Assembly: GCA_963789265.1 (NCBI GenBank)
Contig: CAWBKB010000005.1
Span: forward strand, 32,001 to 96,000
Direction of reading: 5' to 3'
Length of the DNA stretch: 64,000 bases
DNA from: an uncultured delta proteobacterium
GTDB lineage: Bacteria > Desulfobacterota > Desulfomonilia > Desulfomonilales > Desulfomonilaceae
The notes below the pieces were generated by a model. The model worked only from the letters and a program-made list of their open reading frames with translations, was not told where the DNA came from and searched no databases. A program made the position numbers and the translations under genes. Positions 1 through 64,000 of this stretch are shown here, piece after piece; positions within the stretch are counted from its first letter, which is position 1, and each line of letters begins with the position of its first letter.

Positions 1-476
1 CGGCCAATCGTGCGGTGTACAGCCTTGAAGAGCTGGCCCCCAACGTCAAAACCCTCCTGAAGTATTACCCGGAAATTGCCAAGTGCATGGGTTGCAACAC
101 ATGCACCAAGTCATGCCCCATGGACATCCCGGTAATGGAATACATTTCCGCCGCGTTGAGAGGCGATCTCGAGAAAGCTGCGGAACTCTCTTTCCCCTGT
201 GTTATGTGCGGCATCTGCACATCACGCTGCCCCGCGGAACTGGCGCAGTACAACATAGGGATTCTCTGCCGGCGGCTTACGGGGCGGCATATTAACCCAG
301 CCGCGGCTCATCTTCAGGAAATGATCGGCAGGATAGAATCGGGGCGGTACGAAGAGCCTCTGAACAAGCTCGTCGGCACCGATCCGGAAACACTCCGGAA
401 ACTCTATGTGGAACGACAAATGGAGCCGCATACCGCGGCCGAAATGTGGCAGCCGGACGATAAACAATGGCTCTAG
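1..476 (+). CDS. 4Fe-4S dicluster protein (SdhB/FrdB-like C-terminal part), 5' end truncated by the window edge
   Basis: Motifs CMGCNTCTKSCP and CVMCGICTSRCP; the frame is open back to position 3; lies upstream of an SdhA/FrdA-like flavoprotein. Confidence 0.8.
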   Translation, partial: ANRAVYSLEELAPNVKTLLKYYPEIAKCMGCNTCTKSCPMDIPVMEYISAALRGDLEKAAELSFPCVMCGICTSRCPAELAQYNIGILCRRLTGRHINPAAAHLQEMIGRIESGRYEEPLNKLVGTDPETLRKLYVERQMEPHTAAEMWQPDDKQWL

Positions 477-711
477 TGACGTCCGTTACGACAGTTATAG
501 CAGAAGGAAACCGTTCACTGCGGAGATCGCAGAGGATTTTGTTTTGTGTGGATTTGTCTCAGAACCACAGTGCATGCGGATCTGTCAAAAGGCAAACGAA
601 CCTCGCATTAATGCACATCTCGCTGGATTGTGCCTCAGCGTATAAGATATTTTTGGTCTCTGCGTTTTCTGCGCATCCCGCGTCTCGCGGGACGGTGAAA
701 CTTCACTAGAG
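471..711. repeat. REP/MITE-like palindromic cassette
   Basis: 9-bp perfect inverted repeat CTCTAGTGA (471-479) / TCACTAGAG (703-711); inner arms TTCACTGCGGAGATCGCAGAG and CTCTGCG...CGGTGAA; nested hairpin at 675-693. Confidence 0.55.
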
Positions 712-777
712 GTGGACGGTTACAGTGGAAGCTAAGCTTACTCTCAAGATGCATCGCCTTTAAGGCTGGAGGCAATC

Positions 778-2458
778 ATGGCATATACGCCGGAATTGAT
801 GGCGCTAATTAAAAAAGTTGAGAAAACCCGCCCCGAAAGGGTAGCTCGCAAAAAGGCGGGGCAGGAGTTTCCCGCCCTCACCCTGGAAGATCGCCGAATA
901 CGGTTGGAAAAATACCATCCGGACTTCAGATCCGACGCGCTCCGGGATTTGAAGGTGGGGCCGAGCAAGGGCTATGCAGTAGCACAGGAGATCGCCGACA
1001 CCTTTGAGGCCCGCAGTAGGGTAGACCCTGACAAGATCGACTTGAATGAGGTCCATTACGAAACGGACGTCCTGGTGATCGGCGGAGGAGGGGCGGGAAC
1101 CGCGGCTGCCTTGATTGCTCAAGAGCATGGATCGCGGGTCATCATAGCGACTAAACTTCGACACGGCGATGCCAACACCATGATGGCCGAAGGCGGCATC
1201 CAGGCGGCTACCAAGGGCTGGAAAGATTCACCCTATTACCATTACCTGGATGTAATGGGAGGCGGGCACTTCGAGAACGACACGGCATTGGTCAAGACAA
1301 TGGTAACGGAAGCGCCCAAGGTTATAGGCTGGCTGGAACGTCTTGGTTGCATGTTCAATAAGTGGGATGACGGCAAGCTCTTCACGCTTCACGGGGCCGG
1401 CACATGCCGTAAGAGAATGCACTATGCCGGAGATATGACCGGCGCAGAAATCATGAGGACCCTTCGGGATGAGGCTCGCAATCGTGTCAGCCATATTGGG
1501 GTCCTGGAGTTTTCACCGGCCGTGGAACTGCTCATGGACGACAAAGGCCGGTGTTCCGGAGCGGTATTGTACAACCTCGAGACCGAAGAGTATTTTTTAG
1601 TAAAGGCCAAGGCCGTTGTCATGGCCACCGGCGGGTTCGGGCCGTCTTCACATGCAAGGGTTTATGACTACAAACCATTACGGCGCGACCGGCGATGGTC
1701 TAGTCATGGGATACCGTCTGGGCGTGGAAGTTCGCTTTCTTCATGCCACCCAATACCATCCGACAGGCGCAGTTTTCCCCGAGCAGGCTGAAGGGTTGCT
1801 GATTACTGAAAAGGTTCGAGGTGCAGGCGCGAACCTTGTGAATATCGATGGTGAACAGTTCGTTTTCGAGCGTGAACCGCGGGATATCGAATCATCGAGC
1901 ATAATTCGTGAATGCACAAAGGTCGGCAAAGGCGTTCCGGTTCCGGGACAAGCAAACAAATTCGGAGTGTGGCTGGACTCGCCGATGATCGAGATGCTGG
2001 AAGATAAAGGGACCGTGGAGCGGGAATTTCCGGCCAAGTTCATCCTGTTCAAACGGTACGGGATTGACATCTCGAAGCTTCCGATGCTGATCTATCCCAC
2101 TCTCCACTATCAGAATGGCGGTCTTGCTTACAACTCCGACGGGACCACCACAGTGCCGGGCTTCTTTGTCGCGGGTGAGGTAGGCGGCGGCGTTCATGGG
2201 GCCAACCGGCTCATGGGAAATTCGCTGCTGGACATCACTGTTTTCGGAAGGCTCGCTGGTGAAAGTGCAGGCAAATATGCCGGTGAACGCGCCGACATCG
2301 GCACACTCAGTGTGGAGCACGTCAGAAGGTTCCACAAAGAACTCGAAGAAGCAGGAATCGTAACGGACAGAGTTTCTCCCATGGTGTTGCCGGATTATGG
2401 GAACCCCGAGGTTAAAAAGAGACAGTGGACCACCACCTACGTGGGGACAGTTCGGTAG
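778..2458 (+). CDS. SdhA/FrdA/NadB-family FAD-dependent oxidoreductase, about 559 aa after correcting a +1 frameshift near 1640
   Basis: GGGGAG FAD motif, ATGGFG, QYHPTG, TLHYQNGG, HGANRLMGNSL. Removing one G from TTCGGGCCGT joins ORF 778-1791 to ORF 1616-2458 (ATGGFGRLHMQG). Confidence 0.85.
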
Positions 2459-2568
2459 GACCGATCTCCCACAGACCGCAACATGCCGACCATTGGCCTT
2501 GGTTCAGTGTGGTGGCTCTCGAATGAATAGTCGTTATACACCATGCACACTGACAGAGAGTTTAGGTT

Positions 2569-2624
2569 GGTGGGACAGGCTTCCAGCCTGTCGCTGACGG
2601 ACGGGCAGGATGCCCGTCGCCACC
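2569..2624. repeat. REP-like double hairpin (GTGG...CCAC type)
   Basis: GGTGG-GACAGGCT-tcc-AGCCTGTC ... GACGGGCA-gga-TGCCCGTC-g-CCACC, intergenic. Confidence 0.7.
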
Positions 2625-2691
2625 AAAACATTTTCTTTTTCCGCAACTACTTTTGGGGATTCGCTTAAGCAAAGTTGAGATCGTTACAGTA

Positions 2692-3228
2692 ATGCGTGAA
2701 CCAGAAAAGCCCAGCACCCTACACCGAATAGGTGAATACTTCAGCCACCTGCGGGATCCGTCTCCGTACTGGAGAGTTCAGGCTGCCGCGTGGGGGATCA
2801 TTCTAGTTGTCGCCGTAGTCGGAGGCGTGCTCTTCGCTTTTCTGGCGCTTTCTTCAGTCTTAGGAGGCGGGAACATATACTACCGGGCCGTAGGCTCGCC
2901 CGGTCCCGTGGTATTCCGGCACTACAGTCATATCTGGTTCAAGAACGGCAAGTACAAAGACTGTAAGACCTGCCACGATTCCATTTTCGCCACCCAAAAG
3001 TACGGCACCTTCGTGCTCAGGGCATTGAAGGATTCTCCACTCAAAAAAATCCACATAGGGCGGGATGTCTCGACTCTGTACGATCCGGGTTCGGCACCTG
3101 TCGATCTGGCTTCCCTGGCGAGTTACAGCGTGCCGAGAGCCTGTGCAACTTGCGCTACCGGTAAATGCCACGACGGCAAAGAATCTTTTAGCAGATTGGA
3201 GTGCCTGAAATGCCATCAAGCGCACTAG
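2692..3228 (+). CDS. Membrane-anchored triheme c-type cytochrome (c7/c3-like)
   Basis: N-terminal TM helix; FRHYSH distal ligands; heme motifs CKTCH, CATGKCH (CxxxxCH) and CLKCH. Confidence 0.8.
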   Translation: MREPEKPSTLHRIGEYFSHLRDPSPYWRVQAAAWGIILVVAVVGGVLFAFLALSSVLGGGNIYYRAVGSPGPVVFRHYSHIWFKNGKYKDCKTCHDSIFATQKYGTFVLRALKDSPLKKIHIGRDVSTLYDPGSAPVDLASLASYSVPRACATCATGKCHDGKESFSRLECLKCHQAH

Positions 3229-3265
3229 GTATTCCATTAATCTAGGATGAGAGCCCATATTTCAA

Positions 3266-4024
3266 ATGAGTAAGACTCTTGTGACACAAGGCGGTGTGAT
3301 TCAATCAACGGAGGAAAGACCCAAAGGCATCGCTTCAGGCAGCGCGGCCGACATGTCCAAACCGAAGCGCTGGGGAATGCTGGTGGATCAGCGGAGGTGC
3401 ATAGGCTGCCATAGCTGCACCATCGCTTGCAAGAGCGAAAACAATGTCCCACTGGGGTTCTGGCGCTCATGGGTGAAGGGCATACAAAAGGGGCGCTTCC
3501 CGGACGTTTCCAACCAATTCCTCCGGCGCCTCTGCAACCAGTGCGATGCCCCCCCTTGTGTGCAGGTTTGCCCTGTTCAGGCTACGGTAAGGAGAGAAGA
3601 AGACGGCGTAGTGGTCATGTACTACGGAAAATGCATCGGCTGCGGAATGTGCATCGCCGCATGCCCGTACGACGCCCGGTTCTTTAACCCCATTCGTAAT
3701 ACGGCGGAAAAATGCGATTTTTGCGCACCGCGGATAGATGCGGGACTCCAGCCCGCGTGCGTGGAGGCGTGTGTGTCCGGCGCTCTCGTGTTCGGAAATC
3801 TGGACGATCCTTCGAGCGAGATCTCACGGAAGCTTGTGTCCCTGGGAACGACTGTCCTCAAGCCGGAACTGGGGACCAGGCCCAAGGTATTTTATGTGGC
3901 TGCGGATCACCAGTTGCAGGGGAGAATCAGCTTCTCGGACGATTTCAAAACGGAAATACTCGAATACAGGCGGAGCATCCCAAGTCCTGACGCCTCGTAC
4001 TGGAAGAAAGAGGAAGCCAAATAA
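3266..4024 (+). CDS. Four-cluster Fe-S electron transfer subunit (TtrB/PsrB/NrfC family)
   Basis: CIGCHSCTIAC, CNQCDAPPCVQVCP, CIGCGMCIAACP, CDFC...PACVEAC, C-terminal GTRPKVFY. Confidence 0.9.
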   Translation: MSKTLVTQGGVIQSTEERPKGIASGSAADMSKPKRWGMLVDQRRCIGCHSCTIACKSENNVPLGFWRSWVKGIQKGRFPDVSNQFLRRLCNQCDAPPCVQVCPVQATVRREEDGVVVMYYGKCIGCGMCIAACPYDARFFNPIRNTAEKCDFCAPRIDAGLQPACVEACVSGALVFGNLDDPSSEISRKLVSLGTTVLKPELGTRPKVFYVAADHQLQGRISFSDDFKTEILEYRRSIPSPDASYWKKEEAK

Positions 4025-4915
4025 ATGGACACAGTGGTTCTCTATAACGTGCCCCATGCAATCCCCTGGAAGATCTACATTCCGCTGTACTTCTACTTTA
4101 CAGGGTTGTCTGCGGGTTCGTTTATTCTCTCCACGCTCTCCACGGTGTTCAAAATTAAGCGCTTCAAGCCGATGGCTCTCCCCGCGGCAATTATCTCGTT
4201 TCTGCTGCTGCTGCTCGCACCTGCCTGTCTTATCCTCGACCTGCATCAGCCCACTCGATTCTGGCACACTCTGGTCCCTGGATATTTCAACAACACTTCC
4301 GCCCTGTCTTACGGGTCCTGGCTTTTGACGGCTTATCCTATTGCCAATCTCATATACATCTATTTCATTTTCGTGAAAAACGATCGGGTGACCAGAATAC
4401 TAGGGATGTTAACCGTCCCGTTGGCCATTTTCGTTCACGCATACACCGGCTTCGCTTTCGCTCTGGTGAGAGCGCGCGCGTGGTGGCATTCCGCGCTTAT
4501 GCCGGGCTATTTTCTTACGTCTGCGCTTCTTTCGGGCATTGCGCTACTCGCTGTGGTGGCCCTGATCATGGACCGATACCGTCAGGAAAAGTTGGACCCG
4601 GAATTGTATTCGAGTCTTCGCGTCATGATGATCGGGATCTTGCTGGTGGACCTGTTTTGGAACGGGAGCTTCTGGTTGACGCTGCTGGTATCGAACGCTG
4701 ACGGGCACGCGTCCATTCTTATGGCACTGCATGAAAAGCTTTATCTATGGGGCGAGGTTGTATCCGGCATGCTTATCCCGCTCACGATTCTTACCCTTCC
4801 GCGAACCGGGAAACAGAAGGTGTGGCTTTGCGTGGCTTCGCTGCTAATCATTGGGGGAGTGTTTCTAATGAGATACTCGGTAGTATTTATAGGCTTTGAC
4901 ATACCGCTAAGCTGA
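4025..4915 (+). CDS. nrfD: NrfD/PsrC-family quinone-interacting membrane subunit
   Basis: About 8 hydrophobic helices; W...LYFYFTGLSAG, LILDLHQPTRFW, HAYTGF, FLMRY. Confidence 0.9.
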   Translation: MDTVVLYNVPHAIPWKIYIPLYFYFTGLSAGSFILSTLSTVFKIKRFKPMALPAAIISFLLLLLAPACLILDLHQPTRFWHTLVPGYFNNTSALSYGSWLLTAYPIANLIYIYFIFVKNDRVTRILGMLTVPLAIFVHAYTGFAFALVRARAWWHSALMPGYFLTSALLSGIALLAVVALIMDRYRQEKLDPELYSSLRVMMIGILLVDLFWNGSFWLTLLVSNADGHASILMALHEKLYLWGEVVSGMLIPLTILTLPRTGKQKVWLCVASLLIIGGVFLMRYSVVFIGFDIPLS

Positions 4916-4936
4916 CATGCACAAGTTGAGAAAAAC

Positions 4937-7243
4937 ATGGCTGATGTGACCCGACGAGAATTTCTTCGCCTTGCCGCCTTGATGGGAGGCGCATCCCTAT
5001 TCGCGGGATGCAGTTTCTTTAAAGAGGCCGCGACCGTTCCTGAATATATCGAGGGTGCTCCAGGTGTAGACCCTCTGGAAACCCTCCCTGGCGTAAGAAA
5101 TATCTATACTGTCTGCGGGCTCTGCGCGGGAAACTGCGGGATTTGTTGCAGGGTGGCGCAGGAAACTCTGGTCAAGATCGGCGGCAATCCCTATCACCCT
5201 GTGTCTGCTAACCCCTGCCTCCCCTTTGAAACTCCGCTTAATAAGGCCGCTATACAAAGCGGTAGCGTGTGCGCGGTAGGCGGCAGCGGTATTCAGACAC
5301 TTTACGATCCTTTCAGGATCGCTCGGCCCCTGAAGCGAGTGGGACCGAGAGGCTCGGGAAAGTGGACCGGGATATCCTGGAATCAGGCGCTGACGGAAAT
5401 ATTGGAAGCCGGGGACTTGTTCGGTGAGGGTAATCTGGTCGGTCTCCGTGGGATCAGGCGACAGGAAGGGGGGCTAAAGTTCCTTGCCGGCAGAGCTGAC
5501 TGGGGCGCGCTTACGTTTATAAAGAGATTCTTATCAGGATTTCCCGGCGCAGCGCTGGTTCGCGATGATGAATCTCAAGTGATGGACGCCTCACGCATAA
5601 TTGCGGAACAGGTATTCGGGCCTGGCAAAGGCTCTGTTGATGCGGACTACAGGACCGCTAGCGTGTTGATCAGTTTCGGAGATGCCCCGCTCGACTCCGG
5701 ACTTCCTCTCGCCCTTCCGGCCAGGCAAATTGCAGATGCGAGAGTCAACGGGCCGTGCTTACGTTGGGCCGTGGTGGACCCAAGACTTTCCACCTCCGCG
5801 TCAAAGGCGGACTTATGGATACCGGTCATCCCGGGTAAGGATCATGCCCTGGCTTTGGGGATCATGCGATCTCTCCTGGAACGATATTCCGGAAACGTCC
5901 GGCAACCGGAAGAGAGTCTCACCAACAAAGTTAGGAATGGAACTGTCGAAAGCTACGCAGCGGAATGCGGCATCCCGCGGAGCGTCATCGACAGAATGGC
6001 CGACCTCCTCATCGAAGGCGGCGAGCGTTCCGCGGCAATTCCCGGAAGAGGCATCCTGGCAGGTGCGAACGGGAAAGAAGCCGCGTTGGCTATACTTACT
6101 CTCAACCTGATGGTTGGCTCTGTACCCGGTTCAGGAGGACTTGCTCACAGGAAAGACGATTTTCTCGACCTAGCTTATAGTAAAGTTATGGCCGGGTATG
6201 AATTCAAGGAGCAGGCGCAGACCGACGGCCTATCATCAAAAGCCTTGTTTTTGTGGAACGCGGACCCGGTTTACGATGATCCTGCCATGTCCTCAACATT
6301 AAGAGACAAAGGAGAAGTGCCGCTCTTCGTGGGCATTGATCGACAAATCACCGAAACCACCGCGCTGGCGGACTATATCCTCCCCGACACCACTTATCTT
6401 GAAAGGTGGGATGTCTGTGTCTCGCCACCTTCGGTCACAACGGAAGGGTTCGGTGTGCGCCGTCCTGTAGTGGGGGTGGTTGACCCCAAGACCGGTAAGT
6501 ATTTTCCTGTTCTCTCCGAAACGAGACCGATGGAGGACATTCTTATAAGTTTGGCCGCACCGCTGAATCTGCCTGGTTTCGGTGAAAAAGGGATTGATTC
6601 GTCAGTTCCTCTGCGTACCGGCCGGGATTACTATACATGGTTGCTCTCGGTCATTTTGGGTACGATGAAAAACACGGGCTTGGATGTCTCACCTTCGTCC
6701 AAAGAAGTGGCCAAGGTTTTTGACAGGGGCGGCATCTTCCTATCCTCCAGGAGTTCATCGGTTTCGCCGAAGAGCAAGCCCGATACGGCTTCTCCTATCA
6801 AGCCACAGGAGCCTTTGGGCCGCATGTCATATCCGCCGTTACACTCCGGCGATGACCGGTTTGTCCTTATCACCTACACGTTACCGTTTCATCGAACTGC
6901 GTTATCCGGCATCAACAGTTGGCTCCTGGAAGTCATTCCTCAGAACAGGCTGGTAATCAATTCTCAAGATGCAGCCAAACTCAACATAGTTCAGGGCGGT
7001 TCCGTCTCTATTGAAACCATTGACGGAAAAGCCTCTTTGAAGTGCAAGGCCCAGGTTATGCCGGGGATTAGACCGGGGGTTGTGGCTTTGGCAAAGGGAT
7101 TCGGATATCGGCAGGCAGGTGTCGCGAGACAAATAATTAAGGGCATCGCCACTTCTGAGGATAAGACTCGCGGGGCCGGGGTCAATCCCTCGGTGCTTAT
7201 GCCAGGAAAAGCACCGATCAGGGTCAAAGTGAAACCCGTCTGA
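4937..7243 (+). CDS. Tat-exported DMSO-reductase-family subunit, TtrA-like but shortened and divergent
   Basis: TRREFL Tat motif and FAGC lipobox; CGLCAGNCG...C Fe-S motif; GNPYHP; LYDPFRIARPLKRVGPRGSGKW; GDLFGEG; ADYILPDTTYLERWD; C-terminal MGD-binding domain. Confidence 0.85.
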   Translation: MADVTRREFLRLAALMGGASLFAGCSFFKEAATVPEYIEGAPGVDPLETLPGVRNIYTVCGLCAGNCGICCRVAQETLVKIGGNPYHPVSANPCLPFETPLNKAAIQSGSVCAVGGSGIQTLYDPFRIARPLKRVGPRGSGKWTGISWNQALTEILEAGDLFGEGNLVGLRGIRRQEGGLKFLAGRADWGALTFIKRFLSGFPGAALVRDDESQVMDASRIIAEQVFGPGKGSVDADYRTASVLISFGDAPLDSGLPLALPARQIADARVNGPCLRWAVVDPRLSTSASKADLWIPVIPGKDHALALGIMRSLLERYSGNVRQPEESLTNKVRNGTVESYAAECGIPRSVIDRMADLLIEGGERSAAIPGRGILAGANGKEAALAILTLNLMVGSVPGSGGLAHRKDDFLDLAYSKVMAGYEFKEQAQTDGLSSKALFLWNADPVYDDPAMSSTLRDKGEVPLFVGIDRQITETTALADYILPDTTYLERWDVCVSPPSVTTEGFGVRRPVVGVVDPKTGKYFPVLSETRPMEDILISLAAPLNLPGFGEKGIDSSVPLRTGRDYYTWLLSVILGTMKNTGLDVSPSSKEVAKVFDRGGIFLSSRSSSVSPKSKPDTASPIKPQEPLGRMSYPPLHSGDDRFVLITYTLPFHRTALSGINSWLLEVIPQNRLVINSQDAAKLNIVQGGSVSIETIDGKASLKCKAQVMPGIRPGVVALAKGFGYRQAGVARQIIKGIATSEDKTRGAGVNPSVLMPGKAPIRVKVKPV

Positions 7244-7366
7244 ATGAGACGGAAGGACTGTGCATCAGTCAGGAGGGGGTCTCAAAGAAATTGATTGAAC
7301 CCTTTTGCCGTTACGGCGCTCCAACATTTCATAAACAAAACGTAATTCTTCCATTAGGAGCAGCCT

Positions 7367-8011
7367 ATGATAATTCACGACATTTCTCTCCCCGTCTCGG
7401 AAGCGCTCGTAGTTTGGCCTGGAGATCCGGCGATTCACATCACTCAGCCCTCACGCTTGGACAAAGGTGACAAAGCCACCGTGAGCAGACTCGACATAGG
7501 TGCGCACACAGGAACCCACGTGGACGCGCCCTGCCATTTCATCCAAGGCGCTCCGGGGATAGACTCGTTGGATCTGAATACATTGATAGGCCGCGCGTTG
7601 GTTGTCGAAGTCGCTTCAAACGGAGCCATTTCGGCTGACGTGTTAGAGAAGCTTTCGATTCCTCCGGAAACCAGGCGGGTTCTCTTCCACACTCGAAACT
7701 CGGGGCTGTGGTCCACGGACAAACGAGCCTTTTCCAAAGACTTCGTCGGGATCCCCGAGGACGGTGCGCAATGGCTTGTGGACTTCGGAGTTCGACTCGT
7801 CGGTGTAGATTATCTTTCGGTGGCTCCGTTCGGCCAGTCAGGCCCCACGCACCGCGCTTTGCTGAATGCAGGGATCATCATTGTAGAAGGATTGAATCTG
7901 AGCGGGGTTCGAGCCGGTTTGTACACCCTGGCCTGCCTCCCCTTGAAGTTGGTCGGCCTCGACGGCTCACCCGCTCGGGCAATTCTCATCGAAGATGACA
8001 AGGACCTGTAA
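7367..8011 (+). CDS. Cyclase family metal-dependent hydrolase (kynurenine formamidase-like)
   Basis: HTGTHVDAP, GVDYLSV, DGSPARA; AGGAG RBS. Confidence 0.9.
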   Translation: MIIHDISLPVSEALVVWPGDPAIHITQPSRLDKGDKATVSRLDIGAHTGTHVDAPCHFIQGAPGIDSLDLNTLIGRALVVEVASNGAISADVLEKLSIPPETRRVLFHTRNSGLWSTDKRAFSKDFVGIPEDGAQWLVDFGVRLVGVDYLSVAPFGQSGPTHRALLNAGIIIVEGLNLSGVRAGLYTLACLPLKLVGLDGSPARAILIEDDKDL

Positions 8012-8081
8012 CGATCTCCTGCCGATTTGGGGACAAGGGGATCACGTGTCGTACCTGCGGCTGACACCGGCTTCGGAACCT

Positions 8082-9276
8082 TTACCGCTTGTGCATGACA
8101 ATCAGCGGATAAGCTCCGACTTTTCCTAAAAAGTGCGGGAATTTCTCTTCCAGGGAGAAAATAAAATTTAGTAGCCGGCCTCCGAATAGCCGGGGATGAA
8201 CTGTACACGCGTAGGAAAAGAACACTCACGCTACGCCACACCACAATGTCAAAATCACAGAATTTCCCAAGCTCTTCCTGAATTTTCCTGCGAGGATGGT
8301 GAAAAAAATACAAAGTAGGCTCGTTCTTGGCACTAACGGGCCTTTTCAGCCGCTTCCTCAATTGTCGTATCAGCCGCAACGGCCACCTGAGTATTGCTAA
8401 CGGGAGCATCGTTACCGTCATTAGCGGCGAGTACGATCCCCAAGAATAAACAATTGCTGCGGTGGCCCCTGGCTTCAATACCCTGTAGAGTTCCCGAAAG
8501 GCGCCAAACTGCTCTTGGGCCGGCACATGGTAAATAGTGTGGAGTGAGACCACGGCATCGACGCAGTTGTCAGCAAGTGGAAGATTGGTGATATTAGCTT
8601 GGACAAAAATCCCTTTGTCCCCAATCTTCCTGGAAGCTTCTCTGAGCGCCAGCAGCGATATGTCAATACAAATCCTGAAATCGTAATCATCGGAATAGGC
8701 AAGGTATTCCTCGTATTGTATGGGACCCGAGGCCGCATCTAGGATATATTTGCCGTTCTTTCGTATGTTTCTGGCCACTCGGAGATGACAATTTGAAATG
8801 TAGCCGTGCGACACCGAGCGAAGATCCTCAAACCGCGACGCATCGGAATATGTATTTTCGTCAATCTTCTTCCACCCTATGCGATCATAGAACTCTTGCA
8901 CTTCTTCCTTTGGGCGCGTCGGTATAGCTTTGTCATGCTGCGTCAACGAGTCACCTGACGCGAGTATCGCCTGGTCAGGCAGCATGCATAGAATACGGTG
9001 TTGTACTCGATAGATGAATCTGCCGTCGGCTGAAATCAAGCCGGCTTCAAGGCTTTCAAGCACCGGGGTGCCATCCAAGAATCGGCAGGTCCCCTTGGCA
9101 ATGAGCCGGTTCAGTTGCTCAATTTCCGGGAATTCAAGCGCACGCAACCTTTGTTTGCTTATCGGACACCTCAAAATGGCCAAATGCTCACGGACCGGCT
9201 CAAACATGTCCTTTTCTGTGAGACGACACGACCCGCCGAAGCTCACCCAACTACTGTCCGTGTGTTTCTCCGCCAT
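8082..9276 (-). CDS. Class I SAM methyltransferase with an N-terminal Trm112-like segment; 1-bp insertion near 8202; start at 9276 or 9207
   Basis: ILDAASGP, CIDIS, LPLADNCVDAVVS, LYRVLKPG; LRCPISKQRL near the N-terminus. Removing one base gives the ending ...YVHPRLFGGRLLNFIFSLEEKFPHFLGKVGAYPLIVMHKR* (stop at 8082) and removes the overlap with the convergent cyclase gene. Confidence 0.8.
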
Positions 9277-9294
9277 TTCTCCTCCGGCCTGGTC

Positions 9295-9488
9295 TGATAC
9301 CAGTGCGCGATCGAACGGTGAACAATCAAGGGCATACAGCACGGATCTGACAAAGCCCAGATCCGTGGCACCCAGGACCCGATCTTGACTGGATGTTGGG
9401 TGCCACTGACCTGAGCACCATCATGGCGCCAGGTCAGTGCCGTTTGCTATCGACCCATTCTCACTTGTTTGAAAGCGAATCGGTATCA
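9295..9488. mobile_element. MITE-like element enclosing two inverted GGGTGCCAC-type REP hairpins
   Basis: Imperfect terminal inverted repeats TGATACCAGTGCGCGATCGAAC and (reverse complement) TGATACCGATTCGCTTTCAAAC; inner hairpins at 9339-9374 and 9397-9442. Confidence 0.55.
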
Positions 9489-9505
9489 ATCATCTTCGGA
9501 GCCAA

Positions 9506-10507
9506 TCAGAATACAATTTGGCCGTAAGCGGCGATTGAGGCCTGGTCGGACCATACCTTTGACCCGTTGAAGGACAAATTAAGTTGAAATAGACTATTGC
9601 TTAAATTGTGATCGCCATCCGTCAACAATCTCTTAAAATCACCTTCGACCCCTGCACTCAAAACGCCTTTTCGGAACAAACCCATGCTAACATAGAAATG
9701 CCAGCAGTGTCCGCCGGTGTTCTCCGTGGTTACACGATCCCCGATACGTAAAAGATGAAGGTCTTCATTCTTCGCGTGGATTAGAGCATAATCCACTTCT
9801 AACTCCAAGTCGAGTGTCGGGAATATGCTCGAAGTGGGACCGAGATTGAAACTGGTATTGAAAACTCCGCCGAAATATACGTGATTGAATGTTTGCTTGA
9901 AATCTATTCCATCGCCGGGCAAATCCAGCACATTGCCCGCCAGATCAGCTTGAGCGCCGTCATGCGTGGTGAAGTAGAAATACTGATATCTGTATCCTAA
10001 GAGAGGCTTCACACTGGAAAATACCGTCCAGGGCATGCTTATTGCTAGGTATGTGTCAAAAAGCAGGCCTTTGTTCAATCTGCATGCTGACTCGCTGAAA
10101 ATGGTCTTCTGAGTGGGATCCGCATCATCATCCCAATCGCTGTCCTGCATCTTCAATCCGCTTTCACGGCTCAGATTGACCCACCCTTCGGCACGCGCCG
10201 CCCATAATCGCGTCTCATATTTTCCGGACAGCCCCAAGAACCACTGGTCAATGGGGAACTCCAAGCGGCTGAGAGGATCTTGGAAGGGCGGCAACGGATT
10301 GGAAAACTGATATGAAGTGTAGCTATTGATAAACTTCTTAATGCCGATCGCCGGAACCATACGCGGAGAACTATTGACTGCGTTTACGGCCTCAGAAGCG
10401 TAAAAACCGCCTAAGAGACTTGAAAGGCCCGCAGCACGACCGTGAGCGGGGACAAAACAACACGAAGCAAGAACAACAAAAGCCGCTACGACTCCTCGGA
10501 CAACCAT
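9506..10507 (-). CDS. Omptin-family outer membrane protease
   Basis: Signal peptide; SRLEFPID; MQDSDW (Asp-x-Asp) and NEDLH (Asp-x-His) dyads; C-terminal Phe. Confidence 0.7.
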   Translation of the reverse strand: MVVRGVVAAFVVLASCCFVPAHGRAAGLSSLLGGFYASEAVNAVNSSPRMVPAIGIKKFINSYTSYQFSNPLPPFQDPLSRLEFPIDQWFLGLSGKYETRLWAARAEGWVNLSRESGLKMQDSDWDDDADPTQKTIFSESACRLNKGLLFDTYLAISMPWTVFSSVKPLLGYRYQYFYFTTHDGAQADLAGNVLDLPGDGIDFKQTFNHVYFGGVFNTSFNLGPTSSIFPTLDLELEVDYALIHAKNEDLHLLRIGDRVTTENTGGHCWHFYVSMGLFRKGVLSAGVEGDFKRLLTDGDHNLSNSLFQLNLSFNGSKVWSDQASIAAYGQIVF

Positions 10508-11678
10508 ACCACTTCCTTCAATAAAAGAGCCGGGACAGAACCGGCAAAACAAGAAAGTTTAGTGCGACACGAACAGACATCAGATGCGATACTCTTTCGG
10601 TACAAACGGGAGACCGGTTTTATGTCGTTTTGTAGAAAGATTAACGCAGTCTTGTCTGTCGCGAATTTCTTTACAACTACATCTTCCTTAAATATTTAAT
10701 TATTTCTTATATACTCGGTGAAATCATAATAACACGAACATAATGCCAAGTCAAGCCCGAATCTAGATTATATAATCAATACTATTTACTTGAGATAATC
10801 AGCATAACTAGTTTAACATTTAGTATAAATATTGTATTGGATTTGTAGTGGCCCCGCATGTACAATCCTACGGGCAGTTCGGCAGGGGGCGTCTTTTTTC
10901 ACGTTCATTCTGTTATGGACGCGCTCCCGGCACATGCTTGCGCGATTCTATTGAGACCCGGACCGTGCATATCTGCCTTTGAGCTTCTGCGACCTCGCAA
11001 GGTATCGGCGCATGTTTTCGCGGTTCCGCTGGGGTTTCTCAATAGGATTGAGACATTGTCGTTCGCGGGGTAGGAAATATGCATTAAAGAAAAAGGATTG
11101 CCGTGGTGAGGGCATCGCACGCTCTTAGGACACTTATACCGCCCACGCAGCCTATCATTTGAGTTGGCAGCCCAAAGCTTGGCCATACGTCAGGAACTCT
11201 TTATAAGCAGCAGACGTAGACCAGGGAGTAATCAGGAGGCTTTCATTTGCATTTGACGAGTCACGAGAAGCCAAGGGGGCGAGCCGATTTCACCCTGTTC
11301 AGCCATTTTTTTGCTGTATTTCTAATCCAGCAAATTTTCGCTGTGTTCGAAAGGGATTTGCACTCATGGCTTAATGAAAGTTTTCTGCATGCCAAATTAA
11401 TTGCCCAATGCTGTTTCTGGCTTCACGTGTATGGTAATTATACCATAATATCCAATTATTCCATGTATATCATATTATAGAGGTTAATATTATCGTAATA
11501 TATTATTGATATATATGGTCAGTAGTATAAAAAATGTCGCGGTCGCTATTATTACTTGACAAGAAGAACTTTTTATTCTAGAAATTTAACATTCCAAAAA
11601 TTTCGGTTTGTTCAATGGGCTATGCCTCTCAGAGATCTTGGGAAGGCTGGTGTTTTCTGCTGTTAGGAGGATATGGAT

Positions 11679-12665
11679 ATGAAGCGTGTCGTTGTACTTT
11701 GCATAGGAATTCTTGTCTTTGCCCTGATCCCGGCTGTGGTCCCCGCGCAAGGCTTGCTGCCCAATATTCCTCTGTTGGGCGGAGTATTCCGTGGGCCCAC
11801 TAGTTGCGGAGAGGGGACCCCATCCCTTGGACTGGGCCCTCTAGTCGGCTACGTAGGCTGGATGCCATACACCACGCGCGGTGTCGGCTTCGGTGTCGGT
11901 GGCTCCCTGGGCCAGTTCGATCAAAACTACGGTCTTAGTGGCGTCTGGTTCGGTGCTCAAGACACCTGCCTCTTGTCTAATTGGCTGGGTTTCATGGCGT
12001 CCGGTTGGTATTTAGTGCCTTCCAATGCGACCTCAACCGAAGTGTACAACAACGGCCTTTTCGGGGCGAGACCTTGGGACACATCTACCGAATGGTGGTA
12101 CGTAGACGGTGCCCTCCTCATCAACGGTCCGCACTGCCTCTCGCTTATTTTGGGCCTCCGTTACGATTATCATAACACCCAATTTTCGTATACCACTACT
12201 GCTTCTACCACCATCGACGGTGATCGTGTTATCTTCGGGTTGCCCACCGACCAGGCTACCGTGACGTCGGAGGGATGGATTCCCCTCATCGGCACTCAAG
12301 TTGCATACAGCGGCCCGACCACAGACCTGACGGTAAGAGTGGTAGGCTTTCCCGCGCTGCCCGGCAACATCGAGTACAGGGAGACTCTCGGGGCTCTGGG
12401 CAATCTTCTGGGCGGCGGTGGCGCGGGCAATGCTGACTTTAGCGGTACGTATTTCAACGGCTATTTTCTGGAAGTCTTTGCCGACTACACTCGAAAGTTC
12501 GGAGCCGGCGGGATCGGGGCGTTCGCGCGATGGAACATGACGCACGGAAACTCGAACGCAGATATCGCCCTTCCCATTGGGACCGCCAGCTACGCCTTGG
12601 GCTTCAACCGGACGTCCTGGACCTTTGGAGGCAGCGTTAGCTTAAGCTTCAACTCACCATTCTGA
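11679..12665 (+). CDS. Hypothetical outer membrane beta-barrel protein
   Basis: AGGAGG RBS; signal peptide; Gly/aromatic-rich amphipathic strands; ends VSLSFNSPF. Confidence 0.7.
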   Translation: MKRVVVLCIGILVFALIPAVVPAQGLLPNIPLLGGVFRGPTSCGEGTPSLGLGPLVGYVGWMPYTTRGVGFGVGGSLGQFDQNYGLSGVWFGAQDTCLLSNWLGFMASGWYLVPSNATSTEVYNNGLFGARPWDTSTEWWYVDGALLINGPHCLSLILGLRYDYHNTQFSYTTTASTTIDGDRVIFGLPTDQATVTSEGWIPLIGTQVAYSGPTTDLTVRVVGFPALPGNIEYRETLGALGNLLGGGGAGNADFSGTYFNGYFLEVFADYTRKFGAGGIGAFARWNMTHGNSNADIALPIGTASYALGFNRTSWTFGGSVSLSFNSPF

Positions 12666-12740
12666 TCGCTGACTTCGGAGAGAAGGTCGTTTGACCTTCT
12701 CTCTAGTCTTGTCGACTCCAAATATTCCACTGTTTGCTTG

Positions 12741-12778
12741 GGCGAACAACCCTCTTCGGAGGGTTTTGTTTTTTCGCC
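12741..12778 (+). terminator. Rho-independent terminator
   Basis: AACCCTC-TTCG-GAGGGTT followed by a T-rich tract. Confidence 0.75.
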
Positions 12779-12868
12779 AAACCGAGGTGCTACCAAAAGG
12801 CATTGCAAGGAAACCCGCGGCGATTCATATTAGTTAGATGAGACTAACTTAACTCTACCCTAGAGCAC

Positions 12869-13558
12869 TTGATGGAGCCAGCGGTGCCACCTACCGATGA
12901 ATATACCATGTGGTTGGAAAGAGCGCGGACGGGCAGGAATGTGGACCAGCTCGAGAAGTCTTATGAACTCTTGATGAAACTTGTGAAAAGTGTAGACCCT
13001 ATCACTATCGCGGAGATGACCGATGGCGAGTACAGAGGTGGTGATGGAGTCCCTCGGGTGGTGATCCCATTTCTCCATAGTTGGTTTGTCCTGGAATTGC
13101 TTCCGTACCGGATCCGGGCAGAGCATCAGATAATTGACACACTGCCGATGAAAGTACTGGTTTTGCAACATCTGATAGCGGCCGCAGAGAATCAAGGGAC
13201 GGCCGTAAGGGTGATGGGCGAGTGGATTGATTGTCGGTCATTGCGGCACGGTGCCGTGATGGGGGCCCATTTCTCTAAAACTACCTCTGAACTGCTCGAG
13301 CGCTACTTTGCCCTGGCCTGGAGCGATCGATTGTCCCGAGCGTTGCAGTGGGGCGGCAAACCGGTGGAATTGGGGGAAGAGGGATTCCTGTTCAAATTCT
13401 TTCCCAGATTGCCTGTCGCATTCATCCACTGGAACGCGGACCCGGAATTCCCTTCTTACAGCAAGATCCTTTACGATATCTCGGCCAGCAATTATATGCC
13501 AATTCACGGATTGGCCGCACTCACGGAGTTTCTGATCCACAGGTTGGCCGAGGGATAA
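12869..13558 (+). CDS. DUF3786-like (putative Fe-S associated) protein
   Basis: C-terminal FFPRLPVAFIHWNADPEFPSYSKILYD pattern recognised from DUF3786 proteins. Confidence 0.65.
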   Translation: MMEPAVPPTDEYTMWLERARTGRNVDQLEKSYELLMKLVKSVDPITIAEMTDGEYRGGDGVPRVVIPFLHSWFVLELLPYRIRAEHQIIDTLPMKVLVLQHLIAAAENQGTAVRVMGEWIDCRSLRHGAVMGAHFSKTTSELLERYFALAWSDRLSRALQWGGKPVELGEEGFLFKFFPRLPVAFIHWNADPEFPSYSKILYDISASNYMPIHGLAALTEFLIHRLAEG

Positions 13559-13612
13559 CACTGTGCCATCGGTTCGGGGCAAGTGCTTGATAGCGCGATG
13601 CTTAAATTCAGA

Positions 13613-13668
13613 GTAGGGCGGCCCGTGGCCGTCCCGCGCCTCGCGGGATCGGGCGTGGCCCGACCTAC
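13613..13668. repeat. GTAG...CTAC REP-like element with a nested hairpin
   Basis: GTAGGGCGGCC...GGCCGTCC and TCGGGC...GCCCGACCTAC, between convergent genes. Confidence 0.6.
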
Positions 13669-13773
13669 CCGTGGATCTGCGTCTGGATTAACCCCCCTTA
13701 ACGCGGGGCAGATTGGACAAAACTTTTGACAACCACTATAGCTGGTCCCTTTACCTGCTAAAGCATTCTCCCG

Positions 13774-14373
13774 TTAGGGTGTTTTGCCACTGGAAGGTTC
13801 GGATCCCAGCTTTTCTTTCAACTGCTTAACCCAGGGCCGAACCATCACGGCGTGAGGGCTATTCCCCGCTTTCTTCAAGAACAGCTCCCATGTCTTCAAT
13901 GCCCCGGCGTCGTCCTTGATGTCGTCTCTAAGCACAATTCCGAGGTTGAACAGGGCCATTGGATGTACCGGATTTACTGCCAAGGCTTGGCGAAATGCTT
14001 TGACGGATTCTTCGGGTTTCCCAATCTTCCGATAGCTGATCCCCATATAGAACATGACGTCGGCATTGCGGGCATCGATCTTTAAAGCTTTCTTGTAGGT
14101 CCCGACGGCTTCGGCATAATCGCCCGCGTTAAAATAGGAGTTCCCCAGTAACACGAGATTGTCAAGATCCTTCGGCTTGAGTTTCAGTCTTTTCTTCAGA
14201 TCGGCTATTCTGGCTCTTAATTCAACTTGTTGGTCTCGTTCTTTGTTCACGGTGCGCGAGCCTTGCACGGCTCCGACACCGTTGTCCAGTTTCCAGGCCG
14301 AAAATACTATCCCGGCTAAGAAGCCCGCAGCAAAGAATCCCAACCACCCGAACCACAAAGAGTTCTTCTTCAC
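13774..14373 (-). CDS. Membrane-anchored tetratricopeptide repeat protein
   Basis: N-terminal TM helix and three TPR-like repeats (LGNSYF...A, MGISY...., ALFNLGIV). Confidence 0.85.
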   Translation of the reverse strand: MKKNSLWFGWLGFFAAGFLAGIVFSAWKLDNGVGAVQGSRTVNKERDQQVELRARIADLKKRLKLKPKDLDNLVLLGNSYFNAGDYAEAVGTYKKALKIDARNADVMFYMGISYRKIGKPEESVKAFRQALAVNPVHPMALFNLGIVLRDDIKDDAGALKTWELFLKKAGNSPHAVMVRPWVKQLKEKLGSEPSSGKTP

Positions 14374-14593
14374 TAAATCTACTCCAGGTCAACTTTCTTT
14401 TAGGGTAACACAAGCGGCTGCGGCATGGAAGAGAGGCATCGAACCGAGGAAATGTGGAACTGGAAACCTTTTCGCGAAGACCAAATCCGTGGTAAGGTCG
14501 GACTGACGGCGATTCCAAACAACGGAATCAATTCTAGGCTTGCTGTTCGGAATGGTCCACATCGGCAAGGAAGAACTCTCAGGAGAGCTGTTC

Positions 14594-15859
14594 ATGGAAG
14601 ACCTGAAGCGAAAATATAGGACAGTCATGGATGATCATTTCCCGGAGACAATGAAGATTATCTTCGGGAATCAGGAGTTGGAATACAGAAAGCGGACATG
14701 GAAAATTGCCGATTCGTCTGGGGCTTTAGTGGAAAAGGGTCTACGTTACGGCGAAAATCCCGGCCAAGAGGCAGCACTTTACGAATTGACCTCGGGCAAC
14801 CTAGCGTTGGGCGATTGCAAGTTTGTGGGGCCGGGAAAAGGTTTGGTCAGCTCGCTGAGCGAACCGGAGATGATCCAAGCTGGGAAGCACCCGGGCAAGA
14901 TAAATCTCACCGATGTGGACAACGCGCTAAATATACTAACATTTCTTATGAAATCACCTGCCTGCGCGATAATGAAGCACAACAATCCTTGCGGTGTGGC
15001 GGTTCATGAAAATATGTCGCAAGCATATTACCGGGCCAATATGGCTGACCGCATAGCTGCGTTCGGCGGGGCAGCGGTTTTTAATCGTGCGATGGACAAA
15101 GTTACCGCGGAATTGATCGCCCAGAACTACCTCGAAGTAGTAGCTGCACCCGATTTCGAAGAAGGTACCGTGGAGGTTCTTTCCAGGCGCAGGAATTTGC
15201 GGATACTGGCCGTACCGGGGATCGATAGACTTCAGGACTACTTATTCGCTCGCTACGTTGATTTCAAATCTCTCATGGACGGCGGAATTATAGTTCAACA
15301 ATCTTCGGTGAACTCCATTCTGTCGCCGGGAGACCTTGTTCCGGCCCGGGCGCGCCATCGGGACAAGGAATATGTGATAAAACGTCTCCCAACGGAGCGT
15401 GAAGTCCAGGACATGATTTTCGGCTGGGCTGTTGAGCAAGGCGTGACATCCAATTCAGTTTTGTATGTGAAAGACGGCTGCACAGTGGGTATCGGGACAG
15501 GCGAGCAAGACCGGGTTGGCGTCGCGGAACTGGCGGTAGTCAAAGCATACACGAAATACCGGGATCGCCTATCTTTCGAGCACCATAAGGTACCCTTCAA
15601 CGAACTGAAGGACGCGATGATTCGCGAAGGCCTGGACTTGGAAACGCGGCAGTATAAGGCCGGCTTGCTCGGATCGGTAATGGTTTCTGACGCTTTTTTT
15701 CCATTCAGAGACGGAGTGGATGTAGGAATAAGGGAAGGCGTCTCTGCAATAGTTCATCCTGGCGGCTCCGAACGAGACTTCGAGTCGATTCAGGCTTGCA
15801 ATGAAGCGACCCCTCAGGTGACCATGATGTTCACAAACCAACGAGCTTTCAGGCATTGA
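14594..15859 (+). CDS. purH: PurH-family protein containing only the AICAR transformylase domain
   Basis: LRYGENPGQ, KHNNPCG, SNSV, GEQDRV, SDAFFPFRDG, HPGGS, RAFRH; AGGAGAG RBS; no MGS-like N-terminal domain. Confidence 0.8.
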   Translation: MEDLKRKYRTVMDDHFPETMKIIFGNQELEYRKRTWKIADSSGALVEKGLRYGENPGQEAALYELTSGNLALGDCKFVGPGKGLVSSLSEPEMIQAGKHPGKINLTDVDNALNILTFLMKSPACAIMKHNNPCGVAVHENMSQAYYRANMADRIAAFGGAAVFNRAMDKVTAELIAQNYLEVVAAPDFEEGTVEVLSRRRNLRILAVPGIDRLQDYLFARYVDFKSLMDGGIIVQQSSVNSILSPGDLVPARARHRDKEYVIKRLPTEREVQDMIFGWAVEQGVTSNSVLYVKDGCTVGIGTGEQDRVGVAELAVVKAYTKYRDRLSFEHHKVPFNELKDAMIREGLDLETRQYKAGLLGSVMVSDAFFPFRDGVDVGIREGVSAIVHPGGSERDFESIQACNEATPQVTMMFTNQRAFRH

Positions 15860-15917
15860 GCCGGTCGACTGTTGTCGGCCTAGTCCGGGGAGTGGACATC
15901 GGGTCGGGAAACGAAAG

Positions 15918-16607
15918 ATGATAAAGGGACACCTTGCCGTCTTGCTACTTGGGATTGTGGTATTGCAGCCCGGGCTTTCAGCCGCACTTACCTTCCAGGA
16001 AGTGGACAGCCGCATTCAGGCTAGCGATACCGCGCTAAAAGCTGCTCTGGCTATGCCCGAGCGGGGTATTCCAAAAGACTTGCTCCAAAGATGCAGAGGA
16101 CTGGCAATTTTCCCGGCGGTCCTCAAGGTGGGACTAGTATTGGGGGTGACCTTCGGGAGAGGAATTGTCCTTAGGAGAGACGAGAAGACCGGCCAATGGA
16201 GCGGCCCCGCTTTCTTCACTATTCGCGGTGGTAGTGTGGGGCTTCAAGCAGGCGCACAGGCCACTGATCTTATTCTCCTCATAATGAACGAGGAAGGTGT
16301 TGAAGGACTTCTGGAAGATAAATTCACGCTCGGGGCGGATGTTTCGGTTGCCGCGGGCCCTATAGGGAGGATGGCTTCGGCGGAAACTAATGTCCGACTC
16401 AACTCGGGCATTTTGTCTTATTCGAGATCAAAGGGCCTGTTCGCAGGCTTTGCCCTCAAAGGCGCAGAACTCGAACCTGACCAGGAGGCCAACGAGGTCT
16501 ACAATGGCAAGGGGATCACGGTCCAGGACGTCCTTTACGAAGGCAAAGGGTCCATTTCAGACAATGCCCGCCTTCTTATCAAGAGCTTGGACGACGCAAC
16601 CCGATAA
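15918..16607 (+). CDS. Lipid-binding SYLF (Ysc84) domain protein
   Basis: Signal peptide; WSGPAF, GGSVGLQAG, YSRSKGLFAG. Confidence 0.9.
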   Translation: MIKGHLAVLLLGIVVLQPGLSAALTFQEVDSRIQASDTALKAALAMPERGIPKDLLQRCRGLAIFPAVLKVGLVLGVTFGRGIVLRRDEKTGQWSGPAFFTIRGGSVGLQAGAQATDLILLIMNEEGVEGLLEDKFTLGADVSVAAGPIGRMASAETNVRLNSGILSYSRSKGLFAGFALKGAELEPDQEANEVYNGKGITVQDVLYEGKGSISDNARLLIKSLDDATR

Positions 16608-16697
16608 GCAAGCGCGCTACATATCAATCCCTATGAAATCCCTGTTCGCCCAAAATGTCGGCGCAGTCTCCAAGTAGATGCCGGAGTCGCGCTGAGA

Positions 16698-17366
16698 ATG
16701 GAAGAAGATGCTTTGACCCAAGGCAACCGTAATGCCGAAAAGAAAGCGTTCCAACAACAACATTCCTTAAAAACGTGCGCTTCTCCGATCGTTCTGATTA
16801 CGGCGGTCGTCTGTTTCCTAGTTTATCCAAACGCCTGTTCCAGCCAACAGACGTTCGAAGAACCTTCTTCGAAGATAGTGATCCTGAAGCAGAGGCACAT
16901 CCTGGAGTTCCACCAAAACGGCAAGCCTGTAAGGACTTACAAGGTAAGTCTGGGATTAAACTCGCATGGTAGCAAGCGGGTCGCCGGCGATGAAAAGACC
17001 CCGGAGGGAGAGTATTTCATCTGTTACAAGAATGCCGCGAGCCGTTTCCATCGCTTCCTGGGTATCAGCTACCCAAGCGCGGCAGACGCCCAGACTGCGT
17101 TTGAGAGTGGTCTAATATCACTCGATAAAAGGGATTATATCGTAAACAGCCTTAAAAGCGGGAAAGCCCCTCCCTGGGACACTGCATTGGGGGGCTGGGT
17201 CGGAATTCATGGCTATCCGAGCAATGAAAATCAGAGAATATGGGTGACGCTTCTCTACCCCAAACCTGAAGACTGGACCGACGGATGTGTAGCAATGTGG
17301 AACTTTGAAATTGAGGAGCTTTTTCCCAAGGTTTCCCTGGGAACACCCGTTATTATCTCGCCCTGA
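16698..17366 (+). CDS. L,D-transpeptidase family protein (YkuD/YafK-like)
   Basis: GDEKTPEGEY, GISYP, GIHG...WTDGC catalytic His/Cys. Confidence 0.9.
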   Translation: MEEDALTQGNRNAEKKAFQQQHSLKTCASPIVLITAVVCFLVYPNACSSQQTFEEPSSKIVILKQRHILEFHQNGKPVRTYKVSLGLNSHGSKRVAGDEKTPEGEYFICYKNAASRFHRFLGISYPSAADAQTAFESGLISLDKRDYIVNSLKSGKAPPWDTALGGWVGIHGYPSNENQRIWVTLLYPKPEDWTDGCVAMWNFEIEELFPKVSLGTPVIISP

Positions 17367-17440
17367 ATCTCATTGTCGTATGCGGCACGTGCTGAAAGTT
17401 GGAGCCTGTTCCGCCGGGGGTACCCATTGAGATTCACTAC

Positions 17441-18094
17441 CTATGGTGTTGAGTTCCTTTGAGACTGATCCTTGCGGGGGCTGGTTTTGGCAAGGTCCTG
17501 CTCGTTCTGTTTCAGGTAGTTCTCGGCCTGCCGGATCAAGTTCTTCAGGTCAGGTACTGACATCGTGTGTAGGTAATCTATTTCTCCCTGGATCTCCTTC
17601 AAGATGTTGGTGAGTTTAGCCTGCCGCTCTTCAACAACCAGGAGAGTCGCGGCAACTTCCGTGGAAAGACCCGAGAGGCCAAGAATCCGCTTTCTGCTCA
17701 ACATCCAGATTGTGACCGGGAAAGCTATGGCTATCATTATCAGGGCAATTACCATCAGCCTTACATACGCGATCAGTTGCGCTCCGAGCATTTTGTTGAC
17801 GTAAGATCGCTCCTCTGATTTTTCGCCTGTTTTCTTGATGGATTCGAGAGTTTTCTCGATCATTGCTATGCGCTCGTCCTGAGTCAACTTTGACTGATCT
17901 GCGGCATTCTCTTCAGCAGCTTGGGCACCTGACGTCAAAACTTCAGACTTTGGGGGAACGGGAATCCCCGTTGTTTCCTGACCAAAGACTCCGATCTCGT
18001 TCAGGCAGCAGAATGTCGCAACTAATGTCAGGCAACACACACACCTGATAATGAAGAAAACAACTTGCCTCATGTCCGACTTTCTGTCTGTCAT
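17441..18094 (-). CDS. Hypothetical membrane protein with coiled-coil segments
   Basis: Signal/TM segment, one internal TM and a heptad-like C-terminus; 13 nt downstream of the PLP enzyme, so probably co-transcribed. Confidence 0.6.
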   Translation of the reverse strand: MTDRKSDMRQVVFFIIRCVCCLTLVATFCCLNEIGVFGQETTGIPVPPKSEVLTSGAQAAEENAADQSKLTQDERIAMIEKTLESIKKTGEKSEERSYVNKMLGAQLIAYVRLMVIALIMIAIAFPVTIWMLSRKRILGLSGLSTEVAATLLVVEERQAKLTNILKEIQGEIDYLHTMSVPDLKNLIRQAENYLKQNEQDLAKTSPRKDQSQRNSTP

Positions 18095-18107
18095 TTTCGT
18101 AACCCCA

Positions 18108-19331
18108 TCATTTGATAATGCCTATTTCCTTTCCTACGCGCCCACATATCTCGACGACTTTTTTCAAGTCCTCCAAAGTATGCGTCGCCATCAGACACAT
18201 TCTTATTCTTTGAGCCCCTTGCTGCACTCCCGGAGCCAAAATGCAATTTGTAAAGAGCCCCTCATCAAAGAGGCGTTTCCAGAAGTAAAGAGTGCGCATA
18301 TCGTCTCCCACAATTAAGGGGACAATGGGAGTCTGAGTCGGCCCCGGATCAAACCCCAGAGCAACAATCCCTTCCATTAGGAAGCGCGTGTTCTCCCAAA
18401 GACGCTCCCTGATTTGCGGCTCGGTTTGGATCACCTCAAGCGCGGCCTGAACGGCCGCTATAGCAGATGGAGGCATGGAGGCCGAAAAGATCAAGGCCCG
18501 GGAGTGATGCTTGATATATGAAATGACACGCTCCTCCCCCGCAACGAAACCGCCCAGGGAGGCAAAGGACTTGCTGAAGGTCCCCATAACCAGATCGACC
18601 TGATCTGTTAGGCCGAAGTGCTCGAGAGTTCCCGCGCCGGTTTTGCCCAGCACTCCCAGGCCGTGGGCGTCATCCACCATGATCCTGGCACCGAACTCCT
18701 TAGCGGTTGCTACGATTTCCGGAAGGGGGGCGATGTCTCCTTCCATGCTGTACACGCCATCAACAATTACAAGTATCCCATCGGAGTCAGAGCTGGCTTC
18801 AAGATTCCTGCGAAGAGACTCAGCATCGTTGTGGCGGAATCTCCTCACCTTGCCGAAGCCAAGGCGAACCGCATCAAGAATGCTCGCATGTACTAGACGG
18901 TCCACAATTACCGTGTCAGTCCTCATGAGGAGGGGGGCAATGACGCCTTGATTGGTCAAGAATCCGGTGGTGAAGACCAAGGCTGCATCCTTCCCGACGA
19001 AGCGAGCAAGTGACGCCTCGAGCTTCTCGTGGAGATCGAGAGTGCCGTTGAGGAACCGGGAACCCGAACAGCTAGTTCCGAACTCCTCCAGCGCTCGCAT
19101 AGCGGCCTGCTTGACCTTGGGATGAGTGGTCAGCCCCAAATAGTTGTTGGAGCCGACCATTATCGTGTCTCGCCCATCTACAGTGCAATGGGGGCCGTTT
19201 AGTGCAGAAATTGCTCTGAAGTACGGGTAGATCCCTGATGATATGGCTTCTGCCAGACCCAGTTCCATACCGTTTTCAGAAATAACAGGATCACGGGTAA
19301 ACGAAAAGCATTTCTCAAAAAGATCGGACAT
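18108..19331 (-). CDS. PLP-dependent alpha-oxoamine synthase, probably serine palmitoyltransferase
   Basis: GSNNYLGL, GSRFLNGT, HASI, DGVYSMEGD, VDDAHG, GTFSKS (PLP Lys); N-terminal GIYPYFR. Confidence 0.85.
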   Translation of the reverse strand: MSDLFEKCFSFTRDPVISENGMELGLAEAISSGIYPYFRAISALNGPHCTVDGRDTIMVGSNNYLGLTTHPKVKQAAMRALEEFGTSCSGSRFLNGTLDLHEKLEASLARFVGKDAALVFTTGFLTNQGVIAPLLMRTDTVIVDRLVHASILDAVRLGFGKVRRFRHNDAESLRRNLEASSDSDGILVIVDGVYSMEGDIAPLPEIVATAKEFGARIMVDDAHGLGVLGKTGAGTLEHFGLTDQVDLVMGTFSKSFASLGGFVAGEERVISYIKHHSRALIFSASMPPSAIAAVQAALEVIQTEPQIRERLWENTRFLMEGIVALGFDPGPTQTPIVPLIVGDDMRTLYFWKRLFDEGLFTNCILAPGVQQGAQRIRMCLMATHTLEDLKKVVEICGRVGKEIGIIK

Positions 19332-19778
19332 GGTGCAATTTTCCCGTCTGATTGGACCTTCTGCCGCTATCCCCAACGGCTTCGCAGAGAATGACAGGCA
19401 ATGTGGACGGGATGCTTACTCTTCCTCATTTCAAGGTAACGTTCAGCCCAAAGACGACTGCCTGGGTAAAATTGAATCGGGCTGGTCGCAGAGAGCCCGA
19501 TAGCGCGTGAGATCACCGTCACGAGGAGCTGCCCCTTCATGCTTTTAGCCGACCACTACTCTGTGTCGGGAGTGCCGCTCAATTCGTTCAGGGTAAAGCG
19601 CCAAATGACTCCTCAAGATTCCCGGGAGACTACCGGACGGTCCTCAAGCCTCCAATTATTTATGCCCTACACACGCGCAACTCGTCAAGCTTTGGACTCG
19701 AATGCAAATAGCCCGCGGATCGGTCCATTTTTAAACAATGAGAAGAAGGTCACATCGAATGTCCGCGATTCTGAAAAG

Positions 19779-19812
19779 TGATAAAGAGGGCCTGAGGAGG
19801 CCCTCTTTATCA
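19779..19812 (-). terminator. Terminator-like hairpin after the sat operon
   Basis: Perfect 15-bp stem TGATAAAGAGGGCCT-gagg-AGGCCCTCTTTATCA. Confidence 0.7.
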
Positions 19813-19848
19813 TTCAAGCGCCGGCTTTTGCGAAGCCAATGAAGCACG

Positions 19849-20148
19849 CTAGTAGCCTTGCAGGAAATCAGCCAGGATGTCGACCGATTGCTTTTCAACG
19901 ATCTTGTCGAAGATCTTGTCCTTGACCTCCTTGGGGAGGAGTTCGATGCTCTTTGTAGTGGCACTATCGAATTTAGCCGTCGGAAAAGTCTTCAGAATCT
20001 TCTCCTTCTGAGCGTCGTTGGCATAGACCCGAAGTACTTTCAAACCTGCAAGCATCTCTTCCGGCAAGTCGGCAAGTCCGGCCTTTTGAAGTTTTGAGTA
20101 TCTGTCCTCATTGATCCAGATATTAATCGGATATTTTTCTTCGGCCAT
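19849..20148 (-). CDS. Conserved small protein co-transcribed with sat (possibly DUF6955)
   Basis: AGGAGG RBS overlapping the sat stop; 99 aa; FPTAKFDSATTKSIELLP. The family name is from recall. Confidence 0.7.
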   Translation of the reverse strand: MAEEKYPINIWINEDRYSKLQKAGLADLPEEMLAGLKVLRVYANDAQKEKILKTFPTAKFDSATTKSIELLPKEVKDKIFDKIVEKQSVDILADFLQGY

Positions 20149-20159
20149 GTTGTAACCTC

Positions 20160-21416
20160 CTACTTCAGGGGCGGGATTTCGAAAACAGGAATCCTCTTTT
20201 CGAGATAGGTGTCGGTAACGAACGGGGAGCCAAAACCATATTTTTCCCCGCATTCAATCATTACGTCAAACACTTCGGGTCTATAAATGAGGCGCGGCGG
20301 TTTGACGCCGTCCTGCACGATACTTCTCATTACTGTTCCACTAAATTTCTGCCATTCTTTCTTGTGATCGCAAATGCCTTCGGAAGTTATTTCTCCACAG
20401 TGAGGGCAGTATAGCCAATTCATGGAATAAACCGGCGTGATTTTAAGCTCGTCTTGGACCGTGGCCAAAAGATGATGAGCGTCGTACGCGCCATAGTAAG
20501 TCCCCACCCCGGCGTGATCCCTGCCATACATGTGATGAGTGAGGCCGAGGTTGGTTCTGAGAGCCGCATGGAATATTGCTTCTTTGGGGCCGGCGTACCT
20601 CATATCCCAGAATGTAAGTGAGGTCAGGTGGTTATGGTCGCCGAAATATCCCGCTTTTCTTAGTTCGTCATGCGTAAGGATTATAGCTTCGTCGATGTAA
20701 TCGCCCTTGCGCTTTTCGCCGATGATCGCGTTTACCAAAACCCCAACGAGAGGCTTTTCGATCGGAAGCTCCGCGTATGTCTGCAACCAAGCGCCTTTCA
20801 TGAGCCATTCATGTCCGGTATGGGGAACATTCCTGGTCTGATGAGCTACAATCCTTTCCCAGCCCTTCTCTTTGAACCGCTTTCTCATTTCAAGCGGGGG
20901 TATGAAATAAGGATCGTATGGAGCATTGATTTTTGGACGTTGCACGAGAGTCACTTTTCCGCCTACGAATTTATCCTTGCAATCGTAGACTCGAGCGCAG
21001 CCAGGGTGCTTTGCCTCATCGGTTCCGAAAATCGCCTTACACATGGCTTTCTTGTCGTAATCGAATATCTCTTCGATTTCGAAAATTGCCATGGGATTGC
21101 CGCCATAGGTCAGCACAACTGAATTGCCCGCCTTCAGGTTGTACTTGGCGATCTCCTCATCGGAGACGTCGAAGAGGAGAGGAATGCTCCAAACAACTCC
21201 ATTGGTCAGCCTCATGTTCTTGCACACGGAGTCCACGTCGGCCCTGTTCATGAAGCCTTCGATGGGTGTGAAGTATCCATAAGTCAACCCTATGACTTCA
21301 TTTGCAATCTGACTCCGGATCGGAATTTGGGTAAGACCCTTAATCTTCTTGGCAGCCTGCGTGGGCTCCAGTATCCGCTCTACAATCTGTTTTCCACCGT
21401 GACCTATTTCCGCCAT
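20160..21416 (-). CDS. sat: Sulfate adenylyltransferase (ATP sulfurylase)
   Basis: QTRNVPHTGHE (HxGH), MRYAGPKEAIFHA, GRDHAGVG, CPHC...CDH zinc site, FSGT. Confidence 0.95.
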   Translation of the reverse strand: MAEIGHGGKQIVERILEPTQAAKKIKGLTQIPIRSQIANEVIGLTYGYFTPIEGFMNRADVDSVCKNMRLTNGVVWSIPLLFDVSDEEIAKYNLKAGNSVVLTYGGNPMAIFEIEEIFDYDKKAMCKAIFGTDEAKHPGCARVYDCKDKFVGGKVTLVQRPKINAPYDPYFIPPLEMRKRFKEKGWERIVAHQTRNVPHTGHEWLMKGAWLQTYAELPIEKPLVGVLVNAIIGEKRKGDYIDEAIILTHDELRKAGYFGDHNHLTSLTFWDMRYAGPKEAIFHAALRTNLGLTHHMYGRDHAGVGTYYGAYDAHHLLATVQDELKITPVYSMNWLYCPHCGEITSEGICDHKKEWQKFSGTVMRSIVQDGVKPPRLIYRPEVFDVMIECGEKYGFGSPFVTDTYLEKRIPVFEIPPLK

Positions 21417-21578
21417 ATTTTTTTCTCCTTTCTTCACCTTAAAGCCTTAACTTGACTTTAGGAAGAAGTCCTTTAGGGCTTCAAGAAGCTGCATCAGCCT
21501 CAGTACGATGCTCTCACTCCGCCCCATAACGTTTCAGAAGATGGAATGAAACTGCAATGATAGTCGCGAAAGTGGTTT

Positions 21579-21607
21579 ACTGTAGTGAAACTGCGGCCTT
21601 CTGTCAA
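21579..21607 (-). promoter_or_regulatory. Sigma70-type promoter for sat
   Basis: Minus strand TTGACA-17 bp-TACAGT, about 160 nt upstream of the start codon. Confidence 0.6.
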
Positions 21608-21894
21608 GACCAAAAACTCTTACGCATTTGGCAAGCTGGACTCTCAGTGCCTCGATCCCTTGCATTCGGGAGCAGAATAATATTCTGGAAGAGCCGTTGT
21701 CGACACGACTGTTTCACACTGCTCGAAAAACGCTGCGATTATTCCTGCTCCGTATTTCACACAGACTGAATTGGACCAGGACAACAAACAGTCCGGTTGC
21801 ATGCTTCCGGACACATAGTCTTGAACCCTGTTCCCGAAACGCAGTAAATGCGGTCACCTGCGCACACCACAAGGGTTCATTTCAACGAATAGGC

Positions 21895-22815
21895 TCAGCG
21901 TCTCGCGGTTAGCAATTCCGGTACCCGCCAATGTGCGCGCACCGGGCCCATTGGGGAGTCGCTGAAACGCTTCGCAACTGAAATCCCGCAGAGTTCCTTG
22001 GGACAGAAATACGCCAGCGGGTTGTACATCTTATTTGTTACACGAACCTCCAGGTGGAGATGCGGACCCGTTGAACGTCCGGTGTTTCCCACAAGAGCGA
22101 TCTTCTGGCCGCGGCGTACCCACTGGTTCCTCTTGACCTTGATCGCGCTCACATGCGCATAATACGTGTAAACACCCCGACCGTGATCGATGAGGACCGT
22201 GTTGCCATAACGACGAAATCTCTTCCGGCTTCCTGCGAAAACGACACGTCCGGCCGCGCAGGCTAGTACGGGTCGTCCAATTGGCGCTGCGATGTCGAGT
22301 CCTGTGTGAAAACGGCCCCATCGGTAACCGAATGGAGAAGTGAGAACTCCTCCAATCACAGGAAATCTGAGTTCCGGAACAATGGGGTCTCGCTTGCCTC
22401 GGATGGCGGCTGAAAGCTTGAAGTTGCTATGCCTCCTGATCGCCGAGCTTGCCATTGCTCCTTTTCTCCATCCCAAACTTTGTTCGTCATCCGCGAGCAG
22501 CGCCTCGGCAGGAAGGAACACCTCGTCTCCCTTCTTAAGAACGTAAGGTGGGAGGATCCTGTTGATTTTGGCTACCTTAGCCAGATCAAGTCCGTAAACA
22601 ACACAAATGTGTCGCAGGCTTTCTCCCGCTGAGACGATATGAAACGCCCCTTCTTTTTTGGGAGTAGCCGATGATGAATTCCTTTTGGCGATATCAACTT
22701 TTTGATGAGAAGTGGATTTTAAATCAGGAGTCTTTTTGACTATTCCAAAGCAAGTTGAACAGGAAGCAAATAGAGGCAGGAGAATCGCCGCAAACCATTT
22801 GACTCTACGATCCAT
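21895..22815 (-). CDS. LysM + M23 family metallopeptidase
   Basis: LysM segment (HIVSAGESL...), HTGLD, YAH, TGPHLHLE. Confidence 0.92.
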   Translation of the reverse strand: MDRRVKWFAAILLPLFASCSTCFGIVKKTPDLKSTSHQKVDIAKRNSSSATPKKEGAFHIVSAGESLRHICVVYGLDLAKVAKINRILPPYVLKKGDEVFLPAEALLADDEQSLGWRKGAMASSAIRRHSNFKLSAAIRGKRDPIVPELRFPVIGGVLTSPFGYRWGRFHTGLDIAAPIGRPVLACAAGRVVFAGSRKRFRRYGNTVLIDHGRGVYTYYAHVSAIKVKRNQWVRRGQKIALVGNTGRSTGPHLHLEVRVTNKMYNPLAYFCPKELCGISVAKRFSDSPMGPVRAHWRVPELLTARR

Positions 22816-22853
22816 GCCTTCTCCAGGGAGAACATCCAATGCATTAGAGCGCC

Positions 22854-22882
22854 ATTTTATCGTTGTTTGACAATAATGTCAA
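22854..22882 (-). promoter_or_regulatory. Sigma70 promoter of the M23 gene, overlapped by a TTGACA-N4-TGTCAA palindrome
   Basis: Minus strand TTGACA-17 bp-TAAAAT; palindrome at 22867-22882. Confidence 0.6.
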
Positions 22883-23104
22883 TTAAAAAAGGGTATAGTG
22901 GTTATTTATGAATGTATATTCTATTTTATTGGTGTAACTTGTTGTCGAGGAAAGGCCGACGGAGACACACAGGCCGGGAAAAGGCGGTGACAATTCTTAT
23001 CTGCGTCTGTGTGTCTCGTCGTTTGCTAACGAACGAGTCTGGCCATTGGAATCCGGCAGCAGGCAAACTTCCGGCAAAACGGCAAAGTTCGTTTTTCCAA
23101 CCGA

Positions 23105-23557
23105 TCATTTCCCGGGGGTCGGTGCGCCCTTGCCAGGAATGGGCAGTTTGGCGGTGTCGTTAGCCTTTTGATTCCCCTGAGGGCCCTGCTTGGCCACCAG
23201 CCCTGAAAGTTGTTGTTTGACGCTGCCAAGCTCGTCCTTGTACTCTTTCATCTGCCTGGAAAGATTCGCGTCGGCATTCTTTTTGATCTGGTTCTTCTGG
23301 TTCTGCAACGTGGCAATGTGTGCATCCAGTTGGACTCTTTGCTTCACAAGGCTATCAATTGAAGCCGCTATCGCCTTCATTTGTGGGTCCAAACCCTGTG
23401 CGCTCTGCAGTTCGGCCTGATTGATCTGGCTTTGTATGCGGTCGAATTTTTGTTTGAGCAGAGTGATCTGGCTCGAAAAGTCTTGGGCATAGCAGGTCAG
23501 GCAAAGCGCCACTGCAAGAATTGAAAGAGTCATCGTCAGGACGACCATCTTCTTCAT
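23105..23557 (-). CDS. Hypothetical secreted coiled-coil protein
   Basis: GAGGAG RBS, signal peptide, Gln/Lys-rich heptads. Confidence 0.7.
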   Translation of the reverse strand: MKKMVVLTMTLSILAVALCLTCYAQDFSSQITLLKQKFDRIQSQINQAELQSAQGLDPQMKAIAASIDSLVKQRVQLDAHIATLQNQKNQIKKNADANLSRQMKEYKDELGSVKQQLSGLVAKQGPQGNQKANDTAKLPIPGKGAPTPGK

Positions 23558-23964
23558 CGCTCAGCTCCTCTTCCGTAGATTTGAGACCACGGGTCTCCTT
23601 CCTCGGGGGACATTCATATCATAGACGTCAGAGAATGCAACCATATTTTTAATAATAATGCCAAAAGGTTCTATTTGAAACGATAACCAACACTTTAATT
23701 ACGTGCCTTGCACAGCCCTTCAAATCCGCGCTGACGGGCTTGAGATGCACCGTTCATTTCTTCTCCAAAAAGCCCCTCTCCACAGAGCCCAAAAGAGCGC
23801 GCATCATCCATTTAAACTTTCGCATTCCCCGGCCCGTCGACCGGCATTTTTTGTTTACTTTCATCTAGTCTGATGGTAGAGATGCGGCCTGAGCGGTAAA
23901 TCCGGCCTATCTTTCGTACGGTTAATCGGGAAAGACCGGTTTACTGTGTAAATCCGCCTGTGCG

Positions 23965-25293
23965 GTGGTTTATAGAGGAGGCTTCCCGTCTTGCTTGGCC
24001 GGCGCCATCAGATTGATTCCCCCCTTGCCTGCCGGTTTCTTATTAATTTTATTGACCGCCTGCGGTTTTCTACCCAATTTGTGTCAAGCGGCCCTCACCA
24101 TCCCTGGCGAAGGTGGACACGGCCTTTTTTACGTGATCACCCATCTCAACCCTGTCGCTTACGTCGTTCTCTTTCTCGTAGCCGTTCTGTCCCTAATCAA
24201 TCTGATTGTCCAGGGCTGGATACCGTTGAGATCATGGCCGTTCCCTTCGTTTGTGACCCTCCCCCCCCGGCTCCGCAACAGAACCGATCAAGGTTCGGCA
24301 GGCCAAGGCATGAAAAGAGCGGGAATTCATTCAGCCGGAAAGGATGAGCTGGGTAAGCCGAGCAAAGCCCGCGGACATCCAGTGAGTAGACAGGCGGCTG
24401 AGGATGGGATCGTTAATATTCGCCGCGTCGGTCGGGTTCCGGATGGCCGGGCGGCAGTGAAGATCCCTACGCCGCTGGAAGGGATCAACCACCCGTTGCC
24501 GCAATTTTCCCGTGCTACGGATCCCCCGACTGGTAGCCCGAGGATCCTTGAGCGAGAACAGGATCAAAAACGGCACGGCACGGAATTCAAGTTTTCTTCC
24601 GCGGTAGATTTGGTTCCGCAGGAAGAAATAGGCCGCCGTGAAAAAGACCAATTAGTCGTTTCCGGCACCGTGACCGGACCGGACGGCTGTGGGGTAGCCT
24701 CTGTAATGGTATATTTGGTAGATCAAGCGGGCAACCGAGTGGGACAGTCGTCTCGCTCCGCCCGCGACACTGGGGAATTTAAAGTGTTGGTCAACGAACC
24801 GGGCAAGTACGTGCTCAGCGGGTATAAAAGAGGGTACATAACGGAGAGCAGAGAACCGCTGATATTGCCGTTTGAATCGGGAAAGATCGAAGGATTCAAT
24901 CTTCGTATGTTACCGGAGGGTTGCCTGGTCCACGGCCGCGTTCTTGTCGAGGGGGGGAAAGAAGGCGCCCGTGGTTTGGAGGTCAGATGCGTTTGTGGAG
25001 ACGGCGCTTTTTCCCGTTCGGATCGCTCTGACTCGGCAGGAGAATTCAGAATTTCCGGAGTGCCGCTGACATCCAAATGTTTTATCGAGGTTTGCGGAAC
25101 GGGGGACGAGGTCCTGGCCAGGTCTGCCCCCTTCCAGACGCTCCACAAGAAAGAAGTGTATCGAGAGATCGCCATCACGCCCTTTCCGACTTCCGGGAAA
25201 ACTTCGACTGCAACTGCCGATTCAACCGATGTGCGGGATGATGATACAGGGCAAGGCGGAGAAAGCGCGCAGCTCACCTCGCAGGGCCCATAA
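23965..25293 (+). CDS. Membrane protein with two carboxypeptidase-regulatory-like beta-sandwich domains
   Basis: TM segments, a low-complexity linker, then VSGTVTGPDG...GEFKV...PGKY and VHGRVL...GEFRISGVP. Start uncertain. Confidence 0.7.
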   Translation: MVYRGGFPSCLAGAIRLIPPLPAGFLLILLTACGFLPNLCQAALTIPGEGGHGLFYVITHLNPVAYVVLFLVAVLSLINLIVQGWIPLRSWPFPSFVTLPPRLRNRTDQGSAGQGMKRAGIHSAGKDELGKPSKARGHPVSRQAAEDGIVNIRRVGRVPDGRAAVKIPTPLEGINHPLPQFSRATDPPTGSPRILEREQDQKRHGTEFKFSSAVDLVPQEEIGRREKDQLVVSGTVTGPDGCGVASVMVYLVDQAGNRVGQSSRSARDTGEFKVLVNEPGKYVLSGYKRGYITESREPLILPFESGKIEGFNLRMLPEGCLVHGRVLVEGGKEGARGLEVRCVCGDGAFSRSDRSDSAGEFRISGVPLTSKCFIEVCGTGDEVLARSAPFQTLHKKEVYREIAITPFPTSGKTSTATADSTDVRDDDTGQGGESAQLTSQGP

Positions 25294-25393
25294 TTTCAAT
25301 GGCTTGTCGCGATTCATTGTTCACGATTTGACTTTGGAGACCGCTTCTCATACGACTTTCTTGTACTGAGAGATTTCATGAAATTTGGCACTG

Positions 25394-26185
25394 CTAACCA
25401 TCAAATAGAACCGCCCGGACTTCCACTTTCTCTTTGAGTTTTCCGACCACCATCCTTTGTATCCGGGTATTTGCAGTGGATAGGCTGGCTTCCAGCTCTT
25501 CTGCCCACGATTCGTCAGATCCGAGCAGGTCCAACTTGTTCAGAAAAGGCACGACACGTGCCTTCTCCGGAACATTCTTCAGTGCCCCTTCGGGATGGCT
25601 CAAAAGTCTGACCACTGCACCCGGCGTGATCATTTCACCTCGATTAACACCGCTGACGGACAGGAATTTCTCCAGCCGAAAGACCCATTTTTCAGTGGCC
25701 GGCTTTCCAATGCTGTCGAGACCGACCACAGGAATGACAAGATCGGCAAAGTCAGGGATCATCGGTTCCCATGCCTCTGGCGCTTTGATCGGGTGCCCGG
25801 ATGCTCCGTCAGCCTCAATCAATACTCGATATGCGACAACCAGGCAGCGCCTGAGGGTTTCATTTGAGATTCCTCGGAGCTTGCCGCTCTCATGATCGTG
25901 AGATTGGGCTACCGTGACATGCTCGTATTCAGAGAGACGGCCTGGAAGCGAGGCGAGTTCCGGGTCATGCTCCACCAAAATCAAGCAAGGGGATTCGTGG
26001 GTCTTCGGCGGTAGGATCTTGGTGGTGGTTGTGGTGAGCACCTTTTCGTGGCGTGTCACCATTTCCCTGGCTAGGGCATACATGAGCGAAGTCTTCCCCC
26101 CCGCTCCCACCAAGGCGACTGTGCGGACCGTCGAGTCTATATCAAAACAGTCCAGAAGAGACTTTTTGTCCGAAGATATGGCCAC
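25394..26185 (-). CDS. yqeC: Selenium-dependent molybdenum hydroxylase accessory protein YqeC
   Basis: VGAGGKTS, TTTTKI, LIEADGA, KAP...EP, FLNKLD. Confidence 0.85.
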   Translation of the reverse strand: MAISSDKKSLLDCFDIDSTVRTVALVGAGGKTSLMYALAREMVTRHEKVLTTTTTKILPPKTHESPCLILVEHDPELASLPGRLSEYEHVTVAQSHDHESGKLRGISNETLRRCLVVAYRVLIEADGASGHPIKAPEAWEPMIPDFADLVIPVVGLDSIGKPATEKWVFRLEKFLSVSGVNRGEMITPGAVVRLLSHPEGALKNVPEKARVVPFLNKLDLLGSDESWAEELEASLSTANTRIQRMVVGKLKEKVEVRAVLFDG

Positions 26186-26188
26186 GAA

Positions 26189-26536
26189 TCAGATCCAAGG
26201 TGGCGTCAGGCCATACCTAATTCGAAACGACGCGGCGTTTCCCGAGACAATCATGGGCCCCTTGCACGGCTGATACTTGTAAAACTTTAGGACATAGGTG
26301 CCTCTGTCCCCTATGTCGTAGCACTTGGTTCGGTTGCCCCAGGTAACCCACACTTTAAAGCGATCCAGCAATTCATACGGAGGATTACACCTGATATCAA
26401 AAACCTGCACGTATACGGGACCGACGTAGCCTTCCGGCCAATTGATGAAGTATCTGGTTCCCCGTGCAGACGACGGGGTTGGTGCCACCATGATGACCAA
26501 TGCCAAAATTATCGAACGACAAATCCATTTGCTCAT
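26189..26536 (-). CDS. Hypothetical small secreted protein
   Basis: GAGGA RBS, signal peptide, beta-rich body; abuts yqeC. Confidence 0.55.
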   Translation of the reverse strand: MSKWICRSIILALVIMVAPTPSSARGTRYFINWPEGYVGPVYVQVFDIRCNPPYELLDRFKVWVTWGNRTKCYDIGDRGTYVLKFYKYQPCKGPMIVSGNAASFRIRYGLTPPWI

Positions 26537-26639
26537 GTCAGTTCCTCTCGCATGATCGCCGATCATCTGGAGAAATGTCATCGAAAATATATCACAAATA
26601 ACATTAAGTTGGAAGTATTTTTTGATGTGTTTTGCTAGG

Positions 26640-26878
26640 TCAGCGTTCGGTCGGTTCAGTTGCGCCCATTTCGGGCGGCCTTGATGACTCGGCTCCGAGA
26701 TTTGGATTCAGGCTGTCGAAGAGTGCGATTTGATCCTGTATGGACATCCTGCAATTGGCCTTGGCGCCCCCCCGGGAGCGGCAGGTCCTGCAACGCGTCC
26801 AGTACAATTCTGACACATTTTGCAGTCCGGGCACTGACGTTTACCGGACGAGACCTTATTTGAAAGAGATTGCATCAT
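26640..26878 (-). CDS. Small Cys-rich putative metal/Fe-S binding protein, split by a 1-bp deletion near 26800
   Basis: Joining two frames gives CPDCKMCQNCTxTRCRTC...MSIQDQIALFDSLN. Confidence 0.55.
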
Positions 26879-26937
26879 GGCGCCTGTCATGCTAGTTTAA
26901 CAACTCTTTCCAGCCTGTCAAACACAAAGAGAGTTTC

Positions 26938-27831
26938 ATGAATTCCGTTGCCGTTAAAGAGACTTACTTGTCCCCAATCGTCCTCGTTGGCAGGGGCAAG
27001 GTGAGAGACATCTACACGATTGAAGACAAGCTTCTTATCGTCTGCACCGATCGGCTGTCGGCCTTTGACGTCGTTCTTCCGGATCCTATCCCGGATAAAG
27101 GAAAGGTCCTCAATCAGCTCAGCCTGTTCTGGATGGCCAAGACGCGCCACATAGTCGCGAATCATGTCGTTTCAGCAAATGTAAACGACTATCCGCGGGA
27201 ATGCGGAAGGTTTGCGGAAGTGCTGGAAGGTCGAAGCATGCTAGTGCGTAAGGCCCAAGTTTTCCCTCTGGAATGTGTTGCCCGCGGATACCTCATCGGT
27301 AGTGGTTGGAAGGATTACAAGAGGACTGGAAAAGTCTGTGACATCCCTTTGCCGGCCGGACTTAAACAGGCCGAAAAGCTCCCTGAGCCTATCTTCACAC
27401 CGTCTACCAAGGCCGAGCTTGGAGATCATGACGAAAACATTTCATTTAGTCGGGCCGTGGACCTGGTTGGGGAAGAAACTGCGCGGTGGCTGCGGGATAA
27501 GACGATAGAACTCTACCTACAGGGTTCCCGATGGGCAGAGGAGCGCGGCATTATCGTAGCGGACACGAAGTTCGAATTCGGAATAGTGAATGGAGTTCCG
27601 ACTTTGATAGACGAAGTTCTCACACCGGATTCCTCTCGTTTTTGGCCGATGGATGGATACCGTGTCGGAATTTCCCCCCCTTCGCTGGACAAGCAATTCG
27701 TTAGAGACTACTTGGAAGGCATCGCCTGGGATAAGAAAGCCCCCGCACCTAGTCTGCCTGCGGAAATCATCACCAAGACCAGGGCTAGGTACCTGGATAT
27801 TTATCGGATTATTACTGGGAGCAATTTGTGA
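26938..27831 (+). CDS. purC: SAICAR synthetase
   Basis: GKVRDIY, DRLSAFDV, ECVARGY, ADTKFEFG, DEVLTPDSSRFW, DKQFVRD. Confidence 0.97.
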   Translation: MNSVAVKETYLSPIVLVGRGKVRDIYTIEDKLLIVCTDRLSAFDVVLPDPIPDKGKVLNQLSLFWMAKTRHIVANHVVSANVNDYPRECGRFAEVLEGRSMLVRKAQVFPLECVARGYLIGSGWKDYKRTGKVCDIPLPAGLKQAEKLPEPIFTPSTKAELGDHDENISFSRAVDLVGEETARWLRDKTIELYLQGSRWAEERGIIVADTKFEFGIVNGVPTLIDEVLTPDSSRFWPMDGYRVGISPPSLDKQFVRDYLEGIAWDKKAPAPSLPAEIITKTRARYLDIYRIITGSNL

Positions 27832-28191
27832 CTCACTCCGAGCGACTTCCCAGACCTATAACGGAGATGCGCGCCTCGATGTGTGTAACCTCCTGAACGC
27901 GCTTCTCAGCATCCCGCATCGTCTGCTCAGACCGGTGTGCGAGGGTTCGTGGAGAGAGCGAGCAATCAGCTCACGATCTCCGCGTCTGTCCGGTTCCAAC
28001 TTTGTATTATTATTCAGCTAGTTACTCCAAGGGAACATCTGCAAAACTCAGCTTGACATTGACTATGTTCCGTTAGAGATTACCCCCGTTATTTCATGCG
28101 CAGGTATCCGTGGATGGCTTGAGGAAGCAGCCACTCGGCATTAATATAGAAAAGGATGCCCGCGACATTCCCCCTTTTACGATTTCCGTAA

Positions 28192-29943
<1,752 letters not shown>

Positions 29944-30104
29944 CCGGGCCGAGGCTAAGGAACGCCCGCAAGATTCTTTTGAAACTGGCTGCCGGAGACA
30001 TCCCTTTAGCTAAAGTCCCCTCCGACACATTGCGTTTTCTCCTTGAGTTACGAGATCATGGAATATTGTTCCCAACGGGTGTTTGCGGTTCTGGGAGGAG
30101 CAAG

Positions 30105-31514
30105 ATGGATAATCCCGGGACAGTTCGTACAGCTTTGCGCGTGGGTGATTATCGCCTTGACACGGACCGACTGTTCTTCGTTCTGGGCCCATGCGTGATA
30201 GAAAGTGAGGAACTGACACTTCATGTAGCACAGGAAGTTGCCCGTATATGCGGGACCACAGGCGTCCCTGCCGTTTTCAAGGCATCCTTTGACAAGGCGA
30301 ACCGCACTTCAGTGGACTCTTATCGTGGACCGGGCTTAAAGCAGGGGCTCGCGATTCTCGCTGCCGTCAGAGAGAAAACAGGGCTCCCTATAGTCTCGGA
30401 CATTCATACTCCGGACCAGGCGCCCTTGGCGGGAGAAATTCTCGATATAATCCAGATCCCGGCCTTCCTCAGCCGACAAACCGATCTCCTGATAGCAGCG
30501 GGGCGTACCGGACGGGTAGTAAATATCAAGAAAGGGCAGTTTCAGGCGCCGGAGGACTTACAGTACGCGATCAAGAAAGTCCTCAGCACCGGGAACAACA
30601 ACATCCTCATCACGGAGCGCGGATCAAGCTTCGGATACCGGGACCTCGTTGCGGACATGCGATCTATACCGCGTATGAAACGGTTCGGATTTCCGATAAT
30701 ATTCGATGCCACTCATTCCGCTCAATTTCCCGGTGACAATGATGGTTGCTCGGGAGGAGATCGATCCTTCGTGGCGCCTCTGGCTAGGGCCGCGGTTGCT
30801 GCGGGGACGGACGGCGTCTTTATGGAGGTTCACCCCGATCCTGAACACGCTCTTTGCGATGGCCCCAATTCACTGGCTTTGTCCGATCTTCAAGCATTGG
30901 TCTCAAATCTGGTTGCGATCCATGAGGTGATTTCGGCCTCCTCTCTGAATACCTCGGACTTTCTTACTCACACCCAGACAGAAGCACCAAGGAATCCCGT
31001 GCAAGAAAATTTACGAAGGACCCGTTTGATAATTTTTGATGTGGACGGAGTGTTGACTGACGGCAGAATAACTTTTGGCAGCGGGGGCCTTGAGATAAAA
31101 TCCTTTAATGTTAGAGACGGACATGGTATAAAGATTGCTAAGAGGTGCGGCATTTACATCGCCCTGGTCACTGGAAGAACTTCCGAAGTTGTTCACAGGC
31201 GTGCCCAGGATCTAGGAATTGAAAAGGTGTTTCAGGGCGTTTGGGACAAGAAGCCGGTGCTTGACCAACTTCTTACCGAGTTCAATTTGACGCCCGATCA
31301 GGTGGCGGTCATGGGTGACGATGTCGTCGACATACCGCTGATGCAGAGGGCAGGAGTGGGATTTACGGTCCCGGAAGCACCTGAGGAAGTCCGTCGTGAA
31401 GCTGACTACATAACGCAACACCAAGGCGGTAAGGGAGCTGCAAGAGAGATGATCGAGATCATCCTGAAAGCCCAAGGCAAATGGGAAGCCGCCCTGGCCA
31501 GGTATCGTGAGTAA
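30105..31514 (+). CDS. kdsA: Fusion of KDO8P synthase (KdsA) and KDO8P phosphatase (KdsC)
   Basis: GGAGGAG RBS; KASFDKANRTS, QIPAFLSRQT, KKGQF, DATHS, EVHPDP; then in frame DVDGVLTDG, GDDVVD, GGKGAARE (HAD). Confidence 0.92.
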   Translation: MDNPGTVRTALRVGDYRLDTDRLFFVLGPCVIESEELTLHVAQEVARICGTTGVPAVFKASFDKANRTSVDSYRGPGLKQGLAILAAVREKTGLPIVSDIHTPDQAPLAGEILDIIQIPAFLSRQTDLLIAAGRTGRVVNIKKGQFQAPEDLQYAIKKVLSTGNNNILITERGSSFGYRDLVADMRSIPRMKRFGFPIIFDATHSAQFPGDNDGCSGGDRSFVAPLARAAVAAGTDGVFMEVHPDPEHALCDGPNSLALSDLQALVSNLVAIHEVISASSLNTSDFLTHTQTEAPRNPVQENLRRTRLIIFDVDGVLTDGRITFGSGGLEIKSFNVRDGHGIKIAKRCGIYIALVTGRTSEVVHRRAQDLGIEKVFQGVWDKKPVLDQLLTEFNLTPDQVAVMGDDVVDIPLMQRAGVGFTVPEAPEEVRREADYITQHQGGKGAAREMIEIILKAQGKWEAALARYRE

Positions 31515-31712
31515 GGTGAAGAAGCGCCTTGATTGCCGCTTCAGTGGTATGGTCCAAACTGGTGATTGGCACATACATAAGATATCGGATGTTACACAGC
31601 CCTGGGCTCACAGTACGGCTCTTGTTTGAGGCCCTGAGGTAAAGGAGACCGTATCACTGTGGGAACGAATACGCCAAGGTTGCGATCTCCCGGTGGACGC
31701 CGGGTAGATATC

Positions 31713-32324
31713 ATGAATCACAGAGAGATAGAGCGCTGGTATAGGCTGAGAAACGTCAAACGAGCGTCCCAGATACTAGTCGTGGTTGCAGTGGCCTTTC
31801 TAGTGTGCGGATATGCAGTTTCTCGTTTTGTACGGGGAGGGTCTGATATGCCGGCCCCTCCGGGAGGGACCGAAGGCAGTATACGAATAGACAATTTTTC
31901 ATACTCTTCGCCGGGCGCGCATCCCTGGGAACTTCGGGCTGCCTCAGCTATCGTTGCCGACTCCCTCGACTCGGTCAAGTTGAAGGGACCGAAAGTAGTT
32001 TATCACGGGGGAGCCGGCGGAAAGATTTTTTTGACTGCAAAATCCGGCACTTTAGACCGCAAGAGCAGTGATGTTTCCGCCTGTGGAGACGTAACCATTC
32101 AGTACAAGAATTTTCTCTTCTCGACAGGTGAACTGGATTACTCGCATAAGAAGCGACTCGCTGAGACATCCTCCCCGGTATCTTTGGAAGGCGGAGACCT
32201 TCGCCTGACCGGGAAAGGGTTGAAGGTGTCGGTGGACCGCGAAGAGATGGTAATCGAGGATGATGTTAGGGCCCGTCTTTTCAACGTAAAGTGGGTGGAG
32301 CCCAACGGACGACTGCCCATGTGA
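31713..32324 (+). CDS. lptC: LPS export protein LptC
   Basis: Single TM followed by a beta-jellyroll-like region (WELRA, LTGKGL); position between kdsC and lptA. Confidence 0.8.
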   Translation: MNHREIERWYRLRNVKRASQILVVVAVAFLVCGYAVSRFVRGGSDMPAPPGGTEGSIRIDNFSYSSPGAHPWELRAASAIVADSLDSVKLKGPKVVYHGGAGGKIFLTAKSGTLDRKSSDVSACGDVTIQYKNFLFSTGELDYSHKKRLAETSSPVSLEGGDLRLTGKGLKVSVDREEMVIEDDVRARLFNVKWVEPNGRLPM

Positions 32325-32340
32325 CAGGGAGAGACTCCCA

Positions 32341-32943
32341 ATGATGCACAAAATGGCCGGCATGATGGTCTTTCTGGTTATTGGCTGTCTATTGACCGGA
32401 GCGCAAGCAGCCAACGAGTATCTTTCGCTCGGCAAGGGCTCGGACCAACCTATCAAAATCAGGTCTAAGAAAGCCAGCGCAAAAATGACACCTGACGGAA
32501 AGGAAGTTACTTTCTGGGAGAACGTGAGGGTGAATCAGGGCGATGTGGCCTTGACCTGCGATAGGCTGGTCGTTCTCTACGACGAGAAGACGGGACGCGG
32601 GGCGACCGAAGAAAGAGCAAGAAAGCTTCCCCTGGACCTGGAAAAAGTCAGTCATATCAAGTCAATTACGGCATCAGGCAATGTGAAGATCGTTCAAGAC
32701 CAACGGATGGCCGTAGCCGGTAAGGCCCTGTACGATAACGTGAAGCGGACCATCACGCTTACGGAGGGACCCCCTCGTCTCTGGCAGGGCCCGGACGTGA
32801 TGATTGCCGATACCATTGTCGTCTACCTCGATGAGAACCGTGTAGACGTCCGGAGCCGAGACGGGAAAGACAACGGCATCAGACTCGAAATAAATCCCGA
32901 TAAGCCAAAGAAGGAGAAGTTGACGCGGAAACGAGGGAACTGA
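32341..32943 (+). CDS. lptA: LPS export periplasmic protein LptA
   Basis: Signal peptide; PIKIRS, FWENVRVNQGD, ASGNVKI, KALYD; operon position. Confidence 0.85.
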   Translation: MMHKMAGMMVFLVIGCLLTGAQAANEYLSLGKGSDQPIKIRSKKASAKMTPDGKEVTFWENVRVNQGDVALTCDRLVVLYDEKTGRGATEERARKLPLDLEKVSHIKSITASGNVKIVQDQRMAVAGKALYDNVKRTITLTEGPPRLWQGPDVMIADTIVVYLDENRVDVRSRDGKDNGIRLEINPDKPKKEKLTRKRGN

Positions 32944-32954
32944 AGGCTCAAGGT

Positions 32955-33653
32955 TTGGTAAAGGAATACGGAGGCCAACGCGTGGTAAATGACGTGAGCA
33001 TCCGTATTCGTTCAGGCCAGGTTGTGGGTTTACTTGGTCCAAATGGAGCCGGTAAGACGACCACGTTCTATATAATCACTGGGCTGGTAAAACCGGACAA
33101 GGGTGAAGTTTACCTGGACGACCAGGAAATATCCCAACTCCCGGTGTACCTGCGGGCTCGACTGGGGATAAATTATTTGCCCCAGGAGACCTCTGTTTTC
33201 CGGAAGCTTACTGTGGGCGAAAACATCATGGCCATTCTTGAAACCGTGGAATCAGACAGAATTCGCCGTAATGCAAGGCTTGAAGAACTACTGGCAGAGC
33301 TGGACATCGCTGCCTTGAAAGACCAGAGAGCTGACAGCCTCTCCGGAGGTCAGAAAAGGCGGCTGGAAATCACTCGTGCCCTTGTAACCGACCCGGATTT
33401 CATTCTACTGGATGAGCCGTTTGCAGGACTGGATCCGATTGTGGTTTTGGAGATCCAGAAGATCATTGCAAAGCTCAGAGATCGCGGAATAGGAGTTGTG
33501 ATTACCGATCACAACACTAGAGAGACCCTTGGCGTTTGTGATATGATATATCTTCTGGATAAAGGCCGAATCCTCGAACACGGAAATCCCCAAGCTATAG
33601 CGTCCAGCGAACGCGCCAGAGAAATCTACCTCGGCAAACAATTCAGTATGTGA
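32955..33653 (+). CDS. lptB: LPS export ABC ATPase LptB (true start may lie about 30 nt upstream)
   Basis: GPNGAGKTT, YLPQETSVFRKL, LSGGQ, LLDEPFAG, ITDHN, YLG. Confidence 0.95.
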   Translation: MVKEYGGQRVVNDVSIRIRSGQVVGLLGPNGAGKTTTFYIITGLVKPDKGEVYLDDQEISQLPVYLRARLGINYLPQETSVFRKLTVGENIMAILETVESDRIRRNARLEELLAELDIAALKDQRADSLSGGQKRRLEITRALVTDPDFILLDEPFAGLDPIVVLEIQKIIAKLRDRGIGVVITDHNTRETLGVCDMIYLLDKGRILEHGNPQAIASSERAREIYLGKQFSM

Positions 33654-33657
33654 CCAA

Positions 33658-35091
33658 ATGGCACTTGAGATAAAACAGCAGTTGCGTCAGACCCAGCAAC
33701 TGGTTATGACGCCCCAACTACAGCAAGCAATCAAGCTTCTTCAATATAATCATCTCGAAGTCCTTGATGCTGTGGACCAAGAACTGAAGGAGAACCCTCT
33801 CCTGGAGGCCTCCTCATACGACGAACCCTTCTCTGAAGATGAATCCGACGTAAGGAACGATCTCAGCTCTCTCGAGGATCTCGCAAGAGAACCGGAGACT
33901 CCCGATCAGGGAGACATTTTCGACGTAGATTGGGAAAATTACTTGGAGAGCTATGGAGGCGACTATGCTCCGGCACAAAGGGATTATGAAAACCGACCGC
34001 CTCTTGAAAATATGGTCACTTACCAGGAGACCCTGTTTCAATATCTTCTGCACCAGCTTCAACTCAGTCACATCGAGGGCGATGACCGAAGAATAGCCTT
34101 AGAAATTATTGGTAATGTGGACGAAAACGGTTACCTCGACGCGGAACTTCAAGAGCTGGCGGCTTCTTTGGAAGTTCCATTAGAAGATGTCGAGCGAATA
34201 TTGGCAGAAGTTCAGAAATTCGACCCTCGCGGTGTCGCTGCACGTAATTTCAAAGAATGCCTGATTATACAGATTAAGGCCCTCGATCCGCCTCATCCTC
34301 TGGCCGAGCGGATTCTCGATGAGACCTTTGAACTCTTCCAGCAAGGAAAACTTGACCACGTGGCCCGAAAACTTAAGGTTTCCCTCGATGAAGTAAAGGA
34401 GGCCGCGAAAGTCATCTGCTCTGCCGACCCCAAGCCGGGCAGACCTTTTGTGAGTTCTGACACCGTTTATGTTGTCCCCGACATTTATGTGGTACGAACA
34501 GGAAAAGACTACACGGTTGTACTCAACGACGATGGGCTGCCCAGGCTCAAAATAAGCTCCTTTTACCAAAGGGAACTGCACTCCAACGGTTGCTCTTCGG
34601 TCACGAAGGATTATATTCAAGAGAAGATGCGAGGGGCAATGTGGCTGATCAAGAGCATTCATCAGCGACAGAGGACCATTAACCGGGTTGCTCAGTCCAT
34701 TATTAAATTTCAGCGAGAGTTCTTTGATAAGGGGATTGATTATCTCAGGCCGCTGATTTTGAAAGATGTGGCGGATGACATTGAGATGCATGAATCGACC
34801 ATAAGCCGCGTTACCACCAACAAGTACATGCATACTCCGCGTGGCATCTTCGAACTCAAATACTTCTTCAATTCGGGAATACGACATGGGAACGATGCTG
34901 TGGCGTCGGAGTCTGTGAAGAATCAAATCTTACGCATTGTGAAAAACGAAAATCCGAAAAAGCCGGCCAGCGACAAACAAATAGTGGAGGAGTTGGCTAA
35001 GTGCGAAATACATATTGCCCGACGCACCATAGCTAAGTACAGAGAATTAATGGGTATACAGCCATCAAGTAAGCGAAGAAAGAAATTCTGA
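33658..35091 (+). CDS. rpoN: RNA polymerase sigma-54 factor
   Basis: TPQLQQAIKLLQ, HESTISRVT, ARRTIAKYR RpoN box. Confidence 0.98.
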   Translation: MALEIKQQLRQTQQLVMTPQLQQAIKLLQYNHLEVLDAVDQELKENPLLEASSYDEPFSEDESDVRNDLSSLEDLAREPETPDQGDIFDVDWENYLESYGGDYAPAQRDYENRPPLENMVTYQETLFQYLLHQLQLSHIEGDDRRIALEIIGNVDENGYLDAELQELAASLEVPLEDVERILAEVQKFDPRGVAARNFKECLIIQIKALDPPHPLAERILDETFELFQQGKLDHVARKLKVSLDEVKEAAKVICSADPKPGRPFVSSDTVYVVPDIYVVRTGKDYTVVLNDDGLPRLKISSFYQRELHSNGCSSVTKDYIQEKMRGAMWLIKSIHQRQRTINRVAQSIIKFQREFFDKGIDYLRPLILKDVADDIEMHESTISRVTTNKYMHTPRGIFELKYFFNSGIRHGNDAVASESVKNQILRIVKNENPKKPASDKQIVEELAKCEIHIARRTIAKYRELMGIQPSSKRRKKF

Positions 35092-35134
35092 GTCAAAGGA
35101 CCGCGAGCCAAGGTCCTTCTAAGGAGGTAACTCT

Positions 35135-35677
35135 ATGCAACTTTCTGTGACCTTTAGACATTTGGAATCATCTGACGCCCTGAAGCATTACGTTCAAGAA
35201 AGAACCTCACGACTGACCAAGTACATAGACAGACCTTTGGAAAGCCAGGTTACCCTCTCGGTACAAAAGTTCATGCAGACAGCCGACGTGGTAATCAACG
35301 CCGACGGAATCCGTATTGCCGGCCAAGAGTCTCATGAAGATATGTATGCCGCTATAGATTTGGTCATGGACAAAATCGAGCGCCAGGTAAAGAAGTACAA
35401 GGGCAAAATCAGGAAACATAAACCATCTCAGGGAAAACAAATCACGTGGCGTCGAGACATCTACGAACAGGAGAGCTTCGAGGATGACCGGGAACCGGTG
35501 GTGGTGCGGACAGAAAACTATTTCGTTAAACCAATGTCCGTGGACGAGGCGGCAATGCAGATGGATCTGTCGCAACAGGAGTTTCTCGTGTTCAACAATG
35601 CTTCCACACAGACGGTAAACGTGCTATATCGGCGCAAAGATGGCAACTACGGTCTCATAGTCCCGCAGTCGTCTTAG
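35135..35677 (+). CDS. hpf: Long-type ribosome hibernation promoting factor
   Basis: DMYAAID, KPMSVDEA, YRRKDGNYG; AAGGAGG RBS. Confidence 0.95.
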   Translation: MQLSVTFRHLESSDALKHYVQERTSRLTKYIDRPLESQVTLSVQKFMQTADVVINADGIRIAGQESHEDMYAAIDLVMDKIERQVKKYKGKIRKHKPSQGKQITWRRDIYEQESFEDDREPVVVRTENYFVKPMSVDEAAMQMDLSQQEFLVFNNASTQTVNVLYRRKDGNYGLIVPQSS

Positions 35678-35898
35678 CAGTGAAATAAGAGCCTTCAGAC
35701 TGTCCGATGAGTGCAACTGCAATCGGACAAACCGCCCGGTTAAAGAGAGAACTCTGAACCGGGCAATGTATATCACGGTGGATTGCCGGCTGAAGCGGAA
35801 CTGGTATCCATTACGGCCATTAAGCCTTGCTCCGATTGAATCGGTGAGGGATCCGGTTTCGATTGAGGAGTTGGGCGGCTACCCTTAGAGTATCGTAT

Positions 35899-36363
35899 AT
35901 GAGAATTCTTGATTTCCTTCGTCCTGAAGCAATAATTTCATCACTGGAAGCCGACTCGAAAGCGGAAGTCCTCGAGCAACTTGTCGAACCTATTGCTAAA
36001 TCGAACCCCAGCATGGACAAGTCTCTTCTGGTCGAAACTCTGATCGAGCGGGAAAACCTTGGAAGCACCGGCATTGGCGGGGGGGTGGCCATTCCTCACG
36101 GGAAGTTCGACGGTCTTGGCGGGCTCGTGGCCAGTTTCGGAAAAAGCTCCAAAGGCATAAATTTCTGCTCCATGGATCACAGGCCGGCGTTTTTGTTTTT
36201 CCTTCTCATTGCCCCAAAAGATTCGGCCGGCGAGCATCTTAAAGCATTGGCCCGGATCTCACGGCTGTTCAAAGATCCCCTGTTGAAGAGCAGTCTTCAA
36301 CACGCAACATCCGCAGGGGAGATTTACGGTATCCTGCAAGATTACGACTCACGGCTGCCCTGA
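35899..36363 (+). CDS. ptsN: PTS IIA-like nitrogen regulatory protein
   Basis: ERENLGSTGIGGGVAIPHG, HLKALARISR. Confidence 0.92.
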   Translation: MRILDFLRPEAIISSLEADSKAEVLEQLVEPIAKSNPSMDKSLLVETLIERENLGSTGIGGGVAIPHGKFDGLGGLVASFGKSSKGINFCSMDHRPAFLFFLLIAPKDSAGEHLKALARISRLFKDPLLKSSLQHATSAGEIYGILQDYDSRLP

Positions 36364-36380
36364 TTCATTTCGGTGAATTT

Positions 36381-36986
36381 CTACAACTTCGCGAAATTAG
36401 CTAGGATCTTTAAGCCGTTCTCTTGGCTCTTCTCGGGATGAAACTGAACCGCGAAGATGTTGTCCCGGGTCACAGCGCAAGTAAATGTGATTCCGTACTG
36501 GGTTTCGCCTGCCACGTCCGCGCTGTCGTCCGGAAGCACATAATAGGAATGCACAAAATAAAAGTGGCAGCCATCCGGAATCCCTCGAAAGATCGGGACA
36601 TCCTTACGGAAGAATACCTGGTTCCATCCCATGTGAGGTATCTTCAAATCCATATTACGGTTGAACTCTTTTACTGCTCCTCGAATTACTTTCAAACCTT
36701 CATGAAGGCCGAATTCTTCAGATTCGTCAAATAGGAGTTGTAGCCCCAAACAGATTCCGAGAAAAGGACGCCTTGATTTGATAAATTCCAAAATCGGTTC
36801 GACTAAATTCAGGCGGGACAGATTCTTCATGCATTCCGGAAATGCCCCCACGCCCGGTAAGACAAGGGCATCGGCTTTTCGGATCTCTTCGGGGTCCCTT
36901 GCGATCACGGCACGGGACCCTATTCGTTCGAATCCCTTCTGAACGCTTCGCAAATTTCCCATCCCATAGTCGACGATAACTATCAT
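36381..36986 (-). CDS. hisH: Imidazole glycerol phosphate synthase, glutaminase subunit
   Basis: DYGMGNL, LPGVG, GICLG, PHMGWN, YFVHSY, QFHPEKS. Confidence 0.97.
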   Translation of the reverse strand: MIVIVDYGMGNLRSVQKGFERIGSRAVIARDPEEIRKADALVLPGVGAFPECMKNLSRLNLVEPILEFIKSRRPFLGICLGLQLLFDESEEFGLHEGLKVIRGAVKEFNRNMDLKIPHMGWNQVFFRKDVPIFRGIPDGCHFYFVHSYYVLPDDSADVAGETQYGITFTCAVTRDNIFAVQFHPEKSQENGLKILANFAKL

Positions 36987-37028
36987 CAAGACCTCGACCA
37001 AATTCGAAATACGATTTGTTATTATAAC

Positions 37029-37649
37029 CTATTCTAGTATTCCTTTGGTGGAAGGCACACCTGCGACTCTGGGGTCCAGCTCTACGGCTTGACGTAATGC
37101 CCGGCCTAGAGCCTTGAAAATTGCTTCGGCCGCGTGATGAGGATTGTCCGCGGCATGCACCGTTGCATGCAGAGTCACGCCGGCGCGATCTGCCATGGCT
37201 TGAAGGAACACCGGCACGAGGTCCAGAGAGAACCCGCCGGCACTTCTACCTCCCAGCGGGTTGGAAAACACCAAAAGAGGGCGCCCGGAAAGATCGATTG
37301 CCACCGATGCCAGGGCTTCATCCATAGGGAGCATGGCAAATCCGTATCTCCGAATTCCTTGCTTGTCTTCAAGGGCCTTCCTCAGAGCCTCCCCAAAGCA
37401 GAGTCCCACATCTTCCACGGTGTGATGGTGGTCAACGTGGAGGTCACCCTTGGCTGTGATGTCCAGGTCCAGGAGTCCGTGTCGAGCAATATGATCCAAC
37501 ATGTGATCCAAGAAGCCGATTCCCGTGGAAATGCGCGCTCTTCCTGTCCCCTCCAGAGCTACCTTTATATGCACATTCGTCTCGGCTGTTTTGCGAGAAA
37601 TTTCGGCCTCTCTGATGACAGTCCGCTTTTCGACCGGTCTACGCGTCAC
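37029..37649 (-). CDS. hisB: Imidazoleglycerol-phosphate dehydratase
   Basis: FLDHML, DHHHTVEDVG, PMDEAL, NPHHAAEAIFKA, PSTKG. Confidence 0.97.
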   Translation of the reverse strand: MTRRPVEKRTVIREAEISRKTAETNVHIKVALEGTGRARISTGIGFLDHMLDHIARHGLLDLDITAKGDLHVDHHHTVEDVGLCFGEALRKALEDKQGIRRYGFAMLPMDEALASVAIDLSGRPLLVFSNPLGGRSAGGFSLDLVPVFLQAMADRAGVTLHATVHAADNPHHAAEAIFKALGRALRQAVELDPRVAGVPSTKGILE

Positions 37650-38911
37650 AATATTTCGTCCTTTTCACGTCGGATGTCCGCCCCAAGATTTGATAGCTTA
37701 TCTTCGATATGCTCGTAACCACGATCCAAGTGGTAGACCCTGTGAATTTCGGTTGCTCCTTCCGCGGCCAAACCCGCCAGGATCAGCGACGCGCTGGCCC
37801 GGAGATCTGTGGCTTGAACATGCGCACCTGAGAGTTTGCCAACACCATCAATTTTGGCGGTTCGTCCTGTTACCCTTATGCGAGCACCCATACGCATCAG
37901 TTCCTGAACATGCATAAAGCGGTTTTCGAAAACGTTTTCGGTAATCTGGGCCTGGGCGTTCCCTAAGGCCATAAGGGCCATGTATTGCGCCTGAAAGTCG
38001 GTTGCAAATCCGGGATAAGGGTCAGTAACGACATCACGACTCTTTATTGCCCCGTTGGAAGCGACCCTGACCTCATGTTCGGAAACGTCCACTTTCAGTC
38101 CGGCTTCTTCGAGTTTTTCGAGCAAAGCTTCCAGGTGGTTCGACTCGCAATCGCATACTCGGATGTCTCCGCGAGTGATCGCAGCGGCCATCATGTACGT
38201 GCCCGCCTCGATCCGATCCGGCATCAATTTGTGAACCGTTCCGTGAAGAGAGCCTTTTCCTTCTATCACCAAGGTGTCAGTGCCCGCCCCCTCGACGCTG
38301 CCGCCCATCTTGTTGATGACCTCGGCAAGTTCTGTTACTTCCGGCTCGATGGCACAGTTGCGGAGTATGGTGGTTCCACGGGCCAGGGCTGCCGCCATCA
38401 TGAGGTTTTCCGTACCAGTGACTGTCTTGAGGTCAAATGTAAAGTCGGTTCCTTTAAGTTTTCGGGACCGGGCTTGTACGTAACCATTTCGAAGTTCGAT
38501 GGTTGCGCCCATAGCTGCCAGTCCTTTGAGATGCTGGTCGATAGGCCTGGCCCCAATGGCACACCCCCCGGGAAGGCTTACGTCCGCCCTTCCTACTCGA
38601 GCCATCAAAGGACCCAAGACCATGACCGAAGCCCTCATGGTTTTCACAAGCTCGTAGGGGGCCGTATGATCTGCAAGCTCCCTGGCCTTGATCCTCAGCG
38701 CTCCGGTCGTTACGTCATCAAGCTGAACGCCGAGATGCAGCAATAATTGCTTGGTGGTTCGGATATCTTTGAGTGCCGGGACCCGCTGGAAGACCATCTC
38801 TTCCTCGGACAATAAAGAAGCGCACAAAGCAGGCAAAGCTGCATTCTTCGAGCCGCTGATTTCGACCGTTCCTCTCAGTGGTACGCCTCCGCGGATCACA
38901 ATCTTTTCCAT
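37646..38911 (-). CDS. murA: UDP-N-acetylglucosamine 1-carboxyvinyltransferase
   Basis: SGSKNAALP, LPGGCAIGARP, DRIEAGT, FENRFMH, TDLRA, HLDRGY. Confidence 0.98.
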   Translation of the reverse strand: MEKIVIRGGVPLRGTVEISGSKNAALPALCASLLSEEEMVFQRVPALKDIRTTKQLLLHLGVQLDDVTTGALRIKARELADHTAPYELVKTMRASVMVLGPLMARVGRADVSLPGGCAIGARPIDQHLKGLAAMGATIELRNGYVQARSRKLKGTDFTFDLKTVTGTENLMMAAALARGTTILRNCAIEPEVTELAEVINKMGGSVEGAGTDTLVIEGKGSLHGTVHKLMPDRIEAGTYMMAAAITRGDIRVCDCESNHLEALLEKLEEAGLKVDVSEHEVRVASNGAIKSRDVVTDPYPGFATDFQAQYMALMALGNAQAQITENVFENRFMHVQELMRMGARIRVTGRTAKIDGVGKLSGAHVQATDLRASASLILAGLAAEGATEIHRVYHLDRGYEHIEDKLSNLGADIRREKDEIL

Positions 38912-39192
38912 GACTCCTCTTTTCTCTCAGCCCTGGTGGACGCGTATACCCCTCACCATTTGGGGTCCGGCCGCCGGGTATATATTCACCTTCAAATAGC
39001 CGCAAGACATCGGGCAAAACGTCTTCGGTGGCTGTATACCATCTTCGGAGGGCATGTGCAACAGATTCAACCGGACTGCCGAACCTGAGATGATCGGCAA
39101 AGCTCTGTTTGGAGAAGAACGTTCCGTGGCCAACCACAATGGCGTCAACGTCATGGACGTTGGTGCCTACAAACTTGACATTCCTCAAATTC

Positions 39193-39209
39193 GGCAAATA
39201 TCGTGCCAG
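39193..39209 (-). promoter_or_regulatory. Candidate sigma-54 (-24/-12) promoter upstream of murA
   Basis: Minus strand CTGGCACGATATTTGCC matches TGGCAC-N5-TTGC; intergenic. Confidence 0.5.
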
Positions 39210-39569
39210 TGGCTCCTGTCTGCGCAAGGCCGTCCTGAACCGCAGATCGGCGAAGTCAAAGCTAGTGGTGTGACTTTTGCACCATTTTTTACCATCTTTC
39301 CTTCTCTAAAACTGTACGATCAGGCGAAGCCCGGAGAGGTGACTCTCGTGGGAAGTTCTGAAACGCCTTTCAGAATAGAGAAATGCTTGTAATCAGCCCA
39401 CGGATCGTACACCAATGGGCTCAAAGGGGGAGATAATTTAGCGTCACTGGTTCTCTTCGCAGCCCCTTCCAACCTGGGATGAGGCTGTTGAGTGAGTCAT
39501 CAGCGCGTTTTTTTGTCGGCTGGAATACTTGGCCGGCCGCAGATTTCTCAAATGGAAGGAGATCGTTAG

Positions 39570-39854
39570 ATGACGAAACCTGAAATCGTGGCTTTCATTG
39601 CCGAACGAGCTGAGATTAGCAAAAAAGCCGCTACCGCTGTCCTGGACACCATCGTTGACACCATCCACTCCGCACTGAAAGCAAAAGAAGGAAGGATACG
39701 AATTTCTGCCCTTGGAACTTTCAGAGTAGTCCAAATGAATGCCCGCAGAGGAGTTAATCCGCGCACGGGCAAGAAAATGACGATTCCAGCCATGAGGGTT
39801 CCCCGGTTTTCTCCTGCCAAAGCCCTCAAGGAGACAGTCCGAGGAAAAAAATAG
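39570..39854 (+). CDS. hup: HU family DNA-binding protein
   Basis: LGTFRV, ARRGVNPRTG, VPRFSPAKALK; AAGGAG RBS. Confidence 0.93.
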   Translation: MTKPEIVAFIAERAEISKKAATAVLDTIVDTIHSALKAKEGRIRISALGTFRVVQMNARRGVNPRTGKKMTIPAMRVPRFSPAKALKETVRGKK

Positions 39855-39970
39855 TTGCTGGACGTCCTCGGATGTGGGAATATCACTCTGCATTCATATT
39901 TCGCCGAAAAGACGTGATAGGCATAATTGCCGGGCTCTTTTGTGAAGTGTAGACGTTTTGGGAGGGAGGA

Positions 39971-40549
39971 ATGTCCTGTTCGAGGGGACTTTTCGGCGCG
40001 GCAGGGGTCGCGGTCCTTGTGCTGGGCCTGGTGGGGACTTCCTGGGCCTTTAGCATGCGTTACGCAATGTACGGTCGAGCAAGAGTGGTGCGGGTGGAGT
40101 CACCCAATCTGCTGATCGTGAAAATGCTCGACCGAGGCTCCATAATCCCTATCCGTCTGCTCGGAGTAGGGTCGCCGCTCAACCGAGATCGAATAAAGCA
40201 TCTCAGTCCGGAGATCTTCCTTTACATAAGGAAGAACGATCTGTGGAAGATCTCGCGTGAGTACGTCCAATCCCTTCTGAAGAAGAGGGTGGTGGAAGTC
40301 TGGGATAGGAAGTGGGATCGGTTCGACGACAAACATCGATTGCTCGCTTATATTTTGATCCCGAACCGAGCCAACGCCCCTTTGGATCTGAATGGTGAAA
40401 TCATAAGAAACGGTTTGGGTTTTGTGACTAGAGACTATGTGCACGTTACCTTCGCGACTTACAGGCACTTTGAGGAGAACGCAAAGAAGAATCATCGCGG
40501 GATCTGGAAGGGGCTCTCCATGAGCCGCCTTTCCTCATTGAAGCAGTAG
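39971..40549 (+). CDS. Secreted thermonuclease (SNase)-fold protein with a degenerate active site
   Basis: IRLLGV, DDKHRLLAYI, LNGEIIRNGLG, AKKNHRGIW; the acidic Ca-binding motifs are missing. Confidence 0.75.
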   Translation: MSCSRGLFGAAGVAVLVLGLVGTSWAFSMRYAMYGRARVVRVESPNLLIVKMLDRGSIIPIRLLGVGSPLNRDRIKHLSPEIFLYIRKNDLWKISREYVQSLLKKRVVEVWDRKWDRFDDKHRLLAYILIPNRANAPLDLNGEIIRNGLGFVTRDYVHVTFATYRHFEENAKKNHRGIWKGLSMSRLSSLKQ

Positions 40550-40593
40550 CGCGTCCAGTGTTATGAATTGAAACATTCCTGCCGCCGCGGTGC

Positions 40594-42237
40594 TTGAGCA
40601 CCGGAAAATCGAAAATTCCTTCCAGCGATCGGGTCTTGAAAGACTTTTCCTCCGAATTGCATGCCCTGGGAATCCCGTACAGCCAAGCAGGATTCGAGGA
40701 TTACCTCAGGGATGAATCCCGTTTTCGGGGACATGCTTTCGGATTGGTTCGCGCTCGCAGCGAAGGGGACGTTCTCGATGTCCTCCGACTAGCCAACCGA
40801 CTCCGTATTCCGCTTACGGTCGTATCAGGGAAGACATCTCTGACCGGCGCGTCCGTCCCTCTTGGCGGCGTGATTCTCGACCTCAGGGGATTGGACTTCG
40901 TCGATAAGAATGATCCTGCGTTGGTAGGTCCCGGCATCGTACTCAAGGCATACAAGGATCATGTGGCCGGAAGAGGCTTGTTCTACCCGCCGGACCCAAC
41001 TTCCGAAGATTCATGCACGCTTGGCGGAAACGTCGCGTGCAACGCATCAGGATCTTTGAGCTACCTGTATGGACCGACCCGGAACTATATCCGGGGGGTG
41101 AAGCTTGCTCTTCCCACGGGCACGGCCTTTGAGATCGAACGTGGGCAGATCGTTAGCGAGCAAGGCTATTTCACGATCCCCGCGGATTTGACATTCCCGC
41201 CGGAGGCGGAAGATCTCTTGATACCTGTCCCGAGGTCGGGCCATTCAGACTGGACTTTGTGCAAGAACGCTGCGGGCCTGTATTCCTCCGAACCGATGGA
41301 CCTGGTGGACCTCTTCATAGGAAGCGAAGGTATCCTGGGAATAATCCTACAGGTTAAGACTCGCTTGCTTTTGCGCCGAAATCCCCATTTTTCACTGATG
41401 CTCTACATTTCTACGCGGAAGCAGGCTGTGGAGGTTGTAACTCTGTTGAACTATTTCAAGCGATACTTTTACGACAGAGACGAGGGCCTTGGTGAGGAAG
41501 TAGAAAAGATGCTGGTTAAGTTGTCGGGGCCGGCAAACGTCCCTGATCTTGAGGAGTTTCGTTGCGTAGTCCCCTCTTGTATGGAATGGTTTGGAGCATC
41601 TGTCGCGCCACTCTTGTCGCACGAAAGGGCCGGAAAACTGGCAGGAGTCTACGGCTGTATTTACGTGGAACAGGAATATCCGGCAGAAGAAGACCCTATG
41701 GTAAGGGCTTCACAGTGGGCACTACTTGTGAAAATGTTAAATGACTCGCCCCCGACCGATTCGCACCCTATCGAAACTGAGGTTGCCCTTGACGAGAATC
41801 AGATTCGCAAGATGAGAAAAGATCGGCAGAATGTACCCGAAAGACTCAATGAATTGATCAGACCAGGCATGGTGAAAATTGGAACGGATTTTTCCGTTCC
41901 CATAGCGCATCTGGGAACCTTGATGAAGCTCTACGACGACGCTCTACCTTCAGGAAAGTCATATATATTCGGGCACATCGGAAATGCACACCTTCACTCA
42001 AACATATTGGCCGAAAACGGTGAGGAGTTAGAGTCTTACCGTTCTCTTACCCGGAAACTTGCTCTGGAAGTGTGCAAACTGAGAGGAAGTGTTTCCGCGG
42101 AGCACGGGATTGGAAAACTGAAACGTGAAATGCTGGAGATGATGCTCGGCGAGGATGGTATCAATGAAATAAGAAAGATCAAACGAATTCTCGATCCGAA
42201 CTTCATATTGAATATGGACAATATGGTGAAAATTTGA
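40594..42237 (+). CDS. FAD-binding oxidoreductase, GlcD/D-lactate dehydrogenase family
   Basis: GKTSLTGA, YPPDPTS, LGGNVACNASG, IGSEGILG, GHIGNAHLH, SAEHGIG. Confidence 0.9.
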   Translation: MSTGKSKIPSSDRVLKDFSSELHALGIPYSQAGFEDYLRDESRFRGHAFGLVRARSEGDVLDVLRLANRLRIPLTVVSGKTSLTGASVPLGGVILDLRGLDFVDKNDPALVGPGIVLKAYKDHVAGRGLFYPPDPTSEDSCTLGGNVACNASGSLSYLYGPTRNYIRGVKLALPTGTAFEIERGQIVSEQGYFTIPADLTFPPEAEDLLIPVPRSGHSDWTLCKNAAGLYSSEPMDLVDLFIGSEGILGIILQVKTRLLLRRNPHFSLMLYISTRKQAVEVVTLLNYFKRYFYDRDEGLGEEVEKMLVKLSGPANVPDLEEFRCVVPSCMEWFGASVAPLLSHERAGKLAGVYGCIYVEQEYPAEEDPMVRASQWALLVKMLNDSPPTDSHPIETEVALDENQIRKMRKDRQNVPERLNELIRPGMVKIGTDFSVPIAHLGTLMKLYDDALPSGKSYIFGHIGNAHLHSNILAENGEELESYRSLTRKLALEVCKLRGSVSAEHGIGKLKREMLEMMLGEDGINEIRKIKRILDPNFILNMDNMVKI

Positions 42238-42344
42238 AAAGGGCCCGAGAAGCCGCCTGTAGTAGTTTGGTGAAAATAGTCCCCTTGCCCGTTCCCCTAC
42301 ATGAAATCAGGAAAGATCGACGGCTCGGCCGAGAACTCCTTCCG

Positions 42345-42632
42345 TCACTCTTCCTCGGCAAATGGGTTACGGGCCAGACGGCAGGTGCAGTTGCCTTCAT
42401 CGCCACTGTTCCATTCATTGATGATTTTCTTCAGGCCCGTCTTGTCCAAGTCGAGGTATTGCTTCACATTGCCCTGTGTGATCAGCCTCATCTTGTAGGC
42501 AAAGAAAACTGCTTCCTCCAACAAAGCAGGACTAAAAGGGAGTCGCTCCTTTAGAAGTCCCCGCCTGTCCAATAAGTTCAAGATGTCATCGTAAGCACTA
42601 TTCTGCTTATTAAGATTTCCCGCGTCGTCCAT
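42345..42632 (-). CDS. Hypothetical protein (95 aa)
   Basis: GGAGAG RBS; fills an otherwise empty gap; natural-looking composition; C-terminal CTC. Confidence 0.6.
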   Translation of the reverse strand: MDDAGNLNKQNSAYDDILNLLDRRGLLKERLPFSPALLEEAVFFAYKMRLITQGNVKQYLDLDKTGLKKIINEWNSGDEGNCTCRLARNPFAEEE

Positions 42633-42785
42633 GGATCTCTCCCGATACGATCCGCCAGTCTCTCTAATATTAGTCCATCTCCAGCCGATCGTGTTTCAAG
42701 CGCGCTCTCGGTAATTGTTGCAAGTTTTCAAGTTAACTTTTATGTTTTATATTTTGAATACCAAATTCTTCGCCGGATCAATAAA

Positions 42786-43625
42786 ATGAGGACAATTTCA
42801 GTAACAGATGTTACCGCCGCGGTCCGCCGCTTGTGTATGGATGCGTGCACAATCCTTGGCGCCGATGTTGTAAAACGTCTCGAGGCCGCCCTGCTCAACG
42901 AGGAATCAACTATCGGCCGCGAGATTCTCGAGCGCATTATACAGAATTCTCAGATAGCCGCGGAGGAGAAAATACCTCTCTGCCAGGATACTGGAATGGC
43001 CGTGGTGTTTATGGAAATAGGCCAGGACGTTCATCTGACAGGAGGTGCGCTCGACGAAGCGATCAACGAAGGAGTCAGGCAAGGATATCGCGATGGACAT
43101 TTGCGCAAGTCGGTCCTTCATCCCATAACCCGTATTAATACCGGAGACAACACTCCTGCGGTGATTCACACCGAAATCGTCCCCGGAGCCGGCCTTAGGA
43201 TCACTCTGGCACCGAAGGGATTCGGGTCGGAAAACATGAGTCGGGTCATGATGTTTCCACCGTCGGCCGGCATTGAGGGGGTGAAGGACTTCATTGTTCA
43301 AAGAGTGGAAGAATCAGGAGGCAATCCCTGCCCGCCGGTAGTGGTCGGAGTAGGCCTCGGCGGCACTTTTGAGAAAGCCGCCCTTCTGGCCAAGAAGGCT
43401 CTGCTTCGGCCGCTGGACACTAGAAATTCCGACCCTGATTTGGACAGCCTCGAAAAGGAGTTGCTCGAACGGATCAACCGATTAGGCATCGGACCAATGG
43501 GCCTGGGCGGTCGCACCACGGCGCTCGCAGTGCACGTGAACGCATATCCTACGCATATTGCCAGTATTCCTTGCGCGGTCAACATACAGTGCCACTCGTG
43601 CCGTCACCGGGAGGTGGAGCTTTGA
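42786..43625 (+). CDS. Class I Fe-S fumarate hydratase/tartrate dehydratase, alpha subunit
   Basis: LCQDTG, NTGDNTP, KGFGSEN, GNPCPP, GPMGLGG, NIQCH. Confidence 0.93.
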   Translation: MRTISVTDVTAAVRRLCMDACTILGADVVKRLEAALLNEESTIGREILERIIQNSQIAAEEKIPLCQDTGMAVVFMEIGQDVHLTGGALDEAINEGVRQGYRDGHLRKSVLHPITRINTGDNTPAVIHTEIVPGAGLRITLAPKGFGSENMSRVMMFPPSAGIEGVKDFIVQRVEESGGNPCPPVVVGVGLGGTFEKAALLAKKALLRPLDTRNSDPDLDSLEKELLERINRLGIGPMGLGGRTTALAVHVNAYPTHIASIPCAVNIQCHSCRHREVEL

Positions 43626-44179
43626 AAGTCGAACCGAAACGGATAATCGCGCCCCTTGCGGGAGAACTGGTACGAGGACTTCGAGCAGGAGATGTTGTGA
43701 GTTTGTCAGGAACTGTTCTCACCGGGAGAGACGCGGCCCACAAACGGATGACAGATCTCTTACGCGACGGAAAGCCCCTCCCCTTTTCGATTAAAGGAGA
43801 GGTCATCTATTATGTTGGCCCCACACCTGCGCCCCCGGACCGTCCAATAGGAGCGGCAGGTCCTACAACGAGTTATCGGATGGACGCTTATGCGCCTCTC
43901 CTCATGGAGCATGGAATACGTGGAATGATAGGCAAAGGGCCTCGCTCCGAAGCGGTCAAGCAGGCTATGATTCAGTGGGGAGTGGTGTACTTCGCCGCGG
44001 TTGGCGGTACGGGGGCGCTGATATCGCGCTGCATAATAAAGTCCGAGGTTCTCGCATGGGAGGAACTGGGCCCCGAGGCGGTGCGCAGGCTCGTGATCGA
44101 AGATCTTCCGCTAATAGTGGCTGTCGATTCTAAGGGCGGCGACTTGTACGTGACCGGAAGGCAGAAATACAGGAAATAG
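43622..44179 (+). CDS. Class I Fe-S fumarate hydratase, beta subunit
   Basis: GRDAAHKR, YYVGP, GPTTSYRMD, MIGKG, LGPEA; TTG start overlapping the alpha stop. Confidence 0.93.
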   Translation: MKVEPKRIIAPLAGELVRGLRAGDVVSLSGTVLTGRDAAHKRMTDLLRDGKPLPFSIKGEVIYYVGPTPAPPDRPIGAAGPTTSYRMDAYAPLLMEHGIRGMIGKGPRSEAVKQAMIQWGVVYFAAVGGTGALISRCIIKSEVLAWEELGPEAVRRLVIEDLPLIVAVDSKGGDLYVTGRQKYRK

Positions 44180-44206
44180 CGAGTCCAACACCAATTCTAG
44201 AGCGCA

Positions 44207-44542
44207 TCACTCCTCTCTAACGGACGGAGATGGCTGCTCGTCGCCATGTTCCGTCCTCGCAGGAACACAATCTCCTAACGCTTTCCAGATTTCGTCGATT
44301 TGATCGGCATTGAGTCCCAGTTTTTCAAAAGTGCTTTCGAGCTTTTCAACCGACTCCATCTGTCTGACCAGATCGAAGTCTTCCCGGAGACATTTTCCCA
44401 CATAGTACTTTATGAGGGCCTGATATCCGGACATACCTTTGGCAGGAGCGATCTTTTTGAGTTTATCCAACACATCCACCGGAATACGGAGGGATATCAT
44501 GGTCGTAGGACGGTGTTTAGTCGGAATCATTATCTTCTTCAT
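44207..44542 (-). CDS. BrnA/CopG-like antitoxin
   Basis: ISLRIPVDVLDKLKKIA...GYQALIKYYV ribbon-helix-helix-like segment; overlaps the end of the toxin gene. Confidence 0.8.
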   Translation of the reverse strand: MKKIMIPTKHRPTTMISLRIPVDVLDKLKKIAPAKGMSGYQALIKYYVGKCLREDFDLVRQMESVEKLESTFEKLGLNADQIDEIWKALGDCVPARTEHGDEQPSPSVREE

Positions 44543-44834
44543 AGCGTCGTCTCTCCGCGGGTGTGGCAAATCGAGCAGAAATGATTCGCCATGCGTCTTC
44601 TCGCGTTTCTACGGCCACCACACACAGGGGTTTGAACGAATGTACTGGGTATGAGTACCCGACGATTATCCATCGTTCCTCCTTAGCGTGGATGTCCGGG
44701 AACATTTTATAGAAATCATCAATGAACACCTCGCATGCTTGCTCAAACGAGATCCCATGCTTTCGAAGATTCGTTGCGGCCTTTTCAGAATCCCATACGA
44801 AAGTGTATCCCTCGAAAACATGGGTTACGTCCAT
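44517..44834 (-). CDS. brnT: BrnT family ribonuclease toxin
   Basis: FVWDSEKAATNLRKHGISFE, EERW, RIISARFAT..ERRRYE. Confidence 0.92.
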   Translation of the reverse strand: MDVTHVFEGYTFVWDSEKAATNLRKHGISFEQACEVFIDDFYKMFPDIHAKEERWIIVGYSYPVHSFKPLCVVAVETREDAWRIISARFATPAERRRYEEDNDSD

Positions 44835-44840
44835 ATTAGT

Positions 44841-44869
44841 ATCCTAAAGTCCAGTATATACTTTGTCAA
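44841..44869 (-). promoter_or_regulatory. Sigma70 promoter of the toxin-antitoxin operon, with a palindromic operator
   Basis: TTGACA-17 bp-TAGGAT on the minus strand; AGTATATACT palindrome (44853-44862) in the spacer. Confidence 0.7.
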
Positions 44870-44968
44870 GACGACCGCCTCAAAAGGCTATGTCAACGTA
44901 CCGAATTCTGCCATCACTCTCTCAGCCACAAGATTCAGTCTAGGGAGCTCTCACTCCCTTCCCGACGC

Positions 44969-46411
44969 TTACCCCTCCCTCTGAGGAATCCGAACCCTAA
45001 CCACAGTGCCCTTCCCTTCCTCCGACTTTATGTCGATTGTGCCGCCCATTGATTCCACGAGCCCCAGGCATACCGCCAAACCCAAGCCGGTCCCCTTCCC
45101 TGGTTCCTTTGTCGTAAAAAAGGGATCGAAAACCTTCGCCAAATTCTCTTGCGAGATTCCCGAACCAGTGTCTTCAACTTCTATTTGCGTGGCACTTTGA
45201 TCCCTGTGCGTCCGGAGAATGATTTTCCCTCCGAAATGAGGAATGGCATCCGCGGCATTAAATACCAGGTTTACTATTACCTGCCGTATCTTTTCCGGCT
45301 CGGTCTTCAGCAGCGGCAGGTCCGGCGCAAGCTGAAATTCAAAACTAATGTTATTGAATCCTTTACGACCCTGCACCAAAGATGCGCAGTCCATGACCAA
45401 GGCATTGATGTCACTGATAATTATGTTCTCCGGGATGGGACGCGCAAATTCCAGCAGCCTTTGCAGGATGTCATGGATACGCTTGAGTTCCTGATCCATC
45501 CTGGACAGCACTTCAGAGCGGGAATCAGAATTCGGGCCTCTACCAAGGAGTTCAACGTAACCCATGACGATCTGAAGAGGATTGCCTATCTCGTGAGCGA
45601 CCCCAGCAGCCAGCCGGCCCACTCCCGCGAGTTTCTCCGATCGTATGAGCCCTTGCTGAGCTGCTTCAAGGTCGCGATTGATGGCCTTTAGTTGGCTGAT
45701 TAGCGCTTGCATTTTTTCACGATCGTCCACGATTTTCACGATCATGGCTTTGAGGCTGGAAGATATTCTCTGAATATCTCCTTTGAGGGCGGGCAAGGCG
45801 AAAGGATCCGGGGAATCGGTGATACCCGATGCTCTTCCAGCAAGTCGGGCTGCCTCTCTCACCGGCCCCAGAACCGTCCGGTTAAAAAGGATGTATCCCA
45901 GGAAGAACAGGGCTGCCTGAGTCAGGATGAGGTAAGCGCCGAAGAACTTCCACGATGGAGCGTAGGTTGTCGGGGGAATCTCGAGAAAAGTTCGGATTGC
46001 TCGAACCCCGTGAGGAAAGACTCCACTGAAATCCGCCAGAACAACTGTCTCACGAAATAGGCTACTAGGCCATCTCGCGCCGATAATTCTAATCCTGCGT
46101 CCTTGCTCCTGAGTGTTGGGAGGTTCGGGCTCTTTCCCGCCGGAACATCCGCCGAGAATACGGCCGCCGGAATCGTAAAGCAGCAGCTTTATCCCTGTGC
46201 GGCCTCGGCATACAGTTCGGACTCTCTCCCACATGTGTTCGGGCGTGTCGGAGTCCAAGATCTGGTCGTGGAGAAGGTCAATAATGACATTAGCCTGTTG
46301 GATCTTGAGATCGATGGCAGCACGTTCGAGAGACGCGCCAAAAACAGCGAACAGGAGAAGTCCGCTAACTGCAAGAATCACAGCCAGATTTACCAGAATG
46401 CCCCATCGCAC
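44969..46411 (-). CDS. Membrane sensor histidine kinase (NtrB-like HisKA + HATPase)
   Basis: Two TMs; SEKLAGVGRLAAGVAHEIGNPL, NLVFNAADA, DTGSGI, FDPFFTTK, GTGLGL. Confidence 0.95.
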   Translation of the reverse strand: MRWGILVNLAVILAVSGLLLFAVFGASLERAAIDLKIQQANVIIDLLHDQILDSDTPEHMWERVRTVCRGRTGIKLLLYDSGGRILGGCSGGKEPEPPNTQEQGRRIRIIGARWPSSLFRETVVLADFSGVFPHGVRAIRTFLEIPPTTYAPSWKFFGAYLILTQAALFFLGYILFNRTVLGPVREAARLAGRASGITDSPDPFALPALKGDIQRISSSLKAMIVKIVDDREKMQALISQLKAINRDLEAAQQGLIRSEKLAGVGRLAAGVAHEIGNPLQIVMGYVELLGRGPNSDSRSEVLSRMDQELKRIHDILQRLLEFARPIPENIIISDINALVMDCASLVQGRKGFNNISFEFQLAPDLPLLKTEPEKIRQVIVNLVFNAADAIPHFGGKIILRTHRDQSATQIEVEDTGSGISQENLAKVFDPFFTTKEPGKGTGLGLAVCLGLVESMGGTIDIKSEEGKGTVVRVRIPQREG

Positions 46412-46724
46412 GAAGCGTGCTCCTTGGGAGGAGAGTCATGGTCACCCAGGGACGCCAAACAAAACCGGCATCCTCGAAGGACCCGCCCAAAAATCTCTAT
46501 GATATACAACCGTTTTCATTCTGGTTACCAGGCTCTGCCTGGTAATCCATTTTTCCGGGCTCCGCCTGGAGAAGCACCAGCTTTCGAAAGCATTACGCCC
46601 CTCGTAGGTCTGAAACCCAAATGGGAGGCGGCGCCTCCCGCAAGGCATTTCCAGGCGGAGCCGGGGAACGAGAAGGTCGAACAGTGCATTAAGCGATTTT
46701 TAGCATATAACTGGCGAAAAGCAT

Positions 46725-49700
46725 TCAAAAAGTTTTGCGAATGAGCACCCTGGCTATCACTATTCCGTCCCTTTCTTCTACCCTGGCCTCGAATTTCCCT
46801 ATCGAAGCCTTCTCTATGTGACGCTCGGCTTCGTTCCTGAACTCCAACTTCGCTCGCCCCGAATTATCCACGGCCGTCACGTTAATATCTCTTAGATCGA
46901 ATCGCAGGCCGGTTCCTATGGCCTTCAAAGCAGCCTCTTTCAGGCACCACATTCTCGTCAGTTCAATCCAGCGCCGGTCGCTATTTCCGGCGGCCTGAAC
47001 CTCCTCTTCGGTGAAGTAATCGGTGGCCCATATATCGCTTCTGGCTTCCACTTTTTCCAGATCGACGCCCAGTCCTACAAACTCTCCCGGAGCGGTCGCA
47101 GCAGCCATTACCAGGCCATTGGAGTGCGAAAGTGAAACGTCTATTTTCAGGTCCGGTCTCCCCAGTATTTGCCCAATCGGCTTTCCTTGCTCATCCTGGG
47201 TTATGCGAATTTTCTTTTCAGGGAAGGTGGCGACGCCACGGGGTTCGATTGTTCTCCGAATGCTTCTTTTCAGAGCAATTCGACCGGCCAGCCATTCCGA
47301 AGCCCGCTTGGGAGTGGCTTTTTGGCCGTGTTCCGCGATTTCCTCATCGCCGAGTGAGCGCCTCAAAAATGCATCGGGACCGCTTTCCATTCCCTTGACG
47401 ACCTCGGCTACGGGCAGCATTTGTTCAAAGATTTTGCCGGGGAAACCGGAACTCTGCTCGAGTTCTACAATTTCCACACCTTTCAATCTGATAAGATCTC
47501 TGCCTGCACGGTCCCTTATTACTCCATCAAACTTGATAACAGTTTCTTTTTTCCAAACCTTCCCGAGAAGTTTCAACCGGTATTAATTCCCCTTCCCATG
47601 GCAATGAATCGACAGCACAGACCTGAACAGATTCCGTCCCCGTGGGCAGGGCCATTATCCCGAGGGATTCCACACCAAAGGCGGCCGCTGCTTGGAAAGT
47701 GGCTTCTATAGCTGATGACGTGATATCGGTAAACATGGCCTCGCGTTCGGACGTATCTCTGTAACGGAATCTGACCCCTCTTCTGTTACCTTCAATAACC
47801 ACATGGTCCAGAAACTTGAAGCCGGGCCCATGAAAGAATACCGAGTAAAGATCGTGCTCCGCGATCCACACCGATTCATTCCAAGGCGTGAGATCCAAGC
47901 AGGGCATCTGTTCGACAGTCCCGGCGGCGGCAAGACGGCACCGATGATGCAGCCGAGGTGATCCGACCCGGTTTCCCTCGCGGTCCACAAACCATGAAAA
48001 GATCCTTGCATGGTAAGTGTTGTGATTAGATCCCTCGGAAATGCGTGTTACCTCTACCTCGGCTCGGAATGGATCATCCTTGAATATCTTCAGGGGGCTG
48101 ACAAAACGTACGTCTTCAAACCTGGAGCAGGCTACTTCGGGGCTAAGCAGGGCAGCCGCGGCGCGCATTATCTCCATTCCACCCACGCCGGGCAGCACCG
48201 CTGCGCGGTCTATCCGGTGATGGTTCAATAGGGGATGCGAAGGGTCAAGCATGATCTCGGCCCGCAAGTATTCTCCGGGCAGGATCGACAGGAGCCTTCC
48301 GGGCTGACCTGCGAACCGCAGCTCGCCGAAATCTGCCGTACCGGGGAGGGTAAAAGCATCTGAAGTGAAGGGCCCTAATCTCCCCGCGCTTACGACCTCG
48401 CAAGCACCGGAAGTGCGTTCCAGTTCCCGCGCCAGGACTTCCACGCCCTTCTGTGGCGAAATGAAATCAATGCCGGCAGCTTCAAGGCTTTGTTGCACAC
48501 TGCCCCTCGTAGCCATGCCAACTTCGGACCATGGAGCCCAATCGATTATAGAGACTTTGGCATCCCAATCGCGGTCCGCTCTTCTCAACAGGTGCGCCAG
48601 CCCGTCATTGGCTGCGGAGTAGTCAACTTGCGCCATATTTCCAAATCGTCCCGCGACACTTCCAAACCCGACGACTCGCCGGGGCAGCATCCCATATTGG
48701 TTCAGGGCCTCCATGATGTTGCGCATTCCCTGAATCTTGACCGATACAACATTCTGCATCTGTTCTAAGGTCTTGCTCCGCAGCGCACGGCTCACGTCGA
48801 TTCCCGCACCGTGGACAACCACGTCCACGCGGCGGCAAGTTTCCGCGACGTGGCTAACGGCTTCGCCCACGGCATCTCGGTCGCGTATATCAACCGCCCT
48901 GTAAATGACTTCGGAACCCAAGCTTCGGAGATTTAGAATATTCCTGAACACCTCTGCTTCCGACTCAAGCGCGGCAAGCTCCTTTTCCACTTTCACTGGA
49001 GTGATAGGTACACCTTGTCGCTTCATTCGGTCTATGATTCTGGTCTTCTCTTCGGCCCACTGCTCGGGATTGAAACCGGCGAGTTGCTCGGCACGCCCGG
49101 AAAGCGACGTTCGACCGAGAATTACGACGGTCAGGTTATGCTTTTCTGCGAGATGTGAAAGGCAAGAGGCGGTGATGCCCCTGGCGCCGCCGCTCGCCAG
49201 TACGACGTCCCCGGTTCTGATTCCGGCGTCTCTCTCCTGCTCGATCATAGGTACCAGGCGAACGGTTCTCAATTCTCCGCTTTCTCTCACCGCGGTTTCC
49301 AGTGGAAAAGCTTCTCCTAGACTGCGAATAATTATCTCAGCGAGTTCCCCGGAGCCAAAATCCGGATGGAAATCCAACAGTCGCACAGTGGTGGCTGGAT
49401 ATTCTCTGGAAAAAGCTTTCGTGGCGCCGGCGACCGCACCGGCTATATCACCGGTTTCCGAGGGACAATCAAAGCCGTATGTGCCGTCTTCCGATACAGC
49501 GGTCACCAAAAACGAAGGACCCTTACCAAAGGCCGACGCGCAGGAAAGGTAAAGCTCGAAAGTTTTTCTCAAGGAGAGGGGATCGCCGTCCAGAGGAAAA
49601 AGGTTGATCAATCCTGTCCGCTTGGCAGTCAAATTGTCGGGGAGAACCGGATACGAGGATTGTCTCACGCTTGAATAACCGAGCGCGCCAAGTGCTTTCG

Positions 49701-52700
49701 CTACGTCCGCCGCAAGACCGGCAGGGCCACCCAGAACCAACACTTCCTCGGCTTCCGGCAGGGGCACTTCTTGAAGTGCGGGCAAGGCCACAAGCCTTGC
49801 TTCAAATAGTCGCACCTCTTCTTCAACGTTAGGAGTCTTCTCAACCCGGCTCTCCAGCGGTTGTTGGGCAGCCGAGGACGACGCCTTTCGGCGCTTCTCC
49901 TGAACAAAGCCGATAATGTGCTTTATCGTCGGAAAATCAGCAATCTTCAGACCTTCGATTCGCGGGATGTTGAAGGCATCTCTGACTTCGGAGATGAATT
50001 CAGCCTGTTTAACAGTATCAATACCCAGATCTGCTTCCAAATCGAGATCCGTATCCAGCATATCCGGCGGGTAACCGGTCTTGGCCGAGAGGAGCGCGAG
50101 GATCTTTTCTCTCACCTCATCCTCACCGTCCGCGACCGGGATTGTCATCTCCTTCGATCCGACATCTGCCCCGCGCGCGGTCTCGGTCACCGAAACTTTG
50201 ACGGTTTGTGCGCGAACAAAATCGATTATGTGCTCTATGGTCGGAAATTCAGCAATCTTAAGTCCCTCTATGCGCGGGATATTGAACGCTTCCCTCACTT
50301 CGGAGATGAATTCCGCTTGCTTTACTGTGTCGATACCCAGATCAGCCTCTAAATCCAAGCCGGTGTCCAGCATGTCCGCGGGATAACCGGTCTTATCTGA
50401 TAGCAAGGCCAGAATTTTTAAGCGAATTTCCTCAGCTCCTCCGGCCGCCTTTGCCGCAACCGGCAAGCTTTCAGGCTCGGATTGATCCCGTTCCTCGGCC
50501 GAAGGTGTGTGTCGGGCAACGGCCTGGCCGACCGAACGCTCGGTCATTCTCAGGGTTCGCTGCTCTATCGAGGCTACGGGGTCGGCGTACCCGCTGATAT
50601 CCTTCAGCCAGCTTCGATGGGCATGAAGATCCGTGATGCGGTTTTCTTCACGACTCACAACTTTGTATAGTGCCATAACAATTTGCGAACCGAACCCCGC
50701 GGCCAATCTGAGAGCGTAATTTGCCTCGCACTTCCCGCCTCGGCTCAGATTAAGGTCCGCAAACTCTGGATCCGGCTGCCTTAGATTCGGAATGGGGGGC
50801 ATCATGCCCTTCTGGAGGCAGCGCAGGGCTACAACGTCCTCGACGCCCACTCCCATAGTGTGTCCCGTGAATCCCTTGGTGTTGGCTATTGGGATCTGCC
50901 GAGCCTGGTCGCCGAAAGTTTTCCGCAGAGCGCGAACTTCTGCCGCCGAACTCCCACCTCGCTTGGGCGAATACGTTTCGTGGGACATGAAAAGAACATC
51001 CCGTGCAAGGTCATGCCGAGAAATGCCGGACTGCTCCTCCCATTTAGCTATCATAGTTTCCATAACGGAACTGATATGGTCTACATCCAAGCGGGTACCA
51101 TGAAATCCGCTGTTGGCTACCACTCCGGTCTCGATCGTAGCTATGGCCTCCATGCCCCTCTTTTTGACAAGGTCCTGATTTTCCAAAACTATGCCCACTG
51201 CGGCGGAGCCCAGGATCAAACCGTGGCGCCGATCGTCGAAAGGTAGAGCGGCTTCACTAACATTGCCGTTGGTTGTAGCTGCGCCGACAGCCAGGAACCC
51301 GGAGCCCACCCAAGGGAACAGTGTCTGCCCCGCGACATCGTCCGCGGCAATGACGATAACTCTTTTGGCCTGACCGGTGCGGATCCAGTCACGCGCCAAA
51401 AGTATTGCTTGGGTTGTCCCCGCGCAGGCTGCGTCGACGTGGGTGTTCGGTCCCTGAGCTTTGATGAGTTGCGCGAACTGGCCGTGCGCCATGCTGACAA
51501 CGCGAAGGAGAAAATCCCTGTTGAAAGTGTAAAGTTCTTCCGATCCGGCCAGATTCAGGCGGCCGAATTCTTCTGTGAACCACGCAGTGATTCGTTCTCT
51601 TTCGCCGTCGTCTCTGATATTGGCCACAAGCCCCGTATAAAACTCAATAAGTCGTTTCTTGGCCCCTGAGCCGTATCGGCTCGCAGCTTCCCTGGTCACT
51701 TCGTCTATGAGGGATGCCATCCCCGGAAACGCCGAGGCAAAAATAATCCCCGTTTCCCTTCGCAAAGAGGGCGGCAGTGCCCAGGAATCCGGCAATTCGC
51801 GCCCCGTGCTGGTGGTGCGAATCTGACGGATTAGAGGAATTCCAGCTCCTCTGAGAGCCTCGAGACCGGCGGCAATGGCCAGGCGGGTTGTTACGTCCAT
51901 TGACCTTATCAATCGCTCATCCAGGCCGTACTCCTCTATGATCTCTTCATCATTGAAAAAACCTGCCAATTTGATGACGTCGGAAAGGTCCTCCACCATC
52001 TGGGTTTCAACTTCACCGGAGGGCCCCTTCAACAAGCGTTCCACGTTCTTTTCCAGCATTCTGCGGCGCCCGTGCTCCGATATCTTCTTAATAAAGTTCC
52101 GGCCAAGTATGAGGTCTTCCAGAGTTTCCCTATCAAACGGGAACCGCACATCACTGGGAAGCCCGGCTGCCATGCCGCTCACGGCCACCGGAGAGAAATC
52201 CATGCCCTCGGATTCGACCTGCTTTGCGGTTTGGTCCAGCGGGAGCACATGTTTTAAAAATGATTGAAATCCTGATTTGATGAGCTGCCGGATCGGCTCA
52301 CCCTGGATTTCCAGGAATCGCTTGAACTCCCGCCGAGAGGTGATTTCTCTTATCTCCGGATCCAGAAGCCCTTCCAGTGGATCAGCCTCTTTCGGTTGAG
52401 CAGTTTGGATTTGCTGCGTAACTGGCTGAGAAGCCGGTCTCACTACTCTCAGCTCGGCCTTTTCGCGACGAGCCTCAGGTTTTGAGGATTCCATCGGACT
52501 GTCCGCCCCGACAAAATCCACGTCGACACCTTCCGCGGCCAATGCAGCCAGAGTCTCCATGAGTTGCAGCATGCCGCTCTTCTTCGGGTGGTTGGTGGGC
52601 AGCGCCATAACGTCGTGTGAAAGAGTGTCCAGCGTCAGATTCGTCATCACTCGTTTGGGCCCGCACTCCAGGAAAATCCTGATCCCTTCACTGTAGAGGC

Positions 52701-55700
52701 GTCTTAACGTTTTCACCCACTCCACAGGAGCCGCAAACTGTTTGCCTAGGAGGTTCGCGAATCCGGTTGGGGGCAGCAGGGCCAACCGGGTAAAAATCTC
52801 CGGTCACATTGGAGAGCACCGGAACAGAAGGAGGATTCACAGTGAGTCTTTCCAGGGTCTTCATGAAAGGTTCTCGCGTGGGAGCCACTACCCCGGAATG
52901 GAACGCGGCCGACACCGGGAGGATGGTCCCCTCCATCCCTCTGGCTTTGAAAAGCTCGCCAGCCCTTTGTACAGCAAGGGTCTCGCCGGAAATCACTGTC
53001 TGCTTGGGCGAGTTTTTATTCGCCGCGACCACGTATCCGTCAACCTCCGCTAGTACCTCTTCTACCACCCGCGCATCGGCAGGTACGCTCATCATCAGAC
53101 CCGGATCTGCGATGCTTACTCGGGCCATTTCACGCCCGCGAACCGCCACAGCTTCGACCGCATCGCGAAAGAAAAAACACCAGCCGCTACGCAGGCCGAA
53201 TATTCTCCGAGCGAATGGCCCGCGCATGCCGCCGGCTTCACCCCCATCAAGGATAAGAGTCTGAAGATTGCAGTGTTAGCGGTCAGAATCATCGGCTGAA
53301 GGAGTTGAGTATCCTTCATTGCATCTGCCTGACGGTTTGCGACTTCGCTGCTGTTGCCGTCGGCAAGAAACACAACAGAGGTAACTGTAGGGAGGCCAAG
53401 AGAGGACAAGATTTCGTCCGCTTCCTGGAAGGTCTGCGCAACCACGGGGAAGCGTTCTGCCAGGTCTCGAAGCATGTATGGATACTGCGAGCCCTGACCG
53501 GGGAAGAGGAAAGCCACACCATCTCGGACCCGGCTCGGACGGCCCTGGCAAAGGTGCATGCCCCTGGCGGGGAAAGCCGCTTGTTTACCGGGATCAACAA
53601 GTCCATCGCGCAAAAGTGAAAGCTTCTTGGAGGCCGATTCCGCATCTTGAGTCGCAAACCCGCAGCGGAGGTCCAATTGGCCTGCCTCTTCTCTGCAACG
53701 AGCCGCTAATGCCGCTGTATTTTCTGAGGTTAACTCCTGGAGGAGGCGTTCGACCTTGCCGATTAGATCCCCGGGGTCCGTTCCGCCGATAACCCACGCG
53801 TCGCCCTGAATTTGCATTCCCGGAAGACGAGGCCAGTCAGGGGGTCTAAATTCAATTGCGGCTTCGGTCTTCTTTTTGCCGGCAACAAGGCGAAGGCCGG
53901 GGACGTGCTCCTGGACGATTACGTGAAAATTAGTTCCGCCAAACCCGAACGCGCTGACCCCGGCTCTTCGAACGGACCCGTTGTCGGCTTTCCAGGAACG
54001 TGCTTCGGTCAAAAGAAAAAGAGGAGACGATTCCCACTCTATGCATGGATTCGGCCGTCGCACATTAATGGTGGGCGGCAATGTACGATGATACAGACTG
54101 AGGATCGCCTTTATCATCCCGGCAGCGCCCGCGGCGGCCTTGAGATGGCCTATCTGAGATTTTACGGACCCGATGCCGACTGACGCCCGAGGGATTCCAG
54201 CCGCCCTTAGCAAGCGATCCAGAACTGTCAGTTCGGTTGTGTCCCCAACCGGCGTAGAAGTCCCGTGGGCTTCAATGAGACCAATCGATCCGGGATCAAT
54301 CCGGGAAGCATTCAGGCATGCCCGCACAGCACGTTCCTGCCCGGCTGCATTGGGCGCGGTTATCCCCTTGCCCTTTCCGTCTGAAGAGGAACCGATTTCC
54401 AGGATTGTTCCGTAGATCCTGTCGCCGTCCCGAAGAGCGTCGGAAACTCGCTTCAGAATCATGATCCCCGCGCCTTCACCCATGACAAAGCCATTGGCCG
54501 ACTCGTCAAAGGGCCGGCTACCGTCAGGCGACAGCGCGCCTACCTTGCAAAACTTGATGAAGGACGAAGGGTGCATGGCAGCGTCCACGCCCCCGGTAAC
54601 AGCGTAGTCTATGCTCCCTTCACGCAACGCGGCCATCGCGTTCATGGCCGCGGCCATGGAAGATGCACAGGCAGCGTCAACTGTAAAGTTAGGGCCCTCC
54701 AGATTAAACACGTTGGCCACGCGGCCTGAAATGATGTTGGCCAACTCCCCGGGAAGTGAATCTTCTGTGATTTCGGGGAGGTTTTCGAGATAACGGGAAC
54801 GGAATTCGTTCACTAGATCTTTCTTGACACTCGCGTCCAGATTCAACGAACTGAGGGCTTCCTCGAGGCATGACACAGATCGCGGCAGGCTTACACGCTC
54901 CGCGTATCTGTCAGTGGTATCTCCCCCCATACTGTTCCCCAGGATCACCCCTACTCTTTTGCCCCTCAACTGTTCCGAGGAGAGACCGGCATCCTGCAAC
55001 GCATCTGCCACGCAGGTCACTGCCATTTGCTGGGTCCGATCCATCTTCCGGGCGACTGCGGGGGGAATACGATATTTGAGCGGTTCAAATGCGAAATCCC
55101 GGATGAACCCGCCTATCTGTGTGTAACTCTTGTCAGGGGCTTTGGGATCGGGATCGTAGTAAAAATGCAGGTTTCCCCATCGTTCTTCAGGAACCGGTCC
55201 TATTCCACTTCTTCCGCTCACAATCTGTTCCCAAAAAGAATTAGGAGAATCTGAACCAGGGAAGCGCAATCCTATACCGATAACTGCAATGGGCTCTTTT
55301 TCGTAGCTAATCTCGACTGGCAGCTCCTTATGCGGCGTCTCATCACTCAGTTCGTCTTCGGCCCTGTGTGAATCCGACATTTCCTCGAAAAGACGTCTCC
55401 CCTCCTCAATGATTTCCTCGTGAAGTTTCTCGATCCTGCGGGGAGTCTCAAGAAGAGAGACTACTTGTCCCATCAAGTAGAGGCCTCGGTCCAACTGCTC
55501 TTCAGGGGGCAAGTCGCAAAATACCGGGCAGTCGAAGGTGGCAGTTTCAGGATCAATCGCGCATCCCTTTGAAGCAAGCCTGAGTGCGCCCAGGTTATCC
55601 TTTTCGTACAGCTCTTTGCGCTCGCGCAAAGAGACGCACGCTCGGAGGCGCTCTTGCTCCCTTTCAATTAGCTTCGAGGCCATTGGAGAGCCCGCCGCGC

Positions 55701-57388
55701 GTGCCTTGGTGTTCACCGTGCGGCCTATAACCACCGTGCGGTCGCTCTGCAAGGTGAGTTTTTGATAGGTGGGTGTGATAGCGCAGGTGGCAACTGCTTC
55801 TTCGGTGGCAAGATAAGCAGTCCCCATCTGGAGACCGACATTGAGACCTTTTTCCACAAGGTCTCCCACCATGCCCGCCACGAAGGCGGCTGCTCGACCG
55901 GTGGCTATTCCTCCTGCAAAAAGGACCCGTACTTCGTCCAGATCAATGCCATTTGCGGCAGCGGATTCCAGTTCGTTAAGATTCGCGCTCCAGAGGTTCA
56001 AGCTTCCTAACGTGCCTATGTGCCCACCTGATTCGCACCCTTCGAACACAAACCGCCTATGGCCTGCCCGAAGCGCTTCTCCTAGTATCGCTGGGGAGGG
56101 GCAGTGCAAGTAACAAGCGGTGCCCATGGCCTCTATTGATTTAGCGAGATCTATGCTCCCTGCGGCGAGAATGGCAAATGCAGGAGGGTCCTCTCTCATT
56201 ATCTCCAGATGAGCCTCGTAGCAATGCCTGTTCACTTCCAGTCCTATAAGACCTACGCCGAACCTGCCTCCGGTCTTTTCTCCGGCAAGACCAATGCCCT
56301 CTCGCGCGATTGGGCCCGGCATGTTACCCATGGCAAGAAAAGGCAAGGCCCCTCCCGCGGCGACCGCGGCGAGAAAGTCGGGATTGTCGCTCACATGGGC
56401 CATAGGACCTTGAACTATCGGGAAACGAGTCCCGTGGTCGCCACAAAGTGAAGAACCTTCATGGAACGGCCACGTATTGCCAAATCCGGCCATTGCCCGT
56501 CCAAAAGCCGCGACAATCGCGCCGGCACTCCCGTGTTGAGCAGCCAACTCTTTGGCGGTTCCGATGTCTTCGGACATGGGCAACAGGATCTCGGCTGAAT
56601 CCGGCGACGCCCCGCGACCGCGGAGCGCGTTGCACAGACGCTCCCGATAGGAATCCAAGTCCTGACCTGACACGGAATCCTCGAGCTTCTTCAGTTCACG
56701 CACCATGCGAGTGCCGGCTCGGGAGTAGACTCGCAAGGGAGTAGCTGTCCCCTCTGCCAGCGTAACGGTAGTGGGTAGCCCCAATGAGCTGAGAAAATCA
56801 CGAAGCGAGGGATCGACGTGCGAGCCGTTCGTGAGCAATAGATGAATGTCCAAAACAACGCCTGTAGCCCCCGCGGCCCTGACACCCGCCGCAGTTCGAA
56901 GACTCACGCCCCCTTGGAGAAAGAGCGGCAGATCACAGATCGAACGGATTTCCTGAAGAAGAAACCAGCCCGCTGGTGTCGCTTACCCAACCCGGGCCTT
57001 CATTTCCGCGCGCAATAAGACCGGCAGCCCCGGCCCTTTCCGCGGCCAATGCCTGGTTTGCGCTGCCAACCTCTACCGCAACTGGTCTAGGCACGGACTT
57101 AAGGGCCGCAGGTTCGAGCGAAGCAACTTTCTCGGCTTCTTCAAAGGGAAGCAGAAGCAGTTTAACTTGTTCATCCGAAGCGAATCGTTCCAAATCTTCC
57201 ATGAAAACCCGTGCGCCGTGGGGAATGCCGGGCGACACAGTAAACTGGGCGGGACCTCCAGTCACGTGATCGACAATTCCCAATCCTCCCGAGCTGGAAA
57301 TCGCCTCCACAAGACCCGGATGAGAGTTAATTGCCGGGTTGACGTAAAGTACAGGTATCTTCAAATCAAATGGCAGCCGTAATTTCAT
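46725..57388 (-). CDS. Pfa-like iterative type I FAS/PKS megasynthase (ER-ER-KS-AT-KS-ACP-ACP-KR-DH-PPTase), 3,553 aa after four 1-bp indel corrections
   Basis: Indels near 56963 (+1), 53169 (-1), 52754 (+1) and 47550 (+1) each restore continuous domain sequence. Motifs: FabK/NMO-type ER (QGPMA, EGCESGGHIG, FAGGI); KS (DAACASS, EAHGTST, KSQIGHL); AT (FPGQGSQ, GHSLGE, AFHS); second KS (DAACAG, SHETY, GHT); 2x LGIDTVK; KR (GGARGI, YSAAN); DH (HHRIDRAAVLPG); PPTase (SLSHS, GVDLE, WCLKEA). Confidence 0.88.
49895..50435 (-). repeat. Tandem duplicated ACP-coding repeats (approximate bounds)
   Basis: Two near-identical units KILALLSxKTGYPxDMLDTxLDLEADLGIDTVKQAEFISEVRxAFNIPRIEGLKIAxFPTI. Confidence 0.85.
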
Positions 57389-58365
57389 GAGATCACCTTT
57401 AATGCGCTAAATTTGTTCGCCTGATCAGGGGGAACCACGAAGCCGTAAAACAAAACCTCTTTCACTGTTTCAACTTCATTCAGAAGAGATCCTTCCGCAC
57501 CTTCGTGCAGCCACTTCTGGATCACTCCGTTAAGAAAACCTATGATGCCGAAAAAAACGGTGAAGTAGTTCATCTGCTTGAGATGACCCTTCCGGGAAGC
57601 TTTCCAGCAGCGCCTTTTCAGAGCAGGTAGGGCAAGAATGAGTTCGTTGATAAATTTCTCCGAGAACTCCCGGCCGAAATCTTTGTGTTCTTGGATGATG
57701 ACTTTGAAAAAAGCCGAGTTCGTTTCGAAGAAGCTAAGATAATTCTTTATAACGCTCTCCAGGAACTTCAGAACATCGTCTTCACGGCTCAAGTCCTGCC
57801 GCACATGGTCCACAAATTCACTCATGGTGTCTTCTTTGAGGGCATTGAAGAGAGCTTCTTTAGTATTGAAGTAGCGGTAGACGGTTCCTTTAGCGATGCC
57901 GGCCCTTTCGGCGATGGAATCGATTGTGGACGCGTGGTACCCCTTGTCGGAGAATTCATCGAGCGCGGACTGGAGTATCCTGGACCGAGCGTCTTTCTGT
58001 TTCTTTCGCTTTGAACTTTCACTATTCAAGGGCCTACGAAGGCTCTGGAAAAGCAGATCCTCGAGTATGTTTTGTCGCGGAACACCCGCGGTATCGGCCA
58101 CAGTCAGGACACTACGGTAGAATTCCCTTACCAGAGGGTCAGAATAAATTGGAGAGACTGCTAATGCCTGTGTGGATTTCTCCACGAAGTAGAGTATAAT
58201 TTCTTCGGGCGTCAAATCCGACTGGTCACTCTTGGCGAGTTCCGTTTCCAATATTCGGATGAGTTGAGGCACCGCGAAGGTGTCTTTATGGACCTTGGTC
58301 TTAAATACGACATCGCGAACGTCTTTTTCGAGGTTTGATTTCACGGGAGTTCTCCAGAAAAACAC
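57385..58365 (-). CDS. TetR/AcrR family regulator with an N-terminal extension
   Basis: ILQSALDEFSDKGYHASTIDSIAERAGIAKGTVYRYFNTKEALF HTH; the stop overlaps the megasynthase start (ATGA). Confidence 0.9.
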   Translation of the reverse strand: MFFWRTPVKSNLEKDVRDVVFKTKVHKDTFAVPQLIRILETELAKSDQSDLTPEEIILYFVEKSTQALAVSPIYSDPLVREFYRSVLTVADTAGVPRQNILEDLLFQSLRRPLNSESSKRKKQKDARSRILQSALDEFSDKGYHASTIDSIAERAGIAKGTVYRYFNTKEALFNALKEDTMSEFVDHVRQDLSREDDVLKFLESVIKNYLSFFETNSAFFKVIIQEHKDFGREFSEKFINELILALPALKRRCWKASRKGHLKQMNYFTVFFGIIGFLNGVIQKWLHEGAEGSLLNEVETVKEVLFYGFVVPPDQANKFSALKVIS

Positions 58366-58367
58366 AA

Positions 58368-58442
58368 TGGTCAGTCAGAGGAATCAATGACTGACCAGTA
58401 AGTCATACTTTCTATTTACCGGACACGTACGGTGTCTGTCAA
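58368..58442 (-). promoter_or_regulatory. Candidate TetR operator(s) and -35 box
   Basis: TGGTCAGTCA/TGACTGACCA perfect 10-bp inverted repeat (58368-58397); imperfect palindrome ATGACTGACCAGTAAGTCAT (58387-58406); minus-strand TTGACA at 58437-58442 with a weak -10. Confidence 0.6.
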
Positions 58443-58492
58443 GACCTTTTACTACCGTAATCGCGGTCCGTGCGAAAGATGAAGCTCGGGGC

Positions 58493-58954
58493 TTAGACCT
58501 TAGATCTCTTGCAGGTCATGGTCTCGATCTGAATTTTGATTATCGCGGCCAGTTCAAGGGGGCGGGGTTCATATTCATGCGGGGATATTCCTGAATAATG
58601 TTCCATGATTATGTTGAGCGCTTTCATCTTCACTGCCTGATCGTCAACTATCGAGGCTTTGCCGAATCCGATTACGCTTCTATACTTCATACACCATTTG
58701 CAAGCGACTTCTGCTCGCACGGGCTCCACATCGACATCCACTTCAAAACAAACATTGTTGTTGCGTCTGACGATTTCTATCTTGCGTCCCTCGCGGGATG
58801 AATGAACATAAATGCAGCCGCCTTTGTAACCGAAACAAACCGGTACAACATACGGCATATTGCCGTCGGATAGACCGATTCTGCAAACCAGGGCTTTCCG
58901 CAGTACGGCTTCAATGGTCTCTTTGTCGGTGATTTCCTGCTCGTGTTTTCTCAT
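58493..58954 (-). CDS. Pyridoxamine 5'-phosphate oxidase-like flavin-binding protein (NimA family)
   Basis: PYVVPVCFG, IYVHSSREGRK, NVCFEVD, YRSVIGFG. Confidence 0.9.
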   Translation of the reverse strand: MRKHEQEITDKETIEAVLRKALVCRIGLSDGNMPYVVPVCFGYKGGCIYVHSSREGRKIEIVRRNNNVCFEVDVDVEPVRAEVACKWCMKYRSVIGFGKASIVDDQAVKMKALNIIMEHYSGISPHEYEPRPLELAAIIKIQIETMTCKRSKV

Positions 58955-59095
58955 CGATCACCCGGCATTTTGCGAATGGTTGTGGTTTTCCATGCATCCA
59001 AGATGCGGACGTTATCAGATTTCCTGTTCTCTGTCCAATTGACGACGTCCGGATGGGCGCTAATCACCTGGTTACGCGGGAAATGGCCGCTAATG

Positions 59096-59186
59096 TGTCA
59101 TTGCGAGGAGTGAAAGGACGAAGCAATCTGGGTTCTAACGGGGCAGAGATTGCTTCGTCCCGCGAGACGCGGGACTCGCAATGACA
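59096..59186. repeat. GTCATTGCGAG-type REP palindrome
   Basis: TGTCATTGCGAG...CGAAGCAATCT / AGATTGCTTCG...CTCGCAATGACA; second copy at 61510-61582. Confidence 0.8.
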
Positions 59187-59413
59187 ATCTTTCACCGCAC
59201 TGTGACTTAAAGGGCAAGATGGTCCTTTTACAGGGGTAATAAAACCGCCTATTATCCTATCCGGAATATCTCCTAAAACTTTTTGTCACACTGTCAATGT
59301 TAGAATAGTCTAAAGGTTGATAGAGTTTTGAAACGGCCTGGAGCCTGACCAACCAGGTTCCCAGCCTACTACGGTCCGACCTGCTAGGCAGGCCTGTTTC
59401 CACGGAGAAATAA

Positions 59414-60250
59414 GTGCAGATGCAATCAGCAATGGAAGATTTGGTAGATAAGGCTGTGCAAGGAGATCGAGAATCCCTTGAGGAGCTAATCGAAAGGCTT
59501 CAAGACCGGGTTTATGGGTTGGCGATCAGGATGCTCGCTTACCCGGCCGACGCGGAAGATGCGACCCAAGAGATTCTGGTGAAGATCGTCACAAATCTAG
59601 GCAGTTTTCAGAGGGAGAGTTCGTTCACCACTTGGGTTTACCGCATCGCCTCGAATCACTTGCTCACGACTCGCAAGCGCAGAGCCGAGAGGCTGGAGCT
59701 TACTTTCAACCTTTGTGAATCTCTAGTGGACCGAGGGCTTGAGTGTAGCCGCTTCGATAAGTCTCACGAGGCTGAACAGGAGTTGATAGTCAAGGAGATG
59801 ATGATTGCATGTTTGCACGCATTGTTACTTTGTCTGGATCGCAGTCTTCGCATAGCTTTTATTCTTAGCCATGTATTCGGGACAAACAGTGTTGACGGAG
59901 CGTACATCCTCGGCATAACTCCCGCCGGATTTCGAAAGCGCCTCTCAAGGGCCAGAAGTCTCGTCAAGGATTTTATGAGATATAAATGCGGCCTGTTCAA
60001 TTCGGAAAATCCGTGTCGGTGCACTCGGCAGATCTCATTTGCGGAGAAGAGAAGATCAGTGAATCGCGACAAACTGGTTTTTGCAAATCACCCGGCCCGC
60101 AGTGCCAAGGATGTGCCTGACCCCGATCGACTTCAGGAGATGGGTGAACTGAAGAGACTGGCGATAATTTTCCGCAGTTGTCCGGATTACGCAGCGCCCA
60201 AAGGATTGGTGGAAAGCCTGAAAAATGCGCTCGAAACGCGAGCGTTTTAG
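59414..60250 (+). CDS. ECF sigma-70 factor with a Cys-containing C-terminal extension
   Basis: DAEDATQEI, SFTTWVYRIASN, region 4 (FRKRLSRAR), then CGLFNSENPCRC. Confidence 0.9.
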   Translation: MQMQSAMEDLVDKAVQGDRESLEELIERLQDRVYGLAIRMLAYPADAEDATQEILVKIVTNLGSFQRESSFTTWVYRIASNHLLTTRKRRAERLELTFNLCESLVDRGLECSRFDKSHEAEQELIVKEMMIACLHALLLCLDRSLRIAFILSHVFGTNSVDGAYILGITPAGFRKRLSRARSLVKDFMRYKCGLFNSENPCRCTRQISFAEKRRSVNRDKLVFANHPARSAKDVPDPDRLQEMGELKRLAIIFRSCPDYAAPKGLVESLKNALETRAF

Positions 60251-60303
60251 GCTGTGAAGCGCTGAGACAGCGATCTGCGCACTGATGGAATCGAAAGAAG
60301 CTA

Positions 60304-60436
60304 AGTAATGATTTTCGTAAGTACGGTCGCGGATATGGGTGCCACTGCTGGGCAAGCCAGCAGTGGCACCCAACCAGAGGCGATTACCCCCCCACGAGCT
60401 GGTATTTCGTGTAACCGTATTTAGGAATTAGAGTAC
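60304..60436 (+). mobile_element. MITE-like cassette A carrying a GGGTGCCAC hairpin
   Basis: Ends shared with 61462-61625; internal perfect 16-bp stem TGGGTGCCACTGCTGG/CCAGCAGTGGCACCCA (60336-60372). Confidence 0.6.
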
Positions 60437-60513
60437 GAAGGCCAAAATGTAACCGCTGGTTATTCCCGCATGAAGTTGCAGGAACATTAAATCTCGAATG
60501 GAGGAATCGTACA

Positions 60514-60942
60514 GTGAAAGTGGATGAAAACGTGTGGCAGATGTATCAGAGGCACCTGGGGTACACGGACGAGGCCATGGCTAAATTCCGAGCCAATCCG
60601 AAAAACGTGGAAGTGGTAGCAAAGGCCACAGAGCTGATGAACAAAACGATCGTTGCGGAGGTTGTGGAATCGCGAGGGTGCAACAGTCAACACAAGGTTG
60701 GAGATAAGTTCTATCTGGACGGAGCCGGCAACTTAATCTCAAAGCTCTGCCCCAAGAGGATGTGCATCTACGCGGTGAGCGCCCTCAAGCCTGCGGTCTT
60801 CGGAGTGAACGAGTTGGTGTACGCCGGAGTCGATCCCAATGAAATGCGATTCAACAGGGTAGGATGCTCCGATGTCGGTGTGGAGTGCGGCGGCTGGGGA
60901 CATATTGTGATGGAGATTAAAGTGGAGGATCGGAACAAATGA
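60514..60942 (+). CDS. Cys-rich hypothetical protein (TIGR04076-like)
   Basis: GGAGG RBS; EVVESRGCNSQHKVGDKF, CPKRMC, GCSDVGVECGGWG. Confidence 0.7.
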   Translation: MKVDENVWQMYQRHLGYTDEAMAKFRANPKNVEVVAKATELMNKTIVAEVVESRGCNSQHKVGDKFYLDGAGNLISKLCPKRMCIYAVSALKPAVFGVNELVYAGVDPNEMRFNRVGCSDVGVECGGWGHIVMEIKVEDRNK

Positions 60943-61039
60943 GCCCGTATGATAAGCCGCCCGTAAACAAACGTGGTTCTGAGGGCGCGGCTGTTTTCGC
61001 TTGACAGAGGAGTGTCGTACCGGTTACTTTGTATACGAA

Positions 61040-61462
61040 ATGAATGACACGACACCCTATGAAGACTGCGTTGTTTACTTGCTGGCCAAAGTGTACCAAA
61101 GGGCCCACTCTGTGGCCAAGCGACACCTGGCCGCCTACGGCTTGACGCCAGTCCAGCACCTCGTGCTGGCCGCGGTGCACCAGGAAGAGGGCCTATCCGC
61201 CGGAGACCTAGGGAAGAAGCTGACCCTCGACTTAGCCACTCTTTCCGGCATCCTGGATCGGATGGCCGAGCGCGGCTGGATCGTCAAGCAAACGGACCCT
61301 GACGATAAGCGGCTCCTGCAAATCCGCCTAACTAACAAAGCTCGAGATCTGGAGCCCACTCTGATGCAAGAAAGGGACAAGGCGAATGATGAGGTACTCG
61401 GCAATCTGTCTCTGGAAGAGAAAGTGCTGCTGAAGAGACTTTTGAAGGATCTAAAAGACTAA
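61040..61462 (+). CDS. MarR family transcriptional regulator
   Basis: GLTPVQ, ATLSGILDRMAERGWI, DPDDKR, LT.KA. Confidence 0.92.
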   Translation: MNDTTPYEDCVVYLLAKVYQRAHSVAKRHLAAYGLTPVQHLVLAAVHQEEGLSAGDLGKKLTLDLATLSGILDRMAERGWIVKQTDPDDKRLLQIRLTNKARDLEPTLMQERDKANDEVLGNLSLEEKVLLKRLLKDLKD

Positions 61463-61625
61463 GTCTCCTATTCGCAAATACGGTGATATTAAGAACCAGG
61501 TCCGGAAGAAGATTGCTTCGCTGCGCTCGCAATGACAGGTAGCGGGAATGTCATTGCGAGGAGTAAAACGACGAAGCAATCTCTACCGTGCAAATCCGCG
61601 ACCTGTACTCTCGAAAACCAGTACT
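61462..61625 (-). mobile_element. MITE-like cassette B carrying a GTCATTGCGAG REP pair
   Basis: Same ends as cassette A in the opposite orientation; REP cargo at 61510-61582. Confidence 0.6.
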
Positions 61626-61711
61626 AGGCTCTTTTGGCTCAATATTTCGTACTCAAACTAATCGGTTGAGAATCAGTGGAATCTCCAAGTCGGCACGAAT
61701 CGGAGGATGAA

Positions 61712-63952
61712 ATGGCAACGTGGCAAAAGACGTCGTGTGTGTGTTGCGGTCAAAACTGTGGCCTCGAAGTGATAGTCGAAGGAAACCGCATAACGAAGGT
61801 TCGTGCCGACAAACAGAACCCTCGCAGTGAAGGGTACTGTTGTCGCAAGGGATTGAAAATCGCACATTATCAACACCATGCAGATCGGCTTAAACGGCCC
61901 CTCAAACGGGTAGGCCATGAGTTCGAAGAGATATCCTGGGACCAGGCTCTGGACGAGATTGCGGAAAAGCTGAAATCAACTGTGGAGACTCATGGGCCTC
62001 GCTCTCTTGCTTACATGGGTGGAGGCGGCCTAGGGTGCCACTTCGAGGCTGCCTTCGGAGTGCGGCTTCTACGAGCATTGGGGTCGCATTATCATTACAG
62101 CCCGCTCGCGCAAGAGTTGACCGGCTACTTCTGGGTAAACGGCAGAGGATTGGGGCGACAGTACCTGGGTACTGTTCCTGACCACGAACACACGGATATG
62201 TTGGTGGCAGTGGGCTGGAACGGCTGGATGAGTCATCAGATGCCCCAAGCGCGACGGCATTTGAAGAGAATTTCCGAAGACCCTGACAAGCTGCTCGTGG
62301 TGATCGATCCCAGGCGTTCAGAGACGGCCCGGAGAGCGGACATACATCTGGCGGTTCGCCCCGGGACGGACGCTTTGCTCTTTCGATCCATGATAAGCAT
62401 TATCCTTCAGGAAGGTTGGCAAAACAACGACTATATTGCCGCCCATGTGAGTGGCTTCGAGACGATTCAGCCCTGGTTCACTGAATTCGACCCCCGTCCT
62501 GCCATCGACCTTTGCAGTCTTGACTATGATCAGGTCCGAGAAGTATGCCGGCTACTGGCTACTCGGAAGTGGTCGTGTCACTCGGATCTCGGCATCCTCA
62601 TGGGGAGGCACAGCACCGTCTCGTCTTACCTGGAATTGATCTTACTGGCCATCTGCGGCCGCATAGGAGCCCCCGGCGGAAACTTCATACCTGGCCACAT
62701 CATGCCGATGGGGTCTCATTCCGATGAACGCGATTCCAGGACCTGGCGTACCGCGGCCACGAATTTTCCCGCGATCATGGGCACATTTCCGCCCAACGTT
62801 ATGCCGGAGGAAATATTGTCAGATGGGCAGGAGCGGCTGCGGGCGGTGTTTGTAAGCGGCTCAAATCCGTTGCGATCCTATGCTGACACGACGGCCTATG
62901 AACAGGCGTTCAGAGCCCTCGACCTCTTGGTGGTCGTGGACGTGGCCTTAACCGAGACCGCCGGCCTTGCTCATTATGTACTGCCCGCAAAGTCCGCGTA
63001 CGAAAAGTGGGATGGAACGTTTTTCGCTTGGAACTTCCCTGAAATATTTTTCCAGATGCGCCGCCCCGTGGTCCAACCGGAAGGGGAATGCCTTGAGGAG
63101 GGCGAAATCCTCATACGCCTAGCCGACCGTTTGGATTTGCTTCCGGAAATTCCCCAAACTTTGTACGAGGCTGCGTTCGGCGAACGCATGAATTTCGGAA
63201 TGCAACTTATGGCCTTTGCTCAGAGCGAGCCCCGTGCGCTGAAATTCATGCCGTTCATCTTAGGCAAGACGCTGGGGAAAGCTCTGGATTCAGTACATCT
63301 TTCAGCACTGTGGGGGATGTTGCAGGTGACTCCCAAGTCTTTCCGGGAGAATGCTGTTCGTGCCGGCTTCAATCCCGGGCTCACTATGGGGGAAGAGATT
63401 TTCAATGCCATTCTTGAACGGCCTGAAGGAATTCGGATCGGCAAGTGCGATTCCTCGAAACCTTTTGATCAGCTCCGCACCGACGACAAGCGCATAAACG
63501 TTCTGATCCCGGAACTCGCGGAAGCTGTAAAGGGCATCGACGTTCAGAGTGAAGAGATCGGCCTGCGTATGAATGACGAGTACCCGCTCATACTCGCTGG
63601 AGGCCGCCACATGGATTACAACGCGAACACAATCATGAGAAGCCCGATCTGGAATGAAGGAAAGAGTAGAGCCTGCACACTTATGATGCACCCCGGTGAT
63701 GCCACAGCGCTGGGTCTGTCGGACGGGCAGACGGTTAAGATAACGACCGAAGCAGGCTCGGAGGATATCCCGCTGGAAGTGACCGACACAGCGCGTCAGG
63801 GGCAGGTGATCATGCCCCACGGATTCGGGCTTGTCCATGCGGGCCGAAAACATGGCGCCAACGTGAATCGCCTGACCAAAAGCAGCAACAGGGACCCGAT
63901 CGCAGGCACACCGCTGCACAGATTCGTTCCCTGTAGCGTGAAAGCGGTGTGA
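61712..63952 (+). CDS. Cytoplasmic molybdopterin (DMSO reductase family) oxidoreductase, substrate unknown
   Basis: GGAGGA RBS; CVCCGQNCG...YCCRKG; ISWDQALDEIA; IDPRRSETA; NPLRSY; ETAGLAHYVLP; PHGFG; no Tat signal. Confidence 0.9.
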   Translation: MATWQKTSCVCCGQNCGLEVIVEGNRITKVRADKQNPRSEGYCCRKGLKIAHYQHHADRLKRPLKRVGHEFEEISWDQALDEIAEKLKSTVETHGPRSLAYMGGGGLGCHFEAAFGVRLLRALGSHYHYSPLAQELTGYFWVNGRGLGRQYLGTVPDHEHTDMLVAVGWNGWMSHQMPQARRHLKRISEDPDKLLVVIDPRRSETARRADIHLAVRPGTDALLFRSMISIILQEGWQNNDYIAAHVSGFETIQPWFTEFDPRPAIDLCSLDYDQVREVCRLLATRKWSCHSDLGILMGRHSTVSSYLELILLAICGRIGAPGGNFIPGHIMPMGSHSDERDSRTWRTAATNFPAIMGTFPPNVMPEEILSDGQERLRAVFVSGSNPLRSYADTTAYEQAFRALDLLVVVDVALTETAGLAHYVLPAKSAYEKWDGTFFAWNFPEIFFQMRRPVVQPEGECLEEGEILIRLADRLDLLPEIPQTLYEAAFGERMNFGMQLMAFAQSEPRALKFMPFILGKTLGKALDSVHLSALWGMLQVTPKSFRENAVRAGFNPGLTMGEEIFNAILERPEGIRIGKCDSSKPFDQLRTDDKRINVLIPELAEAVKGIDVQSEEIGLRMNDEYPLILAGGRHMDYNANTIMRSPIWNEGKSRACTLMMHPGDATALGLSDGQTVKITTEAGSEDIPLEVTDTARQGQVIMPHGFGLVHAGRKHGANVNRLTKSSNRDPIAGTPLHRFVPCSVKAV

Positions 63953-64000
63953 CACCGGAGAAGGCGGATAGCCGCTCATTTCCCCGGCTGCCACGAGGTA

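What the first reader, a model, noticed from the sequence alone, without database searches (positions are those of the whole stretch)
50014..50328. Both acyl carrier domains have Thr where the phosphopantetheine Ser should be
Seen: both ACP repeats read LEADLGIDTVKQAE, with different Thr codons (ACA at 50326-50328, ACT at 50014-50016), so a sequencing error is unlikely. I found no Ser-type ACP elsewhere in the protein or the window. Known: carrier proteins are primed on the Ser of a (D/H)S motif, and PfaA ACPs read LGIDSIK. Inference: the fused Sfp-type PPTase may have co-evolved to modify threonine, giving an orthogonal Thr-ACP/PPTase pair. Alternatively the domains are inactive and a trans-acting ACP is used.
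Basis: partly seen in the sequence, partly recalled or inferred. Interest (0 to 1): 0.8.

Follow-up and report, generated by a model that had tools for sequence, protein, structure and literature searches.

The report
Threonine-type acyl carrier domains
A widespread family of bacterial lipid-building megaenzymes carries a strictly conserved threonine where every studied acyl carrier has the serine that holds its cofactor arm, and each comes with its own arm-attaching enzyme, so a threonine-linked cofactor that has not been described is the likeliest reading.

Summary
Both ACP repeats read LDLEADLGIDTVKQAEF, with Thr codons ACA (50326-50328) and ACT (50014-50016) at the position that aligns with the phosphopantetheine Ser of solved carriers.

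The Thr is not local noise. It is present in 42 of 42 ACP copies in 20 family-level orthologous loci, using all four Thr codons. Of the 150 best representative proteins, 102 have only Thr-type repeats and 44 have only Ser-type (PfaA-like LGIDSIKRVE) repeats.

Thr-type ACPs mark the two-ketosynthase "Type R/S" secondary lipid synthases of Shulse and Allen (2011), found in at least eight phyla. That paper does not mention the Thr.

The window gene looks split by four single-base frameshifts. Short-read contigs correct three of them, so it is probably one ~3,550-aa protein: ER-KS-AT-KS2-ACP-ACP-KR-DH-PPTase.

The PPTase is Sfp-type with intact catalytic residues. In an Elusimicrobium genome it has no other candidate carrier except the stand-alone ACP. 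A complex model puts the Thr against the catalytic Glu.

Most likely the Thr is phosphopantetheinylated by the synthase's own PPTase. This is inferred, not shown. I found no paper describing it.

The parts
50326..50328 (-). Thr codon ACA at the canonical phosphopantetheine site of ACP1
50014..50016 (-). Thr codon ACT at the canonical phosphopantetheine site of ACP2
50215..50418 (-). ACP1 (Pfam PP-binding match)
   Evidence: C5:82215-82418 minus the 32000 offset
49906..50109 (-). ACP2 (Pfam PP-binding match)
56933..57388 (-). First piece of the synthase gene (N-terminus of the ER/NMO region). A 1-base insertion near 56962-56964 cuts it off from the next piece.
53116..56907 (-). Second piece: ER (NMO-type), KS1, and the N-terminal part of AT (GHSLGE)
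52688..53227 (-). Third piece: middle of the AT domain, lying between the frameshifts near 53167-53170 and 52755
47527..52785 (-). Fourth piece: AT C-terminus, KS2 (about 50578-52020, Cys and both His kept), ACP1, ACP2, KR (about 48418-49710), DH (about 47527-48330)
46725..47576 (-). Fifth piece: Sfp-type PPTase domain (ACPS match about 46812-47075). It is fused to DH in orthologs. In the window a 1-base insertion near 47543-47545 separates it.
57385..58365 (-). TetR-family regulator gene whose stop overlaps the synthase start by 4 bases. The same arrangement is seen in the same-genus ortholog.

Best explanation
The two domains are working acyl carrier domains of an iterative PfaA-like 'Type R/S' secondary lipid synthase with the order ER-KS-AT-KS2-ACP-ACP-KR-DH-PPTase. 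In this family the attachment residue for the 4'-phosphopantetheine arm is threonine, not serine. The synthase's own C-terminal Sfp-type PPTase takes the arm from CoA and puts it on the Thr hydroxyl, as the integrated PPTases of yeast FAS and enediyne PKSs do on Ser (recalled). The holo-ACPs then shuttle malonyl and acyl thioesters between the two KS, AT, KR, DH and ER domains. Shown here: the Thr sits at the canonical site and is under strong purifying selection; a dedicated, catalytically intact PPTase accompanies it; and the housekeeping Ser-ACP/AcpS system is separate. Inferred: the Thr is actually modified. Also inferred: the Thr insulates these carriers from AcpS-type enzymes, and possibly from ACP phosphodiesterase. 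The product of the synthase is unknown.
For: 1. Position. Both Thr residues align with the Ser of solved carrier domains.

2. Conservation in close relatives. 22 of 24 other genomes of the same family have the gene, against 0 of 16 in another family of the class. In the 20 loci fetched, 42 of 42 ACP copies read DLGIDTVKQAEF. The Thr codons there are ACG 28, ACC 7, ACT 4 and ACA 3. One base change would give Ser, so Thr is being selected. dN/dS against the same-genus ortholog is 0.16 over 1741 codons and 0.11 over the ACP didomain.

3. Conservation in the wider clade. Of the best 150 of 5806 representative hits, 102 are Thr-only and 44 are Ser-only. The other 4 are Thr arrays with one extra degenerate copy. 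By site, 386 are Thr and 230 are Ser.

4. Link to architecture. Among representatives spanning AT to KR, 31 of 34 Thr-type proteins have KS2 between AT and the ACPs, against 0 of 26 Ser-type proteins.

5. Interchange of Ser and Thr. On a KR-domain tree of 77 rows the S/T label needs only 2 changes. A Ser pair with the motif LGIDSVKQ[AG]E nests among Thr-type rows with support 97. Ser and Thr therefore replace each other at this site within one functional family.

6. Dedicated PPTase. It is in cis in 13 of 57 Thr-type representatives that have a KR, and in 0 of 30 Ser-type ones. In 5 distant genomes it is adjacent in 3, within about 9 kb in 1, and far away in 1. The His, the GxDxE motif and the WxxKExxK motif are aligned with Sfp and intact.

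7. Inventory argument. The Elusimicrobium-titled genome has 5 PP-binding hits: 1 stand-alone ACP and 4 Thr-type. It has 2 PPTase hits: one in a 130-aa frame and one next to the synthase. An Anaerolineae genome shows the same pattern. The window's genome has fabF-acpP(Ser)-fabG-fabD and a 129-aa AcpS elsewhere.

8. Complex model. PPTase + ACP2 + CoA + Mg scored 0.78, against a best of 3 controls of 0.08. That mark was reached by 116 of 157 solved complexes and 2 of 215 mismatched pairs. The runs agree in at least 96% of contacts, and the partner's pLDDT is at least 82. Contacts include catalytic Glu3484 with Thr2458 and Glu3444 with Val2459. Complexes like Sfp-PCP are solved, so this pass may reflect likeness to them.

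9. The gene is not decayed. Three of the 4 frameshifts are absent from otherwise identical short-read contigs.
Against: No experiment anywhere shows phosphopantetheine on a Thr. My searches found no such report.

E. coli ACP S36T cannot be modified with 4'-PP and is non-functional (PMC3340395, passages read). At least AcpS-type enzymes therefore reject Thr.

The alignment of PPTases linked to Thr-type synthases showed no active-site feature that sets them apart from other Sfp-type enzymes.

In one Myxococcales genome the best PPTase match lies about 900 kb from the Thr-ACP array.

The complex score can come from memory of solved PPTase-carrier complexes, and it cannot tell Ser from Thr chemistry.

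The fourth frameshift (near 52755) was not covered by any listed contig.
Confidence: 0.65

Rival explanations
1. The Thr-type domains are not modified. They serve as structural or docking modules, and the catalytic domains use a separate Ser-type ACP (the housekeeping AcpP) in trans.
For: E. coli ACP S36T is not modified. There is no precedent for Thr-linked phosphopantetheine in the searches. A Ser-type AcpP and an AcpS exist in the genome. Other notes of this scan list conserved serine-less ACP look-alikes in other families (those notes are unchecked).
Against: The domains are the most conserved motif of the protein and occur as 2 to 6 tandem copies. In PUFA synthases tandem copies raise throughput (statement in PMC3098273). 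A catalytically intact PPTase is fused to, or adjacent to, proteins whose only carriers are Thr-type. In the Elusimicrobium-titled genome that PPTase would then have no substrate except an AcpP that already has an AcpS-like partner. Ser variants nest inside the Thr clade.
Confidence: 0.12
2. The Thr is modified, but there is nothing special about the PPTase. Sfp-type PPTases in general may accept Thr in this helix-II context. The S-to-T change would then be a nearly neutral clade marker, not an orthogonal pair.
For: No motif specific to the Thr clade was seen in the PPTase alignment. Ser and Thr interchange on the tree. In one Myxococcales genome the only detected relative of the PPTase is far from the array.
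Against: Thr is kept in 42 of 42 copies even though Ser is one base change away. The neighbouring helix-II residues co-vary with it: DSIKRVE in Ser-type against DTVKQAE in Thr-type. A dedicated PPTase is kept with the synthase in most genomes examined.
Confidence: 0.15
3. The feature is an artefact or a decaying pseudogene. On this reading the gene is broken by frameshifts, so its odd residue has no functional meaning.
For: In the window as assembled the gene is in five pieces, with four single-base frameshifts.
Against: All four indels sit in or next to short homopolymers. Three are absent from short-read contigs that otherwise match with 0 other letters. dN/dS is 0.16. Intact orthologs of about 3,550 aa keep the same Thr. 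The two Thr codons differ from each other.
Confidence: 0.02
4. The carrier uses a different attachment residue, or a different prosthetic group or linkage. One example would be direct O-acylation of Thr without an arm.
For: Nothing positive. It is only that the canonical Ser is absent.
Against: No Ser is invariant in the domain. The invariant columns are listed, and FISEV varies to FITEV and FIAEV. The accompanying enzyme is a CoA-using PPTase with intact Mg and base residues. KS, KR, DH and ER domains need a long flexible thiol arm (established knowledge).
Confidence: 0.04

Closest known systems
PfaA tandem ACP domains of PUFA synthases (TIGR02813 omega_3_PfaA; motif LGIDSIKRVE)
   Same: Both have tandem ACP repeats after KS-AT and before KR. 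The helix-I/loop context is the same (KTGYP...DMEADLGID). PfaA is the best NCBIfam match, and Ser-type PfaA-like proteins are the next-nearest hits.
   Different: The attachment residue is Thr and helix II reads DTVKQAE. A second Cys-His-His ketosynthase lies between AT and the ACPs. ER, DH and PPTase are fused in one chain. The score of 869 bits is below the family cut-off of 1010.
Type R and Type S secondary lipid synthases (Shulse and Allen 2011, PMC3098273)
   Same: Type R is KS-MAT-CLF-ACP(3-6)-KR followed by a PPTase gene, in Acidobacteria, Elusimicrobium and Roseiflexus. Type S is ER-KS-CLF-AT-KS-ACP3-KR in Desulfobacterium autotrophicum (text passages and supplementary table). The Thr-type loci come from the same phyla, including an Elusimicrobium minutum-titled genome.
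   Different: The window protein has 2 ACPs and carries ER, DH and PPTase in the same chain. The paper and its one held supplement contain no occurrence of 'threonine'. It treats the second KS as a CLF, whereas here the Cys and both His residues are kept. I did not check the ACP residue of the paper's own accessions, apart from the Elusimicrobium-titled genome.
Sfp-type (group II) PPTases: B. subtilis Sfp (1qr0, 4mrt) and human AASDHPPT (2cg5, 2byd)
   Same: These are the best solved matches of the window PPTase. The His of SHS, the Asp and Glu of GxDxE, and the Glu and Lys of WxxKExxK all align. Pfam ACPS and 4PPT_N both match.
   Different: Similarity is low (E 8e-6 to 1e-3). The enzyme is fused to the synthase. 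Its presumed acceptor is Thr, whereas the known enzymes act on Ser (established knowledge).
Enediyne PKSE (SgcE/CalE8-type KS-AT-ACP-KR-DH-PPTase) and yeast FAS, both with integrated PPTases (recalled; no call tested this)
   Same: Both are iterative synthases carrying their own C-terminal PPTase that loads the cis ACP. The domain order KS-AT-...-ACP-KR-DH-PPTase is shared.
   Different: Those use Ser. They have no second KS, no N-terminal ER and no tandem Thr-type ACPs.
E. coli AcpP S36T mutant
   Same: It has Thr at the same position of the same fold.
   Different: It is an engineered mutant that cannot be 4'-PP modified and cannot support growth (PMC3340395, passages read). Here the Thr is natural, conserved, and paired with a different class of PPTase.

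Membership tests
Carrier protein domain (Pfam PF00550 PP-binding) | Sequence and fold match to the four-helix carrier domain | tested here: met
   Two stretches, 52 bits against a cut-off of 20.8. Partner pLDDT was at least 82 in the complex model.
Carrier protein domain (Pfam PF00550 PP-binding) | Ser of the (D/H)S(L/I) motif at the start of helix II | tested here: not met
   Thr in both copies. It aligns to the Ser of the PigH ACPs.
Carrier protein domain (Pfam PF00550 PP-binding) | Carries 4'-phosphopantetheine | not testable with these tools
   Needs mass spectrometry. The only indirect support is the dedicated PPTase and the complex model.
PfaA (TIGR02813 omega_3_PfaA) | Score over the curated cut-off | tested here: not met
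   869.4 bits against a cut-off of 1010.1 for the intact ortholog P0004.
PfaA (TIGR02813 omega_3_PfaA) | KS-MAT-tandem ACP-KR order with LGIDSIKRVE-type ACPs | tested here: not met
   An extra KS2 lies between AT and the ACPs, and the ACP motif is DTVKQAE.
Type R/S secondary lipid synthase (Shulse and Allen 2011) | KS-MAT-second KS/CLF-tandem ACP-KR with an associated PPTase (Type S adds an N-terminal ER) | tested here: met
   The ortholog P0004 is ER-KS1-AT-KS2-ACP2-KR-DH-PPT. The definitions were read. The ACP number is 2, not 3-6.
Sfp-type PPTase (PF01648 ACPS plus PF17837 4PPT_N) | HMM match over the cut-off | tested here: met
   ACPS scores 58.7 bits against a cut-off of 25. 4PPT_N scores 22.4 bits, below its cut-off of 27.
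Sfp-type PPTase (PF01648 ACPS plus PF17837 4PPT_N) | Catalytic and Mg-binding residues (Sfp His90, Asp107, Glu109, Glu151, Lys155; numbering recalled) | tested here: met
   SLSHS, GVDLE and WCLKEAALK align with NISHS, GIDIE and WSMKESFIK of Sfp. They are conserved in 14 cis PPTases.
Sfp-type PPTase (PF01648 ACPS plus PF17837 4PPT_N) | Transfers phosphopantetheine from CoA to a carrier Ser | not testable with these tools
   The acceptor here would be Thr. An enzymatic assay is required.
Enediyne PKSE | KS-AT-ACP-KR-DH-PPTase with a single Ser-ACP, in an enediyne gene cluster | not tested
   The resemblance of domain order is recalled only. No enediyne cluster genes were seen next to the gene.

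The most novel reading that the evidence does not exclude
O-(4'-phosphopantetheinyl)-threonine is a natural protein modification. It would be made by a dedicated branch of Sfp-type PPTases on the tandem ACPs of the two-ketosynthase 'Type R/S' lipid synthases, in hundreds of bacterial species across at least eight phyla. The Thr, together with the co-varying helix II (DTVKQAE), would keep these carriers out of reach of the housekeeping AcpS, and perhaps of ACP phosphodiesterase. That would give a naturally orthogonal carrier/PPTase pair.
Probability: 0.5. Interest if true: 0.85.

Novelty: new variant of a known kind. Interest (0 to 1): 0.78.

Why it matters
In every carrier protein studied so far (FAS, PKS, NRPS and others), the phosphopantetheine arm is attached to a serine. 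The standard signature and the E. coli S36T result both treat Thr as dead.

A whole, widespread megasynthase family that has replaced this Ser by Thr, and that keeps its own PPTase, has two implications:
- It would extend the chemistry of one of the most studied post-translational modifications.
- It would explain why these "Type R/S" synthases carry dedicated PPTases.

It could also provide an orthogonal tag/enzyme pair for protein labelling and pathway engineering.

On the practical side, genome-mining rules that require a Ser at this site may score these domains as inactive. Heterologous expression of these orphan synthases would probably need their own PPTase.

Tried and rejected
1. Literature. 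Five searches for Thr at the phosphopantetheine site, by motif strings and by phrases, gave nothing relevant. A sixth search, on tandem ACP plus threonine, also gave nothing. Only open-access PMC and bioRxiv full text was searched, so subscription papers could still hold it.

3. 'Mixed' Thr/Ser arrays. Four of the 150 representatives looked mixed. On inspection the extra copy is a low-scoring degenerate terminal ACP-like stretch: Ser in P0048 and P0138, Ala in P0049, Gly in P0110. I do not use them as evidence that Ser and Thr copies work side by side.

4. PPTase determinants. The alignment of cis, adjacent and unrelated PPTases showed no residue specific to the Thr clade. In that script the ORFs picked for the Amycolatopsis loci (L115, L118, L119) and for the Anaerolineae locus (L116) were wrong or truncated frames, so those rows were ignored.

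5. The count of 292 of 292 Thr copies in the 80 loci from the search for related loci is circular. The search pattern itself contained DTVKQAE. It shows distribution only.

6. The fourth frameshift, near 52755, was not resolved. No listed contig bridges it.

7. Loci L030 and L031 were fetched but not used.

8. I did not determine the direction of the S/T change, because the tree has no rooted outgroup.
Full report
**The observation.** On the minus strand the window encodes two tandem carrier domains that both read LDLEADLGIDTVKQAEFISEV. Pfam PP-binding matches both copies. In a phmmer alignment to the only solved relative, the PigH di-ACP 5y08, both Thr residues fall on the Ser of DLGVDSIALAE and DLGIDSVSVA. 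The Thr therefore occupies the canonical phosphopantetheine position. A PF00550 search of the whole 6.06-Mb, 9-contig genome gave five hits:
- these two Thr-type domains;
- a stand-alone AcpP-like ACP with Ser;
- two Ser domains of an unusual DLSIRSSRLPV type in other megasynthases.

**The gene around it.** As assembled, the gene is in five pieces:
- 56933-57388;
- 53116-56907;
- 52688-53227;
- 47527-52785;
- 46725-47576.

A same-genus genome carries one open frame of 3,553 aa (P0004, about 90% identical). Its order is ER(NMO)-KS1-AT-KS2-ACP-ACP-KR-DH-PPTase. A base-level alignment shows four frame-breaking single-base indels in the window, at about 56964, 53170, 52755 and 47545, each in or next to a short homopolymer. 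Short-read contigs of two public runs match the stretch with no other differences. They lack one letter at 56962 and at 47543, and have one extra letter behind 53167, so they repair three of the four breaks. The fourth site is not bridged by any listed contig. These runs may be the assembly's own source. dN/dS against the ortholog is 0.16 over 1741 codons and 0.11 over the ACP didomain.

**Conservation of the Thr in close relatives.** A six-frame search of 41 genomes, counting the window's own, found the didomain in 23. That is 22 of 24 other genomes of the same family and 0 of 16 in another family of the class. In the 20 loci returned, which did not include all 27 match rows, 42 of 42 ACP copies read DLGIDTVKQAEF. 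The Thr codons are ACG 28, ACC 7, ACT 4 and ACA 3. Ser is one base change away, so Thr is being kept by selection.

**Conservation in the wider clade.** An exhaustive HMMER search of 1.84 billion representative proteins gave 5,806 hits at E up to 1e-3. I scored the best 150 with an HMM of the domain:
- 102 proteins have only Thr-type repeats, 2 to 6 copies each;
- 44 have only Ser-type repeats, the PfaA motif LGIDSIKRVE;
- 4 are Thr arrays with one extra degenerate, low-scoring copy (Ser, Ser, Ala, Gly);
- by site, 386 are Thr, 230 Ser, 1 Ala and 1 Gly.

The record titles span Thermodesulfobacteriota/Desulfomonilales (the nearest, at 71-74% identity), Chloroflexota, Acidobacteriota, Myxococcota, Elusimicrobiota, Actinomycetota (including an Amycolatopsis isolate), Spirochaetota, Gemmatimonadota and Rhodothermales. 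Because the pattern contained DTVKQAE, this scan shows distribution and not the frequency of Thr.

**What kind of synthase carries it.** Thr-type ACPs go with a particular architecture. Among representatives that span AT to KR, 31 of 34 Thr-type proteins have a second ketosynthase between AT and the ACPs, against 0 of 26 Ser-type proteins. This is the "Type R" secondary lipid synthase of Shulse and Allen 2011: KS-MAT-CLF-ACP(3-6)-KR plus a PPTase gene, in Koribacter, Solibacter, Elusimicrobium and Roseiflexus. With an N-terminal ER it resembles their "Type S" of Desulfobacterium autotrophicum, listed as ER-KS-CLF-AT-KS-ACP3-KR in their supplementary table. I read text passages and the one held supplement of PMC3098273. 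Neither contains the word threonine. The product of these synthases is unknown.

**Ser and Thr interchange.** On a FastTree of the KR domain the S/T label needs only two changes, and 0 of 500 shuffles were as low. The tree has 77 of 151 proteins; the rest lacked at least 75% of the KR. It holds 50 Thr rows and 27 Ser rows. The classical PfaA proteins form one Ser clade with support 100. A second Ser pair (P0144 and P0064, motif LGIDSVKQ[AG]E, otherwise Thr-like) nests among Thr-type rows with support 97. Without a root the direction is open. Either way, Ser and Thr have replaced each other at this site inside one functional family, as expected if both are the attachment residue. Helix II co-varies with the residue: DS-IKRVE against DT-VKQAE.

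**The PPTase.** The window's PPTase matches Pfam ACPS (58.7 bits). Its best solved matches are human AASDHPPT and B. subtilis Sfp. Its SHS His, GxDxE Asp and Glu, and WxxKExxK Glu and Lys align with Sfp's catalytic residues. These are kept in 14 cis PPTases of Thr-type synthases.

A cis PPTase occurs in 13 of 57 Thr-type representatives that have a KR, and in 0 of 30 Ser-type ones. I searched five distant genomes that carry a Thr-ACP array. The best PPTase match was:
- immediately downstream of the synthase in three (Leptospiraceae, Elusimicrobium, Anaerolineae; the last is a weak hit);
- about 8 kb away in Amycolatopsis;
- about 900 kb away in a Myxococcales genome.

The inventories are telling. 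The 2.1-Mb Elusimicrobium-titled genome has five PP-binding hits: one stand-alone ACP plus four Thr-type copies. It has two PPTase hits: one in a 130-aa frame and one next to the synthase. An Anaerolineae genome shows the same one-plus-array and two-PPTase pattern. The window's genome has a fabF-acpP-fabG-fabD cluster and a 129-aa AcpS elsewhere. In these genomes, then, the Sfp-type enzyme has no evident substrate other than the Thr-type ACPs.

**Complex model.** A model of the PPTase domain with ACP2, CoA and Mg scored 0.78, against a best of three controls of 0.08. That mark was reached by 116 of 157 solved complexes and 2 of 215 mismatched pairs. The runs agree in at least 96% of contacts, and the partner's pLDDT is at least 82. 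Thr2458 touches the catalytic Glu3484, and Val2459 touches Glu3444 and Trp3480. PPTase-carrier complexes are solved, so this pass may be from likeness. It shows the pair looks like a normal PPTase-carrier pair with the Thr in the active site. It does not show that Thr is modified.

**Interpretation.** The most economical reading (confidence 0.65) is that Thr is the phosphopantetheine acceptor of these ACPs and is loaded by the synthase's own Sfp-type PPTase. The weightiest counter-evidence is that E. coli ACP S36T cannot be modified and is non-functional (PMC3340395, passages read). That result concerns AcpS, a different PPTase class, and it fits the idea that Thr insulates these carriers from the housekeeping enzyme. 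I could not identify PPTase residues that would explain a Thr preference, so "co-evolved and orthogonal" remains a hypothesis.

The rivals are:
- inert domains with a trans-acting ACP (0.12);
- Thr modification without any special PPTase (0.15);
- another attachment site or linkage (0.04);
- an artefact or pseudogene (0.02).

**Novelty.** Six full-text searches found no description of a Thr at the phosphopantetheine site of these or any carriers. The synthase type is known as an orphan class. The Thr-type carrier with its dedicated PPTase appears to be an undescribed variant of the carrier/PPTase system. It can be tested directly by mass spectrometry.

Noticed in passing
G000 contig C7, locus L120:4326-13210 (minus strand); also G000:C1:690174-690368: A second synthase set lies in the same genome: ER (NMO) | KS-AT-ACP-KR | DH | PPTase, in adjacent or overlapping frames, followed by a B12-binding radical SAM gene. 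Its single ACP has Ser in an unusual DLSIRSSRLPV context, with Arg where carriers have Asp/His before the Ser. A third megasynthase on C1 has the same ACP type. In my alignment the C7 PPTase seemed to lack the SHS His and the Glu of GxDxE, but that alignment is rough.
   Followed up: partly
window ~56964, ~53170, ~52755, ~47545: There are four single-base homopolymer-associated indels within one 10.7-kb gene, and short-read contigs contradict three of them. The assembly probably carries similar consensus errors elsewhere, so split genes in this genome should be read with care.
   Followed up: partly
window 50578-52020 (minus strand): The second ketosynthase, called CLF in the 2011 classification, keeps the active-site Cys (DAACAG) and both His residues (SHET, GHT). 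It is probably a real condensing enzyme and not a chain-length factor.
   Followed up: partly
window 44207-44834 (minus strand): A BrnT toxin / CopG-type (BrnA-like) antitoxin pair lies between the histidine kinase gene and the fumarate hydratase genes.
   Followed up: no
G000:C1:787586-787789 (locus L001:1477-1722, minus strand): The housekeeping AcpP-like ACP, in a fabF-acpP-fabG-fabD cluster, reads LGAESLD. It has Glu where most ACPs have Asp before the Ser (the Asp norm is recalled).
   Followed up: no
representatives P0048, P0138, P0049, P0110: Some Thr-type arrays end in, or include, one divergent low-scoring ACP-like copy with Ser, Ala or Gly at the site. This may be a degenerate repeat or a specialised docking domain.
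   Followed up: partly
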